A stretch of 64,000 bases of DNA, from NCBI GenBank assembly GCA_964188305.1, contig OZ076893.1. The stretch is one strand, 5' to 3'. The number at the start of each line of letters is the position of its first letter. Within the stretch, counting starts at the first letter, position 1. Below, piece after piece: positions 1 to 64,000 of this stretch. The position numbers and the translations under genes are program-made. The notes below the pieces were generated by a model, which saw nothing but the letters and a program-made list of their open reading frames with translations, was not told where the DNA came from and ran no database searches. The stretch is from Podarcis bocagei. Its lineage: Eukaryota.

Positions 1-48
1 GGTAAGTCCTAGGCTCTGTGGTTTAACCCACAGCGCCACTCATGTCCC
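1..48 (-). mobile_element. Sauria (Squam1) SINE, 5' head cut by the window edge
   Basis: Reverse complement GGGACATGAGTGGCGCTGTGGGTTAAACCACAGAGCCTAGGACTT matches the head of the full copies at 28895 and 42707. Confidence 0.85.
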
Positions 49-274
49 ACAACCACATATACTTGCCCCTTAAATCTGTTGTTTGTGTTGACACTAAAGC
101 CATCACCAGTAGCAGCTATTTATGTAATGTACAACTTGGCCCTGAAGGCACCACGTATGCCTCACATAAACAGCACCTGCTTTTCAGAAGTTTGGAGCAA
201 GCTGACTCTTCATCTTTCCCAGTTTAAAAGCACCTGCCAATCATGCTGCAATTGCTCTGCTTCTCTGTGCTCAC

Positions 275-345
275 CTCCTCATCACGCCATCGAGCTCGGT
301 CCCTTCGGCCACTAAAGCGCAGTAACCCTAGACACACCAACCCTC
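275..345 (-). CDS. Candidate internal coding exon of an unidentified gene
   Basis: Minus strand has acceptor ctctgtgtctttatttactAG, a 71-nt body and donor GAG|GTGAGC. One frame is open (GLVCLGLLRFSGRRDRARWRDEE). Five CpGs in a CpG-poor context. No protein recognised. Confidence 0.35.
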
Positions 346-1278
346 CTAGTAAATAAAGACACAGAGCTTTAACGGCCGTCTTCCAAAAGAAATGACACAA
401 AGAAGGATGGATGCTCTAGAATTGTTGTCCTTTGAAACCACATGATGCATTCAGAGAATTAAATTTTCAACAAGTCACTTACTGATAGCCACTCTGCGAG
501 TGCTACTCCTCCCAGCTTAAGTTTCTGTGGTTCCACAGACATTTATAGGACAGGGCTGTGTTATGGAATCATGCCACAGAGGAGAAAGCCTGTTTGTCTT
601 CCTCTGCCAATGTTTGTTCCACCACCAAACAAGGTCAGGTTTAAATTAAATAAATAATTTCTCAGCACTTCCATATGTTTTCTCAGTTCTTCCCTCCCTC
701 CTCATTTTTACACTGATAGTGAATTATACCCCCCTCCCCCCAAAAAAGATTAATCTGATTGTTTTAAGATTATTCACTTGCTATTGATGAGCAGCATTTG
801 TAAATTAAGATGCCTCAGCTTGGTGTTCAATGATCTTGAAACGTGTTTGCTCTTGACCAAGTTTTAGTTTCCTTTCTTTTCTTTTTTTAAAAAAAGATCT
901 TTATCATTTATGTAAAATAAACAGGCTTTGTCGGAACTTCTCTTTCAGATGGAGTATGTGTATTGGACCATTTTAACAAGGTTCTACGGTGTTCCACACA
1001 GAGATCGTATCATGTACATCTGGGTTTCCAGGTAGTTGACCAAATTTTAATTAAAGCCTGTGCTTCATGTCATGATTATTCATTCATAGTTTTAAATTGA
1101 GTAATTCTTAATTTATAGGCTCAGCAATATCACTGGTTTTAGACTATTCATAATTTGAGAACATTTTCATCATAGTGATCCTGCTACACATGAAGGAAAA
1201 CTGTCTTTAAAAAAAAATCATTTTGAGATAACATCTCCTTCTATTGGCCTCTAAATGGGGCTGCATACACACTATATA

Positions 1279-1438
1279 TTCAAAGCACACTCTTTCTCCC
1301 AAAGAATTCTGGGCACTGCAGTTCACCCCAGAGTTATAATTCCCAGCAGTATAATTCCCAGCAACCCAAACTACAGTGTAACAGTGAGGGGTGAACTACA
1401 GTGCCCAGAAATCTTTGAGGGAAAGAATGTGCTTTGAA
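1279..1438. mobile_element. Old palindromic MITE-like repeat
   Basis: Imperfect inverted arms ttcaaagcacactctttctcccaaagaattctgggcactgcagttcacccc / ggggtgaactacagtgcccagaaatctttgagggaaagaatgtgctttgaa. Confidence 0.6.
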
Positions 1439-3000
1439 GAAATAGTGTGTTAGAAGCCTAAGAGTCAGTATGGAAACAAAAGATGGTTGGATTTATTTGG
1501 CCGTCTGTTAACAAAAAAATCAGATTTTTAGGTGCCAACATCTGATCTGGACACCAGGTTTAAGATTTTCAACTTCCCCTATCTAGCCATGTGAGAAGCA
1601 CCACCAAAAAAAGGTGCCAGAAGAGGGCACAATTAATATATTCATATGCTAATTTATATGTATAGATGCAAATTTAGAAATAAAGACTACAGTAGGGAAG
1701 ACTGGCCAGGTGTCCTGTGTGTCTACAAGCCACTTCAAGTTCCCTGCTCTTCTTCTTATGGTTCATTAGACCATAAGTTGAACTAGACAGCTTCTCAAAT
1801 GGAGGACAATGCCCCATGGTGCCATCACCAGATCCAGCACCCTCCTACATTTGGTGGGTTGGTCCTTCCTAAGTTTTGTGGGGTGGCTGGAGAGCTTCCC
1901 TTCATCACACTGGCAGCTCCTGGCAGTGGCCATGTTGTTTACTTCACAACATCCTGTGAAGTTGAATTTTGTGGAGGGGAAACCATGACCTCCGACACAG
2001 AAACATGTCTGCTGCCATGTTGGTTGCTCCAGGGTATTGTTGAAAACAAAGATGGAAGCAATCTGGAAGGAACATATAAGGGGTTGGGGGACAAAGTGCC
2101 TGATGAGCCCTAATGGAGTCCTAGTATTTCAGTAGTTATCTGAGGATACTGCATGGTGATCTTACAAGGTCTGGCTGTCACACACAACTGCAGAAGTTGT
2201 GTGTGAAGACTGTAACCACGTTGGCAGGTCCAATCACATACCCAAACAGAGCCTTTGTGGAAGAGACACATGCTGTGTCTGTAGGGGATAGCACAGCAGG
2301 CAGGTGGATCCTAACTCCTTATGATGATATGTATGTAAGTTATGGGTACCTGAGTACGTGGCTGACTGTCTGTGTTGAAAGCATGCTGAAAACAAAATAG
2401 AAATTTCATGGAAGTTGCCTATTGAACTTTAGCAGATCAAATAGAAAGCTGTAGGTATTTTTGTGGCGTCGCTGTACATTTTCCCTGATTTTATTTACCA
2501 TAGATTCAAATCCTCCTTATAGAACAAGCTCCCTGCCGTTTACCTTCTTTGTCAAATAATAGGTCCTCCTGGCCTGACCTTGACCTATAACTAGACCTTG
2601 GCATTTAGTCATGCTGTGGTTTGTGGTAGCAATAACCGCAAAACAGGATCTTCCCAGTGGCTTCCAGCCAGAGTGTTACTCACTAGCTAATGGTTGGAAT
2701 GGACTGATAAAAGATATGGGCTGTAGCATGCGGGGGGGGAGGGGGGAGCCACACATTTTGTGTTTGTTGGTGTGAAATAAGTAAGAGTAAGCTGATAAAA
2801 TGACACATTGGAGCCATGGTTGCTTGGTTATGCAAAACAGGCATAAAGTTACTAATGCAGAATTCTGTTCCCCAAACCCACATATTTCTCGCTACTGACC
2901 AGTCACTTTTAAAAAGTAAGCTTCATAAGTAAATTACTAAGGTGCATATTTTCCGCTTTAACCATTATCAACCCCACTGCTTGCCTGTATCTATGAAAAG

Positions 3001-3001
<1 letters not shown>

Positions 3002-3051
<50 letters not shown>

Positions 3052-3185
3052 TGTACCCTGCCCATCTGCCTCCATTGCACTAGCCACTCTAGGCTGCTTC
3101 CAACCAAATATACAAAAACACAACATAACACCACACATTAAAAACTTCCTGATACAGGGCTGCCTTCAAATGTCTATGGAAGGTT
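3002..3185 (-). mobile_element. L2-type 3' end fragment with (TTA)n tail
   Basis: (TTA)n followed by ccctgcccatctg...agccactctaggctgcttccaac; same family as 28660-28808 and 40020-40152. Confidence 0.7.
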
Positions 3186-4697
3186 GTGTGATTATTTATC
3201 TCTTTTGGAGTTAGGTAGCCCAAAAGAAAAGATTATACAAAGTCTCCCCACTTTTCTTATTCTATATTAACTACACTGAGGCTGTCATACACACTTCCCT
3301 GGGAGTAAGTCCCACTGGCTTCCCTAGGACAAGAGTTCTTCCTAGACATGCCTAAGATTGCAATGTGCTTGTAGTCAACTCTAGCCACAAGGTTGCATCA
3401 TGACTGTCATATTTGGAGCAGACCTATTGAAATGAATGGTCAAGGCCCACTTAAGTCCAATTATTTTGATGGTTCTTCTCTGAGTAGACTTAGCCGGGCA
3501 CAACCCATAGTCCCCCAGCACTTAAAGCATAAAATTGACATAACATACCCTTTGGTAACATCATAACAGATGCATGTCAGAGTTCAGCAGATTAAATCCT
3601 GCTCCCCAGTAAGCCATATCAAAACCCTAATATGATGTCAAAGAAACACATGATTAACTCTGCATGCTCAGGAAAGCTTTGGGCTTGTGTTTCTTGAGTA
3701 TCAGCCACCCATGCAGAACAGCAAGCCTCTGTTGAAACGGAGGCTAGTCTCTGAGGACACTGATGGTCTGTAAGCTATTTGTAGGAACTGGCCTTATGAA
3801 TGCTAGAATTTTGTCAAAAGTGTGTTCCAATCAGATTTGTTTTGCATTACAAGCTTCCATGAATAAAACCATAGCAAGTGACTGTCATATTTAAACAAGA
3901 AGGAAGTTTATAATATGTATTTTTTCAAAGATACTTTTTTTTTACAAATCCAGGAAATGACAGGAATTAAAAATGCCTTCCATAAATCTCCAAGTCCAAA
4001 CTTTGAAGTGTATTTTCTCCATTCATAAAGCTGTACCCAATCAAAAACCAAGAAGCAAAATCATATGCCTTTCCATCGCAAAGATTAATATTTCCCCAGT
4101 GATTAATAACGGTGCAGATTTTAAGGGTAAAATGTTTTACATGGATTTTTCCAAGAATTGACTGAATGATTAAGAGCCAGATTGCCTCCGAACATTTTAA
4201 AAAAGACGTTGATTAAACATTTTGAAGGTTCCTCATATGATACGAAAGTTGTTCTTGGGCATTTTCTTTACCCATTATGCAAATATGTCAACTCATTAAT
4301 AATTTAAAAGTGGTAATACATTAATAATTAGGATCCCCATTAGAAATCTGACCTTTAATTGAATTCTATAGAAAGGAGACTGTGAAAAATGAGCCTTGTG
4401 ATTTATGCTAAGAATAAAGGTTAAAAAGCGTTTTCCTAGTAGATCTTATCCCACCCACACCAACCCCATTATTGCCTAGGCAGATTTTTTTTTTAAGAAG
4501 GAAGGAAAGGAAGGGAAGAAAACTTTTCCTCCAAAAATAAAAATTTTACCCATGCTGTTTGTAAGGAAATAATTCTATGTGGTTTCATATGGGAAAGAGT
4601 GGAATATATTGCTGAATTCTAGATGCGAGAGAAGCAAATGAAGGGATTTTTGTCATCTTCCTTTCGTGGATTAAGACTGCTATCTCAGAAACAGCAT

Positions 4698-4888
4698 TAG
4701 GAAGCTACCTTAAAGTGAATCAGACCACTGGTCCCTCTAGTTCAGGACTGTTGACACTGCTGGCAGCAGCTCTCCAAGATTTTAAGAAGGCATCTCTCCT
4801 CAACCCTCCCTGGAGATACCAGAGATTGAACCTAGGTCCCTTATACATGTAACACATATCCTCTACCACTGAGCCATGGCCATCCCCC
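4698..4888 (-). mobile_element. Old tRNA-derived (Ala-like head) SINE
   Basis: Minus-strand head GGGGATGGCCATGGCTCAGTGGTAGAG...GGTTCAATC with A and B boxes; related copies at ~39170-39362 and ~59665-59848. Confidence 0.65.
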
Positions 4889-5567
4889 ACCATTCCACCA
4901 GCTGAGAGAAGGAGACCCACCAATGGGACAGTGCTTGTGTCTCCAGAGACCTCCTGTGGGCACAAATATCCCAATGGTGGTGGAGACCAAGACAGGGGAC
5001 ATGTCAAGAGGGCTGTTAGTAGATGAAATGGACCAACATATCCCCAAACAAGCTCAGGAATGACACTGTTGAACCTGGTGCAGTTATATTCTGCTGTTGT
5101 GGTCAATGGGAAGGGAGGAAAGAAAAGCAAGGGAGCAGGGAAATAGGAAAATCTGTCCCCCACACCTCCTGCCCCCATCATACCAAGATGGCAGAGCTTT
5201 TGGGTCTGGTGGTTGCTCCTCCATGAATCTTCTATGGGCGCGCGCAACACACACACACAATGATTCAAATAGCCATGCAACAGATTTCAGATCATATTTC
5301 TCTGGCTACAATATTGTAACAGGTTCATCTCTTGCACCAGCTTAAATGGATTATTCCCTGATCCGACCATTGATTGAGCATCACAGACCCACACAGTTGG
5401 CAGCCCCTGTGATGTAATGGCAGAGAGCTTTTAGGGATGGAGGTAGGCCAAGGGAGAGCAAGAATAGGGAAAGGGATGCAAAGGAAATGACATTCCTCCA
5501 AACCACATGTTCTACTTGCTCCCAGTGTTAAACACAAATGCTGACTTCTACCAGGTTAGCCTTTCAG

Positions 5568-5725
5568 GAGCTGATTAGCTCAGCTGGTTACAGCATTGTG
5601 CTGATAATGCCAAGGTTGCAGGTTTGATCCCCGTATGGGACAACTGCATATTCCTGCATTGCAGGGGGTTGAACTAAATGATGCTCAGTGTCCCTTCCAA
5701 TTCTACCATTCTGTGAGTCTATGAT
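5568..5725 (+). mobile_element. tRNA-Ile-derived SINE with a CR1-like 3' tail
   Basis: Head tagctcagctggttacagcattgtgctgataatgccaaggttgcaggtttgatcccc resembles tRNA-Ile(AAT). The tail ttcctgcattgcagggggttgaact...cccttccaattct...tatga matches the CR1 3' end at 38620-38684. Confidence 0.75.
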
Positions 5726-8700
5726 TAGCATTTGCTACCTATAATACAGGATTATGAGGTTCTGTTTCTATATAACAGTAGTGATGTCTTGACTCCTCTC
5801 TGCTCAAGTCAGAACTGAGCAATTTGCCAAAAGTCAGAAAACAGCACAGTTCCCGCTCATCAAGCAGAATTTCAATAAAAAAATTATAGTATTATCAGGT
5901 GTGCCAGAGGAAGAGCTAAAAACTCTAGCTAGTGCAAATTCTACTGCCCATTTCTTGGCCAAGAACAGTTGCAGGCAACTTGTCATGCCTCTGGCAGTGT
6001 GAGAACCATGTGATAGGTTATGTTAATATCATAAGGAATGACATGTTTGGAGCCGACCACATGCCTTGCTTCCAAAAAAAGCATCTGTGGGGGCTGTGAT
6101 CTGGACTGAGACTGCAGCACTGAAAGGGGGCTATCTAGTTTCTGCTTTCATTGCAGCGATGGGTCTATATTCGCATTCCATTCCTCCCCAGACCCATAAA
6201 GGAAGACACGAAACCATAGATGCGGTTAAGAGTCCCAGCTCAATTTACTATCAACACACAAGTGAAACAGGTTTGACTAACTCAACCCAGGCAGCCAATC
6301 TAACTGGGGGAGACAGAGAGGAGTCTGCCTCCCCAGTGGGCGACACCAACCTGGATCAGGAAATGAACTGCTCTGTGCCTTTCCTTACCAACTCACTTGG
6401 AAGTGACCAAATGCAGTATCCGGTTTGCTCTTCCTTTCCTCTTCCTGATGTGTTCAGCAGGGTGATGCTTCCAGGCACCAAAAAATGCTCCTCTCTCCAC
6501 CTCCACAACAGTGGTACACTTTGGGCTTTAAAATTTCGGCAACACCCTGTGTGATGCCAAAATCAGTGCCCACTGCCTCTCACCTTCAGTTGTTTGTGGT
6601 TCGTGTGGCACTATCTCGGCTTGGTGCCCATTGTGGGCAAGCCAGTTGCGCTCCCCTAAATCTGCCTCTGCCCACAATCCAGCTGCCAGTTACATGTGGG
6701 TTGGACAGCATCCTTTCACACCTGTTATTCTGTAATGTTAATCCACTCTGCCCATCATGCCTGTCTGTTGTGACCAATGAAACTTGCCCATCAGATAGAC
6801 ACCACCAGGTCCAGAAATCTAGCGAGTATAAAGTAGGCAGAAAGGCAGAATCTCTACTAAGCTACTGGCTTGTCCTGTACTCCCTTGGAGGATGACAGGT
6901 GTGTAGTTTGTAGTATAGTTTGCAGGTGGTGCAGGCAGGGAGAAAGCAAGTGGTGCAAGCTGTGGACCCAGATAGCCACAGAGGAACAGGCAGGGCAGTT
7001 CCTCAGCAACCATACTGCTCTGCTGCCACTGTCTACCTCTTGCAGATGCCGCTCTTTCACAGAAATCACAAACTGATTTGGAAAAGTGGGAATATAAGCT
7101 TAAGAGCAGAAAACTGAGAAAGCGGAAAACTGAAATGACACATTTGCCTGTGCCTTGCAGTCCAGCATGGGGCTATAGGGAGTAGAAAGTTCAGTGGAAA
7201 CTGTTGTGCGAACAAAGGTCTCTATCATTGCCATTAAGGGTCTTTGGATGTGAAAACGGTTCTTCTCTGTCACATAATGTTTTCAAATTCTTCCCAGCAG
7301 TTATTATATTTCAATGACCATTTAATTTCAGATCATTATCATTCTCATGAAGTCAAATACATTAATAATAATACTAATAATAAAATTACTACTACTACTA
7401 CTACTAATACTAATAATAATAATACCCTGCCCATCTGGCTGGGCTTCCCCAGCTTCTCTGAGCAGCTTACAATAATTAATTAATCAATAAATTTCAGTTA
7501 ATTAGTTACCAACCTGAAAGTTATTCAATAATCACATTTATTAAATAATCTAGTAGTTATGATCAATTACTGAGAATCAACTACAATGAATATATGTGTA
7601 TATATAATTTTGAGCACTAAAATTGTCAACTTGCTAACTGGAAAAAAAATTCTAAATGATTTGCATGCAGGAGACACACTGAAATCAGCTGAAAGTGAAA
7701 TAGCTTCATAGATTAACTCCATAAAAGTGATTAGGTTGGGGTGATTAGGGCCACATAGATGGTTGGACAGTTCTCTTAGGGCCACATGCTACATGAACAG
7801 ACATTCACACAGATACACCACACATATAGCCCACAGGAACCCACAGGTGCAGCATACACAGAGAGAGGGGGGTGGGAAGGAGGGAGGGGGAGAGAGAGAG
7901 AGAGAGAGAGAGTCAATGGATTTCTACATCTCAGTGCTTTGCTTTCCTAATACATTACTAAAAACTTTCCTGGTTGCATAATTGACATTATCTAGCTTTG
8001 TGTTTGGGGTGAAACGCCCATGAAAACTGTTCTAACTTGTTTCCTATATGTGCATGTTAAACTATAACTGGATGCTGGAGAAAGGTAACAACCTAGATAA
8101 TCCTCATCACTGGGAGGAAAACAATATTGTGGGTTTCAGGTGCTAACCTTGATAGTATGGATGGGGGCAGCAGGCAAAGATCTGATAGCACGGTTAAGGC
8201 CTGTGTATTTGTATGGATGACATGTTTATAGGCGAAAATATTTATGTCTACCCACAGAGTATGTTCCATTCCACCTGAGGTCCTATTAAATAAGAGATGC
8301 AGATTGCTACTCCATTGGTCACCTGTGGTAAGAAGTAATTGCCAGCCAGAATGGTGGCAAATAGCATAGGCTATCCCAGATGCCCTTCTAACAACTGCTA
8401 CCCAATGCTTCATGTGCATGATTATGCATCCTCATCAATCCCACAACCCCCCACCCCCCCAAAAAAAAATCCTCTGAAAAGGCAACTCTGCAGTGAATCA
8501 ATTGTTTTTATCTATATGAACTTGTTTGTACAGATCAGAACACAGAAGCCACTAAGGAATTGCTTTATGAAATGCCCCAATATTGCAGATTCCCCACTAT
8601 TGTATAAAAGGATCTCTTCTTGAGATCAGTGAGACAGAGCAAGGATTACAGCAGCCTGCCAAGTATAGCCCCTTTCTTTTTTAAAAAGGCACAATAGGAA

Positions 8701-8797
8701 CAAATGTTGGAGGAGGATGACATCTAGCGATCAGATGTATATTTACATCCTTAACCCATTTGTGGCTGTGCATGCCACTACAGCAGATGTCCTAGAT

Positions 8798-9303
8798 CAG
8801 GGGTCTGCAACCTTTAAGACAAAAAGAGCCACTTGGACCCGTTTCCGAAGGGGAAAAAAACTGGGAGCCACAAAACTCGTCATTATAAAAATAACTTTTT
8901 TGTCACTTTTTATTATTATTTCTTTGTTTGACCCCTCAGAATTACTCCTCCTCATAGAAATAAACGTTAAATTAACAAGTTACCTTTTTGTGTGTGTGTG
9001 TGTGTGTGTGTTCTTCACTCCCCTTCAAAACAGTGACCAGCGTACATGCCCCCTTTCAATGCAGTTACCAGCGTACATGCCCCTTAAAATGTAGCGGGCG
9101 GGCGGGAAAGTGACGTCGGGACGGTGCGTGACTAACACACACACTGCCCACATGCGACGTCACAGCCAGTACAGCGCCCGCCACAGTGGGGAGTGTCGGG
9201 GCACACAATGCGCCTCCTCCCCTCGCTAGTATCCGCCCCGGAGCCGCGGCAAAGGTGTAAAAGAGCCACATGCGGCTCCGGAGCCGCGGGTTGCAGACCC
9301 CTG
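8798..9303. mobile_element. Non-autonomous hAT DNA transposon (young)
   Basis: Perfect 15-bp TIRs caggggtctgcaacc/ggttgcagacccctg, perfect 8-bp TSD tcctagat (8790-8797, 9304-9311) and retained CpGs. Confidence 0.92.
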
Positions 9304-11801
9304 TCCTAGATGTTGTACGTGCCAGATGTTGCTGGACTACAACTCCCATCATCCCCACCAACTGAGCTGGGCTGGTTGGGGCTGATAGGACATGTAGACA
9401 AATGTATCTGGAGGGCACCAGGTTAGTGAAGGCAACATCAGAGTATTAAATGGGGTGGGGATCATTCCTGAACTCTGATTCAAATGAAGAAGGAAAAATT
9501 GAGAGTACCATAGAAGAGACAGCTTGCTAAATAATTTGCAGAATTCTATCCATTTATATTTCCAGTCCCTCTGTTCACCACTTGAATCTGGAAATCTCTT
9601 CTGGAGCCATGTTATATTATCTTAATCTCTTTCTCTAAGCAGAATTTCTTCCTCATTCATAGTCAAAGCCATTCATCCCTTACCTTTCTCTCCCCATATA
9701 TGTCACAAATACATTGACTTCTGCTCTGCATGAAGCACTATTCCCACCCTCTCCGCTGACTCTGAGCCTCCTTGCTCATAAAAACTATACTACCATCTGG
9801 TTCCCCGGTTCTTGCTTTCCTAAATTCATTCCGCACACATCCCATAGCCCAGGAGCAGGTAAGAACATAATCCCAGCTGCCACCACAAGGGTATCTGGAA
9901 AACCATCTCACCCTGAGGAGAGAGGAGAAGAAAGAAGGTGCAAGAACTGCCTCCAGCCAGCTCCCATAGTGAACTCCCCTCCTCCAAACACTCTCCACAG
10001 GGACATCTGAAGGACCATCTTGCCCCGAGAGGAGAAAAATAGCAGTAATATTTTTTTCCCTTTTTTGAAAAAACAACACCTAGTTGTCATCTCCATTCTT
10101 TTGCTGTAATAATCTTATGTAAACCGTTTTGTGAGGTCTGCTTGAAAAGTGGTATAGAAATACTGTAAACATATAAATATAATAAATAAAAAGTACATGA
10201 CTACACTGAGGTCCAGCTCCAAGGGCCTTCTGGCAGTTCCCTCACTGCGTGCTAACAAGAGTTGGAGTTCAACAACATCCGGCAGGTCAGTTTCCCCATC
10301 CCTGCCATAGCTATCTATCTTGTTTCCTTCATATATACCCCATCTTGCTTCTGTTGCCTCCTGCCCAACAGAAAGCATGTACCAACTTACACAATATTTG
10401 CTGCTTCTTTTCTATGGGCATGTATTACCCAACTGCCATTTTTCTGCGATAGACATCCTATGGCACTTCCCACAAAGAACCCTGCATTCTAGCTGTCTTG
10501 CAAATTTGGTACAGTAGGGCGGCAATGAGGAGCTGCCCTTACGACACGGGCACCACTTTTATCACTTAGTCAGGATTGCAGTGAGGTTGGGGCCACACAG
10601 GCAGACATCACAGTCTCTTCCATGTGTCTAATGCATATACAATACTCATTAACGGTATTTGAAAGTCTACTACTGAAGCCCAGAACTTTGCCTAACATTG
10701 CAGTAGTATGTGGATTGTGATCATTTATTATATCTTGTAATAGTCCTAATATACCTTGAGTGTACCTACTGAATGTCCACTGAAGTTGGAAACAGACAGC
10801 ATGCTAAATAACTTCTTAAGGAAGGGAAATTTTGCCTGCCATTGGGCTGTATTACCAAAAAAGGAAAAGAAAAGAAAGAAAGACTTTAACCATACATATT
10901 ATCAAAATAAAACTTCCATTTCTTTCACATTGACAATTTTCTTGGGCACAATAGAGAGTTTCTGTCTAAGTGTGCCAACTTTTCCCCGTGACAATTGTTG
11001 GACAAAATTGGTCATGGCACCTTCTGATTATTAGTCATGCTTCTTAATTTTAATATTTTCCCCTCCTGACAGATTTATTTCTTCCCAAGTTAAAAAAAAA
11101 ATCCTTCTTAGGAGAAAATGTAGCTTCCTTATTTCCTAGGTCTGCAAATTACCAGGTGCCAAGCTATGAACATAAGGAAATTGAAGACCCTTGAGGGTGA
11201 CCTTAAGAGGCACAAAGGTGGAGAATTGTGATATAGTGGTTGAGGCAATTTCATTGCAGCTCTTGGGCTCTGGAAAAATGAGAAATGGGTTTTCTATTAC
11301 TAAATATAATGAATTCATTTTCTGTCCTGTCACAAATTGTCAAACTTTATTAAAGAATTGAAAGATGTGATGCATACATATAGAAATGCTTAGCATGACG
11401 ACCCACATTTAAAATGAACAAGGGGGGCACAGATACACTCAGGTCTCTTCACCAATATATGGTCTAGAAGTCCCTTCACATATAATATTTCAGAACTCTG
11501 CAGCATTGCTTCAAAAGTAGTATTGATGATTGCTGAACATGGGGTTAGTGGTTTGTTAACTGAGGTAAAAACAATAGTCGCTGAACTGTTTAACTGGATT
11601 AAGCGTGTCCCCTACATTTCACCTAAAGTGAATTTTGGGGCACAATTGAAAGGTTTCTGCTTGGCAAAAGCTGGGCAAAAGCTGGGCAATTCTGAGTGAT
11701 TCTAAAGTTGCTAGCAGACTCACACACTAGAATGAATGTCTGCACATTGCTAAACGGCATGAGTCCTATGAAATTTAAGAGGCTCACACACCTAGAACAT
11801 A

Positions 11802-11994
11802 CAGTGGTACCTCAGGTTAAGAACTTAATTCTTTCCGGAGGTCCGTTCTTAACCTGAAACTGTTCTTAACCTGAAGCACCACTTTAGCTAATGGGGCCTC
11901 CTGCTGCTGCATGATTTCTGTTCTCATCCTGAAGCAAAGTTCTCAACCCAAGGTAATATTTCTGGGTTAGCGTATGTAACCCGAGGTACCAATG
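11802..11994. mobile_element. Tc1/mariner (Tigger/pogo-like) MITE
   Basis: TIR cagtggtacctc...gaggtacca(a)tg with TA flanks; one of seven copies of this family in the window. Confidence 0.85.
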
Positions 11995-11999
11995 TATTT

Positions 12000-13520
12000 A
12001 TATTCTTTCCTTTCTATCCCAAATATCTGCTGGAACCACTTCAGTGACTCCTAACCACTGCTTTGGATGAACTAGTGGAATTGAACAAAGCTCACTGAAC
12101 TGGTTCCAAAAATCTCTGAACTATACCCAAAAGTAGTTCCATCAATAGCCAGATGAATTTATGTCATGACCAACAAATCTAACAGCAATCCAGATACACT
12201 ATTGGAAGCTTTAGAGGCACCAGCTAAAGGGCTGGATCAGAGCCAGCATTCGGGGAACCATTTTGATTGACACTGGCAGACAGAAGCCTCCAGAAGAAAA
12301 ATCTCTTAGATAACCAAAATGGAAGCCTAGACACTTACGGTGATCTTCCCCTGAGGTAAAATCTTCTGGTGAGCCCACAGCTTGGCTTTTGACTCATATG
12401 ACTGCTGTTGACATTGATTGTAATTTACTGGAGCTACTGTAACAGCAATAACAACACCATTGGCAAGCTCTCTGCTCCCAGGAAAGTACCATGATTTCCA
12501 GTCTTGCGGAAGCTGACACTTTTGCCACACACCAGCCAATACGACCCTACTATCAAGCCAATCCCATGGGCCAAGATACCTGCAGGGTATCTTGCAGTCT
12601 AGAACTTCATTAAGAAACATCTCAGCTGTGGTTTTATCCAGCCATCCAGCTGCCACACACATGCTATTGTAAATAAAAATGTAGGGAATTGTGCTTGTGT
12701 AGCTATTATCAAGCCCCAGATGCTATTACCAACTGGAATTGATATTCACTATCCCAGTCTTTGAATGGTGGTCACAATTTTTACCAATTTTCCGTGGGGG
12801 CACAGTATCCATCAAAGAGGGGGGTGATTGGAAGGACTTCAAAACAAAGAATGGGCATATAGCATTTCACCTTGTGACTAAACTGTTATGCCCTTCTGGA
12901 CTCTGCATTGCTCCAAGCATCTCTCCACACTTTGTGAATGTGTTATATTAGACTGATTTGTCGTTATTTACTTGAATGATATTCTGATATTTTCCTAATC
13001 ATCTCAGCATGGCTCCAAGGACATCATTTGTGTGCCATCTGCAGAGTTGTTGGGACACATAGTCTCTTGCTAAGATATCCAGATGGAGCTGTCCAAGGTC
13101 TAGGCCCTATTAGACTGGCAAGCACCAAGAATGTAGAAAGACACACAATGGTTTTCAGGCTTTGCCAGTTATTACAATCAGTATGTCAAGAAATATTCTG
13201 GTCTTTCGGTTCCCTTGACAGACCTTTTGAAAGTCCACAAACCATTCCAGTGTACAACATGTTTTCAATCAATTAAAATGAGACTTATCAGAGGCACCAG
13301 TGCTGTCCCATGCTATCAACACAAATTAAATTCATCATGGAGGCAGGTGCCTCCAATGTAACTATTTGAGTCATTTTGTCTCTGTGGATGACACCCACAG
13401 GCCTGCCCTCAAGCCTGTGCATATTTCTCAGGGAAATTGACTCCTCCTGAACAGAATCTGCATTCTGGAAGAGAAGCTATTGCATAAAAGCTGCCTTTAA
13501 GGCCTGCATCGAGCATTAGA
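12000..13520 (+). mobile_element. Heavily degraded Ty3/Gypsy gag-pol remnant
   Basis: RT motifs IKEGGDWK..KTKNGH, MPSGLCIAPS and VVIYLNDILIFS (YLDD-like, ~12969). RNase H motifs APVLSH, EAGASN and CAYFSGKLTPPEQN (~13290-13460). Many stops and frameshifts; the upstream boundary is approximate. Confidence 0.7.
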
Positions 13521-13757
13521 GGAAGCCCACAACAGGGCCTTCCCTTGGGTTGGAGCCTAAGTCCATTGAGCTTGGTCACATGACCTGGCAACCCAGCATA
13601 GAACATCATTTTAATGGCTTGCTTTCCCTCTGCCAGGCTTAGGCTGGTTCAGCCATCAGCAAATTTGCTGCTGAATGGGCTTTGGATCTGGTGCAACTTG
13701 ATGCCGACTTAATTTACACTGGTGCACTTTAGGCCAGCTTCTTGTGCATAGGATTGC
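13510..13757. repeat. Partial copy of the palindromic repeat family seen at 53324-53750
   Basis: Shared blocks cctggcaacccagca, ttccctctgc.aggcttaggc, tttggatctggt and cttcttgtgcataggattgc. Confidence 0.65.
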
Positions 13758-14285
13758 TATCTTAGTTCAGTTTTGTGTGTTATCATTTTCTATTTTTATT
13801 ATGACTAGAGGCTTCAAAAGCTGGAAATTGCTCTGGCTTCTCTGGACCTCTGGAAGGACCTATTTGTAAGAGGAACACTACATAACTGCTAAATATTCTT
13901 ATCATCATAATGAGAAACTGTATCATATTATAGAATGAAAGTTTGCCCCAATTCATCAACATTCATCATACATTCCCCAGGAAAAAGGAAAGAATGTGTT
14001 ATGAAATGTGAATTTCTGTGTACAGATTCATGGCTTGTGTTCCATTTCTGCATTAATCTGCAAATACATTTAATTCCCCTCAAAATAATTATTTAAATAC
14101 CTATTTACGCAATGATGTTTTCTTCAGAGTAGTATAGGTAAAGCAGGGCTGTCATAATTATGTGTGCCAGCAGGTGGTAGCAATTTCATTGTGTTCTGGC
14201 TGAATAAAGCAAGAGCAATAATGATGATTATTTCCTTAAATAATAATAATAAAACAGCCTTAGTATAATATCTTTACACAGTGGT

Positions 14286-14288
<3 letters not shown>

Positions 14289-14331
<43 letters not shown>

Positions 14332-14632
14332 TTTATTTATATCCCGCCCTCCCCAGCCGAAGCCAGGCTCAGGGCGGCTAACAACAATAAAACAGTACAA
14401 AAGTACAGCATAAACAACACTCTAAAATCATTCATTATAAAATTAATTAATTCAAGCCACTGGCAACCATTGGGCCAGAGCTTCACGAGGATTGCTGAGG
14501 GAGGGAGTCAGGCTGTGCCCTGGCCAAAGGCCTGGTGGAACAGCTCTGTCTTGCAGGCCCTGCGGAAAGATGTCAAGTCCCGTAGGGCCCTGGTCTCTTG
14601 TGACAGAGTGTTCCACCAGATCGGAGCCACAG
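14289..14632 (-). mobile_element. 5'-truncated L2 LINE 3' end with (AAT)n tail
   Basis: Closely similar to 24657-24985 (atcccgccctccccagccgaagcc...aaaggcctggtggaacagctctgtcttgcaggccctgcggaaagatgtcaagtc). Confidence 0.9.
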
Positions 14633-14980
14633 CCTGTAGTATGGTACCAAATCATTTTTATACCCACATTTATTCCCTCTGTGTGGGCATATCTACAGCA
14701 ACCCAATAATATATGCCACTATTCTTAATTATAACCAAGGAATAGTTCCCACCTGTTCCATAATGTACTCTAAGATCCAAGTCAGGTAATTTGCCACCTG
14801 AGCCAAAAAGATAACAATATGCTTTTCAGGAATGCCTGTCCTGTTTTCAACAAATGTAATTGCGACTGTGAGACGGCCCTTTCCCCCTGGCACCATTGGA
14901 CCCACCCTCACTTAAATATAGTGCACCCACCTCACAGAACACCAATTCCACCAATTCCTACAAACTACCCCAGATTATCT

Positions 14981-15713
14981 TGTGGGGGACCTGTGCGAGG
15001 GAAAACTTAAAAATTTGGAGTCTTGGGCAGGATTTGATCAAATAAACAATAAAGATTTTATTAAACAAAGGAAGTTTATGACACAAGTGGGTAAAACATA
15101 GGATACTTCAGATTATAATGCTATTTCACTTCAGTTCTTTCTCAGCTGTTGCACAGCTGTTGCCACTTAATACTTTGGTTCTTAAACAAGGTGGTACTTC
15201 CTGTCAGTTACACACCTCTTAGACAACTCAACTCCTGAGGTACTCCAAGTAACAGACCCAAGGGATCTCCACACCCCTCTTAACTGGTTTGGGAGTCTTC
15301 TCCTTTTGCAGAAGGATCTCTCCCCTCCTGGCTGGAATGAGACCTAAGTAGACTAAATCCTCACAGCTTCTACTTCTCCTGGCACAGCCTGAGCCTCCCA
15401 GTTAATTCCTGGCCTATTACTCTCACAGGACACCACACACTGTCCTTCACACTAAGCTCAGAGACTCCTTTCTCTAGCTTTTGATATATTCCTCAGAGTG
15501 GATATTTCTACCCAGAACCAATTCTCTTTCCTCTCACTCCCTATCTCCCAACCTCTATCCCAACCTACCAAACGAACCTACCAAATGTCTCTCAAAATTC
15601 TCTCATTTTCAACCCCCTCTCCTGGAACGCTGGCCAATCAGAGGCTGCCATTTGCTGGCAGGGAAAACACTTGGGGACCCAACCTGCCCAGCAAAACAAA
15701 TTTTTCCGCCACA
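14981..15713. mobile_element. Possible solo LTR
   Basis: TGTGG...CCACA termini with LTR-like composition; no TSD found. Confidence 0.35.
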
Positions 15714-16427
15714 GTAAGCCATTTATTTACTAATCCTCCATGTGTTCTATGTCGAGTCTCTGCTAGCTACCCAATTATATGAGTTTAGCATCATTAATAT
15801 GTTTAGAAACAGTTGTTTATCCCTCATATAGATATGTCCTCCATGAATACTGTGTGATAGATGCCTTCAGCTTCATTTTCTCTCAAATAACTTTCTAACC
15901 AAATTTCCACAAGCAGGGGAAAGGAGGTGGCATGTCTGTGCTCCAGCAGCTTTGAAAAACCATATGCTAGTTTCCATAATATCAGTTGATAAATGAAGAT
16001 GACCATATATGACAGAGGCTAAAAATATGAGGATATAGTTGCCATGGCAATTGATCAAGATTCTAGGGGGCATGAAACAGCTTCCTATGTACTCTCCTGG
16101 TGGCAGTTAAGAGGCCCTTAAATAAATCCTACTGTTGGAAACGGTGTGGTCTGATGACCACATGGGAGGAATAGGGAGACTTGATGGAATTTACAGGGCT
16201 TACATAATAAAATGTTGTATACAAAATATGTTGTGCTAAAACTTTGGAGGGGGGAGTTGAAACCGGAGAAGGATGCTTTGCTTCAGTACTTAGAAACGGA
16301 TTCTTGATATGTTTACTCAGATGTACATGCTGCTGAATTTAATGGGGTGTACTCCCTAATAAGAATGCTTTTGGGTATGTATTGGTGACCTGGAAGCCAG
16401 AGAAAAACAAGGCTTGGTGCTTCTGAA

Positions 16428-16491
<64 letters not shown>
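16428..16491. repeat. (ATT)n microsatellite
   Basis: Direct inspection. Confidence 0.95.
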
Positions 16492-16494
<3 letters not shown>

Positions 16495-17914
16495 TTGTCC
16501 ATGCATGTAGCAAAGCACTCTGAAGTTCTGCCAAGTTCAGTTTGTCCTGTAATTCCTGGGATAGACTTGCAATTAATCAAGAGGCATTCTCAGATCAAGG
16601 AATGGATCCAGAATACAACAGAGATTTCAGAAATTTGTAGAGTTTTTCCTTAATGCCAAATCCTGCTTTATATAGATCATGTCACTTATTATTATTGACA
16701 ATTTCCATGAGCTGGGGCTTTCTCATAGAACACGGAAGCAGAATTCTTTCACAGGTACAAATATGGAGCAAGAAAACTGAGGCATCTGTATATATTTTGT
16801 AATCTCATTGCATTAAATTCCTGGGCTTGATGATGTGGCTTATATTTACTGACTCTTAACAGTTCATTTCTAGCCTTAGGCTCATTCATCCTTCACACAT
16901 TTCCATTTCTTCAGAGGTGTTTCTCTAGCTGGAAAATCCTAGCTCTTAAACTCTTGTGTTATTTTAGCTAAGTTCTATATAGAATTAAAGATAGTGAAAT
17001 GCTTTGGGACATTTTTGACAACCTGTCTTTAGGCATACATGCATCTGATTTAGTGATTTCAAATACAGTCTGTTAAATGCTCAGCAAAAATTTCATGTAA
17101 ATTCAGCACCTAATCTGCAGCATATGGGCCTGGTTTTATTTTTCTGTGAAGAGGAATTAATCTGCACAGACACACAGAGAGATACAGTAGATAGGCTGGC
17201 TGTCTTCTTTTTAAGGACCAGGGAATTAATGAGGCCTGGTTGGTAAATACAGCCAACCTGCTATTTTACACACTGCAGCTGCCAAGTTGTATATAATTTT
17301 ATCATATGTACTTGGTCATCAAGTTTGTTTATTATATTGGCATCTTTTGATAATTTATGTAAAGCACTTATTTTTTAGTAAACCATCTATCATTTTAAGA
17401 AATCATCAATCAAAATAAAACAAATATGGAAGTGCTGTTAATCTATTACAGGACAATTACGTTTGCCCAGTATATCATTAAGGAGCAAAAGAGCAAACAC
17501 AGCCTTGACTTTTAAAAGGGTGGAAGACAGATCCCTGCTAAACAAATGAGTGCAACATGCAACAAATGGAGGAGCAGCCATCCAGGAGAAAGAGGCTCAG
17601 CCAGAAATCCCTGGAATGATAACAGGGGCATTGCAAGCAGGTCCCTAATTTCACCTGTGAAATGTTGATGGCTGCGTTAACTTTGTGGTAGCCAATGTGA
17701 TGCCTGCCAGATTTTATTCGATTCCAACTCCCATCATCCCCAGCCAGCATGGCCTATGGTGAGCAATGAAGTGGGCTGGAGGTCACCACACAAGGCTCAA
17801 GCCAGACGTAGCCAAAGTTCCCAACCTATCTGCTCCTGGATTTAACTTGTCCACTTGTCCCAGGGTTTACTAGGGTCAAAGACCAGTTGTTGTCCTGCGT
17901 CTACAATCCTAAAT

Positions 17915-18491
17915 TGTCAGGGACTGGCTGGATGAGAAAGAGTGGTGGGTGCCACCTGCCCTAGAGCCCCTCAGGAATAACACAGAAGATTACTTGGACT
18001 CTAGATTGTGGTGGGACATTGGAGAGCAGCCTGGGGAAGGGAAGAATTGGGAGGTGCTTGAAGCAGGAGGCTTGAGCGATCAAGGGGGTTCAGAAGAAGG
18101 AGGAGGCCCTTCCAGGACAGGGCTGGATGCTGAGAGTCTCAGGAATAGCACAGACTCAGACAGAGAGGAGTCAGAGATTGCCTCTGCTAGTCAGCAGCTG
18201 GACAGTCCCCATCCTGCTGGCTGTCCTTCCCCCATGACCCCCACTTAAGGAGAGCAATGGACCAGATGGGTTCAGAGGAGGAGCTCACCCCCTCATCACA
18301 GTCTCTGTTTGGGAGGGGTCCAGAGTGAGAGGCTAGAGGGAGTAGGCAGGGCCAGTCTTAAGATGAATGAGTCAAGCCAGAGTAACTCTGCTGTGTTGTC
18401 ACTTTCTGTGAATAAAAACTAATTGCATTCCGTGCCTCGTGTTCTTTCCTGCCCTGTGGATGACCTGCAGTCGCCTGACAGCTCCTTGACA
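17915..18491 (+). mobile_element. Solo LTR (Gypsy-like)
   Basis: TGTCAGG...TGACA termini and AATAAA at ~18411; its start resembles the LTR at 20670-21100; TSD degenerate. Confidence 0.6.
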
Positions 18492-18961
18492 TAATCCCAG
18501 AGACTCCTAGGGTGTGGGCCTTGTTGAACACAGTGGAACACACAAATAGAAGCACATAAGATTGAGTAGAGGGAGCACTGGGAAAGTAACCTGTTTCCAT
18601 GACTGGGTCCTGGTTGAGGTCTTGTTCTGAAGGGTCCAGTGTTCAAAGGGTCCAGGTCACCGAGATGAAGACTTTCAGTCTTCTTTAGTTTAAGCTCTAT
18701 CCAACTTCCTGAAAAACAATGTTGTTGTTGTTGCTGTTGTTGTTGTTTGCATTTCTGAAACATTTCCATATTGATAAAATGTAAACAAAAATAATACAAA
18801 AAGAAAAGAATCTCTGTAATAAGAAAAAGTAACAATTTTAAGATTACACACCCCCCCCCAGAAAACATAACCAACTTCCCATCCTCCCCTTCCATGGTTC
18901 CTTTTATCTCCTGTTTTTCTCACAGTTCCTTGGTTCACCCTGTCTATCACAACTCCTTATA

Positions 18962-19187
18962 CAGTGGTACCTCAGGTTAAGTACTTAATTCATTCCAGAG
19001 GTCCATTCTTAACCTGAAACTGTTCTTAACCCGAAGCACCACTTTAGCTAATAGGGCCTCCTGCTGCTGCCATGCCGCTGGAGCACGATTTCTGTTCTCA
19101 TCCTGAAGCAAAGTTCTTAACCCGAGGTACTATTTCTGGGTTAGCAGAGTCTATAACCTGAAGCGTATGTAACCTGAGCTACCACTG
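18962..19187. mobile_element. Tigger/pogo-like MITE
   Basis: ta|cagtggtacctc...taccactg|ta. Confidence 0.88.
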
Positions 19188-19646
19188 TATAAACTTTTGT
19201 TATTTCTTACACTGCTGAGAATCTTACCATCCTGCTACGTTGATTATCTGCTTATAATACTTTTTCATATATGCAATAAAGAAGATCCAGCCTTCCTTAT
19301 ATCTTTCAGCATTTTGATTTCTTATTCTAGTGGTCATCCCTGCTAGCTATGAAAAACAATGTTTGTCGGTTCACACATGCACACAATCACACCAGCTGAG
19401 TTTACCTTTAGGTTTGGCTTCTGCATTAGAACTGCTAATGGCTCCAGATGTGGATATGTTACTGACGGTTCTCCATACATGCTGTGTGTGGCATTGGAAA
19501 CCCTCTTTATGTTATGTGGGCTCTAGAGATGCCTCTGACAGGGTTGATAATGGAATAGAGAGGCTCTTCTTTGGGGATCTCAAATATATTTTGGAATGGT
19601 AACATGCCAAAATTGCAGCTATTAAAATCAATGAGGCAGATTGCTC

Positions 19647-19870
19647 CAGGCATATCCAAAGACCATTTCGGGGGCCTAATCTGGCCTGCTGGACAGTTTA
19701 ACCAGGCCCCGTGGCAGTTTATTTCCTGGGGTAAAATCCTAAAAAAACCTCAACAACTTCAACCCTAAAAAAAGGGTGACAACTTTGGTTGGCCCCTTGG
19801 TTGGCCCTCACGGCCCTTCACTTAATCAAATCTGGCCCTCTTTGAAAAAAGTTTGGACACCACTCCTGGT
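19647..19870. mobile_element. Old hAT-like MITE
   Basis: Degenerate termini cagg..tccaaa / tttggacacc and ggccc subterminal motifs. Confidence 0.5.
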
Positions 19871-20669
19871 GCCTTAAGCAAAGCAGTGTGTTTGACGACT
19901 GCAGTGTGCTTGTGACTGATGGCTATGATACTCCATTGACCCCACAGCCTGAAAAAAGTTTTGGCACACCAATTCTGGAGGGGAAATGTTATATTTAAGT
20001 GTGGGCACATAAAATCAATCCATTTGTCTGAGAGAACTATCTCTCCACCCCTGGAAACTCACCCCCTGCAAGGATTGGGAAAAGATGTTCTTTCCTTGGT
20101 AAGGGAGCCTTGGGTAAGTGAAACCCAACCTGCCCACCTGGGACCCACTGCCCAACATTTACCAAGGTCTGCAAGCCATGCCCAATGGGGATCCCCAAGT
20201 ACTTCCAAGCCACATACTTCATGCTTAGCTACATTTCCACTTCTAGTAGCTAATATTTTAATGAGTTTGTACTTAAAAAGGACATGTCCCATTCTGAGGC
20301 TTCAGTATTGGCAGACTTTCCTTCACCATAGATTGTGCGTCAGCCGCTGTACCGTAATACGACACGGCACTTCAGAGGAGCAGCATGTGCTTAGAAGCAT
20401 ATTGGTTATGAAAGCTTCTCGTTGTAATGTTATTCACATCTGAAGTAATTGAGAGAAAACAATGGATCCTGTAAGCCGTTATGAGCACCAGGCTGTGATG
20501 TTCTGGGAAGGGAAGTGGTATGGGAAATGTCACCGAAAGCCACAACTTTTCTTTTAAGAAAACAGCATCCACTATGCTTTATTTCTTCTTAAATATGCAC
20601 ATTGAATCAAGGCAATGAAAACTGAAATGTTCAGTCTTTAAGCTAATAAGGAAAGCTTTCTATAGGAAC

Positions 20670-21100
20670 TGTAATGAATATAGGGGTTGCTCGTGTGTAA
20701 GTTGCCGCCACTCCTGGCTATGTTGCCTTGTTAAACCTTTTCTGCCTGGACAGCCCTTCACTTCGTGGCTGCCTCAGTCGCTAGCAGAATCCGTCAGTGG
20801 GCGTTTCTTAAACCTTTTCAGCATAAAAGCTGTTTGACGCCAAGTCTCCTCCTACTCTCCCTGCGCGGAAGTCTTCTGCGCAGGGAGGGTGTGGGTAGCG
20901 GAGGACCCGTGCTCTCCCCGCTGGTGTCCAGCGAAGAGTCCTGGAGCCCTTTCGCCGATTCCCCCATCTGCCCCCCTTTATCCCTGGTGTTGCGCTGATT
21001 TCCTTCCCCCACTGAGCTACCTCTCTCCCTGCTGGGTCCCTCTCCAGCATCACTTGAGAGCCTTCCCTCCGCCTCTGGCTCCGATATCAGTTCCCTGACA
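20670..21100 (-). mobile_element. Solo LTR (Gypsy-like, young)
   Basis: TGTAA...TGACA termini, perfect 5-bp TSD ggaac (20665-20669, 21101-21105) and CpG-rich body. Confidence 0.85.
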
Positions 21101-22359
21101 GGAACAAAAAGGAAAAAAGGGGAAAGAATGGACAGTATTATAAATGCTTTTCCCCCCAGAAATGTTTTCTGGAGTTCTCTGTACCTCCAAATGTAGCAGC
21201 TGGGGTGGTGGGGCAAATCTGTCCCCCATGCCATCATCACTATAGCTCACTTCAGTGGGACAGGGCCTCAGTAAGGTTGGGTCTTCTTGGTTGCATTGGT
21301 GGAGCCAATCCTATGCTGCCACTGGTGCATCATTCATGAAGCCTCAACCCTGCTATCACCGTGACCCACTCTGGGTATAGAGCGGTATATAAATTCAATA
21401 AATAATAATAATCTCCACCCAGGTAACCCCTGGAATCCCATTATAAGCAGGTAGAGCTATTTTGTCTATTGATCTGTCAGTCTATCTATCTGGAATTAAT
21501 ATCCTGCCTTTCAAAGTCCGAGGATGACTTTTTTACATTCCATAGTAAGTGATATTAAAGATTCAAATCTCTTTAAAAATAAAAATAAAAATAAAAATCA
21601 CCTTGAATCCAGACAGACAGCAGAGGGCAGTGTTAACATTCTGAATGCAGAGGATATAAAATCTACCATAAATCTTTTGTATGTAAGATTGACATACAAA
21701 TAAGTCAATGCTTATTTACTAGAAAATGAGTAGCAGGTAGTTGTTCCATTTTGATATTGTACAAAAGGTTTCGTTTGGGGCTTATTGTCATGTTACATTA
21801 TCTAGATTGTCAGTTGGGGTGGAGGGGAAAAAAAGGCATAAAAATCTCTAATAGAATGATAGAAGAGACTGAAACATCAAAACTGCATTATTTCTTGCAC
21901 ATTCATTGAATGTGTGTGAATGATTGATTTGCTTTCTGTTTAAGTATTTGCGAACAAAATAATTTGGCCTCCAGCAGAGAAAATATCTTGGGGACACTAA
22001 AGAACATTTAGGAATAGAAGACTGTTTTCTAGGATCTGAGGCAATGATCTGAAGTATCCAGAGAGGCAGGGGGAGGTTGGTGATGGCTTCTGCAGCAGTA
22101 AAGGTTAACACCTAAGTCAATATAGTAGCTACTTGATCGCACACTTGGGTAATAATAAAAGGATTTACAATATTGGTTGAATCTTTTACATAACAATAAA
22201 GATCCTTCAGTTCCTGACCCACTCACTAATGGCTTGGCCTTCTGGAGTGCTGGGGGACGATGAGGTGACAACACAAATGGCAAGAATGACAGCCACAGGG
22301 GCTTGAAATAAATCTAGTTGAATGTGGCCTAGAGGCCATTTTGGAGCTGACTCCATGAT

Positions 22360-22512
22360 TGGTCACCTTCCCTCAAAAAAGGATGTTGTAGTGTTGGAAA
22401 AGGTTCAGAAAAGGGCAATCCAAATGATGGATCATCTCCCCTATGAGGAAAGGTTGTGACATTTAAGACTTCTTAGTTTAAAGAAGGTGATAAGACAGAA
22501 GTGTATGATATT
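22360..22512 (+). mobile_element. Old CR1 ORF2 3' fragment
   Basis: tggtcacc...ttggaaaaggttcagaaaagggcaa...ctcccctatgaggaaaggttg resembles the CR1 LERVQRRAT...LSYEERL region. Confidence 0.6.
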
Positions 22513-23951
22513 ACCGCATAGCCTTTCAGATGTATGCTATCTGTTGTTTGTTTGATATTTGCTCTTTTAGAATTCTACTGTGTAAATTGTTCCTCTTTGC
22601 TGCTATGGACGGGCATATTGTTTAAAATATTTTTGTGACAGAGAATCCAGAACACAAGACACAAGTTGGCTGGAAAGAGATTTCAATTTGAAATGTGTTG
22701 GACTCAGTAACAGTCTTCTGTGCACCTAAACAAAGGGCTTGTCCCCACTTCTGCTTGTCCAATGCTTAGAAAGCACAGGTCTGAGTGATTTTCACTCCTT
22801 TCCCATGGAAAAACCCTCACTTCAGTACTAAACCAGAGCAGACATCAATCTGGAGAAAACTCAAATTGCCATTTGCGCCAATTGAGCACTAAAGAGCAGT
22901 TTTCCCCAGTGGAATTCAGTGGTAGAAGAGGAAATTTGGATAATTCCCCCTCCTCTCTCCTCTTCTTGCATTTCCAGATTCCCCCTCCTCACAATTCCTG
23001 GGGGTTGGTGAGGCCTAGGTTCAGTTAATTGAATGGGAACAAGATCTTTACTAAGTTCATAAAATAGTAGGTGCTAATAAGGATTATCCAAACCCCCTGC
23101 TTATGAAGAATGTGTCTGGTGGCAGCAGCAACTGATAATTTCTATAGCCTCTCTCCTGGAGTGACTGACAGAGACTGAATAAAAGCCCCGTTTGATCATT
23201 TAGTGTTGTTACAAACATCTGACTGTGAAGGGAACAGAACTAGCAGAAGGGAGAGAAGTCACACAAACACAGTATGTTCACTGGCAAAGAGAACATCACG
23301 GACCACTTTTTGCACCCTTCTCATGTAGCACGTATTTTGAGATTGCTCAAATAGCTTGCTTTTTTTACCTGCAGGTTGCCTGCTTAACAACAAGCTCCTG
23401 GTGTACTTTCTAAGGCCATTATGCCCCATTATCTCTAAATGACTAACATGAACCTGGTTCAGCTCTTCCTATGAGTCTTCTCCCCACAGACAAAATTCAA
23501 TACATGCTGTTTTTCCGAGTGTGTTTCCTTTTGCACAGGCACAGGGACATTGATGCCTGGCTGAAAGAGGCAATTATGGGCATATGCGTCCTCTCCCTGG
23601 TTTGACTAACACTAAGTCTGCTTGACTTCCACTGTTTTTTTCTGGATATTGACAAGTAACCAATTCCCGCCCCCCTTCCCCACATTTCCATCAGATTGTA
23701 GTGTTGTTTGGACTTAGTACCATTATGGTTATAATGGTTAAATATCTCTCTTACATGTTACACATTTGCATCATCATATTAAAGATGGTTATGAAATTAA
23801 ATACCAGGACAAAAGTTTAAGCAATAGCACACTAAGCATGGACACGAGTAAAGGGTTATTTGTCCTCCTTCGGGTGCATCTTTTTATTTATTTATTTATT
23901 CTTGCATTGATGTCCTGCTTTTTCTTCCATCTTGGACCCCAAGAATGTGTG

Positions 23952-24470
23952 TGTCACGATCCAGTTCATGGGCGATCGAAGTCCCGGCAGGGGACGTCAG
24001 GACCGGGGGCAAGATGGCAGGATGGGAGCAGGAACAGGGGTCCAGAAGCCAGGAGTCAGGAGTCAGGAAGCCAAGAGTCTGAGGGTCAGAGAGCTGGGAG
24101 TCAAGAAGCCAAGGGTCCAAGGGTCAGAAAGCAAGGAGCCACAAAGTCGGGGATCCGAGGATCAAGAAGCAAGGAGTCAAGAAGTCAAGGGTTCGAGGAT
24201 CAAGAAGCAAGGAGTCAAGAAGCTGAGGTTCAAGGATCAGGAAGCAAGAAACTAATCACAGCAAGGCAGGAAGCGTGTTGCTGTGGCAAAGAGCCGAAGG
24301 GAAATGCTGACCTTATATCCCTTCCCAGCTCTTGCCACCAGGTGCTGTGAGTTACCAATCGGCCTCATCTGTGAGGCCACACCTTGCCTCTTCAGAACAA
24401 ATTTGGGAAGGCCCCAGTCCTGCAAAGTCCTACTGGTCACAGGGCCTGGCTCCTGCATGCACACCTGACA
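23952..24470. mobile_element. Solo LTR with an internal degenerate tandem array
   Basis: TGTCA...TGACA termini, TSD gtgtg/gtgta, and repeated caagaagc(a/c)aagg(a/g)t units at 24045-24250. Confidence 0.75.
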
Positions 24471-24654
24471 GTGTATGTGTACGACTGTCACCACTGCAGG
24501 CATCAACCAGTCCCATACCTGCTTAGCTTCAGAAAGGTGGTGTCCTCCTGTGCCTCTAGGGATGTAACAAGGCATCAGTGTCCATTCTAACCCGTGTTCA
24601 CCACATGCAGTGCTGTTTTCTTTCCACTGCATTTCAGCTTCCAATAGAAATTAT

Positions 24655-24656
<2 letters not shown>

Positions 24657-24705
<49 letters not shown>

Positions 24706-27700
24706 TTATTTATATCCCGCCCTCCCCAGCCGAAGCCGGGCTCAGGACGGCTAACAACACTAAAATAGTGCAACATTCTAACAACATTATAAAAATTAAT
24801 TAAAATCAAAATTGATGGCAACCATAAACTAAAGTTCTGTAAAGATTGTCAAAGGAGGGAGTCAGGCTGCGCCCTGACCAAAGGCCTGGTGGAACAGCTC
24901 TGTCTTGCAGGCCCTGCGGAAAGATGTCAAGTCTTGCAGGGCCCTTGTCTCTTGTGACAGAGCATTCCACCAGGTTGGAGTCGCAGCCGAAAAAGCCCTG
25001 GCTCTAGCTGTGGCCTGGGACCTTCAAGATGTTTTTATTTGAAGACCGTAAGTTCCTCTGTGGGGCATACCAGGAGAGGCGGTCCCGTAGGTACGAGGGT
25101 CCTAGGCCGTATAGGGCTTTAAAGGTTAAAACCAGCACCTTAAACTCCACCGGGAGCCAGTGCAGCTGGTATAGCACCGGATGAATGTGATCTCGCAGTG
25201 AAGACCCCGTAAGGAGTCTCGCCGCGGCATTCTGCACCCGCTGGAGTTTCTGGGTCAGTCTCAAGGGCAGCCCCACGTAGAGCGAGTTACAATAATCCAG
25301 TCTGGAGGTGACTGTCGCGTGGATCACAGTGGCTAAGTCAGGGCAAGAGAGGTAAGGAGCCAACTGCTTAGCTTGGCGGAGATGAAAAAATGCCGCCTTT
25401 GTTATAGCTGCAATCTGCGCCTCCATGGAGAGGGAGGTATCGAAGATTACACCCAAACTCTTAACGGACGGTGCTGGCGCTAATTGCACCCCCCCAAGAG
25501 ATGGGAGTTGCCCCCTCAATCCCATATCATCCCATCCCAGCCAGAGGACTTCTGTCTTCAAAGGATTTAACTTCAACCGGCTCCCACGTAACCATCCAGC
25601 AATAGCTTCCAAGCATCTGATCAGTGTGTCTGGGGCCGAGTCAGGATGGCCATCCATCAATAGATAGAGTTGGGTGTCATCAGCATACTGATGGCAGCCC
25701 AGCCCAAAACTCCGGACAAGCTGGGCAAGGGGGTGCATAAAGATGTTAAAAAGCATCGGGGAGAGTATCGCACCCTGGGGCACACACCAAGGAGTGGCGC
25801 GATGACAATTCCCCCCCAAGCGCCACCCTCTGTCCCCGACCAGAGAGAAACGAGCGCAGCCATTGAAGGACTGTGCCCTGGATCCCCACATTGGCAAGGC
25901 GGTGGTCCAGGAGTTTGTGATCGACCATGTCGAAGGCTGCTGACAGGTCTAGAAGAATCAGCAGCCCCGACCCGCCTCGATCCAGCTGCTTGCGGAGATC
26001 ATCTGTTAGGGCGACCAGAGCCGTCTCGGTCCCATGACCAGCGCGGAAGCCGGACTGGAATGGATCCAGAGCCGATGTTTCATCCAGAAACCTACCAAGC
26101 TGTTCAGCAACCGCTCTCTCAATCACCTTACCCAGGAATGGAAGATTCGAAACCGGGTGGTAATTGGGTAGATCTAAGAGATCTAATGATGTTTTATTTA
26201 AGAGCGGGCACACCACTACCTCCTTCAGTTCCCCTGGGAATGTCCCGGTGCCAAGGGGGGCCCGCACCTCGTCTGGACATGCTCTAATCAGCCAAGACGG
26301 GCACAGGTCGAGAGGACAAGTGGTGGGCTTTCCAGCTCGGAGGAGTCTGTCCACATTGGCTGGGGATATCCGGTCAAAGTGGTCCAATACTGGACCCGAG
26401 GACAGTCGAGGGGCCTCCAGTTCCTTTATTGTATCCAAATTGGCAGGGTGGTCATGGCGGAGCAACAGGACCTTCTCTGCAAAAAAGCTTGCAAATGCCT
26501 CACAGCTGTGTGTCAAATTGTTATTTAAATTTGGCTGTCCTTCAAGGGACGTTAAAGACTGAATTATACTAAATAATTGCGCCGAGCGAGAGCTAGCGGA
26601 TGCAATGGAGGCCGAGAAGTAGGACTTCTTAGCGGCCTTCACTGCCATCTCGTAGGTTTTCATAAAAACCCTATAAGATGTTCTTGAAGCTCCGTCACGG
26701 GCATCCCGCCATACTCGCTCTAGTCATCTGAGGTCCCGCTTCATTTTCCCGGGAGCCCGGTTTCTGCGGGGTCGCAGAGGGCGCTTAGGTGCGATCTCAT
26801 TGATGGCTGCCAGGAGCTGGGTATTCCAGCCCTCAACAAGCTCAGTCAATGAGTCGCCAGGGGGAGAAAGGTCCCGCAAGGCTTGACAGAATCTGTCAGG
26901 GTCCATCAGCCTCTGCAGGCGAGCCCAAATCGGCTCGCCACCTAAGCAGGGTGGGGGTGGAACGTCAATCCTGGCTTTCAGAGCGTAGTGATCAGACCAT
27001 GGCACCTTCATCGAAGGAAGCATGATCACAGCTATACCGACGCCAAAGATCAAATCCAGCGTGTGGCCTGCTTGATGTGTGGGGCCCGAAACAAACTGGG
27101 AGAGCCCTAGTGTCGCCATGGAAGACACCAGGTCCAGAGCCTATGAGGAGGGAGTGGCATCAGCATGGATGTTGAAGTCCCCCAAGGAACTCCAAGGCCC
27201 TCCAAGGCCCAGGAACTCCAAGGCCCAACCGGCCACCGCCTCCAGCAGGCCTGACAGGGTGGCTGCTCGTGCGCTAGGTGGCCGGTACACCAGCCAGACA
27301 GCCAAGCTCACCTCGGAGCCCCACACTAGGCCAACACATTCAATGCCGGGGATCGACAGTGATGGTAGAGCCCTGAAACAACAATCTTCCCGGATTAATA
27401 ATGCCACCCCTCCCCCCCCGGCCCACAGTCCGCGACTGGTGGAGGATGGAGAAACCCGGGGGTGCCATCTCTCGTAAGGTAACAGTTTCCCCTTCGCCCA
27501 CCCAGGTCTCCATCACACAAGCCAGGTCGACCCCCTGCGAGGTGAAGAAATCTCGCAGGGTGGCGGTTTTGTTGCCTATAGACCTGGCATTGCACAACAC
27601 CAGTGACGGAGGTGAGTAATCCTTGCTCACCCTACCCTTGTCTCTCGGGATGGGGCGCAGATTGGAAGGGGTATGAGCATATCCGTATCTCGATCCCCTT

Positions 27701-28260
27701 CGCCTATGACATCTGCCCCCACCGCCATACCTCCCTCGCCCCTCCATGGTAGGAATCCCAAGCCTCATACTCGCCTCCATTTACAAAATATAAAAGCAAA
27801 ACAAACAAACAAACAAACAAAAACAATTACACCAAAACAAAACCAATCCCCACCCCACTCAACAACCATCCCACCCCAACCCAAAATAAAACAAAACAAA
27901 ATAAAAAACATGAATAAAAACCACCATTTATGGTGGTACAACAAAGTAAAAGTAAAAACACTTTTAAAACACTTTAAAATATATAAAAACATTTTAAACA
28001 TTTGCTGCAGCAGCACCAGTGTCCTTAAAGTTGTGGCGGTGGTGAATGTGGGCCGCGCCCCACGGCCTGGTGGATTGGGCTTGCAGGGGGAAGAGTCCTC
28101 CCCACAAACTCATGGCGAAGCGGCAACAGCAATGTCCCGAGGCCTCCTTGGCGCCTTATATGCTGAGGTGGAGTATGGGGCCCGCCCCCAGGCCCAAGGT
28201 GGAGAATGGGCTTGCAGGGGAAGCAGTCTCCCCACAAACTCACGGTGAAGCGGCAGCAGC
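24657..28260 (-). mobile_element. L2-clade LINE, ~3.6 kb, with frameshifted ORF2
   Basis: APE endonuclease motifs (LCNARS..ETW, GDFN, GHTLDLIF, SDH), RT motifs (QSGFR, LLDLSAAFD, PQGAILSP, YADDTQLY) and the L2-type C-terminus (SRLDYCNS, QNAAARLL, LHWLPV). 3' (TTA)n tail; 5' boundary approximate. Confidence 0.95.
25004..27780 (-). pseudogene. L2 ORF2 (endonuclease plus reverse transcriptase), disrupted
   Basis: Split over ORFs 27340-27780, 27141-27407, 26724-27128, 25746-26663 and 25004-25897. Confidence 0.92.
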
Positions 28261-28354
28261 CGTTGTTTGTAACACTGTCCACTGTGGCACAATTTTATGT
28301 AAGTTGCTGTATTTTATACTACATGCAGCTTCTGGGTGAATCTAAAGTGCATTA

Positions 28355-28596
28355 CAGTGGTACCTCAGGTTACATATGCTTCAGGTTACACACGCTTCAG
28401 GTTACAGACTCCGCTAACCCAGAAATAGTGCTTCAGGTTAAGAACTTTGCTTCAGGATGAGAACAGAAATTGTGCTCTGGCAGCGCAGCAGCAGCAGGAG
28501 GCCCCATTAGCTGACGTGGTGCTTCAGGTTAAGAACAGTTTCAGGTTAAGTACAGACCTCCGGAATGAATTAAGTACTTAACCCGAGGTACCACTG
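28355..28596. mobile_element. Tigger/pogo-like MITE
   Basis: ta|cagtggtacctc...gaggtaccactg|ta. Confidence 0.9.
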
Positions 28597-28659
28597 TACA
28601 ATAGTCCAGCCTTGAAGTTACCATGAATCAGGCTAGTCAAGCTATCCCTACTATAGTAT

Positions 28660-28766
28660 CTTTAGGGAAGCTTTTAATGTTTGATGGACTACTGCATTTT
28701 AATATTTTGTTGGAAGCTGCCCAGAGTGGCTGGGGAAACCCAGCCAGATGGGCGGGGTATAAATAA

Positions 28767-28808
<42 letters not shown>
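28660..28808 (+). mobile_element. L2-type 3' end fragment
   Basis: gcccagagtggctggggaaacccagccagatgggcggggtataaataaa followed by (TTA)n. Confidence 0.75.
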
Positions 28809-28809
<1 letters not shown>

Positions 28810-28894
28810 CTGGCTTTTGGCTGGTATGCCTCACCAAAGGCCACATCTGCCTCCATCGGCAGCAGTGGACTTAAGAGCAGCTACAACCTATGAA

Positions 28895-29260
28895 GGGACG
28901 CGGGTGGCGCTGTGGGTAAAACCTCAGTGCCTAGGACTTGCTGATCGCAAGGTCGGCGGTTCGAATCCCCGCGGCGGGGTGAGCTCCCGTCGTTCGGTCC
29001 CAGCTCCTGCCCACCTAGCAGTTCGAAAGCACCCCTAAGTGCAAGTAGATAAATAGGTACCGCTTTATAGCGGGAAGGTAAACGGCGTTTCCGTGTGCGG
29101 CGCTGGTGCTGGCTCGCCAGATGCCGCTTAGTCATGCTGGCCATGTGACCTGGAAGTGTCTCTGGACAGCGCTGGCTCCCGGCCTCTTGAGCGAGATGAG
29201 CGCGCAACCCTAGAGTCGGACACGACTGGCCCGTACGGGCAGGGGTACCTTTGCCTTTAC
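28895..29260 (+). mobile_element. Full-length Sauria SINE
   Basis: tRNA-like head with B box ggttcgaatccc, core gtgcaagtagataaataggtacc, (ACCTTT)-type tail, and TSD tacaacctatg (28882-28892, 29258-29268). Confidence 0.95.
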
Positions 29261-30956
29261 AACCTATGTATCTTACAAGATCTCAGTACCTCAATACGCC
29301 ACATAACAATCACAAGCATGAGCTGAAATTTAGTCTGTAGTTTTTCCATGAGGCCAATGAGCCCAGGCACAGGGGTGGCTGCAGAGCTGGAGCAACAGGC
29401 CCAGGGAAAGCCCCACCACCACTGCGATGCTTGGTCTCTGTGCATTTCTGAATGTACACAGCTATGAATGTCATATAGCATTCAAGGGACTCATTTCAAA
29501 ATGTAATTTCATAGTTTTTAAAGCCCACACCTGTCAGGGCAATCTAATGAGACATGCCGTGATTATTTTTCTTGCATAACTGTTCCTCTGTGCTTCAGTT
29601 TATGTTGCCTTGTTTGCTTGAAACAGCTGAAGCCAGATGCTAAATCTGCTGTTTGTTCATCCATGATGGCAACAGGGATTAAGAAACAAGAATTTAGGAC
29701 AGTCCGGTTCTGTGTTGTCTGAGAAACAAAAGGACACAGATAGTTCTAACGTTGCAGTTAATTGATCAATTCACATTATGCTAGATGTATTATTTATTCC
29801 AGTTGAATCAAAAGATATATAAGCTACCCAGGAGCGTCTCATGTGCAGGTCCCATTAAAATCAATGGGAACACATCATTATGGTCCACACAGAAGGATCT
29901 TGTGGCTTATATCAAAAGCCCAGTTTTGGATATAAACCTTCCAGATTCTAAAATGAAGCCAATTGTGAAGTTTAGATCTGAAATCTGACTGAAACATTTG
30001 GGGAGTTTGGGATGTGACTTTCTGGTTTGATTAAGCTTTTTGCTAATTAAAGTGGGAGTTAGCTTTTCCCGGATTAATTCATCACCTAAAGCTGTTCAGT
30101 CACAACAGGAACATGATCTCAATATCTATTTGCAAATAGGCATCGTAATGTAGAACAAGTGTAATAGCAATTGTCACATGGCTTGACTGTGAGCATTTGC
30201 ATACTGTCTTACCAAACAAAGCCTGGGCATGCTGAGATTATAGAACCATGACTTCTTCAGAGACTAATATGAATAACTGGAAATGGCAGCTGGAGGAAGA
30301 CAATGATAAAAAAGAGGGATTAAAAAATTCATTGATCCATGGTGGAAGAACTATAGATCAGTGGTACAGTCATGTATTATCTCCAGAAGGCCCTATGTTC
30401 AGCTCATAACATCTCTCTTTATAATGGTCAGGTGGCAGGTGATGTGAAAAAGGCTTTTGACTTCAATCTGGCCCTCCCTTCTAAACTTAGGGGCTCACAT
30501 ATCCTCATAGTGCCAGTTTCTGTTCTTTCCAGAGACCACAGATTAACATGTCGCTCTCTCAAGCTCAGAGCTCTTATCATCAGGCACATTCAATTAACAA
30601 TCTGTTTAAATTATGGGTTGCTATCACCCTGAGCTCCAGCATATAGTCAGTGTCATTCCATAATTACACTGTTTTGAGTCCATTGCTTAAAAAATGATTT
30701 GAAATTGCTTTGTTTTATAATATCTGGAATCTGGTGATATGTGAGAGAATAACACAGAATTTAAAAGTCTCAAAAGGATCTGAAGACCTGGAACATTTCT
30801 ACATAATTTTTTTTTTTTTTGGGGGGGGGTATGCTGCTTCAAGTGATCAGCAGAGTTCTTTGCCTGTACCAAAGTGTGAAATTTGGATCGCATAATCGTG
30901 ATTTATAAAAATTGTTCTCCTTTGTTTATCTTCTTCAACAGTTTATGCGTTGATAA

Positions 30957-31306
30957 AAAGGTAAAGGGACCCCTGACTGTTAGGTCCAGTCGTGACCGAC
31001 TCTGGGGTTGCGGCGCTCATCTCACTTTATTGGCCGAGGGAGCCAGCATACAGCTTCCGGGTCATGTGGCCAGCATGACTAAGCCACTTCTGGTGAACCA
31101 GAGCAGTGCACGGAAATGCCATTTACCTTTCCGCCAGAGCGGTACCTATTTATCTACTTGCACTTTGACGTGCTTTTGAACTGCTAGGTTGGCAGGAGCA
31201 GGGACCGAACAACGAGAGCTCACCCCGTCAGGGGATTCGAACCACCAACCTTCCGATTGGCAAGCCCAAGGCTCAGTGGTTTAGACCACAGTGCCACCCG
31301 CATCCC
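30957..31306 (-). mobile_element. Sauria SINE
   Basis: aaaggtaaag tail and same body; degenerate TSD ttatgcgttgata/ttatactttgata. Confidence 0.93.
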
Positions 31307-31499
31307 TTATACTTTGATACATATCCCCTAATTTTAATTGAATTTGTCTTCTTGCTTGTTATTTAGTTCATTAAAAGCAGTGTGTGTGTGTGTGTTTAAG
31401 GTTAGACTTGTTCACATGTTACACTGAACACAGGTATAAGCCATCTCTGCACATATATAAGTGTTTATGTAAAAGAATGTACAATTTCTGATTTTCCAA

Positions 31500-31990
31500 T
31501 CCCTTACAGTTCACAGTCCAGGGTTTTCTTTCTGATCTTTTTGGCCACCAAAGCAAAAAAGGCGACTTTATGAGTCACTGAAGCATTTGCATCACTAAGA
31601 AGCCATAGGACCTTCTCTGCCAGGGAGAGACATCTTTCCTGTACAAACAGTAAGGTGAGAAATTGCCTCCTGGATCCAGTGTATAGTGGGCAATATAGTA
31701 AATAGTACAGTATGTCTTCCATCTGTGATTGCCCATATATACAGAGCCTGTCTTCGTATGGTACCTTGTTATATCGTCTGTCTAGAACGACAGAGGGCAT
31801 AGCTTGAAAATGCAGCTCTGTAAAAGTGAATCTTGGTGAGGCTGGCTGGAGATTCGACAGGTAACTGGCTCTAAAATGGACCGTTTTAAGAAGAGGAAAC
31901 CAAGCAGAACATTTAGAGGATTTGGTCGCTTGCAGATCACGTAGTTATTCTGTCCAGTGGCACCAATTCCTTAATTGGCATTTTTCTGTG
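31500..31990 (-). mobile_element. Non-LTR retrotransposon ORF2 C-terminal fragment (CCHC-knuckle type, possibly RTE-X)
   Basis: RYNKVPYEDRLCIYG...EDILYYLLYCPLY resembles a degenerate zinc-knuckle tail; clade uncertain. Confidence 0.6.
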
Positions 31991-34248
31991 GATATAATCT
32001 CTAGTTTACAGAAATAATAAGAGTTCAAAAAAATTGGGATTCATGATTCTGTGTATACAGATGCACAATATCTGCATTCAGAGATGTCTAACTGAAAAAA
32101 GAGGAAAGGCAGGGTGGCCTTTGAAGCCTGATCTAGACCTCTCAACTTGCCCCAAGTTACCTCTCAGCTTCCCCCAAAGAACTTACATGCATTTCGTTTT
32201 AAAGCATCATATTGTCACACTTTCCCATAATGGAAGACAGCGGGCCTGCTCAAAGCAATTGTAAGCAATATCTCCAATGCTGCTGAAATCGCTCCCTGTT
32301 CTGCTATTCCTCATCCTCCACATCAGGCCCGATAGGCAGAAGCTAGGCTGATTTTAAACACAGAGGATGATCACAGCCTAGGCAGCTGAGAAAGGTTTGG
32401 GGGGGTAAGTCAGTCAGCACTTAAATGACCCTAAAAACCTCACCACCCATCAGCTAGTCAGTATGATGCCAGCAGCCTGCCCAAGTCCCAGACTGCCCCA
32501 CCAGCTCTCATCCTTTATGGGTATATTCAAAATCCCACTATGCTCCAGCCACCACCTGCTGCTATAGAGGGGAATGGAATGGGATACATTCCTGCTCAAT
32601 GCTGTCCATATTTAAATGGCAAAATGAAATTCTCTTGTCAATATTTAATAAGGATGGTTTTTTTAAAAAAAGAAATATAATTTTCTGTGATGAATAAAAG
32701 ATGCCACTCTCTTTCTCTCCTTTATGTCTAATAGACGGCAGGAAGGTGGCATCAACAGGGACACTGCGGAAATACATCATGCATGAGAGTTAATTGAAGG
32801 GCTGTGTTTCTGCAAAATTGATATTGGCTGAGTCACCTCTAAGCCCATAGCCAACGTGCAAGGTTACTTTTAGATGATGCACTAGTTAGTTGCTTTCTTG
32901 GGAGCCTTCATGGGCACCATGGAGAGCATTTACCAATGACAGCTTGCCATGGATATTGATATCTAGGTCACCAGACATTCTTCTCCTCCATTTATCTGAC
33001 AAGCATATGGACTATCACCGATCCAAATCAGTAGGTAGACAAATGGAAAGATTTCATTGCAGATACTTCATATTGCAGAAACTGAGTTTGGGGTACATAG
33101 ACATTGAGCAATGACGTTAAATTTTTGGGATTTGGATCCAGATTTCCCATGAGTTCCTACTGGAGGCTCCAACCCAAGAAGGAGGGAAGGCAATTCTACC
33201 ATTTCCTCCTTTCCTCCGCAGCCTGCCTTACATCCTGAAAATCTCCAGTGCTCTGAACGGAAGGAACTTTGGCATGCATCTCCTAGTAATTATAAAAGGG
33301 AGACATTTCTTCTGACAATTTTGGCCAAGCTGCTCAAACTCAAGAGTTTGGCATGGGATGGGAGTGTCTATTATTTCCAGATGGTTAGCATTCAGCAATC
33401 ATTTCAGAGGAGCATGGGTAGCAGCAGGATACTCTTACCTGGCAACGTGAGGCTCAAAAGCATGAGGAGAAGAGGCAAGCCAATTTGGCACACAAGCTAC
33501 TGGTTGTATTCTGCCTTGCAAAATAAATAAATAAATAACACTTGATTGCAATTACAGAATCAGGACACTCCATCCATTAGTATTTCTCAATATCACCACT
33601 TACAATTTAGCATCACCGTGATTATTGCTGCTGGTGAATGAATTTGTATTCATACAAAATCAACCCAACATTTTCTCTTGTCCCTTTAATAACTGCATGA
33701 ATAGGGTTGGTTTTTTTATATATATATAAGTATTGTGCAAAAAAAAAAATTTTTTTTGGAACCATGCAAAAAAACTAATTAAGCATAATTAATGAAACAT
33801 GGAGCTAGGATTTAAAGAGAGCCAGAGAATATCAGCACAAAAGCATGGTAGACTTTTTCAGCTATGGGCACAGTCAGATCTTGTGTTGGCTGAGCTAATT
33901 ATCTAGCTTCAGAGAAAAGGTGTTCTGATGGCAGGGGAACTGAAAGCTGTGTGAAGTATAAAAGTTACCTGCTTTTTGTCATTTTGTTAGGAGTGCTTTG
34001 TAGCAACTCTTGGAAGTGTTTTTTTAAAAAATGTCAAACCTGGGGCATCTATCCCAGCCATAGTTGTAAGTTTCTTTACATGATAGCATAAATACAACAC
34101 TAATTGTGATCTGGCTAAACATACATCACACTTAGATGGGCACCCACTTCAGTAAGAACTTCATCAAAAGTTTCAAAAATACAGGAAGAAGTTGAATCTC
34201 TGCATCTGCATTTCAGGAATTCCTGAGAATCTTTATCACTGAATTTTT

Positions 34249-34357
34249 AATAGAATTGTAGAGCTAGAAGGGACTGCAAGGGTCATCTAATTCGATCCCC
34301 TGCAATGTAGGAACCTTTTGCCCAATGTGGAACATAAACCCACGACCCTGAGATCAG
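34249..34357 (-). mobile_element. tRNA-headed SINE fragment with CR1-like tail
   Basis: atagaattgtagagctagaaggg...cccctgcaatgtaggaa followed by aaacccacgaccctgagat. Confidence 0.55.
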
Positions 34358-34469
34358 TATCATCTCTTCTTCCACCCTATTTGTGCAGAAATGAAAATGA
34401 TTTGATCAGATCACTCGTTAAAATCCTATGTGACCTAGCTCCGGGATACTTGAGGGAGCACAGAGCACT

Positions 34470-34830
34470 TCAGCCTTATAAATCAGCAAACTCTCTTTAT
34501 GTGCTTTCTGCTCAAAAACACCACAGAGTCTTTATTCCGGTGTGTTTAAATGATCTTCTAGCAACAGCTCTGCAGGGGAAGTTTGCAAAACTCCCCTACC
34601 ATCAACATAAATGTCCTTGTGGATACGGAGAGGTAGAATCAATAGCTCGTGTTTGTGTGTGTTGTTCCTTTTATTGTGATACACATAAGATTTTTATTTT
34701 ATTTTTAAACTCTTTTTACATAAACTCCCAGAATGATCAGATGCATTTTATACTTTTTAATTCCTTTCAGATCAGAATGCATCAACCTTTTCCAGGGTTA
34801 GCTACTGCACGTAAAAGTCACAATAGACTA
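34470..34830 (+). mobile_element. Older LINE C-terminal fragment related to 31500-31990
   Basis: GKFAKLPYHQHKCPCG..ESIARV..CCSFY. Confidence 0.5.
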
Positions 34831-36230
34831 ATTTTAGCAAACTTTTCATTTTGCTTTCCCTGGTGCTCTATGCTATGTTATAGTTACTAGTGATTTCGTT
34901 GTTATTGTTCTCTATTTTATTTTGTTTTGTTTGGTATTACTTTATATTACTTTATATATGCAGGCAAAGTTTCTTTTCCTGAACAGTGGTCATTGAGAGC
35001 AATAAAAACAATGATGGATTGATGGATTGAATGAGAGAATACCGTCTTCCCCAACACCATATACATGAGAGGTGAGAATGGACAGTAGTGGTATAGTAGA
35101 GATGGTAGCAGTAGTAGTAGTAAGAATGTGATACCTTTTTATATTATTAATTTCTATGCTGAGGACCGCTTCCATGAGATCTACATTCTCCACCCTCTCC
35201 ACCATCACCCACCCACCCAATGTTTTTGGTTAGTGCAGAGTTTGCCAGTGAGATGTTCCCCTCAAAATGTGAAAAAATGGACTTGTAAATGGAAACTAAA
35301 AGCTCCAGATGAATTCAAAGCTTTGGGAGAAGCCTGCTTTGCCTTGGACCACAGCCACTTTACATTGGAGGCCATCCATCTCTCTCTGAAGTAGAACCAC
35401 TCAGGTAAATTGACTCAAGATTTAGACCTGATCTGAAGCCCAAGCATGACCCTACTATTTTTCATGCTACAAAAGAAAGTATAGCTGAGTGAAGTTATCT
35501 AGAGTTCTTTTAAAAGAAAAAAAAAGAAAAGCCCTCTTCCCACAGATTCTTTAGTTATACAAGTAGTCCTTTTCACAAAGAATCCTCAGTACTTTTCTGC
35601 AGAGGTGAAATATTGTGCTGTACAAAACATTGTTTCTTTCCATGCATTATGTTAAGAAGGACAAATCACGTTGCCAGTGTTTGAAATGGCACCTTCTCCG
35701 TGCTCAGGCCCCCTTCTCTTTCAAGACATTGTTATAAATTTTAATGCACAATTGTTTCAACCTTCCATTTTAAAATAGATCTTGTTTTCAATTAAAAGTG
35801 AGTCATGACAGAATAAATTGTGCACCAATTTCTCTTTCTCAAGTTGCAGACTTTGGGGAAATAACAGAAGTCCCAGTTCCCTGTGAAGAGGGATTGAGTG
35901 TTAAACCACTCTAGGAATTGTTGTTCGGGGGGGGGGATTGGGGTCACCAAATATCTCTCTGCACACATAACAAACTGCAGCTCCCATATTTCTTTGTGTG
36001 AAGCTATGACTGTTTAATGTGGTATTAATCTGCTTTGAATGTATGGTGTAAATGTGGCCCAAGAACAGTACCAAGCCCTTCCCTCTGCTGTAAGAGAGGG
36101 CTGTGAATGCTCTGAATGTTGGGGGAGCCTATTGCAAGGGATTCAAAACCCAGTGGGGAGGGGGAGGAATGCAATGTCACCTTCCTCCTCCTGACTGTAT
36201 ATTTAACTGAGGTTTTAAGTATTAGTACCA

Positions 36231-36556
36231 GGTTAAACCACAGAGCCTAGGACTTGCCGATCAGAAGGTTGGTGGTTTGAATCCCCACGACGGGGTGGGC
36301 TCCCATTGCTCGGTCCCTGCTCCTGCCCACCTAGCAGTTCGAAAGCACGTCAAAGTGCAAGTAGATAAATAGGTACCACTCTGGCGGGAAGGTAAATGGC
36401 GTTTCTGTTCTGGTTCACCAGAAGTGGCTTAGTCATGCTGGCCACATGACCCGGAAGTTGTACGCCGGCTCCCTCAGCCAATAAAACGAGATGAGCGCCG
36501 CAACCCCAGAGTCGGCCACGACTGGACCTAATGGTCAGGGGTCCCTTTACCTTTAC
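36231..36556 (+). mobile_element. Sauria SINE (head slightly truncated)
   Basis: Same body and ccctttacctttacc tail. Confidence 0.93.
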
Positions 36557-38014
36557 CAGCTACAAAGTGAGGCAGGTGATTCCTTTTTATGTGGAAATGG
36601 TTTAATTTATGTGGAAACTGTATGATTTGGTTGTGTGCTTTTTGATGTTTTATTTTTTGTTTGTGACTGCTTCTGTTATGTGTTCATGTTGTAAGCTGCC
36701 TTAACTATGGAAAGGCAGCTTACAAATCAAATGATGTATGTATGTTATTGGCCTGGAAGTGGTGGTGGTTGCCCTGATATGGGACCCCCAGAGGGTAGGT
36801 CAGGAGAGTTCTGCACAGCCCTACTGGGTATCTCCTCAGCTAACAGAACTCAATAACATCTGCATTTACAGTATTCATGTTTATGGGGCACCAGCGTGGG
36901 ACAGTCAATATCTGTCACAGCTTTTGGCTTGTTCCCCTCACCTAGCACAAGTTTGTAGCACTTATGCACAGCAGTGATAAACTATCCTTTACTTTTTCTG
37001 CTCTGTGTGTAAAACACAGGCCCTTGGAGGGTCTTCATTGTGTCTGAAGGAGAGCGCTATGATACCCACATGACTATATTTTATCCTACCTGCAGAAGCT
37101 GCCTCAATAAAACAATCACTTTAGCCATCCTGTGTCTCATTTCTTGGATGAACATGGCAATAGCACTGATTTAAAGCTCTGGCTTGGCTTAACGGTTGAG
37201 AGAATCGGATAATCACAGTGAGATTATGGCATAGTATAGGTAATACCAGTCACCAATGTCAGTTGGCTTTCAGAAGCATGCCTTATATCTTCACATTTCT
37301 CATCCCAATGAGAGGCTTCATTTTTCTGCACAGGTAAAAGCATAAAAAAAATTAAGGATATACTTTCAAAGTTCTACAGTCTTTAAAACTCCACAGCTAC
37401 TGTGCTGACATGCAATAAAAAGAGAGAACATTTTGTTTTATTTAGCTCTTTACTTAAGATGGGGAGGATGGAAAACAATAATAAAGTAGCAGCCTTGTCC
37501 ATAGAATAGATTAAACAAAACCTGGAATAAATACATAAAGAACAACATGTATATGTTGGAGTAATATAAGTTGAATGGATAATGTGCATTACAGTTGTTC
37601 CTGTAATGCTCGACTGATCATTTGGAGGGTATGCTATGAACCACCTAAGATTAGGCAGTGGGACAGACGGAGGAACCATTTGCACATTATTGAACTAGAC
37701 ATTGAAAACAAGGGCATGCTTCCTGGAGACTATGCATACTGACCAGAGTTTATGCATATGGCCCAGAGAATCTACAAAATGCAGATAAGATCTGCACATT
37801 CCCCAAGGTCTATTGGAGATTGTGTCTAATGGCCAGAAAAATGTACAACATGCAGTTGAGCTATATACAGGTTCCTCAAGTCTTGTTGAAGATTATGTCT
37901 ATTGTTCAGGAAATATGGGCAATCTCCCCTTCATGGACACATTATGTGCACCTTCTCTTTAAGGACTGATGAATGTGGCTAACTTCCAAGAGATTGTGAT
38001 CTACTCTCAGAGTT

Positions 38015-38211
38015 AGAAACTGGCAGTGATCTACCCCCCCCCCTTTTTTTAGGAAGGAAAGCCATCCATGTTTTGGGGGGTTCGGGTCAAAAATGTAGAG
38101 CTTTTTTTAGGGGAGCCAAAATTGCTGAGCTTCTTTGTGGGGAGCCAGTGATCTACCACAGACGTCCAGTGATCTACCAGTAGATCACGATCTACCTGTT
38201 GGACATGCCTG
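38015..38211. mobile_element. hAT-like MITE, right part
   Basis: Repeated gatctac subterminal motifs ending in gttggacatgcctg. Confidence 0.5.
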
Positions 38212-38297
38212 ATCTACATTAACTGCTCAACTTACATTACCCCTAATATGTACTGTATATAAGATATACCAATGAAGGCCCCCAAAGTTATTCTTAG

Positions 38298-38684
38298 CCT
38301 TGTAAGGAATGGTTGAGGGAGCTGGGTATGTTTAGCCTGGAAAAGAGCAGACTGAGAGGAGATATGATAGCCATCTTCAAAGATCTAAAGGGCTGTCACA
38401 TGGAAGATGGAGCAAGCTTGTTTTCTTCTGCTCTGGAGGGTAGGACCTGAGTTACAAGTTACAAGAAAGGAGATTCTGACTAAACATCAGGAAGAACTTT
38501 CTGATGGTAACAGTTGTTCAACAGTGGAACAGACTCCCCCAAGAAGTGGTGGACTCCCCTTCCTTGGAGGTTTTTATGCAGAGGTTGGATGGCCATCTAT
38601 CATGGATGCTTTAATTGAAATTCCTGCATTGCAGGGGGTTGGACTAGATGACCCTCAGGTTCCCTTCCAACTCAATTCTATGAT
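38298..38684 (+). mobile_element. CR1 LINE 3' fragment
   Basis: LRELGMFSLEKSRLRGDMIAIFKDLKG C-terminal motif and 3' end ggttggactagatgaccc...cccttccaact..attctatga. Confidence 0.9.
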
Positions 38685-39169
38685 AACTAGAATAATTCAT
38701 GAAAAATTAATTTTAGGCATAGCACTGTGCAATCACATATATGTTTACTCATACGCATATCCAAAGGCATATGCTCTGTTAGGTATGCATAGGATTGCAG
38801 TGAAAACATTGGTTTTTCATAGAGAATTGAGTCCCCCCTCCCACTTCCTCCAATATTGCTCCTCCAATATGTACAGCCCCACATGAAAATAGTAGAAGCT
38901 TTACCATTTATTTGAAAGATTCAGTGGTTTGACCTGAAGAATAAGTGGGGTCTAACTGGACTAATTTGCACATTCACAAGGTTGATGTCCATAGAGAACC
39001 TTTATAATGTGGAGGGCCACATTCCCTTAGGGGGAATCTTCTGGGAGCCACATACCAGGGTGTGACGTGTCAGAGACAAAAATGGGAGACACAATGGATG
39101 TGGGTTTATATTTGCATAGTAGGCTACATTCCAGCCGCACGAACAGTACACACCTACATCTTTCAATGA

Positions 39170-39362
39170 TGGGAAGATGTAGAACTTCTACTATGTCGGA
39201 CCACTGATCTATCAAGTCCAGTATACTCTACACAGACTGACTGTGGCTCTCCAGGATTTGAGATGCAGGTCTCTTCCAGCCCCACCGAGAGATGCCAAAG
39301 ATTGAACATGGGACATTCTGTACACAAAGCAGATGCTCTACCATGGAGCTATGGCCCTTCTC
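39170..39362 (-). mobile_element. Old tRNA(Ala-like) SINE
   Basis: Same family as 4698-4888 (gattgaac...tgctctacca..gagctatggccc). Confidence 0.55.
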
Positions 39363-40019
39363 TGAGGAGGTATCTTTCATTAAGGCAAGCAAGAGGTATT
39401 ATTATAGTTCAAAGGCACATTCCAGCTAGACAATGAGAATGGAACGTTCAGTTCCACTGAAAGTTAAGAAGGTCTCCTTTAAGAGATGTAAACAGAACTA
39501 GGGCATTTAATTCTCACTTAAATTCAGTGGGTGTTCTGCTCACTGCCTGGATTCTATTTGCACCTTTGGAATCTATTCCATGTTTTCTTTAACTCTTCAA
39601 GATTACATATCCTTAAGAAATCCTCTCTGAAGATGCAGAAGGATAAAGCAACATTTATTTCCCTCTTTGTGCTCTGATTGTTTTTCTCCTCTCTAATCTT
39701 CCAGCCTTGATCAAAGAAAGCTTATTTCTGAGCTGAAAAATTGAGTGTAAGAGCCCAGTAGTTTTAACACTAATATCTTAGATATTGTTATTTCCCTTCA
39801 AGCTTACTATCTTTCATGCTTATTTCCAGATGCGACTTCGAGTAGGTTGCCTTGGTGCTGTGCTTTAACTTGTCTCTAATTTCCCAAAACTTTTCGTCCC
39901 CTACAAAAGAAGCTTCCATTTTTATTCCTCATTCAAGGGGGATTTTAAATTTTCTTTGGAACTTCTTAAAATGGTGGTTCCCAAACTTTTTTGGGCTGCC
40001 AGCTTACTTCCATAAACTC

Positions 40020-40152
40020 CCTGTTCAGGGAAGTTTTTAACATTTAACGCTGTATTGTTTTTAATACTTGATTGGGAGCCGCCCAGAGTGGCTGGGGAAA
40101 CTCAACCAGATGGGCGGGGTATAAATAATAAATTATTATTATATTATTATTA
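40020..40152 (+). mobile_element. L2-type 3' end fragment
   Basis: gccgcccagagtggctggggaaac...gatgggcggggtataaataataaattatt. Confidence 0.75.
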
Positions 40153-42706
40153 TAAACATTTCCCAGTGACCACTACTCTATCCCACCCTATAACAAGCAT
40201 TATTCAGAACAGCGGTTTGTATGTCCCACTGAGGAAGATAATAACCCAGCAGAATTCAAAGCAGTAACTATTAATTGCACACCTATTCAAAAACCAGTTA
40301 AAACTATTTAGTCTAACTGATTCAACAAAAATGATGAATTTGATCCAGTGGTACCAGCTTTTCAAAATCTGATAGTCATTTACAACTACAGCACTCCCCT
40401 GCTGCCCCCTTGGCTCTTAGCACCCAGTAAGTAATCCCACCCCTCACCCAGGGTGCAGCAGCACCCACTTTGAAAACCAATGCTTTGGTTTAGAATGTCA
40501 CTGGGTGTGGGGTTGAGCTTTCCTTACTGTTATGATGTTGCTGTTGGTTGCTATTATGAAACAGATCAGTTGATTACTGTGACAAGGTTGATGTTCTTGA
40601 AAAAGACCTGAGAATTTATTTTTTGCACAGCACACTACCTTTCATACTACAAACCTGCCTACCTGTGGAACAGATTTGATGCCTGGGTTATATAATTAAC
40701 AGCCCGATCCTATGCTTCTTTACATGGAAGCATTTCCTATTGTGTCCAATGGGGATAACAGCCAATAAGTTTAGGACTGCAACACCTCCAATTAACTTTG
40801 GATGAGCAAACTGTGTTTGGTGAGGAGACTTGTCTGCCTTCATGTTGCCTGTGCTATTCTATATTATTATGATTATTATCATTTTTGTTATTATAATTGC
40901 TAGAGGCTTACATCTGTATAAATAGTAGAGCATAAATCAGACAACAAAGGCTTGCTGATTTCAGATGGAGGCAGCTTTGCATAGTTTATTGCATATTTAT
41001 TGTGTGAGGGAACTAACAGTGCCTTGGAGTGGGAAATGTTTTTCAGCCTGGAGACCTTGGTTCCTTCTGGGAAACCTCCCAAGGGTCGTAGACCAGAGCA
41101 CTGACTGTCAACTTTACCTTTGTACACTATGTTAGTTTCTGCACAGGCTTCTCTTTGTCTCCCATCCAGAAGCAGCATCAGAGTTCGAGGACACATTTGA
41201 GCCAGCCAAAAACACTCAAGAAAGGTGCAAAGCAGGAATCGGGTTGTGGCCTGGAGAAAAGGGGTGTGCACTGCCAAAGACCAGATGGAAAGGTCTAAGG
41301 CCGCACTTTGGCCCCTGGCCTGAGGTTCCCCACCTCTGCTGTGTCTGCCTACTCAGAAGCAGTCCTCACTGGGTGCAACAGGACTTACTCCCAAGTAAGT
41401 GTTCATGAGGTATCAGCCTCTGAAATGATATCAGCCATCATCTCTGTCTATTAAGCCATGCTGTCTGGGGCTGATGGGAGTTGGTGTCCTGAGTTCTGAG
41501 AATGTAACCTTCAGAAAATTCTGTAAGGATTCACTTTGAATTGCTCTTCAATCACTTTTTTTCTTTGACAGGCAAGGGGGGGGGGAATGAAGGTCACTAT
41601 CAGGGGGAACAAAATTATAATATGATTACTTTGACAGCACTTTGGCTCCTGACAGATCCTCAGGGTACCCATATGCCTGGTATCTTCAGCTTCAGAGACA
41701 GGTAAAAATGGTTTTATATCTGTCCAGGTCTTTAAATTTGGTACGCCGTGTTCATTGCTGCTGCTTTTCAATTTGGAATTTTATCTGAACTGGTTTATTC
41801 ACTGCTGTGATAGTTTTAGTCTGATTTCCTGCTGTTTCTAAAGTACTTGCTGTTTATTGGGTTGTTTAATAGTGATTCTTACTGGTAAACCACATTGAAC
41901 ATTAAAAAAAGAGACAGTATATAAATTGGTAAACTAAGATAAATAAGCATGCAGCAGCTATTTCTACTACAGAGGGACCTTTCTTTGCAATGTGAAATTC
42001 TGTTAAAGATTCCGTTTCTTAAGGACTTAATACTATAGTGAATGGGGAACCTCAGTTTTTATGAGCCGTTCTATGTGGTCCTCAGAACTCTTCCGAGGCC
42101 ACAACCTTCTCTTCCTAGGCCACATGCCTGACTGCCTGGAATGAGTCCTTGAACTCTTTTAAGGACTCTTGCTTGTCTGGATGGTGGGTGGAGAGGGTTG
42201 CATGTGTGTGTAGAAACCAGCCTACTGTACACTGGAAAAATCTACTTTCATTGGTCTACCTGCTTTTGCCTCTAGTCCCACCTGCCCCTGCCATGTGGCC
42301 TACCCAGGTTTTCCTGGAAGGGAATGTGGCTCTCAGACTTTAAAAGGTTGCTCTTCAGGAACTGAAACTCTCTTTCTTGTCAGTGCTAAATAACTGGAAG
42401 AGAATGACAGAGTGACTGAGAAATATGAAACTGTTGAAACTGAATAATCTAAGGACCGTGTCAAAATTCAGCTGATGGAAACCTTCAGCTTGATTTTTTA
42501 AAGTGAGGCAAGCTGCCATTAAAAATATCTTTACTTTGAACAAAGTACAAGTGCTTTCCGGAATTTGCAAATTAGTGCTGTATCTTGTATATTGAACAAT
42601 ATGGAAAAACATTGAAAAAGGTAAACATTGAAATTAGTGGGGTTGGACTAAATGACCCTTGTGTTCTCTTCCAACTCTTTAATTATATGATTCTAAGTTA
42701 GCCATA

Positions 42707-43025
42707 GGGATGCGGGTGGCGTTGTGGGTTAAACCACAGAGCCTAGGACTTGCTGACCAGAAGGTCGGCAGTTTGAATCCCTGCAATGGGGTGAGCTCCT
42801 GTTGCTCGGTCCCTGCTCCTGCCAACCTAGCAGTTTGAAAGCACATCAAAGTGCAAGTAAATAAATAGGTATCGCTCCAGCGGGAAGATAAACAGCGTTT
42901 CTGTGTGCTGCTCTGGTTCGCCAGAAGCGTCTTAGTCATGCTGGCCACATGACTGTACGCCGGCTGCCTCGGCCAATAAAGTGAGATGAGTGCCACAACC
43001 CCAGAGTCGGTCATGACTGGACCTA
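42707..43025 (+). mobile_element. Sauria SINE, tail missing
   Basis: Full head and body; ends at gactggaccta. Confidence 0.92.
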
Positions 43026-43172
43026 CTTGCACTTGGCGTGCTTTTGAATTGCTAGGTTGGCAGGAGCAGGGACCAAGGAATGGGAGCTCACTCCATCGTG
43101 GGGATTCGAACCGCTGACCTTCTGATCAGCAAGTCCTAGGCTCTGTGCTTTAACCCACCACGCCACCCGCGT
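43023..43172 (-). mobile_element. Sauria SINE 5' half, fused tail-to-tail to the previous copy
   Basis: ctacttgcact...ggggattcgaacc...taacccaccacgccacccgcgt. Confidence 0.9.
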
Positions 43173-43199
43173 ACATGGATTTCCATGTACTTTTGCATT

Positions 43200-44100
43200 A
43201 TATCTGGCCTATTAAGATAATCCCAGCTACCTGCTTTTACTAGCTTTGCGGTTGTTAGTAATTGCATCGTGAGTTCTAAATCATTAAGAACCATTAAGAA
43301 CTCCTTGTGAGCAGCCAAGGAACAGTTGCCTTGGAGTTAATGCTATACTACATCCAAGTCTATCACTGATTACATTTCAGACCTCCTGCCAAAAGGGCTT
43401 TACTTGTGTGCATTTCCAAAATATGTGCACAGTATCTGCCCTTGAGTTTCGATCTCTCCAGGATACATATTCTGCTGAAGATAGATGATTTATGCAACCA
43501 AATAAATCAACCACTTGGGATTTCAAAGGTGGAATTGACGCCTGAAGGGGAAGGTGGCATTTTGTTCTGGATCTTAGACAAATTGATTGAAAAATCACGG
43601 GGGTTTTGTGTTTTTGTAAATATGTTAACCCTAGCTGAAGATGAGGGTTATCCTTTTAATGATTGGGACATGACACCTCTGAAACTATTAGAATGTTCTG
43701 CGGTATTCAGGGAAGCTGGAGGGAATGTCTGCCTAGATATTCCAAGCCAGCAGAAAGCTGCAAACTAGGCTGGAGGGGACATTTTCCATTCCAAGCAGAG
43801 ATTTGAATGTGACTAATTGCTCCGTACACTTGTAAAGCAATCCAAACCCCCTTTGTGCCAGGCTTGGGGATGATGTCTGTTAACCTGCCAAAATGGATGT
43901 TTCTTGGGGTGGGGGAGGCAGGGGGCTGTGCGAGACCAGGATTTGTTGAGCCAACTGTATTGCTGTTCTGTGACTGCATCAGGATCCAGGCTGGTACAAG
44001 AATATAACTCACCACCCACCATGTACATTCTGGCCTGAAATATGAGGAAACAGTGGCCCCATCATTCTTTAGAGACCTGCCAGGCTAGGGGGCCAGTTAG
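43200..44100 (-). mobile_element. Degraded L1/Tx1-like ORF2 3' fragment
   Basis: WRDRNSRADTVHIFWKCTQVKPFWQEV resembles the L1-clade C-terminal CWRC..H..W.C..FW motif; boundaries approximate. Confidence 0.55.
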
Positions 44101-44120
44101 GATGGCTCCCTAATAATACT

Positions 44121-44477
44121 TAAAGGTAAAGGTAAAGGGACCCCTGACAGTTAAGTCCAGTCGTGGACGACTCTGGGGTTGCGGCGGTCATCTCGCTTTA
44201 CTGGCCGAGGGAGCTGGCGTTTGTCCGCAGACAGCTTCTGGGTCATGTAGCCAGCATGACTAAGCCACTTCTGGTGAACCAGAGCAGTGCACAGAAATGC
44301 CATTTACCTTCCCGCTGGAGCAGTACCTATTTATTTACTTGCACTTTGATGTGCTTTTGAACTGCTAGGTTGGCAGGAGCTGGGACAGAGCAAAGGAAGC
44401 TCACCCCGTAGTGGGGATTCGAACCGCCGACCTTCTGATCAGCAAGCCCTAGGCTCTGTAGTTTAGACCACAACGCC
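44121..44477 (-). mobile_element. Sauria SINE
   Basis: (AAAGGT)n tail and same body. Confidence 0.93.
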
Positions 44478-44494
44478 TTAGGGACACACTATTT

Positions 44495-44630
44495 CAGGCA
44501 TAGGCAAACTCGGCCCTCCAGATGTTTTGGGACTACAACTCCCATCACCCCTAGGTAACAGGACCAGTGGTCAGGGATTATGGGAGTTGTAGTCCCAAAA
44601 CATCTAGAGGGCTGAATTTGTCTATGCCTG
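44495..44630. mobile_element. Palindromic hAT MITE, 136 bp
   Basis: TIR caggcatag../..ctatgcctg, TSD cactattt/cactattg, arms gggactacaactccca/tgggagttgtagtccc. Confidence 0.88.
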
Positions 44631-46198
44631 CACTATTGCTTGCAGGATAGAAGTGTATGGATTCCAGCTAGTATCAAGGCCACTTCTTTACAGCATCACA
44701 TCTTCTAGGCAGACAGCCTAGTGAAAAGAAAGAAAGCAGTTTCTTGAAGTTACATGTGACTGTCATAAGCAGAAACATTATGCTGTTTCATTCACAACTA
44801 TTCAACTTTCCCTCCCTCTCTCTCCGCACACACTGCACACGCTCAAGTGGGTATAATTCCATAGGAATAGCTGCCACCATTTTTCCAGAGAATGTGTTCC
44901 ATTTTGTGCCTTCAATGTTTCAAAGAAATTGTCGGCTTAAATATTGGTGCCAGTAACGGTTACTGTGATTATCAGCAAGTTGGATTTTTTTTCTTTTAGG
45001 CCTGCTAAATCTTTCCTAGAAAAGAAAAATGACACCACAAAAGATTATTTTAGCCAGTAATTTGATACAAAAGCTACCACAGCCCACATTCATTTGAGAA
45101 TGTTGTTTTCTGTGTTATGCTTCCTGTGCTGGTAGTACTGACAAGCTAGGTACACCCACTCACAACCAGTAGATTGGAAGTGGGATGATAGATCTAATAC
45201 CTATCAACATTTCAGTTTTTCATCATATCCCAGGGCTATTCTTTTATATTACATTTTGAAGATATTGATGTTTCATTCCAATATATGAGCCAGTGTGGTG
45301 TCATGTCAGAGACAGTCAGACTAGGAGCAGGATGGGAGAAGAGGCCCGAATTCAAATCTAAACTCAACCTTGAAGTTATCTGGGTGATTTTAGGTGAATC
45401 GCTCTTTCTTGAACTAGGCTTCCTAGAAGCATTGTTGTGAATAGTGGGGTAGGGGAGAGATGGAGGGAAATGTCTGCATCCCCCTTGACTTTCTTGGAAG
45501 AAAGGGAGGGTGTCAGTTCAACAACAGGCATAAATACTTGTGTCCATTCAAGGAAGTTGCACTCTCAATCTTTTCAGTCTCCTGCATCAAATTCCACACC
45601 ATTCTCTAAGCAGATTTTTGTAATGGGCAGAGAGGGGAGCACAGACTGCTGCAGAGAGAAAAGGTAATAAAATATTGTTTGATCATCTAGAGCTCTGTTC
45701 AGTTCATGGGAATAACGTTGGATCCAAGTCACTGTCTAGACAATGTTAAATTTCACCTTAAGATCTGTGGGTATTTAACACCCTATTAAAAAGCAATTCT
45801 TCATCGAAATACCCCCCCCCCCCCATTTTCATTAACATTCACTTGCTTTCTGCCTCTGTGGCACCCTTTTGTGTTTATGCTGTGGGGAGCATCTTCGACC
45901 AGGAGGAGGAAATTGACCTTCAGTCCTGACCACGTTTCTTTTGGGGTGGGCAAGAATCTAGTCATGCAGGCAAGGTTTGATAGGTGGGTGGGGCTGTGCA
46001 CCTGTCTGTCACCTGCCCACCTGTAAATCAAAGGACTATACAAAGCCCAGATATTGATTCAGCAACTATTTCTCTACTGCCCTAACACTGCATATGATTT
46101 TGGGGAAACAGCCTTGCAGGCCAAATATGAACCCATGGCAAATCAAAATTGGCCTGTGGGCCACAAATTCCCCACTCCTGCTCTACAGTTCCACCAAC

Positions 46199-46350
46199 AC
46201 CTCTAGTACTAAGTTAGTTCTCTAGTTCTCTAGTACTAAGTTAGTTCTCTAGTACTAAGTTAGTTGGTCTTTAAGGTGCTACAGGAAGGATTTTTTTTTA
46301 TTTTGACTATGGCAGACCAACACGGCTACCTATCTGTAACCTCTAGTACT
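46199..46350 (+). mobile_element. Short Penelope-like 3' end insertion with a reiterated 5' junction
   Basis: gttggtctttaaggtgctac...gactatggcagaccaacacggctacc resembles reptile Neptune/Penelope termini (from memory). 12-bp TSD acctctagtact. Confidence 0.7.
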
Positions 46351-47240
46351 GATGCTTTTCTAAAGAAATCTTTGCGGCTGCCTATCCAAAATCCTTGTAA
46401 ATCCCTTCAAGAAAGTCAATTATCCAGTCTAGGAGTGGGGAAAACTAAAATGGATTTGTTTACCTTCCTGTATGGTCTGGGGGGGGGGCAACAGTTTTAT
46501 TGTAAAAATGGCATACATTGTAGAGGTGCTCCTAGGAAAGTAATCTGCAGAATTACAGAAAGATAAGAATAGGGGCCAGAGTGATGCAGAATTTAAAAAA
46601 CCTGCTTTGGGGTTGTATTCTGCTCAACTGGCAGCAAAAGTCATAGAAACTAAGTGAAAAGGTGATTTGACAGGAATGGATGTGTGGATATCTGCCATGC
46701 TGGCAGAAGGGCTTGAATAGCCAACACAACTAGCAGAACAGACAGGTTGATACAATACTTCATCATTCCTTCTCCAAAGCACTGTGAGTGGCAATCAAAT
46801 CCCACTAATTAGAAACTAGATCTGAAACTGCCTCCCTTCCCACCCCTGACATTTTCTGTATACTGTATGCCAAGCTTAGGAAGAAATGTTTCAGTTTTTG
46901 CAGATGTGCTGTCTGCAGTGGTTTGACAGCTGAATCTCCAAAGCTTCCCAAAGTGTTTTGGTTTGGTGTTTTTATTATTTGTTGCTCTGCCTAATTTTGC
47001 CTCTGGCCTCGCCCACCAATAAAATGTGGTCCTCATAAAGTTGCCCAGAAGGCAATGCAGCTCCCAGACTGGTATTGCGTGTACAAGCAAGAAGGCAGAT
47101 ATTCAGCATACTTAAATATTTGCTTGACTCTTTGGCACAATTGGAAACAGAAGCGGTTTTTGCTCAGCCTCACATTCATTGCAGTGAATATCTAGCAATT
47201 ATATTCAAAAGCAAATATATTTATTGTTCAGAATTCTGCT

Positions 47241-47242
<2 letters not shown>

Positions 47243-47280
<38 letters not shown>
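47243..47280. repeat. (CA)n microsatellite
   Basis: Direct inspection. Confidence 0.95.
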
Positions 47281-47281
<1 letters not shown>

Positions 47282-48024
47282 CTAGAATAATTTTAGCTCC
47301 TCTCCAGGCATTCCAGCCCAAAGCAAATCATTTCATTGCTGCATCATAATGCCAGTCTTCTCGCATGGGGAGGTACCGTATTATATCTATTAGGTGCCAA
47401 TTAATTCTCTGCTAAGAGCAGAGTTGTAATTAAATTCAAGATGTGCATAGAAATGCACTTGGGGGAATATTTATTCTCTCTTCTAGCCATTTTTGGCACA
47501 CAGAACCAATAGAAGTATGTGTTGGGCACTGTGGGTCAAAGCAAGTGCATTTCCTGGTGATCTGATATGGACAGAGTGCTCACTCACTGAGTGACTGTGG
47601 GCCAGAGCCAACTTTATACATTCTGTCCTCTAGCACAAATCATGCAATATTTCACCACAACCTGCTGCTTCATTTATTTGCTTACAGAGAAATATTGGCA
47701 TTCAACCTTCCTTCCATTGCAAAGAGCAGGGCCAAGGGTTTAGAGACAAATTTCACATCACAATGCAAAAACCCACCCCTCAAAATTAAAACGAGTAGAG
47801 ATACACAGTTTACTGAATAATCCTACACATGTGAACTCAGAAGCAAATACCAAGGAGCTTACCCCTAGGAATAAAGAAGTATTGAATACTTAGGAGATCA
47901 AAACCCAAACCATAGCCAAATCTAAAAGCTTACTGAAAGAAGACAGTTTTAACGTGGGCATGTAGTAACTCCCGGTTTTGTTTGTGCTTATGGAATGTAG
48001 CCTATGATCCAAAAGTAAGAACAA

Positions 48025-48190
48025 GAGACAATGTGGTGCAATGGTTAGAGTGTAGGGCCTGGGAGACCAGGGTTCAAATCCCTACTCAGCCATGAAGCTC
48101 ACCGGGTGACCTTGGGCCAATCATTGCTTCTCTGCTTAACTAACCTGAAGGTTTGTTGTGAAGATAAAATGTGGAGGGGAAGAACAGCCC
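48025..48190 (+). mobile_element. Old CORE-type tRNA SINE (MIR/Squam3-like)
   Basis: tgtggtgcaatggttagag...ggttcaaatcc...gggtgaccttgggc. Confidence 0.65.
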
Positions 48191-48872
48191 CCACTGCTTA
48201 GATGATCCTGCAGAATACTAATATTTTTTTTTCTTAAAATGTCTCTCTTCTTTCCCTTCCTGAACAAATTCTCATACATGTCCTAAGGCCTAGGCCGCCA
48301 TAAGGTCTGCATCTGGTGCTATAATAAATACAATCTAGCATAATAGAATCATTTTTTTTTAAAAAAAAATGGCCATATGCTCATAACATTCCATTGGAGC
48401 TTTTTTAAAAACTAACCCTGCAGTTTGTGAAACAAAGCCAGTGAATTATAAATCAACCAGGCTTTTTCCAAATTATTTAAGCACTGAACATCTCACCTGA
48501 GTAATGAAGCAATAAATGTAATGTAAACTCACATTTCTCCTAATTAGCTTTCCCAATCAACACTGAGGATAAACGTAGACCATACACACATGGTTCCTAA
48601 TCATAATGAGGAGGTCTGTGAAGTAAAATACCTCTGGCATTTTCAGATGGCATAAAGAATGGTGATATAAATGTCACTGTGGGGTGATGTACAGGGAATA
48701 ACTTTAGAGGCAAAGCATCACTGAAGCTATACAACAGAATTATGGGAGTTCTGGCCTATCTTTCTGACCTTGGTTCACTTTCTCTGTTTATGTCTCCCTT
48801 GAATAAATCTAGGAAGAGAAGGCATTCATAATCATATATTCCACTCAGAAATCAGGAAGACATCAAAGTCTC

Positions 48873-49214
48873 AGACCCTCCAAGTGTCCCTATTTTCCAG
48901 GGACGTTCCCAGATTTAGAGAAGTCATCCCAGTTCCTGATTTGACCCCAGAATGTCCTGCTTTTCCTTAAGACATCCCTATTTCCATTGGATAAATGTTG
49001 GAAGGCATGGAATTATCTGACCCCTGAGCCATCTCAAGGCAATCTTGTATAGGGGAGGTTTTTTTAAAAAATGTTTTATTATGTTTTTATATATGTTGGA
49101 AGTCACCCAGAGTGGCTGGGGTAACCCAGTAAGATGTGTGGGGTATAAATAGTAAGACTATAATTATGGAATGAGGCATCCTTATTTTCATCAGTGAAAT
49201 GTTTGGGGGGTATG
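48873..49214. mobile_element. hAT-like MITE containing an L2 3' fragment
   Basis: Termini cagaccctccaa/ttggggggtatg and gtccc subterminal repeats. L2 tail at ~49050-49165. Inverted partial copy at 54914-55021. Confidence 0.6.
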
Positions 49215-49385
49215 AAGTTTTAAAAACGAACTATGACTTAACTCACTGTGCATCAGGAGTGTACACAATGTATGTGTGTGAAAGAAAAAGAGAAAGAAAG
49301 AGAAAGAATCATGTACATATAACTAAGAAGAATATAACAATGGTGTTGCTTTTTGAAGCATCATATGTCAAATTCTCCCCCCCCC

Positions 49386-49440
<55 letters not shown>

Positions 49441-49522
49441 TTTCGTAGATTTTCACGGGTACAGGAATGCAGGTTTTGGTGTCTTCGGGTGTCTTCCCGT
49501 GTAAGAGTTGGGGTGTCTAGGC

Positions 49523-49556
49523 GACGTTTCGACGAGGTCTCACTCGTCATCTTCAG
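49523..49556 (-). ncRNA. Minimal hammerhead ribozyme motif
   Basis: Reverse complement of the same core. Confidence 0.75.
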
Positions 49557-49633
49557 GCTGGAGCTTTCGGCTTCTTGTTACTGGAACAGAGCTGTTACTT
49601 CTGTTCCAGTAACAAGAAGCCGAAAGCTCCAGC

Positions 49634-49667
49634 CTGAAGATGACGAGTGAGACCTCGTCGAAACGTC
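49634..49667 (+). ncRNA. Minimal hammerhead ribozyme motif
   Basis: CUGAAGA-U-GACGAG(UGAGAC)CUCGUC-GAAA-C-GUC. Confidence 0.75.
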
Positions 49668-49831
49668 GCCTAGACACCCCAACTCTTACACGGGAAGACA
49701 CCCGAAGACACCAAAACCTGCATATATATATATATATATATATATTTGCTTTCGTAGATTTTCACGGGTACAGGAATGCAGGTTTTGGTGTCTTCGGGTG
49801 TCTTCCCGTGTAAGAGTTGGGGTGTCTAGGC

Positions 49832-49865
49832 GACGTTTCGACGAGGTCTCACTCGTCATCTTCAG
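49832..49865 (-). ncRNA. Minimal hammerhead ribozyme motif
   Basis: Reverse complement of the same core. Confidence 0.75.
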
Positions 49866-50815
49866 GCTGGTGCTTTCGGCTTCTTGTTACTAGAACAGAG
49901 CAGGATCTCAGTGTTTGAGTTCCTATAAATACTGTTGAGGGGGTGTGGTGTATAGCCTCCAACGTTCTGGGCAGAGAGGAAGTTCCCAGGTTAGTGTGCC
50001 TTTTCTTCTTTTGTTCATTAATTACTTGAGGGATATCTTGAGTGATTTCTTGAGTGATATTCTGAGTACCACTTAGGAGGGTCATTAGGTGTGGATTAGT
50101 TGCTAAAGCTTTCGTGTCTTGACCTCTTGAGCTTGTGAAAAGTTTTTCTGAGAAGATGGCTGTACTGCACTTAGTTGTGCTCTGGCTTGGCTTCGTGTAT
50201 AGGGGCGAGCTGTGGTTTTGTGCCCTGTGCCAGCCAGATCTGTGTAGGGATTGCAGGGGGGTGCAGCATCCGGAGGTGCCACTATGGTTTGGCTACTGGA
50301 TGGTGTCTGTAATTTATCTGTGGAGAGGGTCTGGGTTTGGGTCTGGTGTGGTTGATTGGAGATGGCGTTCTGTGTGCCTCTGGTTCTGGTGTCGGTTTTT
50401 GTGGGGAGGGCTAATTTCCAGATGTCTGGCAGGCGGGACGTGTCGGGCACGTGTCGGGCACAAAACCACAGCTCGCCCCTATACACGAAGCCAAGCCAGA
50501 GCACAACTAAGTGCAGTACAGCCATCTTCTCAAAAAAACTTTTCACAAGCTCAAGAGGTCAAGACACGAAAGCTTTAGCAACTAATCCACACCTAATGAC
50601 CCTCCTAAGTGGTACTCAGAATATCACTCAAGAAATCACTCAAGATATCCCTCAAGTAATTAATGAACAAAAGAAGAAAAGGCACACTAACCTGGGAACT
50701 TCCTCTCTGCCCAGAACGTTGGAGGCTATACACCACACCCCCTCAACAGTATTTATAGGAACTCAAACACTGAGATCCTGCTCTGTTCTAGTAACAAGAA
50801 GCCGAAAGCACCAGC

Positions 50816-50849
50816 CTGAAGATGACGAGTGAGACCTCGTCGAAACGTC
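50816..50849 (+). ncRNA. Minimal hammerhead ribozyme motif
   Basis: Identical core to 49634-49667. Confidence 0.75.
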
Positions 50850-50903
50850 GCCTAGACACCCCAACTCTTACACGGGAAGACACCCGAAGACACCAAAACC
50901 TGC

Positions 50904-50941
<38 letters not shown>

Positions 50942-52398
50942 CTCACAGGTGAGGGAAGAGTGTCCCTGCTTTACTGGTACCCTAAGCACAACGAGATAAT
51001 CCTGCACTGCTTGCAATTATGCATTATTGTACTTCATCCATTTTTATTTCTCTCTTTTGCAGATAAGGTAGTTCATTTTGTATGAGTAGCTTTCGCTTTG
51101 GCCATCTGCATGCACGAATCAACATGCTCCACTGAGGAGGCGTGAGATGGATAGTGCATTCAGACCCTTTTAATTTTTGTCTGGTGGTAATGATAATAAA
51201 ATATCATCTAGGTCATTACTGTGGGAACTTATTTATTTCTGAGGGTGATTGACTGGATTTTTGAACAGGCCTCTCTGGTGTTGTTTTATTCAGAGGATAA
51301 CAAAGGAAATAGTTATAATTCCTAAACATCCCTCCCCATGCCCTTGGATGTGCCTTAGAAGAGGAGATTTTAATTACTCTTCAGGTACCATATTGTTCCA
51401 ACTGTAATTAACGGTGGAGTTAATGGAGTGACAAAATTACTGGAAGATGAATATATGCCGCCGTCTTGTTTTAATTGACTTCAAATCTTACACTAACTGT
51501 ACCTGCCTTTAGATAAATGAAAGACTAGCAATATTAAGCAGACATTACTGGAACAATGCTGTGGAATACAAGCCACAAATTGAGAACTGTGTCTACATAA
51601 GCTGCCTTTAAACATTCAGGAGGCTGTGTGAGGGCCCAGATTGGTTAGGGGGAACGTGCTGGCCATGTCCCTAACATCACCACATACGCCACATCTGCCC
51701 CCGCCTCTCTCAACCTTTGTGCAGTCTCACTTGAAGGATTCTAACCATATTTGTACCATGCATTTAAAGCATTATGATACCACTTTAAACAATCATGGCT
51801 TTCTCCCAAGAATTATGGAAGCTGTGGTTTGCTAAGGGTGCTGTGAGTTGTTAAGAGACCCCTGTTGTCATGGACAAGGAGTCAGCTTCACCTGCTGAAC
51901 AGCAGCCTGAAGGGGAAGAAAGTGGAATGACTCCTGCAGCTGATCAGCCTTCAAGGACAGGAGAAGAAGCTGGCTTCAGCCTTCTTAAACAGTGATCTCA
52001 GTCAAATGCTGGAAACAATGTCTGTGGTTCTGGGCTCTACCTTGCTGCTTCTTGCTCTCCATATGGATTCTGTGGTTATCTGGATTCCCTGACCGCTGGA
52101 CTGTCTGTATGGGACTCTGCTCTCAGCCAAGTGTTCCTCAGAGACTCCCATTGCTTAGCAATGGGGACTTGGACAGGGCTGCGACACCTATTCCCCCTTC
52201 CCAGAGTGGTTTAACTGGCCAATCACAAGTTGACTTCATGTGCCATTTAGTATTCCAAAGATCAAGAAGCTGATGGACCTTTTCTTCTATGCTGCTATAT
52301 GAGATCTTGCTCACTATCCTGGGCTAGACATTCTCACCAGCTGTAGTTGCAGAAATCACTGTGTTCAATTTGGACGGGCTACATAAACTGTATCAGTA

Positions 52399-52654
52399 CA
52401 GTGGTACCTCCGGTTGCGGACAGGATCCATTCCAGAGCTTCGGTAGGATCCCAAGGTTTCCGCAACTGGAGGGACCGTTTCTGCACATGCGCACACGGCA
52501 AAAACCCGAAAATATACTTCCGGGTTTGCTGCTTACATATCCTGAAGTTTACATAATTAGAGGGATATGTAAGCGGAGATATAGAATCATAGAATCATAG
52601 AGTTGGAAGAGACCACAAGGACCATCGAGTCCAACCCCCTGCCAAGCATGACTG
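52399..52654. mobile_element. Tigger-like MITE (second family) with a CR1 tail in its right TIR
   Basis: ta|cagtggtacctccg...cggag|CR1 tail atagaatcatagaatc...gtccaacccc (52581-52648, minus)|tgactg|ta. Confidence 0.7.
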
Positions 52655-53323
52655 TACTGGAAATAAATGTGCCGTCTGTCTACAGATGCACAAGGAGCAA
52701 AGACATCAGAGGCTGATAATGTTATTTGATTATTGCTGGCCTTGTTTTAGTTAGTGAATTTATAGACGCCCCTTTGCTTTATGAGAGGCCCACATATTAA
52801 AATAACTGAATTTCAACATTAAAACTCATGGTACACTGGTGAGTCAAGATGGAGTTGCTTGCTTGCTTGCTTTATCTGTATCATTTATGAACCACTTCCC
52901 ATTTAACATCTCTCAGCAATATACCAATAAAACAAGTGTGATAAAAAGTATAAATATAACATCAATATTTAATAACATCCTATATTGAACACTGCAGCTG
53001 CTTCATATGGACACACGTCCTAATTCCGTCTGTAAGGTATGTAAATGTAAAAAAAAGCTTGGTATCAGATCTGTCCATGGGTGCAGTTGTACCAATTCAG
53101 TGTAGAAGTTGAAGCCTGCAGTTCCAGGTGGAGGAAACATGTTTCTATGGGAACTGAACAAAACATATTAGTGTCAAAGCAGTGAAAGACAGAATGAAAT
53201 GAAATATAGCAAGAGCTGGAGTGAATCTATACCAACCTTTTTTGCCACTCCAGAGAACCAAAAAAATAATCCAAATCTATTTTTGTGGTACAATAAAGCT
53301 TCTCCAAAAGGTCAGGCTTCAGG

Positions 53324-53750
53324 GCAATCCTATGGCAAGAGCTACCAGGCTGAGCAGCTTGGGATGCCGTGGCGCTCCAGCGCAGCCAGCATTCAATCCC
53401 CAACCTTGGTTCAGCCAATGATACACTGGCATAATTTGATCTTCCCATCTTAGCCAGGGCTCAGCTGGTGAAGCTGAAGCTGGTTGAGTGGTGGCCAGTG
53501 TAAGCCACCCCAAAGGAACAGGGATAGGACCACAGAAGGGGGGCATAAGCTGGATCCTCCTAACCTGTTCAGCTTGGTAATGTGGCCTGGCAACCCAGCA
53601 CAGAACACTGTTTTAAAGCCTTGTTTTCCCTCTGCTAGGCTTAGGCAGAGCAGCCTGCCTACTGCTGAACAGATTTTGGATCTGGTATAACTCTAGGCCA
53701 GCTTAATTTACACCATTCTGTTCTGTGCCATCTTCTTGTGCATAGGATTG
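53324..53750. mobile_element. Old TIR-bounded repeat
   Basis: Termini gcaatcctatg/cataggattgc; homologous to 13510-13757. Confidence 0.6.
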
Positions 53751-53818
53751 CTCCCCTGGCTTAACTGCCCCATGGCTACCACCTTAGGGATGATCAGAGT
53801 AGCAGACATGTCTAATTA

Positions 53819-54417
53819 CCGTATTTTTCGCTCTATAGGACGCACTTTTCCCCCTCCAAAAATGAAGGGGAAATGTGTGTGTGCGTCCTATGGGGCGAAT
53901 GCAGGCTTTCACTGAAGCCTGGAGAGCGAGAGGGGTTGGTGGCACCGACCCCTCTCGCTCTCCAGGCTTCAGGAGAGCCCCAGCGCCAGCCCCACAAGGT
54001 CGGGGGACAGAGGGAGGCGGAACGCCGCCATCCCGCTGTCTCCCGAAGTGGTTTGGAGGCTGACGGCGGGGAGAAGAGCGCTTCTCCCCGCTGCCTGCCC
54101 CACCACTCCGGGGACAGCTGGGAGACGCAGCGCGTCTTCCTGCTGTCCCCGGACCTGATCTCAAGGTGGGCGGCGGGGAGAAGAGCGCTTCTCCCCGCTG
54201 CCTGCCCCACAAGCTCCAGGGACAGCAGGGAGACGCAGCGCATCTACCTGCTGTCCCTGGACCTGATCTGAAGGTGGGAGACGGGGAGAAGAGCGCTTCT
54301 CCCCGCTGCCTGCCCCACAAGCGCCTGGGGGGGAAATAATTTTTTTTTCTTTATTTCCCCCCAAAAAAACTTGATGCGTCCTATGGGCCGGTGCGTCCTA
54401 TGGGGCAAAAAATACAG
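53819..54417. mobile_element. Tc1/mariner-type non-autonomous transposon with internal tandem repeats
   Basis: ta|ccgtatttttcgctctataggacgcac ... gtgcgtcctatggggcaaaaaatacag|ta; three ~110-bp units. Confidence 0.85.
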
Positions 54418-54433
54418 TAGATGTCACACTAAG

Positions 54434-54683
54434 AGAGAGCCAGTGTGGTGTAGTGGTTAAGAGCGGTAGTCTCGTAATCTGGTGAACCGGGTTCGCGTCT
54501 CTGCTCCTCCACATGCAGCTGCTGGGTGACCTTGGGCCAGTCACACTTCTTTGAAGTCTCTCAGCTCCACTCACCTCACAGAGTGTTTGTTGTGGGGGAG
54601 GAAGGGAAAGGAGAATGTTAGCCACTTTGAGACTCCTTAAAGGGAGTGAAAGGCGGGATATCAAATCCAAACCCTTCTTCTTC
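54434..54683 (+). mobile_element. Squam3-like tRNA/CORE SINE
   Basis: tRNA head, gggtgaccttgggccagtcac core, (CTT)n tail and near-TSD tcacactaa/tcacaccaa. Confidence 0.85.
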
Positions 54684-55130
54684 ACACCAAATTTAACAGG
54701 TGTTGATTTCAAAGCTTTTTAGATTTAAAATCCCCAAAGCATTGTGTGAACTCCGCTATGAAACCGAATTATCTTGATGTTGCCCTTTTTTTCTTTAGCA
54801 CAGTACTGGTTTGTGCAAAGGACATTTATTCATTCCACTGCTCAAAAGAAAACTGACCATTTTAAAATAGGCACGGGGCTTTCATTTGTTGGGCATGCTG
54901 ATGCTCAGCCTGCTAGGGATGTCTTAAGGGAAAGCAGGACGTTCCAGGATAAAATCAGAAACTGGGACGGCTTCTCTAAATCAGGGATGTCCCTGGAAAA
55001 TAGGGACACTTGGAGGATCTGGAATCACAACAGGTGGATGCAGAACCCAGGAGAACCTAGGGGGAAGAATTTCCTCCCTATAGGCGGGAGGAAACCAGCA
55101 CTAAGAGGCCATTACAGAGAGGAATTGGGG

Positions 55131-56131
55131 CATAGCTGTCAACCGTCCCTTATTTGGGGGAAACTCCCTTATCCCAGCGCCGTGTCCCGCTGCTGTCCCT
55201 TATTGATGATGTCCCTTAAATTTCCCGGGTTTCAAAGGAAGCATCTCCTCTCCCTCCCTCCCTGCCGGCCAGGGAGGCGGGAGGCTCCAACTGTGTTGCT
55301 TAGCTGCCCAGCCCGCCCCCCTCCGGCCTCCTCTCACTAGCCTTGGCCCCCGGGAGCCCCCCCCCCGGCTGGGACTGGCGGGAGCCTCGGGCCCTTCCGC
55401 CACTATCCTCCTTGCGGCTGCCGAACTGAGCGTCACTGCCTGGGGCCTCCCCTCTGCCTGTAGCCGCCACCGCCGCCGCTCCCGCTAGGCCATACTGTGG
55501 CTGCACTGCCGAAGGACCCAGATGAGATGGGCAGCCTGGCGCGGTCTATGAATTGCTGAGGAGCCTTTAGAGGAGAGTGAGGGCAACCATAGAGAAAGCA
55601 GTTCAGAGAGAGGAGGAGGAGGAGGAGGCGGGGGCGGGGGCAGGTGTTCCAAGGGCTAACCATAGAGGGGGAAAGTGGAGGAAGGACCGCAAGAGCTTCT
55701 CTGATAGATTTGTAGTGGTAGACTATCATAGATGGTCTGATCTGCGAGTTTACTTTGGGCGCTATTTCCCCCCCCCCTTCCTCCCACCCCACCTGATGGA
55801 ACTGAGAGCTGCAGATGGAGCACGAGAGAAAAGATACAGAACTGCAGCAGAATCTTCGTAGGTTGGCCTTTGTTTTGCTTAAAAAGTATTTGCTGCTTGT
55901 AGTTATTTAATTGCAGTGTTTCATCGGCTGGTGTCTTGGGCAGCAACCTCTGGAAACGAAGGGCTAAAAACCGGCGCAGGTCTCCAAAATTATCTGGTCC
56001 CTTTTAACTTCGTATTTCAGCTGGTATTTCATATTTCAGCTGGTTGACTAAAATCCCTTATTTTGGCTGCTGATCCCTTATTTTTGAGGCTGCTGGTCCC
56101 TTATTTTCAAATCTGTAAGCTGACAGCTATG
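55131..56131. mobile_element. ~1-kb non-autonomous hAT-like element with a GC-rich interior
   Basis: TIR catagctgtcaac/gctgacagctatg (12/13), TCCCTT(A) subterminal repeats at both ends, partial TSD aattg. Confidence 0.75.
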
Positions 56132-59100
56132 AATTGCCTTCCGAGAAGGCAGCCTCCAACGAGTGTGCCACAGGTGTTGCTGCCACCACAGAAGCAGCAG
56201 TGGGCAATTCATTCCTTGGAGGCCAAATCTGCTGCACCCAGTGGATCCTGCCACCTGAGGCAGACACATCACCTTGCACTATGGTTGGGCTAGACCTGTT
56301 GATGTCAGTCACTGAGGGAAAAAATGAATTCTGTTGCAATTCTACATTCTTGCAGAGTAAATGACTATTAATGAGAAATGATTAGTGCCCTTCCTCCAGC
56401 AAGAGATAAAATCCCAGTTTTAATTCATTCAGCCTTTGGATAATGTATTGTAATGATTATGGATATTAATAGTTTAAAATGCTGGAACTCTTAATGGAAT
56501 TGACAAAGGCATAATTGCTAGCGTTGGTAAATGGTTTTCCAGAAAAAAATAAGTGGGGTTTGCTTGTTTTTTATTGCCTTTCCAAAAGCCTGTATTCATG
56601 AAACACCAGTAAATGATGGGCTCCATTATTATATTTTTACCTTGCTCCATGCATTTTTACCTTTATGGGTTTTGTCACGCAACTATATGGCTCCTAATTT
56701 AAATCCTTGTTTTCTTCTTGCTCCTCCTCTTCTTTTCTTCTGGGGGATGGCAGGGAAGTTATTACTCTCATGTCCTGCTTGTGAGTTTCCCATAGGGATC
56801 GAGATCATTTACTGTGGGAAGAGGGTGCTGGACTGAATGGACCACTGACCTGGTTCAGCAGTGTCATCTTAGGTTCTTATATTCTTAACCTAGCATTTAT
56901 TTAGAATATACAAGTCCCTAAAGCTGGAACAATAAAGCTGATCTTCCTGTTGTTGTTGTTTTTCAGAGAAGATTGGATGTGACCTAGACCCCATCCTGAC
57001 TCCTTTTTTTATGTAGCAATATGATTTTGAAGTGGGTTTATGCAGGACTATTCACATATCATCCTACTTCATTGGTTGCTTTGCAATGATTCCCCATCAT
57101 TCCCACATTACTGTATCTGGACTTTAACTCCATTCTCTGTGTTCTTGCCATCCTCAACCCCTTCCCCCTCCCCCCCCCCCGGCCTGGGTATATTTTAGTT
57201 GGACTGTGACACCATGCCACCATACATTTATTTGTCACACTTTTTTTTTTTAATGATCGTCGCTCTTTCCACAAAAATCAGCAACACAAAACAGGACTTT
57301 AACGACCCAAAAGCTTTTGCAGGTGCAAATGGTAATGAACACATAATTACGTGCAACTGTCCTGATCACACCATGAGCAAAGGTGATTGATGCCCAACAA
57401 AAATGACATCTGGAGGCTCTCCTGATTTAAGTAGTTTTATTGCTTTGTCAGGGTAAGCGCTTGGATGTTAGTCTTATTTTGGCTTGGGGTTTTAGTTTTA
57501 ATCATTGGGTGCTCTTTGCAATGCAATCCTAATTGGCAGGGATCATGTAGTCAGAAAAATAATACTTTCAATTGCACTGAATCATCTGCTAACGATAACA
57601 AAAGAAGGTTTCTTGGACTAACAAAAAGTTTCCCAATGATATTCACTGCACTCTGATGTAAAATATGTAATATGCCACAAGAGGAAAACATTTTTATCAA
57701 ATATCCTTAGAAAGTTCAACAAACAATTACCTTACTGTCTGTTTTAATACTAGAGATATACCTGGTCTTTTTTTTATATTGATATGAATTACTTAGGTTT
57801 GAAATTAAATTGTAGATAAAGCAATTCCCAATACTTTATTTTATTTAAGAAAGGTTTTTTCCATGGTAAATTCAAAATCAATTTTCAGATTCAATCAAGA
57901 TTAAATATTCAGCACCCCTTGGAGGAAAAGGAAATATCTATCTCAGCAACTGTCTCACAAAACAGCTTGCAACTGAAAATTAATCTATGTTGAGCATTGT
58001 GAGAGAGAATCTTAAAGGGGCTTAAAAACCACCTTATGCTGTAAACCTGTAGTTGATCTTGTGACCACACAGCTCCTCAGAGCAATTCACAGCATCATTC
58101 AGTACCAAAGGAATGCAATACTTAATTCCAATTTCATATGCCCAAATGATTAAAGTGCCAGGGTTATCCTAAAGACTCTCTCCTAAAGATGAAGCCATCA
58201 GGCAGCTTGAAGGACAAGCCTCTAAGGCAGAGTTATGGGGACCACCACATTTAAAAGGCTCTGTTCTTGATTACTGTCCTTTTCAATCCAGTCCAGAGTT
58301 TGCACTGGATTTTGTTAGAGGTCAGAGCACACGGGACTGACCATGAAGAACATCCTTAAAGTGTTGGTATTCTTGGCATCCATGTGTCTCAAGAGACAAT
58401 GAGAGACGGCACCATCGGGGGGGAAACTCTGGGATGCAAACCTGAGCAGTGCAAGTGGAAGGCCTGGGCTGCCCAGATGACTAGACCTCTCTTGCAAGCC
58501 CATATCTCAATAGATCAGAACTGTTCTCCTGCTTCCTTGAGAACCTCTGACTCAGACCTAAATATAGTGATGCCTAAATGTAATTCTACCACAACAGACT
58601 GTGTCTTGAGTATTATTATGCTGCTCTCCATTCAGTGAGCATAATTAATTTCTCATCTCTTTCCACACTTCCTATCTCTAAATTTACTCTGATTCTGGCA
58701 TCCATCAGTGTTTGTTTCCTGACATCCATGCCTACTTCTTCCAGATTGTTGAGGTTTTTTGTTCACCACAGCTGCTAATTTAACTCCCACATACATTTCC
58801 AGACTTCAGTTTTTCATAGAAAGGGGAAGCCTACACTTCATCTCATATCCGTCCTCAAATGATACTCGACTAATCCTCCAATGATTGTTTGAAAATGACA
58901 TGGGTTTTAAAGCAAAATAATACATAAGGTGCCTTCTAAAAACTTTTTGATCTGATCAGAGATAGTGATGGTGAAAGATGAGTCATTGCAACAAGAGCTG
59001 GGAGCGTTTAAAGTCAAGGCAACTGAAGTTGCCACATGGATGATAGGGAGAAGGGAAAGGTTGATGATCATGGCCATGCCCTACCTCCATTGTTGGCAAC

Positions 59101-59664
59101 AGCTTGTCTCTCTTTACCAGTTGCTGGGAATCTCAAGTCATGGCAGCGCTTTCACTAGGCACCTGTTTGGCCATGGTGAGAACGATATGCCACACTAGAT
59201 GAGCCTTTGGTCTGATTCAACAGGGCACTACTCATGTTTGTAAAGTTTGTGTGAAACCTGTGCCAAATTATACAGCATTCTGTAAAGTCCACTTATAGGA
59301 TCAGGCAATGCTCTTTTAAATAACAGAGCAGGAATTGGAGGAATCAGCCAGTTCTGGCAATTGCTTTAAACCTCTGAAATTCGTAGTAAGAAGGCTCACT
59401 TGCCTAGGCCACCCAACGAAGATGTGTTCTGAGGCAAGCCCGAGGCTATGCAGAAAGTGGAGCGGCAGAAGAGTTTATTTTGTTAGCGTACTTAAGTAAC
59501 TGGGATCCCATTTTGGGGTCTTTTTAACTACTCCCTCAACTCACTAGCAGCAATGCATTCCTTAAAACATAGCATTTGTACATCCTTCTGATGTTGTAAA
59601 GTTCCTGTTAGCGTCTTGCAGTTGGGTGATAAAGTTGGGTGATAAAGGAAACACATGAGAACAA

Positions 59665-59848
59665 CATAGAAAGCTGCCTTGTGCTTACCCTAGGTCCATC
59701 TACTGAGTATTATCTACGGTGACTGACAGTGATTCTTCAGGGCCTTGGTCAGGGGACATTCCTAGCCCTGCCTGGAGATGGTGGAAAATTAAGCTGGATC
59801 CCTCTGCATGCAATGCAAATGCTCTATCACAGAGATACTGCCCTTCCC
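59665..59848 (-). mobile_element. Old tRNA(Ala-like) SINE
   Basis: Same family as 4698-4888. Confidence 0.55.
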
Positions 59849-61204
59849 CAAATTTTCTGAACTTCACCCAGTGATGGGCCAATAAATCAGGCCTCTCTGC
59901 CGTACCTTAATGCATGTGCCAGTTAATATAAGGAGAGGCAGTCCTTGAAATATTTGATTCCCAAGGAGTTTTAAGACTTCAAAACTTAACAGTAATGCTT
60001 TAAATTGGGCTGAGTTTCATATAAGCAGCCAGTGCATACTCTTCAAAATTAGTGTTCTATGGTTTTGTCTCACGAAACCACTCGAGCTTCTTCCAAACCA
60101 TTTTCAAGGGTAGCCGCACATCAAGACAAGATTAGTCAGTAAAAAGATGAGCTTTAAAAAATGAAATTATTTCATACCACTTATATTTAATTACCCCTCA
60201 TTTTGTTCTTTCTTTGTCTATCCAGAAGCTTCTTGTAGTGATTTTGGAGTTTTGTGAAATTAACCACTGGCTCTGCAAAGATATTACAGAGAAGCACATT
60301 TGTTTTATTGCCTTCATTTTCTGCAGGAGGCCAGAGCTCATATAAAAATCCTGTTGGGTTTTCATTAACATCATTATTAGTGATACAAGCCAACGCCACA
60401 TTTTTATCAGTGTAATTTATAGGTTGGGCAATTGTTGAAAGTTAATTGCTAAGAAGGGTTTTCTGTTTAATTATATTAGCTTATGTCTTCTGGATTCTAC
60501 CCTTGTTTATGGAAAGAGCAAGGCTTAATTGTATTAGCAAACGGGGGTTTCTGCTGCTCTATCGTTTATGGTTTCTTTGTTAAATGAGATAATGGCACAA
60601 ATGTTTGACTCACCTGGAAAAAAAAGTGATGGAAGTCAGTTCCCACAGCAACCAGAATCCGTTTCGCATACTTAGCCATTAGGGCTGTCAGTGGCATTTA
60701 CCAGAAAGAGGTGAACTTCCAGATTAGTTACTGGAAAGATGAAAGTCATTTTTTGACATGAGCAATGGGGAAAAATGTTTCCTTTTTAAAATTATATCAC
60801 AAAAGATTGCATAAATCCCCTGAGGGGCACCTGTCAAGATATTAGAAATAAGTACATAGCTATTTTCCTTCTAATTGCAACTTGCTGGCAAACTTGATTA
60901 TAGTATCATTCCATAAATCTTGTGTAGGAAAGTGGGAAATTTGTGTGTATTCTGCACCTGTACACATTACCAAATTCACTGCAGAAGCCATGATCTGAAG
61001 AAATATTTTAGCTACACCAAAAGCTCACACTCATTCAGTAGAATATTTCCCCCCAAATAGCAGATACACCACTCCAGCTCATCATTTTGTAGCACATACA
61101 CTTTCATTTAGAAAGTATTTTACCATGACAAAGTGACTGCCATATAAGAAAAAACATGTCCAAAGTGACTTTGGATGCATGAAACTGGAGGACTAGATCT
61201 AAAA

Positions 61205-61340
61205 CAGGCTTCCTCAACCTCGGCCCTCCAGATGTTTTGAGACTACAATTCCCAGCATCCCTGACCACTGGTCCTGCTAGCTAGGGATCATGGGAGTTAT
61301 AGGCCAAAAATGTCTGAAGGGCCGAGGTTGAGGAAGCCTG
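61205..61340. mobile_element. Palindromic hAT MITE, 136 bp
   Basis: TIR caggcttcctcaacctcggccct/agggccgaggttgaggaagcctg and perfect 8-bp TSD atctaaaa. Confidence 0.92.
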
Positions 61341-61457
61341 ATCTAAAACTTGGATTGCTACACTTTTTTTTTTTTAACCCTGTGGATGAGAATTATATGA
61401 ATATTTATTTTATAAAAACCATTAGTAAAAAAAAATATTAAAAATCAAAAGGCTGCA

Positions 61458-61683
61458 CAGTGGTACCTCAGGTTAAGTACTTAATTTGTTCCAGAGGTCT
61501 GTTCTTAACCTGAAACTGTTCTTAACCTGAGGTACCACTTTAGCTAATGGGCCCTTCTGCTGCTGCCGCACCGCCAAAGCATGATTTCTGTTCTCATCCT
61601 GAACCAAAGTTCTTAACCTGAGGTACTATTTCTGGGTTAGGGGAGTCTGTAACCTGAAGTGTATGTAACCCGAGGTACCACTG
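61458..61683. mobile_element. Tigger/pogo-like MITE
   Basis: cagtggtacctc...gaggtaccactg|ta. Confidence 0.9.
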
Positions 61684-62258
61684 TACACTATAAAAACAAA
61701 CCATTTTTTAAAAGAAAAATATAACATAAAACCGATGAAACAGTAGTATAAAGGCATATAAAAACAAAAATAGGAATTCAGGGAATTCAAACAAATAAAG
61801 CAGAGTCTAGTTTCTTAGGCCAGGGAAAGCATTGAGCAAAAAAAGTATTTACAAGATCTCTGAAGTATATGGCAGAGCAAATGGCATTCCAGAGTACAGG
61901 GGCAAGATCAGGAAATGCCTGTTTTCAGGTCATTGCCCTATGATATTCTGCAGGGTGCAGTTTGACAAATAAGATTTCCCCAGATGATGGTGTTATATGT
62001 TAATAAGAAAGCTTGAACATGGACTGGAGGCTGATTGGCAGCCAGTGCAGTTCCCTAGCAGAGATGAGCAACTCAACAACTTGGCCACAGTGTTCTGCAC
62101 CAGCTGCAACTACTGGACCAATCCCAAAGGAAGCCTCTCACACAGTGCATCACAGTAGTCCAATTCCTGCAATGCAGGAATCTCAACTAAAGCGTCCATA
62201 ACAAATACCACCACCTTCCAAGGGAGTGCCAGGGGCACATGCCTCCTTCCTCCATATA

Positions 62259-62484
62259 CAGTGGTACCTTGGGTTACATACGCTTCAGGTTACAGAATCC
62301 GCTAACCCAGAAATAGTGCTTCAGGTTAAGAACTTTGCTTCAGGATGAGAACAGAAACAGTGCTCCGGCAGTGCAGCAGCAGCAGGAGGCCCCATTAGCT
62401 AAAGTGGTGAGTCAGGTTAAGAACAGTTTCAGTTTAAGTATGGACCTCCGGAACGAATTAAGTATTTAACCCGAGGTACCACTG
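62259..62484. mobile_element. Tigger/pogo-like MITE
   Basis: ta|cagtggtacct...gaggtaccactg|ta. Confidence 0.9.
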
Positions 62485-62562
62485 TACTGCATGTTTCACA
62501 GTTTGGAAAGACTAAGCTTAAGGGATGAATCAAGAGAGTGGTTACTGGGACACAGAGACGTA

Positions 62563-63009
62563 CAGTGGTACCTCGGGTTACATACTCTTCAGGTTACAAA
62601 CGCTTCAGGTTGCAGGCTCTGCTAACCTAGAAATAGTACCTCAGGTTAAGAACTTCAGGATGAGAACAGAAATCGCGCAGCGGCAGCAGGAGGCCCCATT
62701 ACCTAAAGTGGTGCTTCAGGTCAAGAAAAGTTTCAGGTTAAGAACGGACCTCCGGAACGAATTACAGTGGTACCTCGGGTTAAGTACTTAATTTGTTCCT
62801 GTGGTCCGTTCTTAACCTGAAACTGTTCTTAACCTGAAGCAGCACTTTAGCTAATGGGGCCTCCTCCTGCTGCCGCCGCGCCGCTGGAACATGATTTCTG
62901 TTCTTATCCTGAAGCAAAGTTCTTAACCTGAAGCACTATTTCTCGGTTAGTGGTGTCTGTAACCTGAAGCATATGTAACCTGAAGCGTATGTAACCCGAG
63001 GTACCACTG
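62563..63009. mobile_element. Composite of two oppositely oriented Tigger-like MITEs
   Basis: Copy 1 (62563-62764) lacks its right end; complete copy 2 (62765-63009) starts at an internal TA. Confidence 0.88.
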
Positions 63010-64000
63010 TAAAGCTATGTGAGTTTTCTCATTGCAGAGATTTGAGGAGGGAAACACATTGTGTCGAGTTTTGTTTCTGAGTTTAGGATACATAGCTAAA
63101 TGGGACATTGTAGCATCTGACTAGCAAGTTTCGAGTTTTACTTAGGCTAGAATCAGTGGAGTTTACACAACAGCTAATATGCCCCATTGATTTCACTAGG
63201 TCTACTCTAAGCTTTCCTTATGGTTGTACCCAGGGATTGGGGGTTATATCAATTCCGTTTGCATTTAAAGGTGAACCAACCCTATTAGTACTTTCCAAAA
63301 CAATTCATGAACTGAAACAAAGCCATTTTTGAAATGTGCACTTTCCCAATTTTTTTCAGGGCAATTCTCCAACCAAGTAACATGTGCAGATATGCATACA
63401 CTAAGGTAAAGTGTGCATAATAATGCATATATTAGTGAAAATAACATGTGATCATATGTTACAGAAGGGGAAATTTCTCTATGAAAATTGTGTATATTAG
63501 GCAAAATTACAGACAAACGTGTATATTAGGAGAAATTTGCACTAAAAGCTTGATGAATGTTTATAATATTCTTTCTCTGAGCTATATAAACCAGAACACA
63601 CACACACACACACACTGATAGGGTGGACGAATGAAGCAGCTTCAGGAAATGCTGAGGGCCACATAAAATCTTTACATAAAAATATGTTACTATAAATTTG
63701 CCCATTTAATGGTCAGGATAATTCTGATCATTTCTAAATCTCTCATTGCCTATTTCACAGAAGGACCATCCTAAGCACTTCAAATTATGGTATGCATTAA
63801 ACATGTGTTCCCCCAAAAAATGATCCACTTTGAAACAGCATTTTATTTTCATTTAATAGCATTCCCAGTTTTTATAATGGAATAAAATGGCAAGAAAAAA
63901 GAATGCCATTCTCAAAGGAAACACACGAATAGTGACAGATTAGAAACCTTATTTGGACAGTGCTAGTAAACTTCAACAACAAAAATGTAATAGAGTCTCC

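Follow-up and report, generated by a model that had tools for sequence, protein, structure and literature searches.

Four hammerhead motifs as probable passengers of two inverted Penelope-like element insertions in a (TA)n repeat

A 34-nt minimal type-I hammerhead, CTGAAGATGACGAGTGAGACCTCGTCGAAACGTC, occurs as four exact copies with no mismatch in the 64-kb window (the whole stretch of DNA that was analysed). With a probability of about 0.88, we read the locus as two neighbouring 5'-truncated, tail-out inverted insertions, A and B, of one Penelope-like element (PLE) family of the Poseidon/Penelope clade within a single (TA)n repeat, the ribozymes being passengers. The motifs represent the conserved minimal type-I ribozyme that belongs to the element itself, rather than a new self-cutting device, and the insertions that carry them are dead transposon debris.

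Anatomy of the insertions and their family

Each insertion displays 5' truncation, an adjacent inverted copy, a one-sided tail and a microsatellite target, as is typical of PLEs (Table 1). The first-pass annotation had placed the motifs in paired Penelope hairpins, and we indeed find two palindromes, whose arms are 100% complementary over 124 nt in A and match at 449 of 450 positions in B. The 28-nt tail stands at the left end of both insertions and at that end only; its copy in A is identical to that in B (direct repeat D2) and aligns to the ORF continuation of a full PLE on a separate contig, L077. Counted from the hammerhead AUG, copies in the window end at +84 and +112. Two variants separate A from B, each mirrored across both arms of its own palindrome. 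As (TA)n is found on all flanks, a target duplication is unreadable.

Table 1. Features of the locus, in positions of the window
Feature	Positions	Strand	Remarks
(TA)n microsatellite, left flank of target	49390..49438	.	direct reading, repeat family D1
Insertion A, whole	49439-49723		
28-nt tail of A	49439..49466	-	element +85..+112 from AUG, this end only
A left copy	49467..49591	-	~125 nt, 5'-truncated; inverted repeat I2; R1 49.5 bits
Hammerhead, A left copy	49556-49523	-	
9-nt spacer, 5'-5' junction of A	49591..49599	.	re-copies the arm's 'tgttact'; direct reading
A right copy	49600..49723	+	124 nt; untailed end at +84
Hammerhead, A right copy	49634-49667	+	AUG at 49640
(TA)n remnant separating A and B	49724..49747	.	
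Insertion B, whole	49748-50905		
B long left copy	49748..50455	-	708 nt including 28-nt tail 49748-49775
Hammerhead, B long left copy	49865-49832	-	AUG 49859-49857
TATA-like box, B left copy	49931-49922	-	TATA block alignment
pLTR/3'UTR, B left copy	50102-49866	-	
Stop codon, B left copy	50105-50103	-	
Last ~117 codons of PLE ORF, B left copy	50455-50106	-	
11-nt tandem duplication, 5'-5' junction of B	50440..50461	.	gtgtcgggcac x2; direct reading
B short right copy	50456..50905	+	450 nt: ORF end, pLTR; untailed end at +84; inverted repeat I1
Stop codon, B right copy	50576-50578	+	
TATA-like box, B right copy	50750-50759	+	
Hammerhead, B short right copy	50816-50849	+	AUG at 50822
(TA)n(CA)n microsatellite, right flank	50906..50942	.	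direct reading

The same layout is known from described PLE insertions, in which one copy lies next to a second that is inverted and 5'-truncated, so that the two make inverted repeats (Evgen'ev and Arkhipova 2005; Craig et al. 2021, PMC8557442). The ~30-bp tail at one end and the (TA)n target likewise match the inverted 5'-truncated copies, one-sided 30-40 bp tails and (TA)n bias reported there (PMC8557442), AT-rich or (TA)n targets being a known PLE preference (PMC8557442; PMC11167929). In contrast to those insertions, each pair here consists of two short relics (124/125 nt in A, 450/708 nt in B), with no full-length unit between or beside them.

The family was assigned by homology of the window's 3' part to external loci, as the window copies are truncated and lack the RT/EN core. 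L077 encodes RVT_1 (E=2e-17) together with GIY-YIG (E=0.0015, which falls short of the Pfam cut-off), and relatives of its protein carry DUF8422, RVT_1 and HTH_animal. A 44-nt block spanning the hammerhead is 100% identical between L077 and the window, against 65-80% in the flanks. The 37-codon ORF that opens at the hammerhead AUG shares 68% identity with the N-terminus of P0001, the protein on L077, while the C-terminal peptide of the B left copy has 49% identity to L077 residues 611-716 (E=2e-24); the coding remnant of B is the low-complexity C-terminal tail of the ORF, on the minus strand. At the DNA level, the nearest match to the window insertions is a Podarcis muralis copy at 95-96% identity. 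The B left copy and the Podarcis copy in L078 align without interruption over 699 nt (95.9%), and this homology stops at the 11-nt duplication of B; in L078 the same family forms a 4.65-kb palindrome in (TA)n with one end tailed. The L077 RT-EN is closest to proteins of Podarcis muralis (85%) and of Vipera latastei (83%), with Poseidon_Ac (PAc) of Anolis carolinensis at 45%; the family's nearest relatives are in squamate reptile genomes.

Pfam gave no match for ORFs inside the insertions, and a 158-aa ORF ending in the hammerhead loop is not a domain. Reverse transcriptase ORFs elsewhere in the window (25004-26663, minus strand) were considered as a parent and rejected: they are LINE-like, with a faint upstream Exo_endo_phos, no GIY-YIG and no DNA similarity to the insertions. 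A protein homology search with a 189-aa N-terminal fragment returned only the query itself. Scanning with the motif pattern yielded no match in public viral contigs and nine in public genome contigs, which are without helix II and are read as chance. Metagenome contigs gave 67 matches in 26 families, and 10 of them show a helix II, 4 bp or longer, of unrelated sequence (binomial 4e-7). These matches support the motif class, none being a close relative; ORFs adjoining the matches that were checked had no Pfam match.

Structure and covariation of the hammerhead motifs

The first-pass annotation reported four hammerhead motifs, two per strand, and all four sites are exact string matches. They are not independent, representing two insertions with two mirror-image arms each. 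CTGAAGATGACGAGTGAGACCTCGTCGAAACGTC has an expectation of zero in shuffled sequence, and a custom minimal hammerhead (min-HHR) descriptor hits only these four sites in 64 kb, compared with ~0.03 matches per simulated window. The core CUGAAGA ... GAA A-CG-U C is legible by direct reading at 4/4 sites, with C3 U4 G5 A6 N7 G8 A9, G12 A13 A14, A15.1/U16.1 and H17 in place. The annotated details are also there to be read: an extra, bulged U between A9 and G10.1, a G10.1-C11.1 closing pair, a helix II of 6 bp (GACGAG/CUCGUC) with a 6-nt loop followed by GAAA, and a helix III reduced to the palindrome ACGU, the cleavage triplet being GUC. Stem I is weak, as had been claimed, with only two contiguous pairs (gc/gc).

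By the structural criteria of PMC4209133 (bulge, G10.1-C11.1 pair, 15.2-16.2 palindrome without loop 3, helix II of 6-8 bp), the motifs fall among the min-HHRs. As in metazoan PLE min-HHRs, there is an unpaired nucleotide between A9 and G10.1, a G10.1-C11.1 pair and a palindromic 15.2-16.2 without loop 3; helix II is long and helix I short, most occurrences are in truncated PLEs, and motifs pair up on opposite strands 100-700 bp apart (PMC4209133). The sole difference is that helix I has two contiguous pairs where 4-5 bp is typical, which puts it at the weak extreme of published cases; the Penelope element of D. virilis also has a 2-bp helix I (PMC4209133).

A hammerhead model search, as proposed by the first-pass annotation, recovers the four sites, though the Rfam families give none. 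Our covariance model R1, built from Vipera, Anolis PAc and three SRA or metagenome PLEs with the window, L077 and L078 left out, scores the sites at 49-49.5 bits (rough E ~2e-14), the next best hit in the window reaching 10 bits. Rfam Hammerhead_1, _3, _II, HH9 and HH10 have no match in the window at their gathering thresholds, nor even at E<=10. This blank is uninformative, since the experimentally validated Anolis PAc hammerhead is likewise missed: the Rfam hammerhead models do not cover the loop-less variant.

The annotation had asked for stem II covariation among genomic copies; across related PLEs, helices I and II both show compensatory changes. In an alignment (A2) of 10 distinct sequences from related PLEs, a small sample in which some loci were picked by the N-terminal peptide signature of the GAAACGUC box and not by helix pairing, 87.8% of helix I and II cells are paired, versus 60% when shuffled and 29-52% when slid, a level reached in 0/500 shuffles. 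Changes on both sides occur at 7/9 helix pairs, and all 10 sequences retain pairs one and two of helix I, with compensatory changes. One PLE relative shows covariation of the core pair U3-A8. Together with the block identical in L077 and the independent covariance model, this covariation upholds the identification as minimal type-I PLE hammerheads.

In the window copies the start codon of the element falls within the hammerhead, its AUG being formed by A9-U-G10.1, and the hammerhead is likewise on the AUG of the ORF in 7/7 related PLE loci with DNA. This is the arrangement of PAc, whose hammerhead straddles the ORF start in the same way (Frangieh et al. 2024, PMC11167929; sequence taken from the Repbase consensus in File S1). 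The two share the core GAAACGUC, a helix III of ACGU, a 6-bp helix II, an AT-rich target, a short pLTR with a TATA-like box and ends at two internal sites (~+84/+112 in the window; 111-118 and an upstream site in PAc). They nevertheless belong to different families, the L077 RT-EN being 45% identical to the Anolis protein, and the helix II sequence is wholly different, with compensatory changes at 4/6 pairs. The loop has 6 nt in the window and 7 in PAc, N7 is A rather than G, helix I has two contiguous pairs rather than three, and the window holds truncated inverted copies only, with no tandem full units. GAAACGUC is translated as S-K-R in the window and as E-T-S in PAc, and being read in different codon frames, it is conserved at the RNA level.

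Formation of the inverted copies and the question of cleavage

A route to these insertions can be proposed from published in vitro work on PAc, an element 45% identical. In PAc the ORF starts at stem II, and cleavage and extension take place on both DNA strands; reverse transcription begins at 111-118, the tail spanning the interval from one start site to the other (PMC11167929). By analogy, the PLE protein would nick both strands of AT-rich DNA, and reverse transcription would begin at either of two internal RNA sites, +84 or +112, giving one tailed and one untailed end. Early arrest of cDNA synthesis would cause the 5' truncation, and template switching would then join the 5' ends and account for the 9-nt spacer of A and the 11-nt duplication of B. 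The outcome would be the tail-out form that both insertions have, two 3'-part copies joined head-to-head with their 3' ends outward. The hammerhead straddles the start codon of the next tandem unit, so that any copy reaching ~120 nt from the 3' end carries it; and since the ribozyme is in every such copy, each inverted pair has one motif per strand. With tiny spacers of 9 nt in the window and 5 nt in Podarcis, synthesis by fold-back is a better fit than a pair of independent priming events. The one-tailed/one-untailed ends of all three palindromes are explained by neither model.

The first-pass annotation had envisaged a bidirectional self-cleaving cassette or proto-retrozyme, in which a double hammerhead would free a 309-nt RNA (minus strand, 49523-49831) or a 1182-nt RNA (plus strand, 49668-50849) that may circularise or truncate a host transcript. 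The sizes are arithmetically correct and each strand holds two sense cores. Min-HHRs are thought to be dimeric, with some in vitro activity as dimers (PMC4209133), the PAc hammerhead cleaves with protein help (PMC11167929), and the predicted products are nicked dumbbells whose ends abut (nt 1 pairs with 164, the last nt with 165), a ligation-friendly geometry. We consider this reading very unlikely, however. In the tail-out geometry every sense core, on either strand, belongs to the downstream arm of a near-perfect hairpin; by the time such a core emerges, its antisense partner has thus already been transcribed. In the MFE structure each sense core is paired over its full 34 nt with the antisense copy. 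Relative to the fold-back, a double hammerhead costs ~+120 kcal/mol, versus ~+11 in a hypothetical direct tandem, by thermodynamic folding that ignores co-transcriptional kinetics, proteins and helicases, PAc cleavage being reportedly protein-assisted. These values speak against the suggested dimer cleavage from read-through RNA: according to the folding model, the ribozymes in any such transcript would be locked in double-stranded fold-backs and should not cleave. In addition, monomeric min-HHRs showed no detectable cleavage and dimers low activity (PMC4209133), and Anolis RNA-seq contained no reads beginning or ending at the PAc cleavage site (PMC11167929).

The retrozyme component of that proposal draws on a real kinship, as retrozymes are related to PLE pLTRs. 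Like the window, animal non-LTR retrozymes have two motifs on the same strand at a distance of a few hundred nt, and their type-I hammerhead is of PLE ancestry (Cervera and De la Pena 2020, PMC7229834; Li et al. 2026 preprint). Retrozymes are, however, direct tandem arrays of non-coding 170-400-nt units, whose hammerheads the authors describe as the classical type-I form of animals, with abundant circular RNAs (PMC7229834; Li et al. 2026), whereas the window unit is self-complementary and forms no array. With two same-strand motifs per strand, a direct repeat covering 180/309 nt and no further unit copy in the window, the 309-nt spacing stems from two separate insertions and not from tandem amplification, and the proto-retrozyme claim is not supported, the same-strand pair coming from two adjacent palindromes. 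Slightly less probable still is that adjacent tail-out palindromes act as an accidental circle-forming unit through rare, perhaps PLE-protein-assisted, double-hammerhead cleavage. If that were true, the 309-nt minus and 1182-nt plus products would fold as nicked dumbbells, with 5'-OH and 2',3'-cyclic-phosphate ends abutting on a continuous complementary strand, an ideal RNA ligase substrate, and would offer a concrete intermediate from a PLE relic towards a retrozyme or viroid-like rod RNA.

Inverted-repeat transposon copies are a general concept for small-RNA triggers, and transcribed fold-backs (124-bp and 450-bp duplexes) might be processed into small RNAs for silencing of the active PLE family in trans, with the hammerheads uninvolved. 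This is compatible with the passenger reading and, while improbable, is the least so of the alternatives. The fold-backs are predicted to be extremely stable (MFE ~-1250 to -1280 kcal/mol over 1467 nt, >90% of bases paired), and the arms correspond to pLTR, promoter region and ORF ends of the family. The sole Rfam matches are to miRNA-precursor models, which score the hairpins on shape, but they lie below the gathering scores and respond to generic hairpin shape only. Near-perfect inverted repeats with short spacers are also a known assembly-artefact pattern, as when chimeric long reads run through a missing adapter, and the window's palindromes (100% and 449/450) have that appearance. An artefact is nonetheless scarcely credible here: the side-by-side palindromes carry different private variants, begin and end exactly at element termini beside (TA)n, and have a templated tail on one side. 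An unrelated locus in an independent public Podarcis muralis assembly shows the same architecture, and the structure agrees with the published PLE insertion pattern (PMC8557442).

Significance for Penelope-like elements

The idea of an origin of retrozymes from PLE pLTRs is already published (bioRxiv 10.64898/2026.07.22.740005), as are opposite-strand min-HHR pairs 100-700 bp apart (PMC4209133). The passenger reading is chiefly of value for annotation: hammerhead pairs in TA-repeat fold-backs of this genome are a normal footprint of PLE insertion and not new ribozyme devices. The A9-U-G10.1 start-codon layout described for PAc holds across several related PLE families, and the compensatory helix changes, together with GAAACGUC in different codon frames, argue at the sequence level for selection on RNA. 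With genomic ends at +84 and +112, a different family reproduces in vivo both internal reverse-transcription start sites that were mapped in vitro for PAc. Finally, the regular presence of one tailed and one untailed end in three palindromes, two of which have very short spacers, could narrow the range of models for the building of inverted copies by PLEs.

Hammerhead motif and host element

The 34-nt sequence CTGAAGATGACGAGTGAGACCTCGTCGAAACGTC is present in four exact copies (0 mismatches in 64 kb; none expected from shuffles), at the coordinates given by the first-pass annotation. As RNA, all invariant core positions are present (CUGAAGA, GAA, A15.1/U16.1, and C17), with one bulged U following A9. 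Helix II has 6 bp with a G10.1-C11.1 closing pair and a 6-nt loop, helix III is the self-complementary ACGU only, and helix I has just 2 contiguous pairs. The motif details annotated earlier agree with this direct reading, and the product lengths of 309 and 1182 nt were also correct. A descriptor of minimal Penelope-like element (PLE) hammerheads, drawn up from the published account of such ribozymes, matches these four sites and nothing else across the 64 kb, versus ~0.03 per simulated window. Rfam hammerhead models give no match in the window at E ≤ 10 and also miss the validated motif of Poseidon_Ac (PAc), a PLE of Anolis carolinensis.

The AUG built of A9, the bulged U, and G10.1 opens an ORF of 37 codons that stays open through the end of the tailed arm. 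Among 1.84 billion representative proteins, the peptide has one match, P0001, encoded on contig L077 (68% identity over residues 1-37). The downstream ORF of L077 contains RVT_1 (E = 2e-17) and GIY-YIG (E = 0.0015, below Pfam's cut-off), and by its sequence the L077 element is a PLE. Its RT-EN is closest to proteins of Podarcis muralis (85%) and Vipera latastei (83%), with PAc at 45%. Between the window arms and the L077 5' region, a 44-nt hammerhead block is 100% identical, flanked by 80 nt upstream at 65% and 84 nt downstream at 80% identity, and a TATA-like block, CAGTATTTATAG, is kept while its surroundings diverge. Counted from the hammerhead AUG, window copies end at +84 (untailed) or +112 (tailed); as the L077 ORF runs on past the stop point of the tailed arms, the copies break off within coding sequence of the unit that follows in tandem. 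The hammerhead layout of the window is also seen in PAc, where CUGAGGA-U-GCCUGC...GUGGGC-GAAACGUC spans the unit junction in both the published consensus and Anolis locus L083.

For comparison, DNA was fetched for related PLE proteins, and a hammerhead lies on the AUG of the ORF in all seven loci with DNA. Podarcis and L077 hammerheads are identical to those of the window. Helix II in Vipera is GACGGA/UCCGUC (both partners exchanged in two pairs, with a G-U variant also present); in one metagenomic PLE it is GGCUC/GAGCC, accompanied by U3-A8 core covariation; and in PAc it keeps 6 bp of wholly different sequence. Two further hammerheads are degenerate or bulged. In the 11-sequence alignment, 87.8% of cells are paired, a value reached by 0/500 shuffles (slid controls, 29-52%), and both sides change in 7/9 pairs, including the first two of helix I, which are paired in 10/10 distinct related sequences. 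The GAAACGUC box encodes E-T-S in PAc and S-K-R in the window's family, so that it is conserved as RNA, not as protein. Covariance model R1 was trained only on the Vipera and Anolis elements and three more from SRA or metagenome data; with it, the four sites reach 49-49.5 bits (rough E ~2e-14), and the next best hit in the window has 10 bits. Homology to L077, covariation, and this independent model uphold the earlier assignment to PLE hammerheads. Looser support for the motif class comes from a metagenome pattern scan, in which 26 sequence families share core and flanks and, in 10/26, unrelated sequence forms a helix II of 4 bp or longer (binomial 4e-7).

Several loci outside the window have features of their own. 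The metagenome PLE L080 (994-aa ORF) has tandem hammerheads at 117-150 and 3028-3061, 2911 nt apart, in which UUGAAAA replaces CUGANGA (the U3-A8 covariation) and A9-U-G10.1 forms the start codon. Vipera latastei L079 has three hammerheads of a related PLE (740-773, 1427-1460, and 5359-5392) within the span of an annotated thiamine pyrophosphokinase gene, two with GUU for the GUC cleavage triplet and one with a helix II G-U. About 20 contigs, nearly all from metagenome sample Ga0209755 (L019, L026, L027, L029, L033-L036, L041, L042, L048, L050, L051, L054, L059, L060, L062, L063, L066, L069, and L076), have in common CCTGAAGAAGGAAG...GTCGAAACGTCGCC with conserved flanks; hammerhead boxes are present, without a convincing helix II.

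Paired inverted copies in a (TA)n tract

Features of the window and of Podarcis muralis locus L078
Feature	Position	Strand	Detail
Hammerhead	49634	+	exact CTGAAGATGACGAGTGAGACCTCGTCGAAACGTC copy
Hammerhead	50816	+	exact CTGAAGATGACGAGTGAGACCTCGTCGAAACGTC copy
Hammerhead	49556	-	exact CTGAAGATGACGAGTGAGACCTCGTCGAAACGTC copy
Hammerhead	49865	-	exact CTGAAGATGACGAGTGAGACCTCGTCGAAACGTC copy
Insertion A	49439-49723		124-nt arms, 100% complementary; 9 nt between arms
Insertion B	49748-50905		450-nt arms, 449/450 matching; 230-nt centre
Extra 28 nt, outer end of left arm	49439-49466 (A), 49748-49775 (B)		absent from right arms
PLE ORF stop codon, B left copy	50105-50103	-
TATA-like block CAGTATTTATAG	50747-50758	+	~70 nt upstream of hammerhead AUG
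TATA-like block CAGTATTTATAG	49923-49934	-	~70 nt upstream of hammerhead AUG
Tail of Podarcis palindrome	L078:1394-1421		one end only
Broken reverse-transcriptase ORFs	25004-27780	-	RVT_1 E ~1e-15; faint Exo_endo_phos hint upstream
~75-nt element	46199-46350		ggtctttaaggtgctac...cagaccaacacggctacc; three ctctagtactaagttagtt reiterations before, ctctagtact after

The four hammerheads belong to two palindromes within a single (TA)n tract and are thus not independent. Over the 126 nt shared by A and B there are two differing positions, each variant being shared by the two mirror-image arms of the palindrome that carries it, which implies one template per palindrome; on sequence grounds, A and B look like separate events. 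In reverse complement, 49748-50455 can be aligned without a break to the 95-96% identical copy in L078, so the B centre belongs to the left, minus-strand copy, which is 708 nt long, the right copy being 450 nt. Towards the centre, the left copy codes for the C-terminal end of the PLE ORF, which matches L077 residues 611-716 at 49% identity (E = 2e-24). Exactly at the head-to-head junction of B lies an 11-nt tandem duplication (gtgtcgggcac twice, 50440-50461), and in the A spacer (49591-49599) tgttact is re-copied from the neighbouring arm. Both look like template-jump footprints.

At L078, the same family forms a 4.65-kb one-tailed palindrome in (TA)n. This match indicates that the structure is a regular product of the family rather than an assembly artefact. 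All three palindromes examined have one tailed (+112) and one untailed (+84) end, a pattern explained by neither simple model, fold-back nor independent priming. Spacers between arms are 9 nt (A), 230 nt (B), and 5 nt (Podarcis), and the tiny ones fit synthesis by fold-back or template switching better than priming that began twice, independently.

PLE insertions are known to include an inverted 5'-truncated copy, to carry a 30-40 bp tail at one end only, and to favour (TA)n targets (Craig et al., PMC8557442), and minimal PLE hammerheads occur as opposite-strand pairs 100-700 bp apart (PMC4209133). At AT-rich sites, the PAc protein cuts both strands of the DNA and extends them; reverse transcription has two internal RNA start sites, of which the main one lies 111-118 nt into the ORF, and the stretch between them is the tail (Frangieh et al., PMC11167929). 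In the history we propose, a PLE ribonucleoprotein would nick the (TA)n tract, reverse transcription would start from the +84 or +112 site, and cDNA synthesis would halt after 125-708 nt, with template switching joining the 5' ends to leave the A spacer and the B duplication. The locus is a well-preserved example of an already known element and insertion type.

Elsewhere in the window, no GIY-YIG was found in the broken reverse-transcriptase ORFs, which are probably a decayed LINE unrelated to the PLE insertions. The ~75-nt element matches neither the hammerhead descriptor nor model R1.

Predicted folding and proposed self-cleavage

With two hammerheads per strand, the locus had been proposed to be a bidirectional self-cleaving cassette or proto-retrozyme. 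As the copies are tail-out, their sense strands reading outward, every sense hammerhead sits in the downstream arm of a transcript from either strand, and on both strands a perfect antisense partner emerges before it. The minimum free energy fold computed for 49439-50905 pairs each sense core over its full 34 nt with the antisense copy, again on both strands. The penalty for forcing both cores into a double hammerhead is +122 and +120 kcal/mol on the two strands, whereas for a hypothetical direct tandem of the 126-nt unit it is +11 kcal/mol; these nearest-neighbour estimates ignore kinetics and proteins, yet they differ very widely. The 309-nt minus-strand spacing reflects two separate insertions side by side, not a tandem array, and the 64-kb window contains no further copies of the PLE unit. 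Given the predicted antisense pairing, the fold cost, and the non-tandem spacing, we consider a cassette or proto-retrozyme very improbable, and the functional proposal is unsupported. Both hypothetical cleavage products are predicted to fold as nicked dumbbells with abutting ends.

Single minimal hammerheads show no detectable cleavage, and dimers are only weakly active (PMC4209133). In PAc, hammerhead mutations leave insertion in vitro unaffected, none of the RNA-seq reads has its end at the cleavage site, and cleavage is seemingly protein-assisted (PMC11167929). Should CAGTATTTATAG act as the pLTR promoter, outward transcripts could arise from either arm of B, each carrying a single hammerhead that is not masked by the antisense copy.
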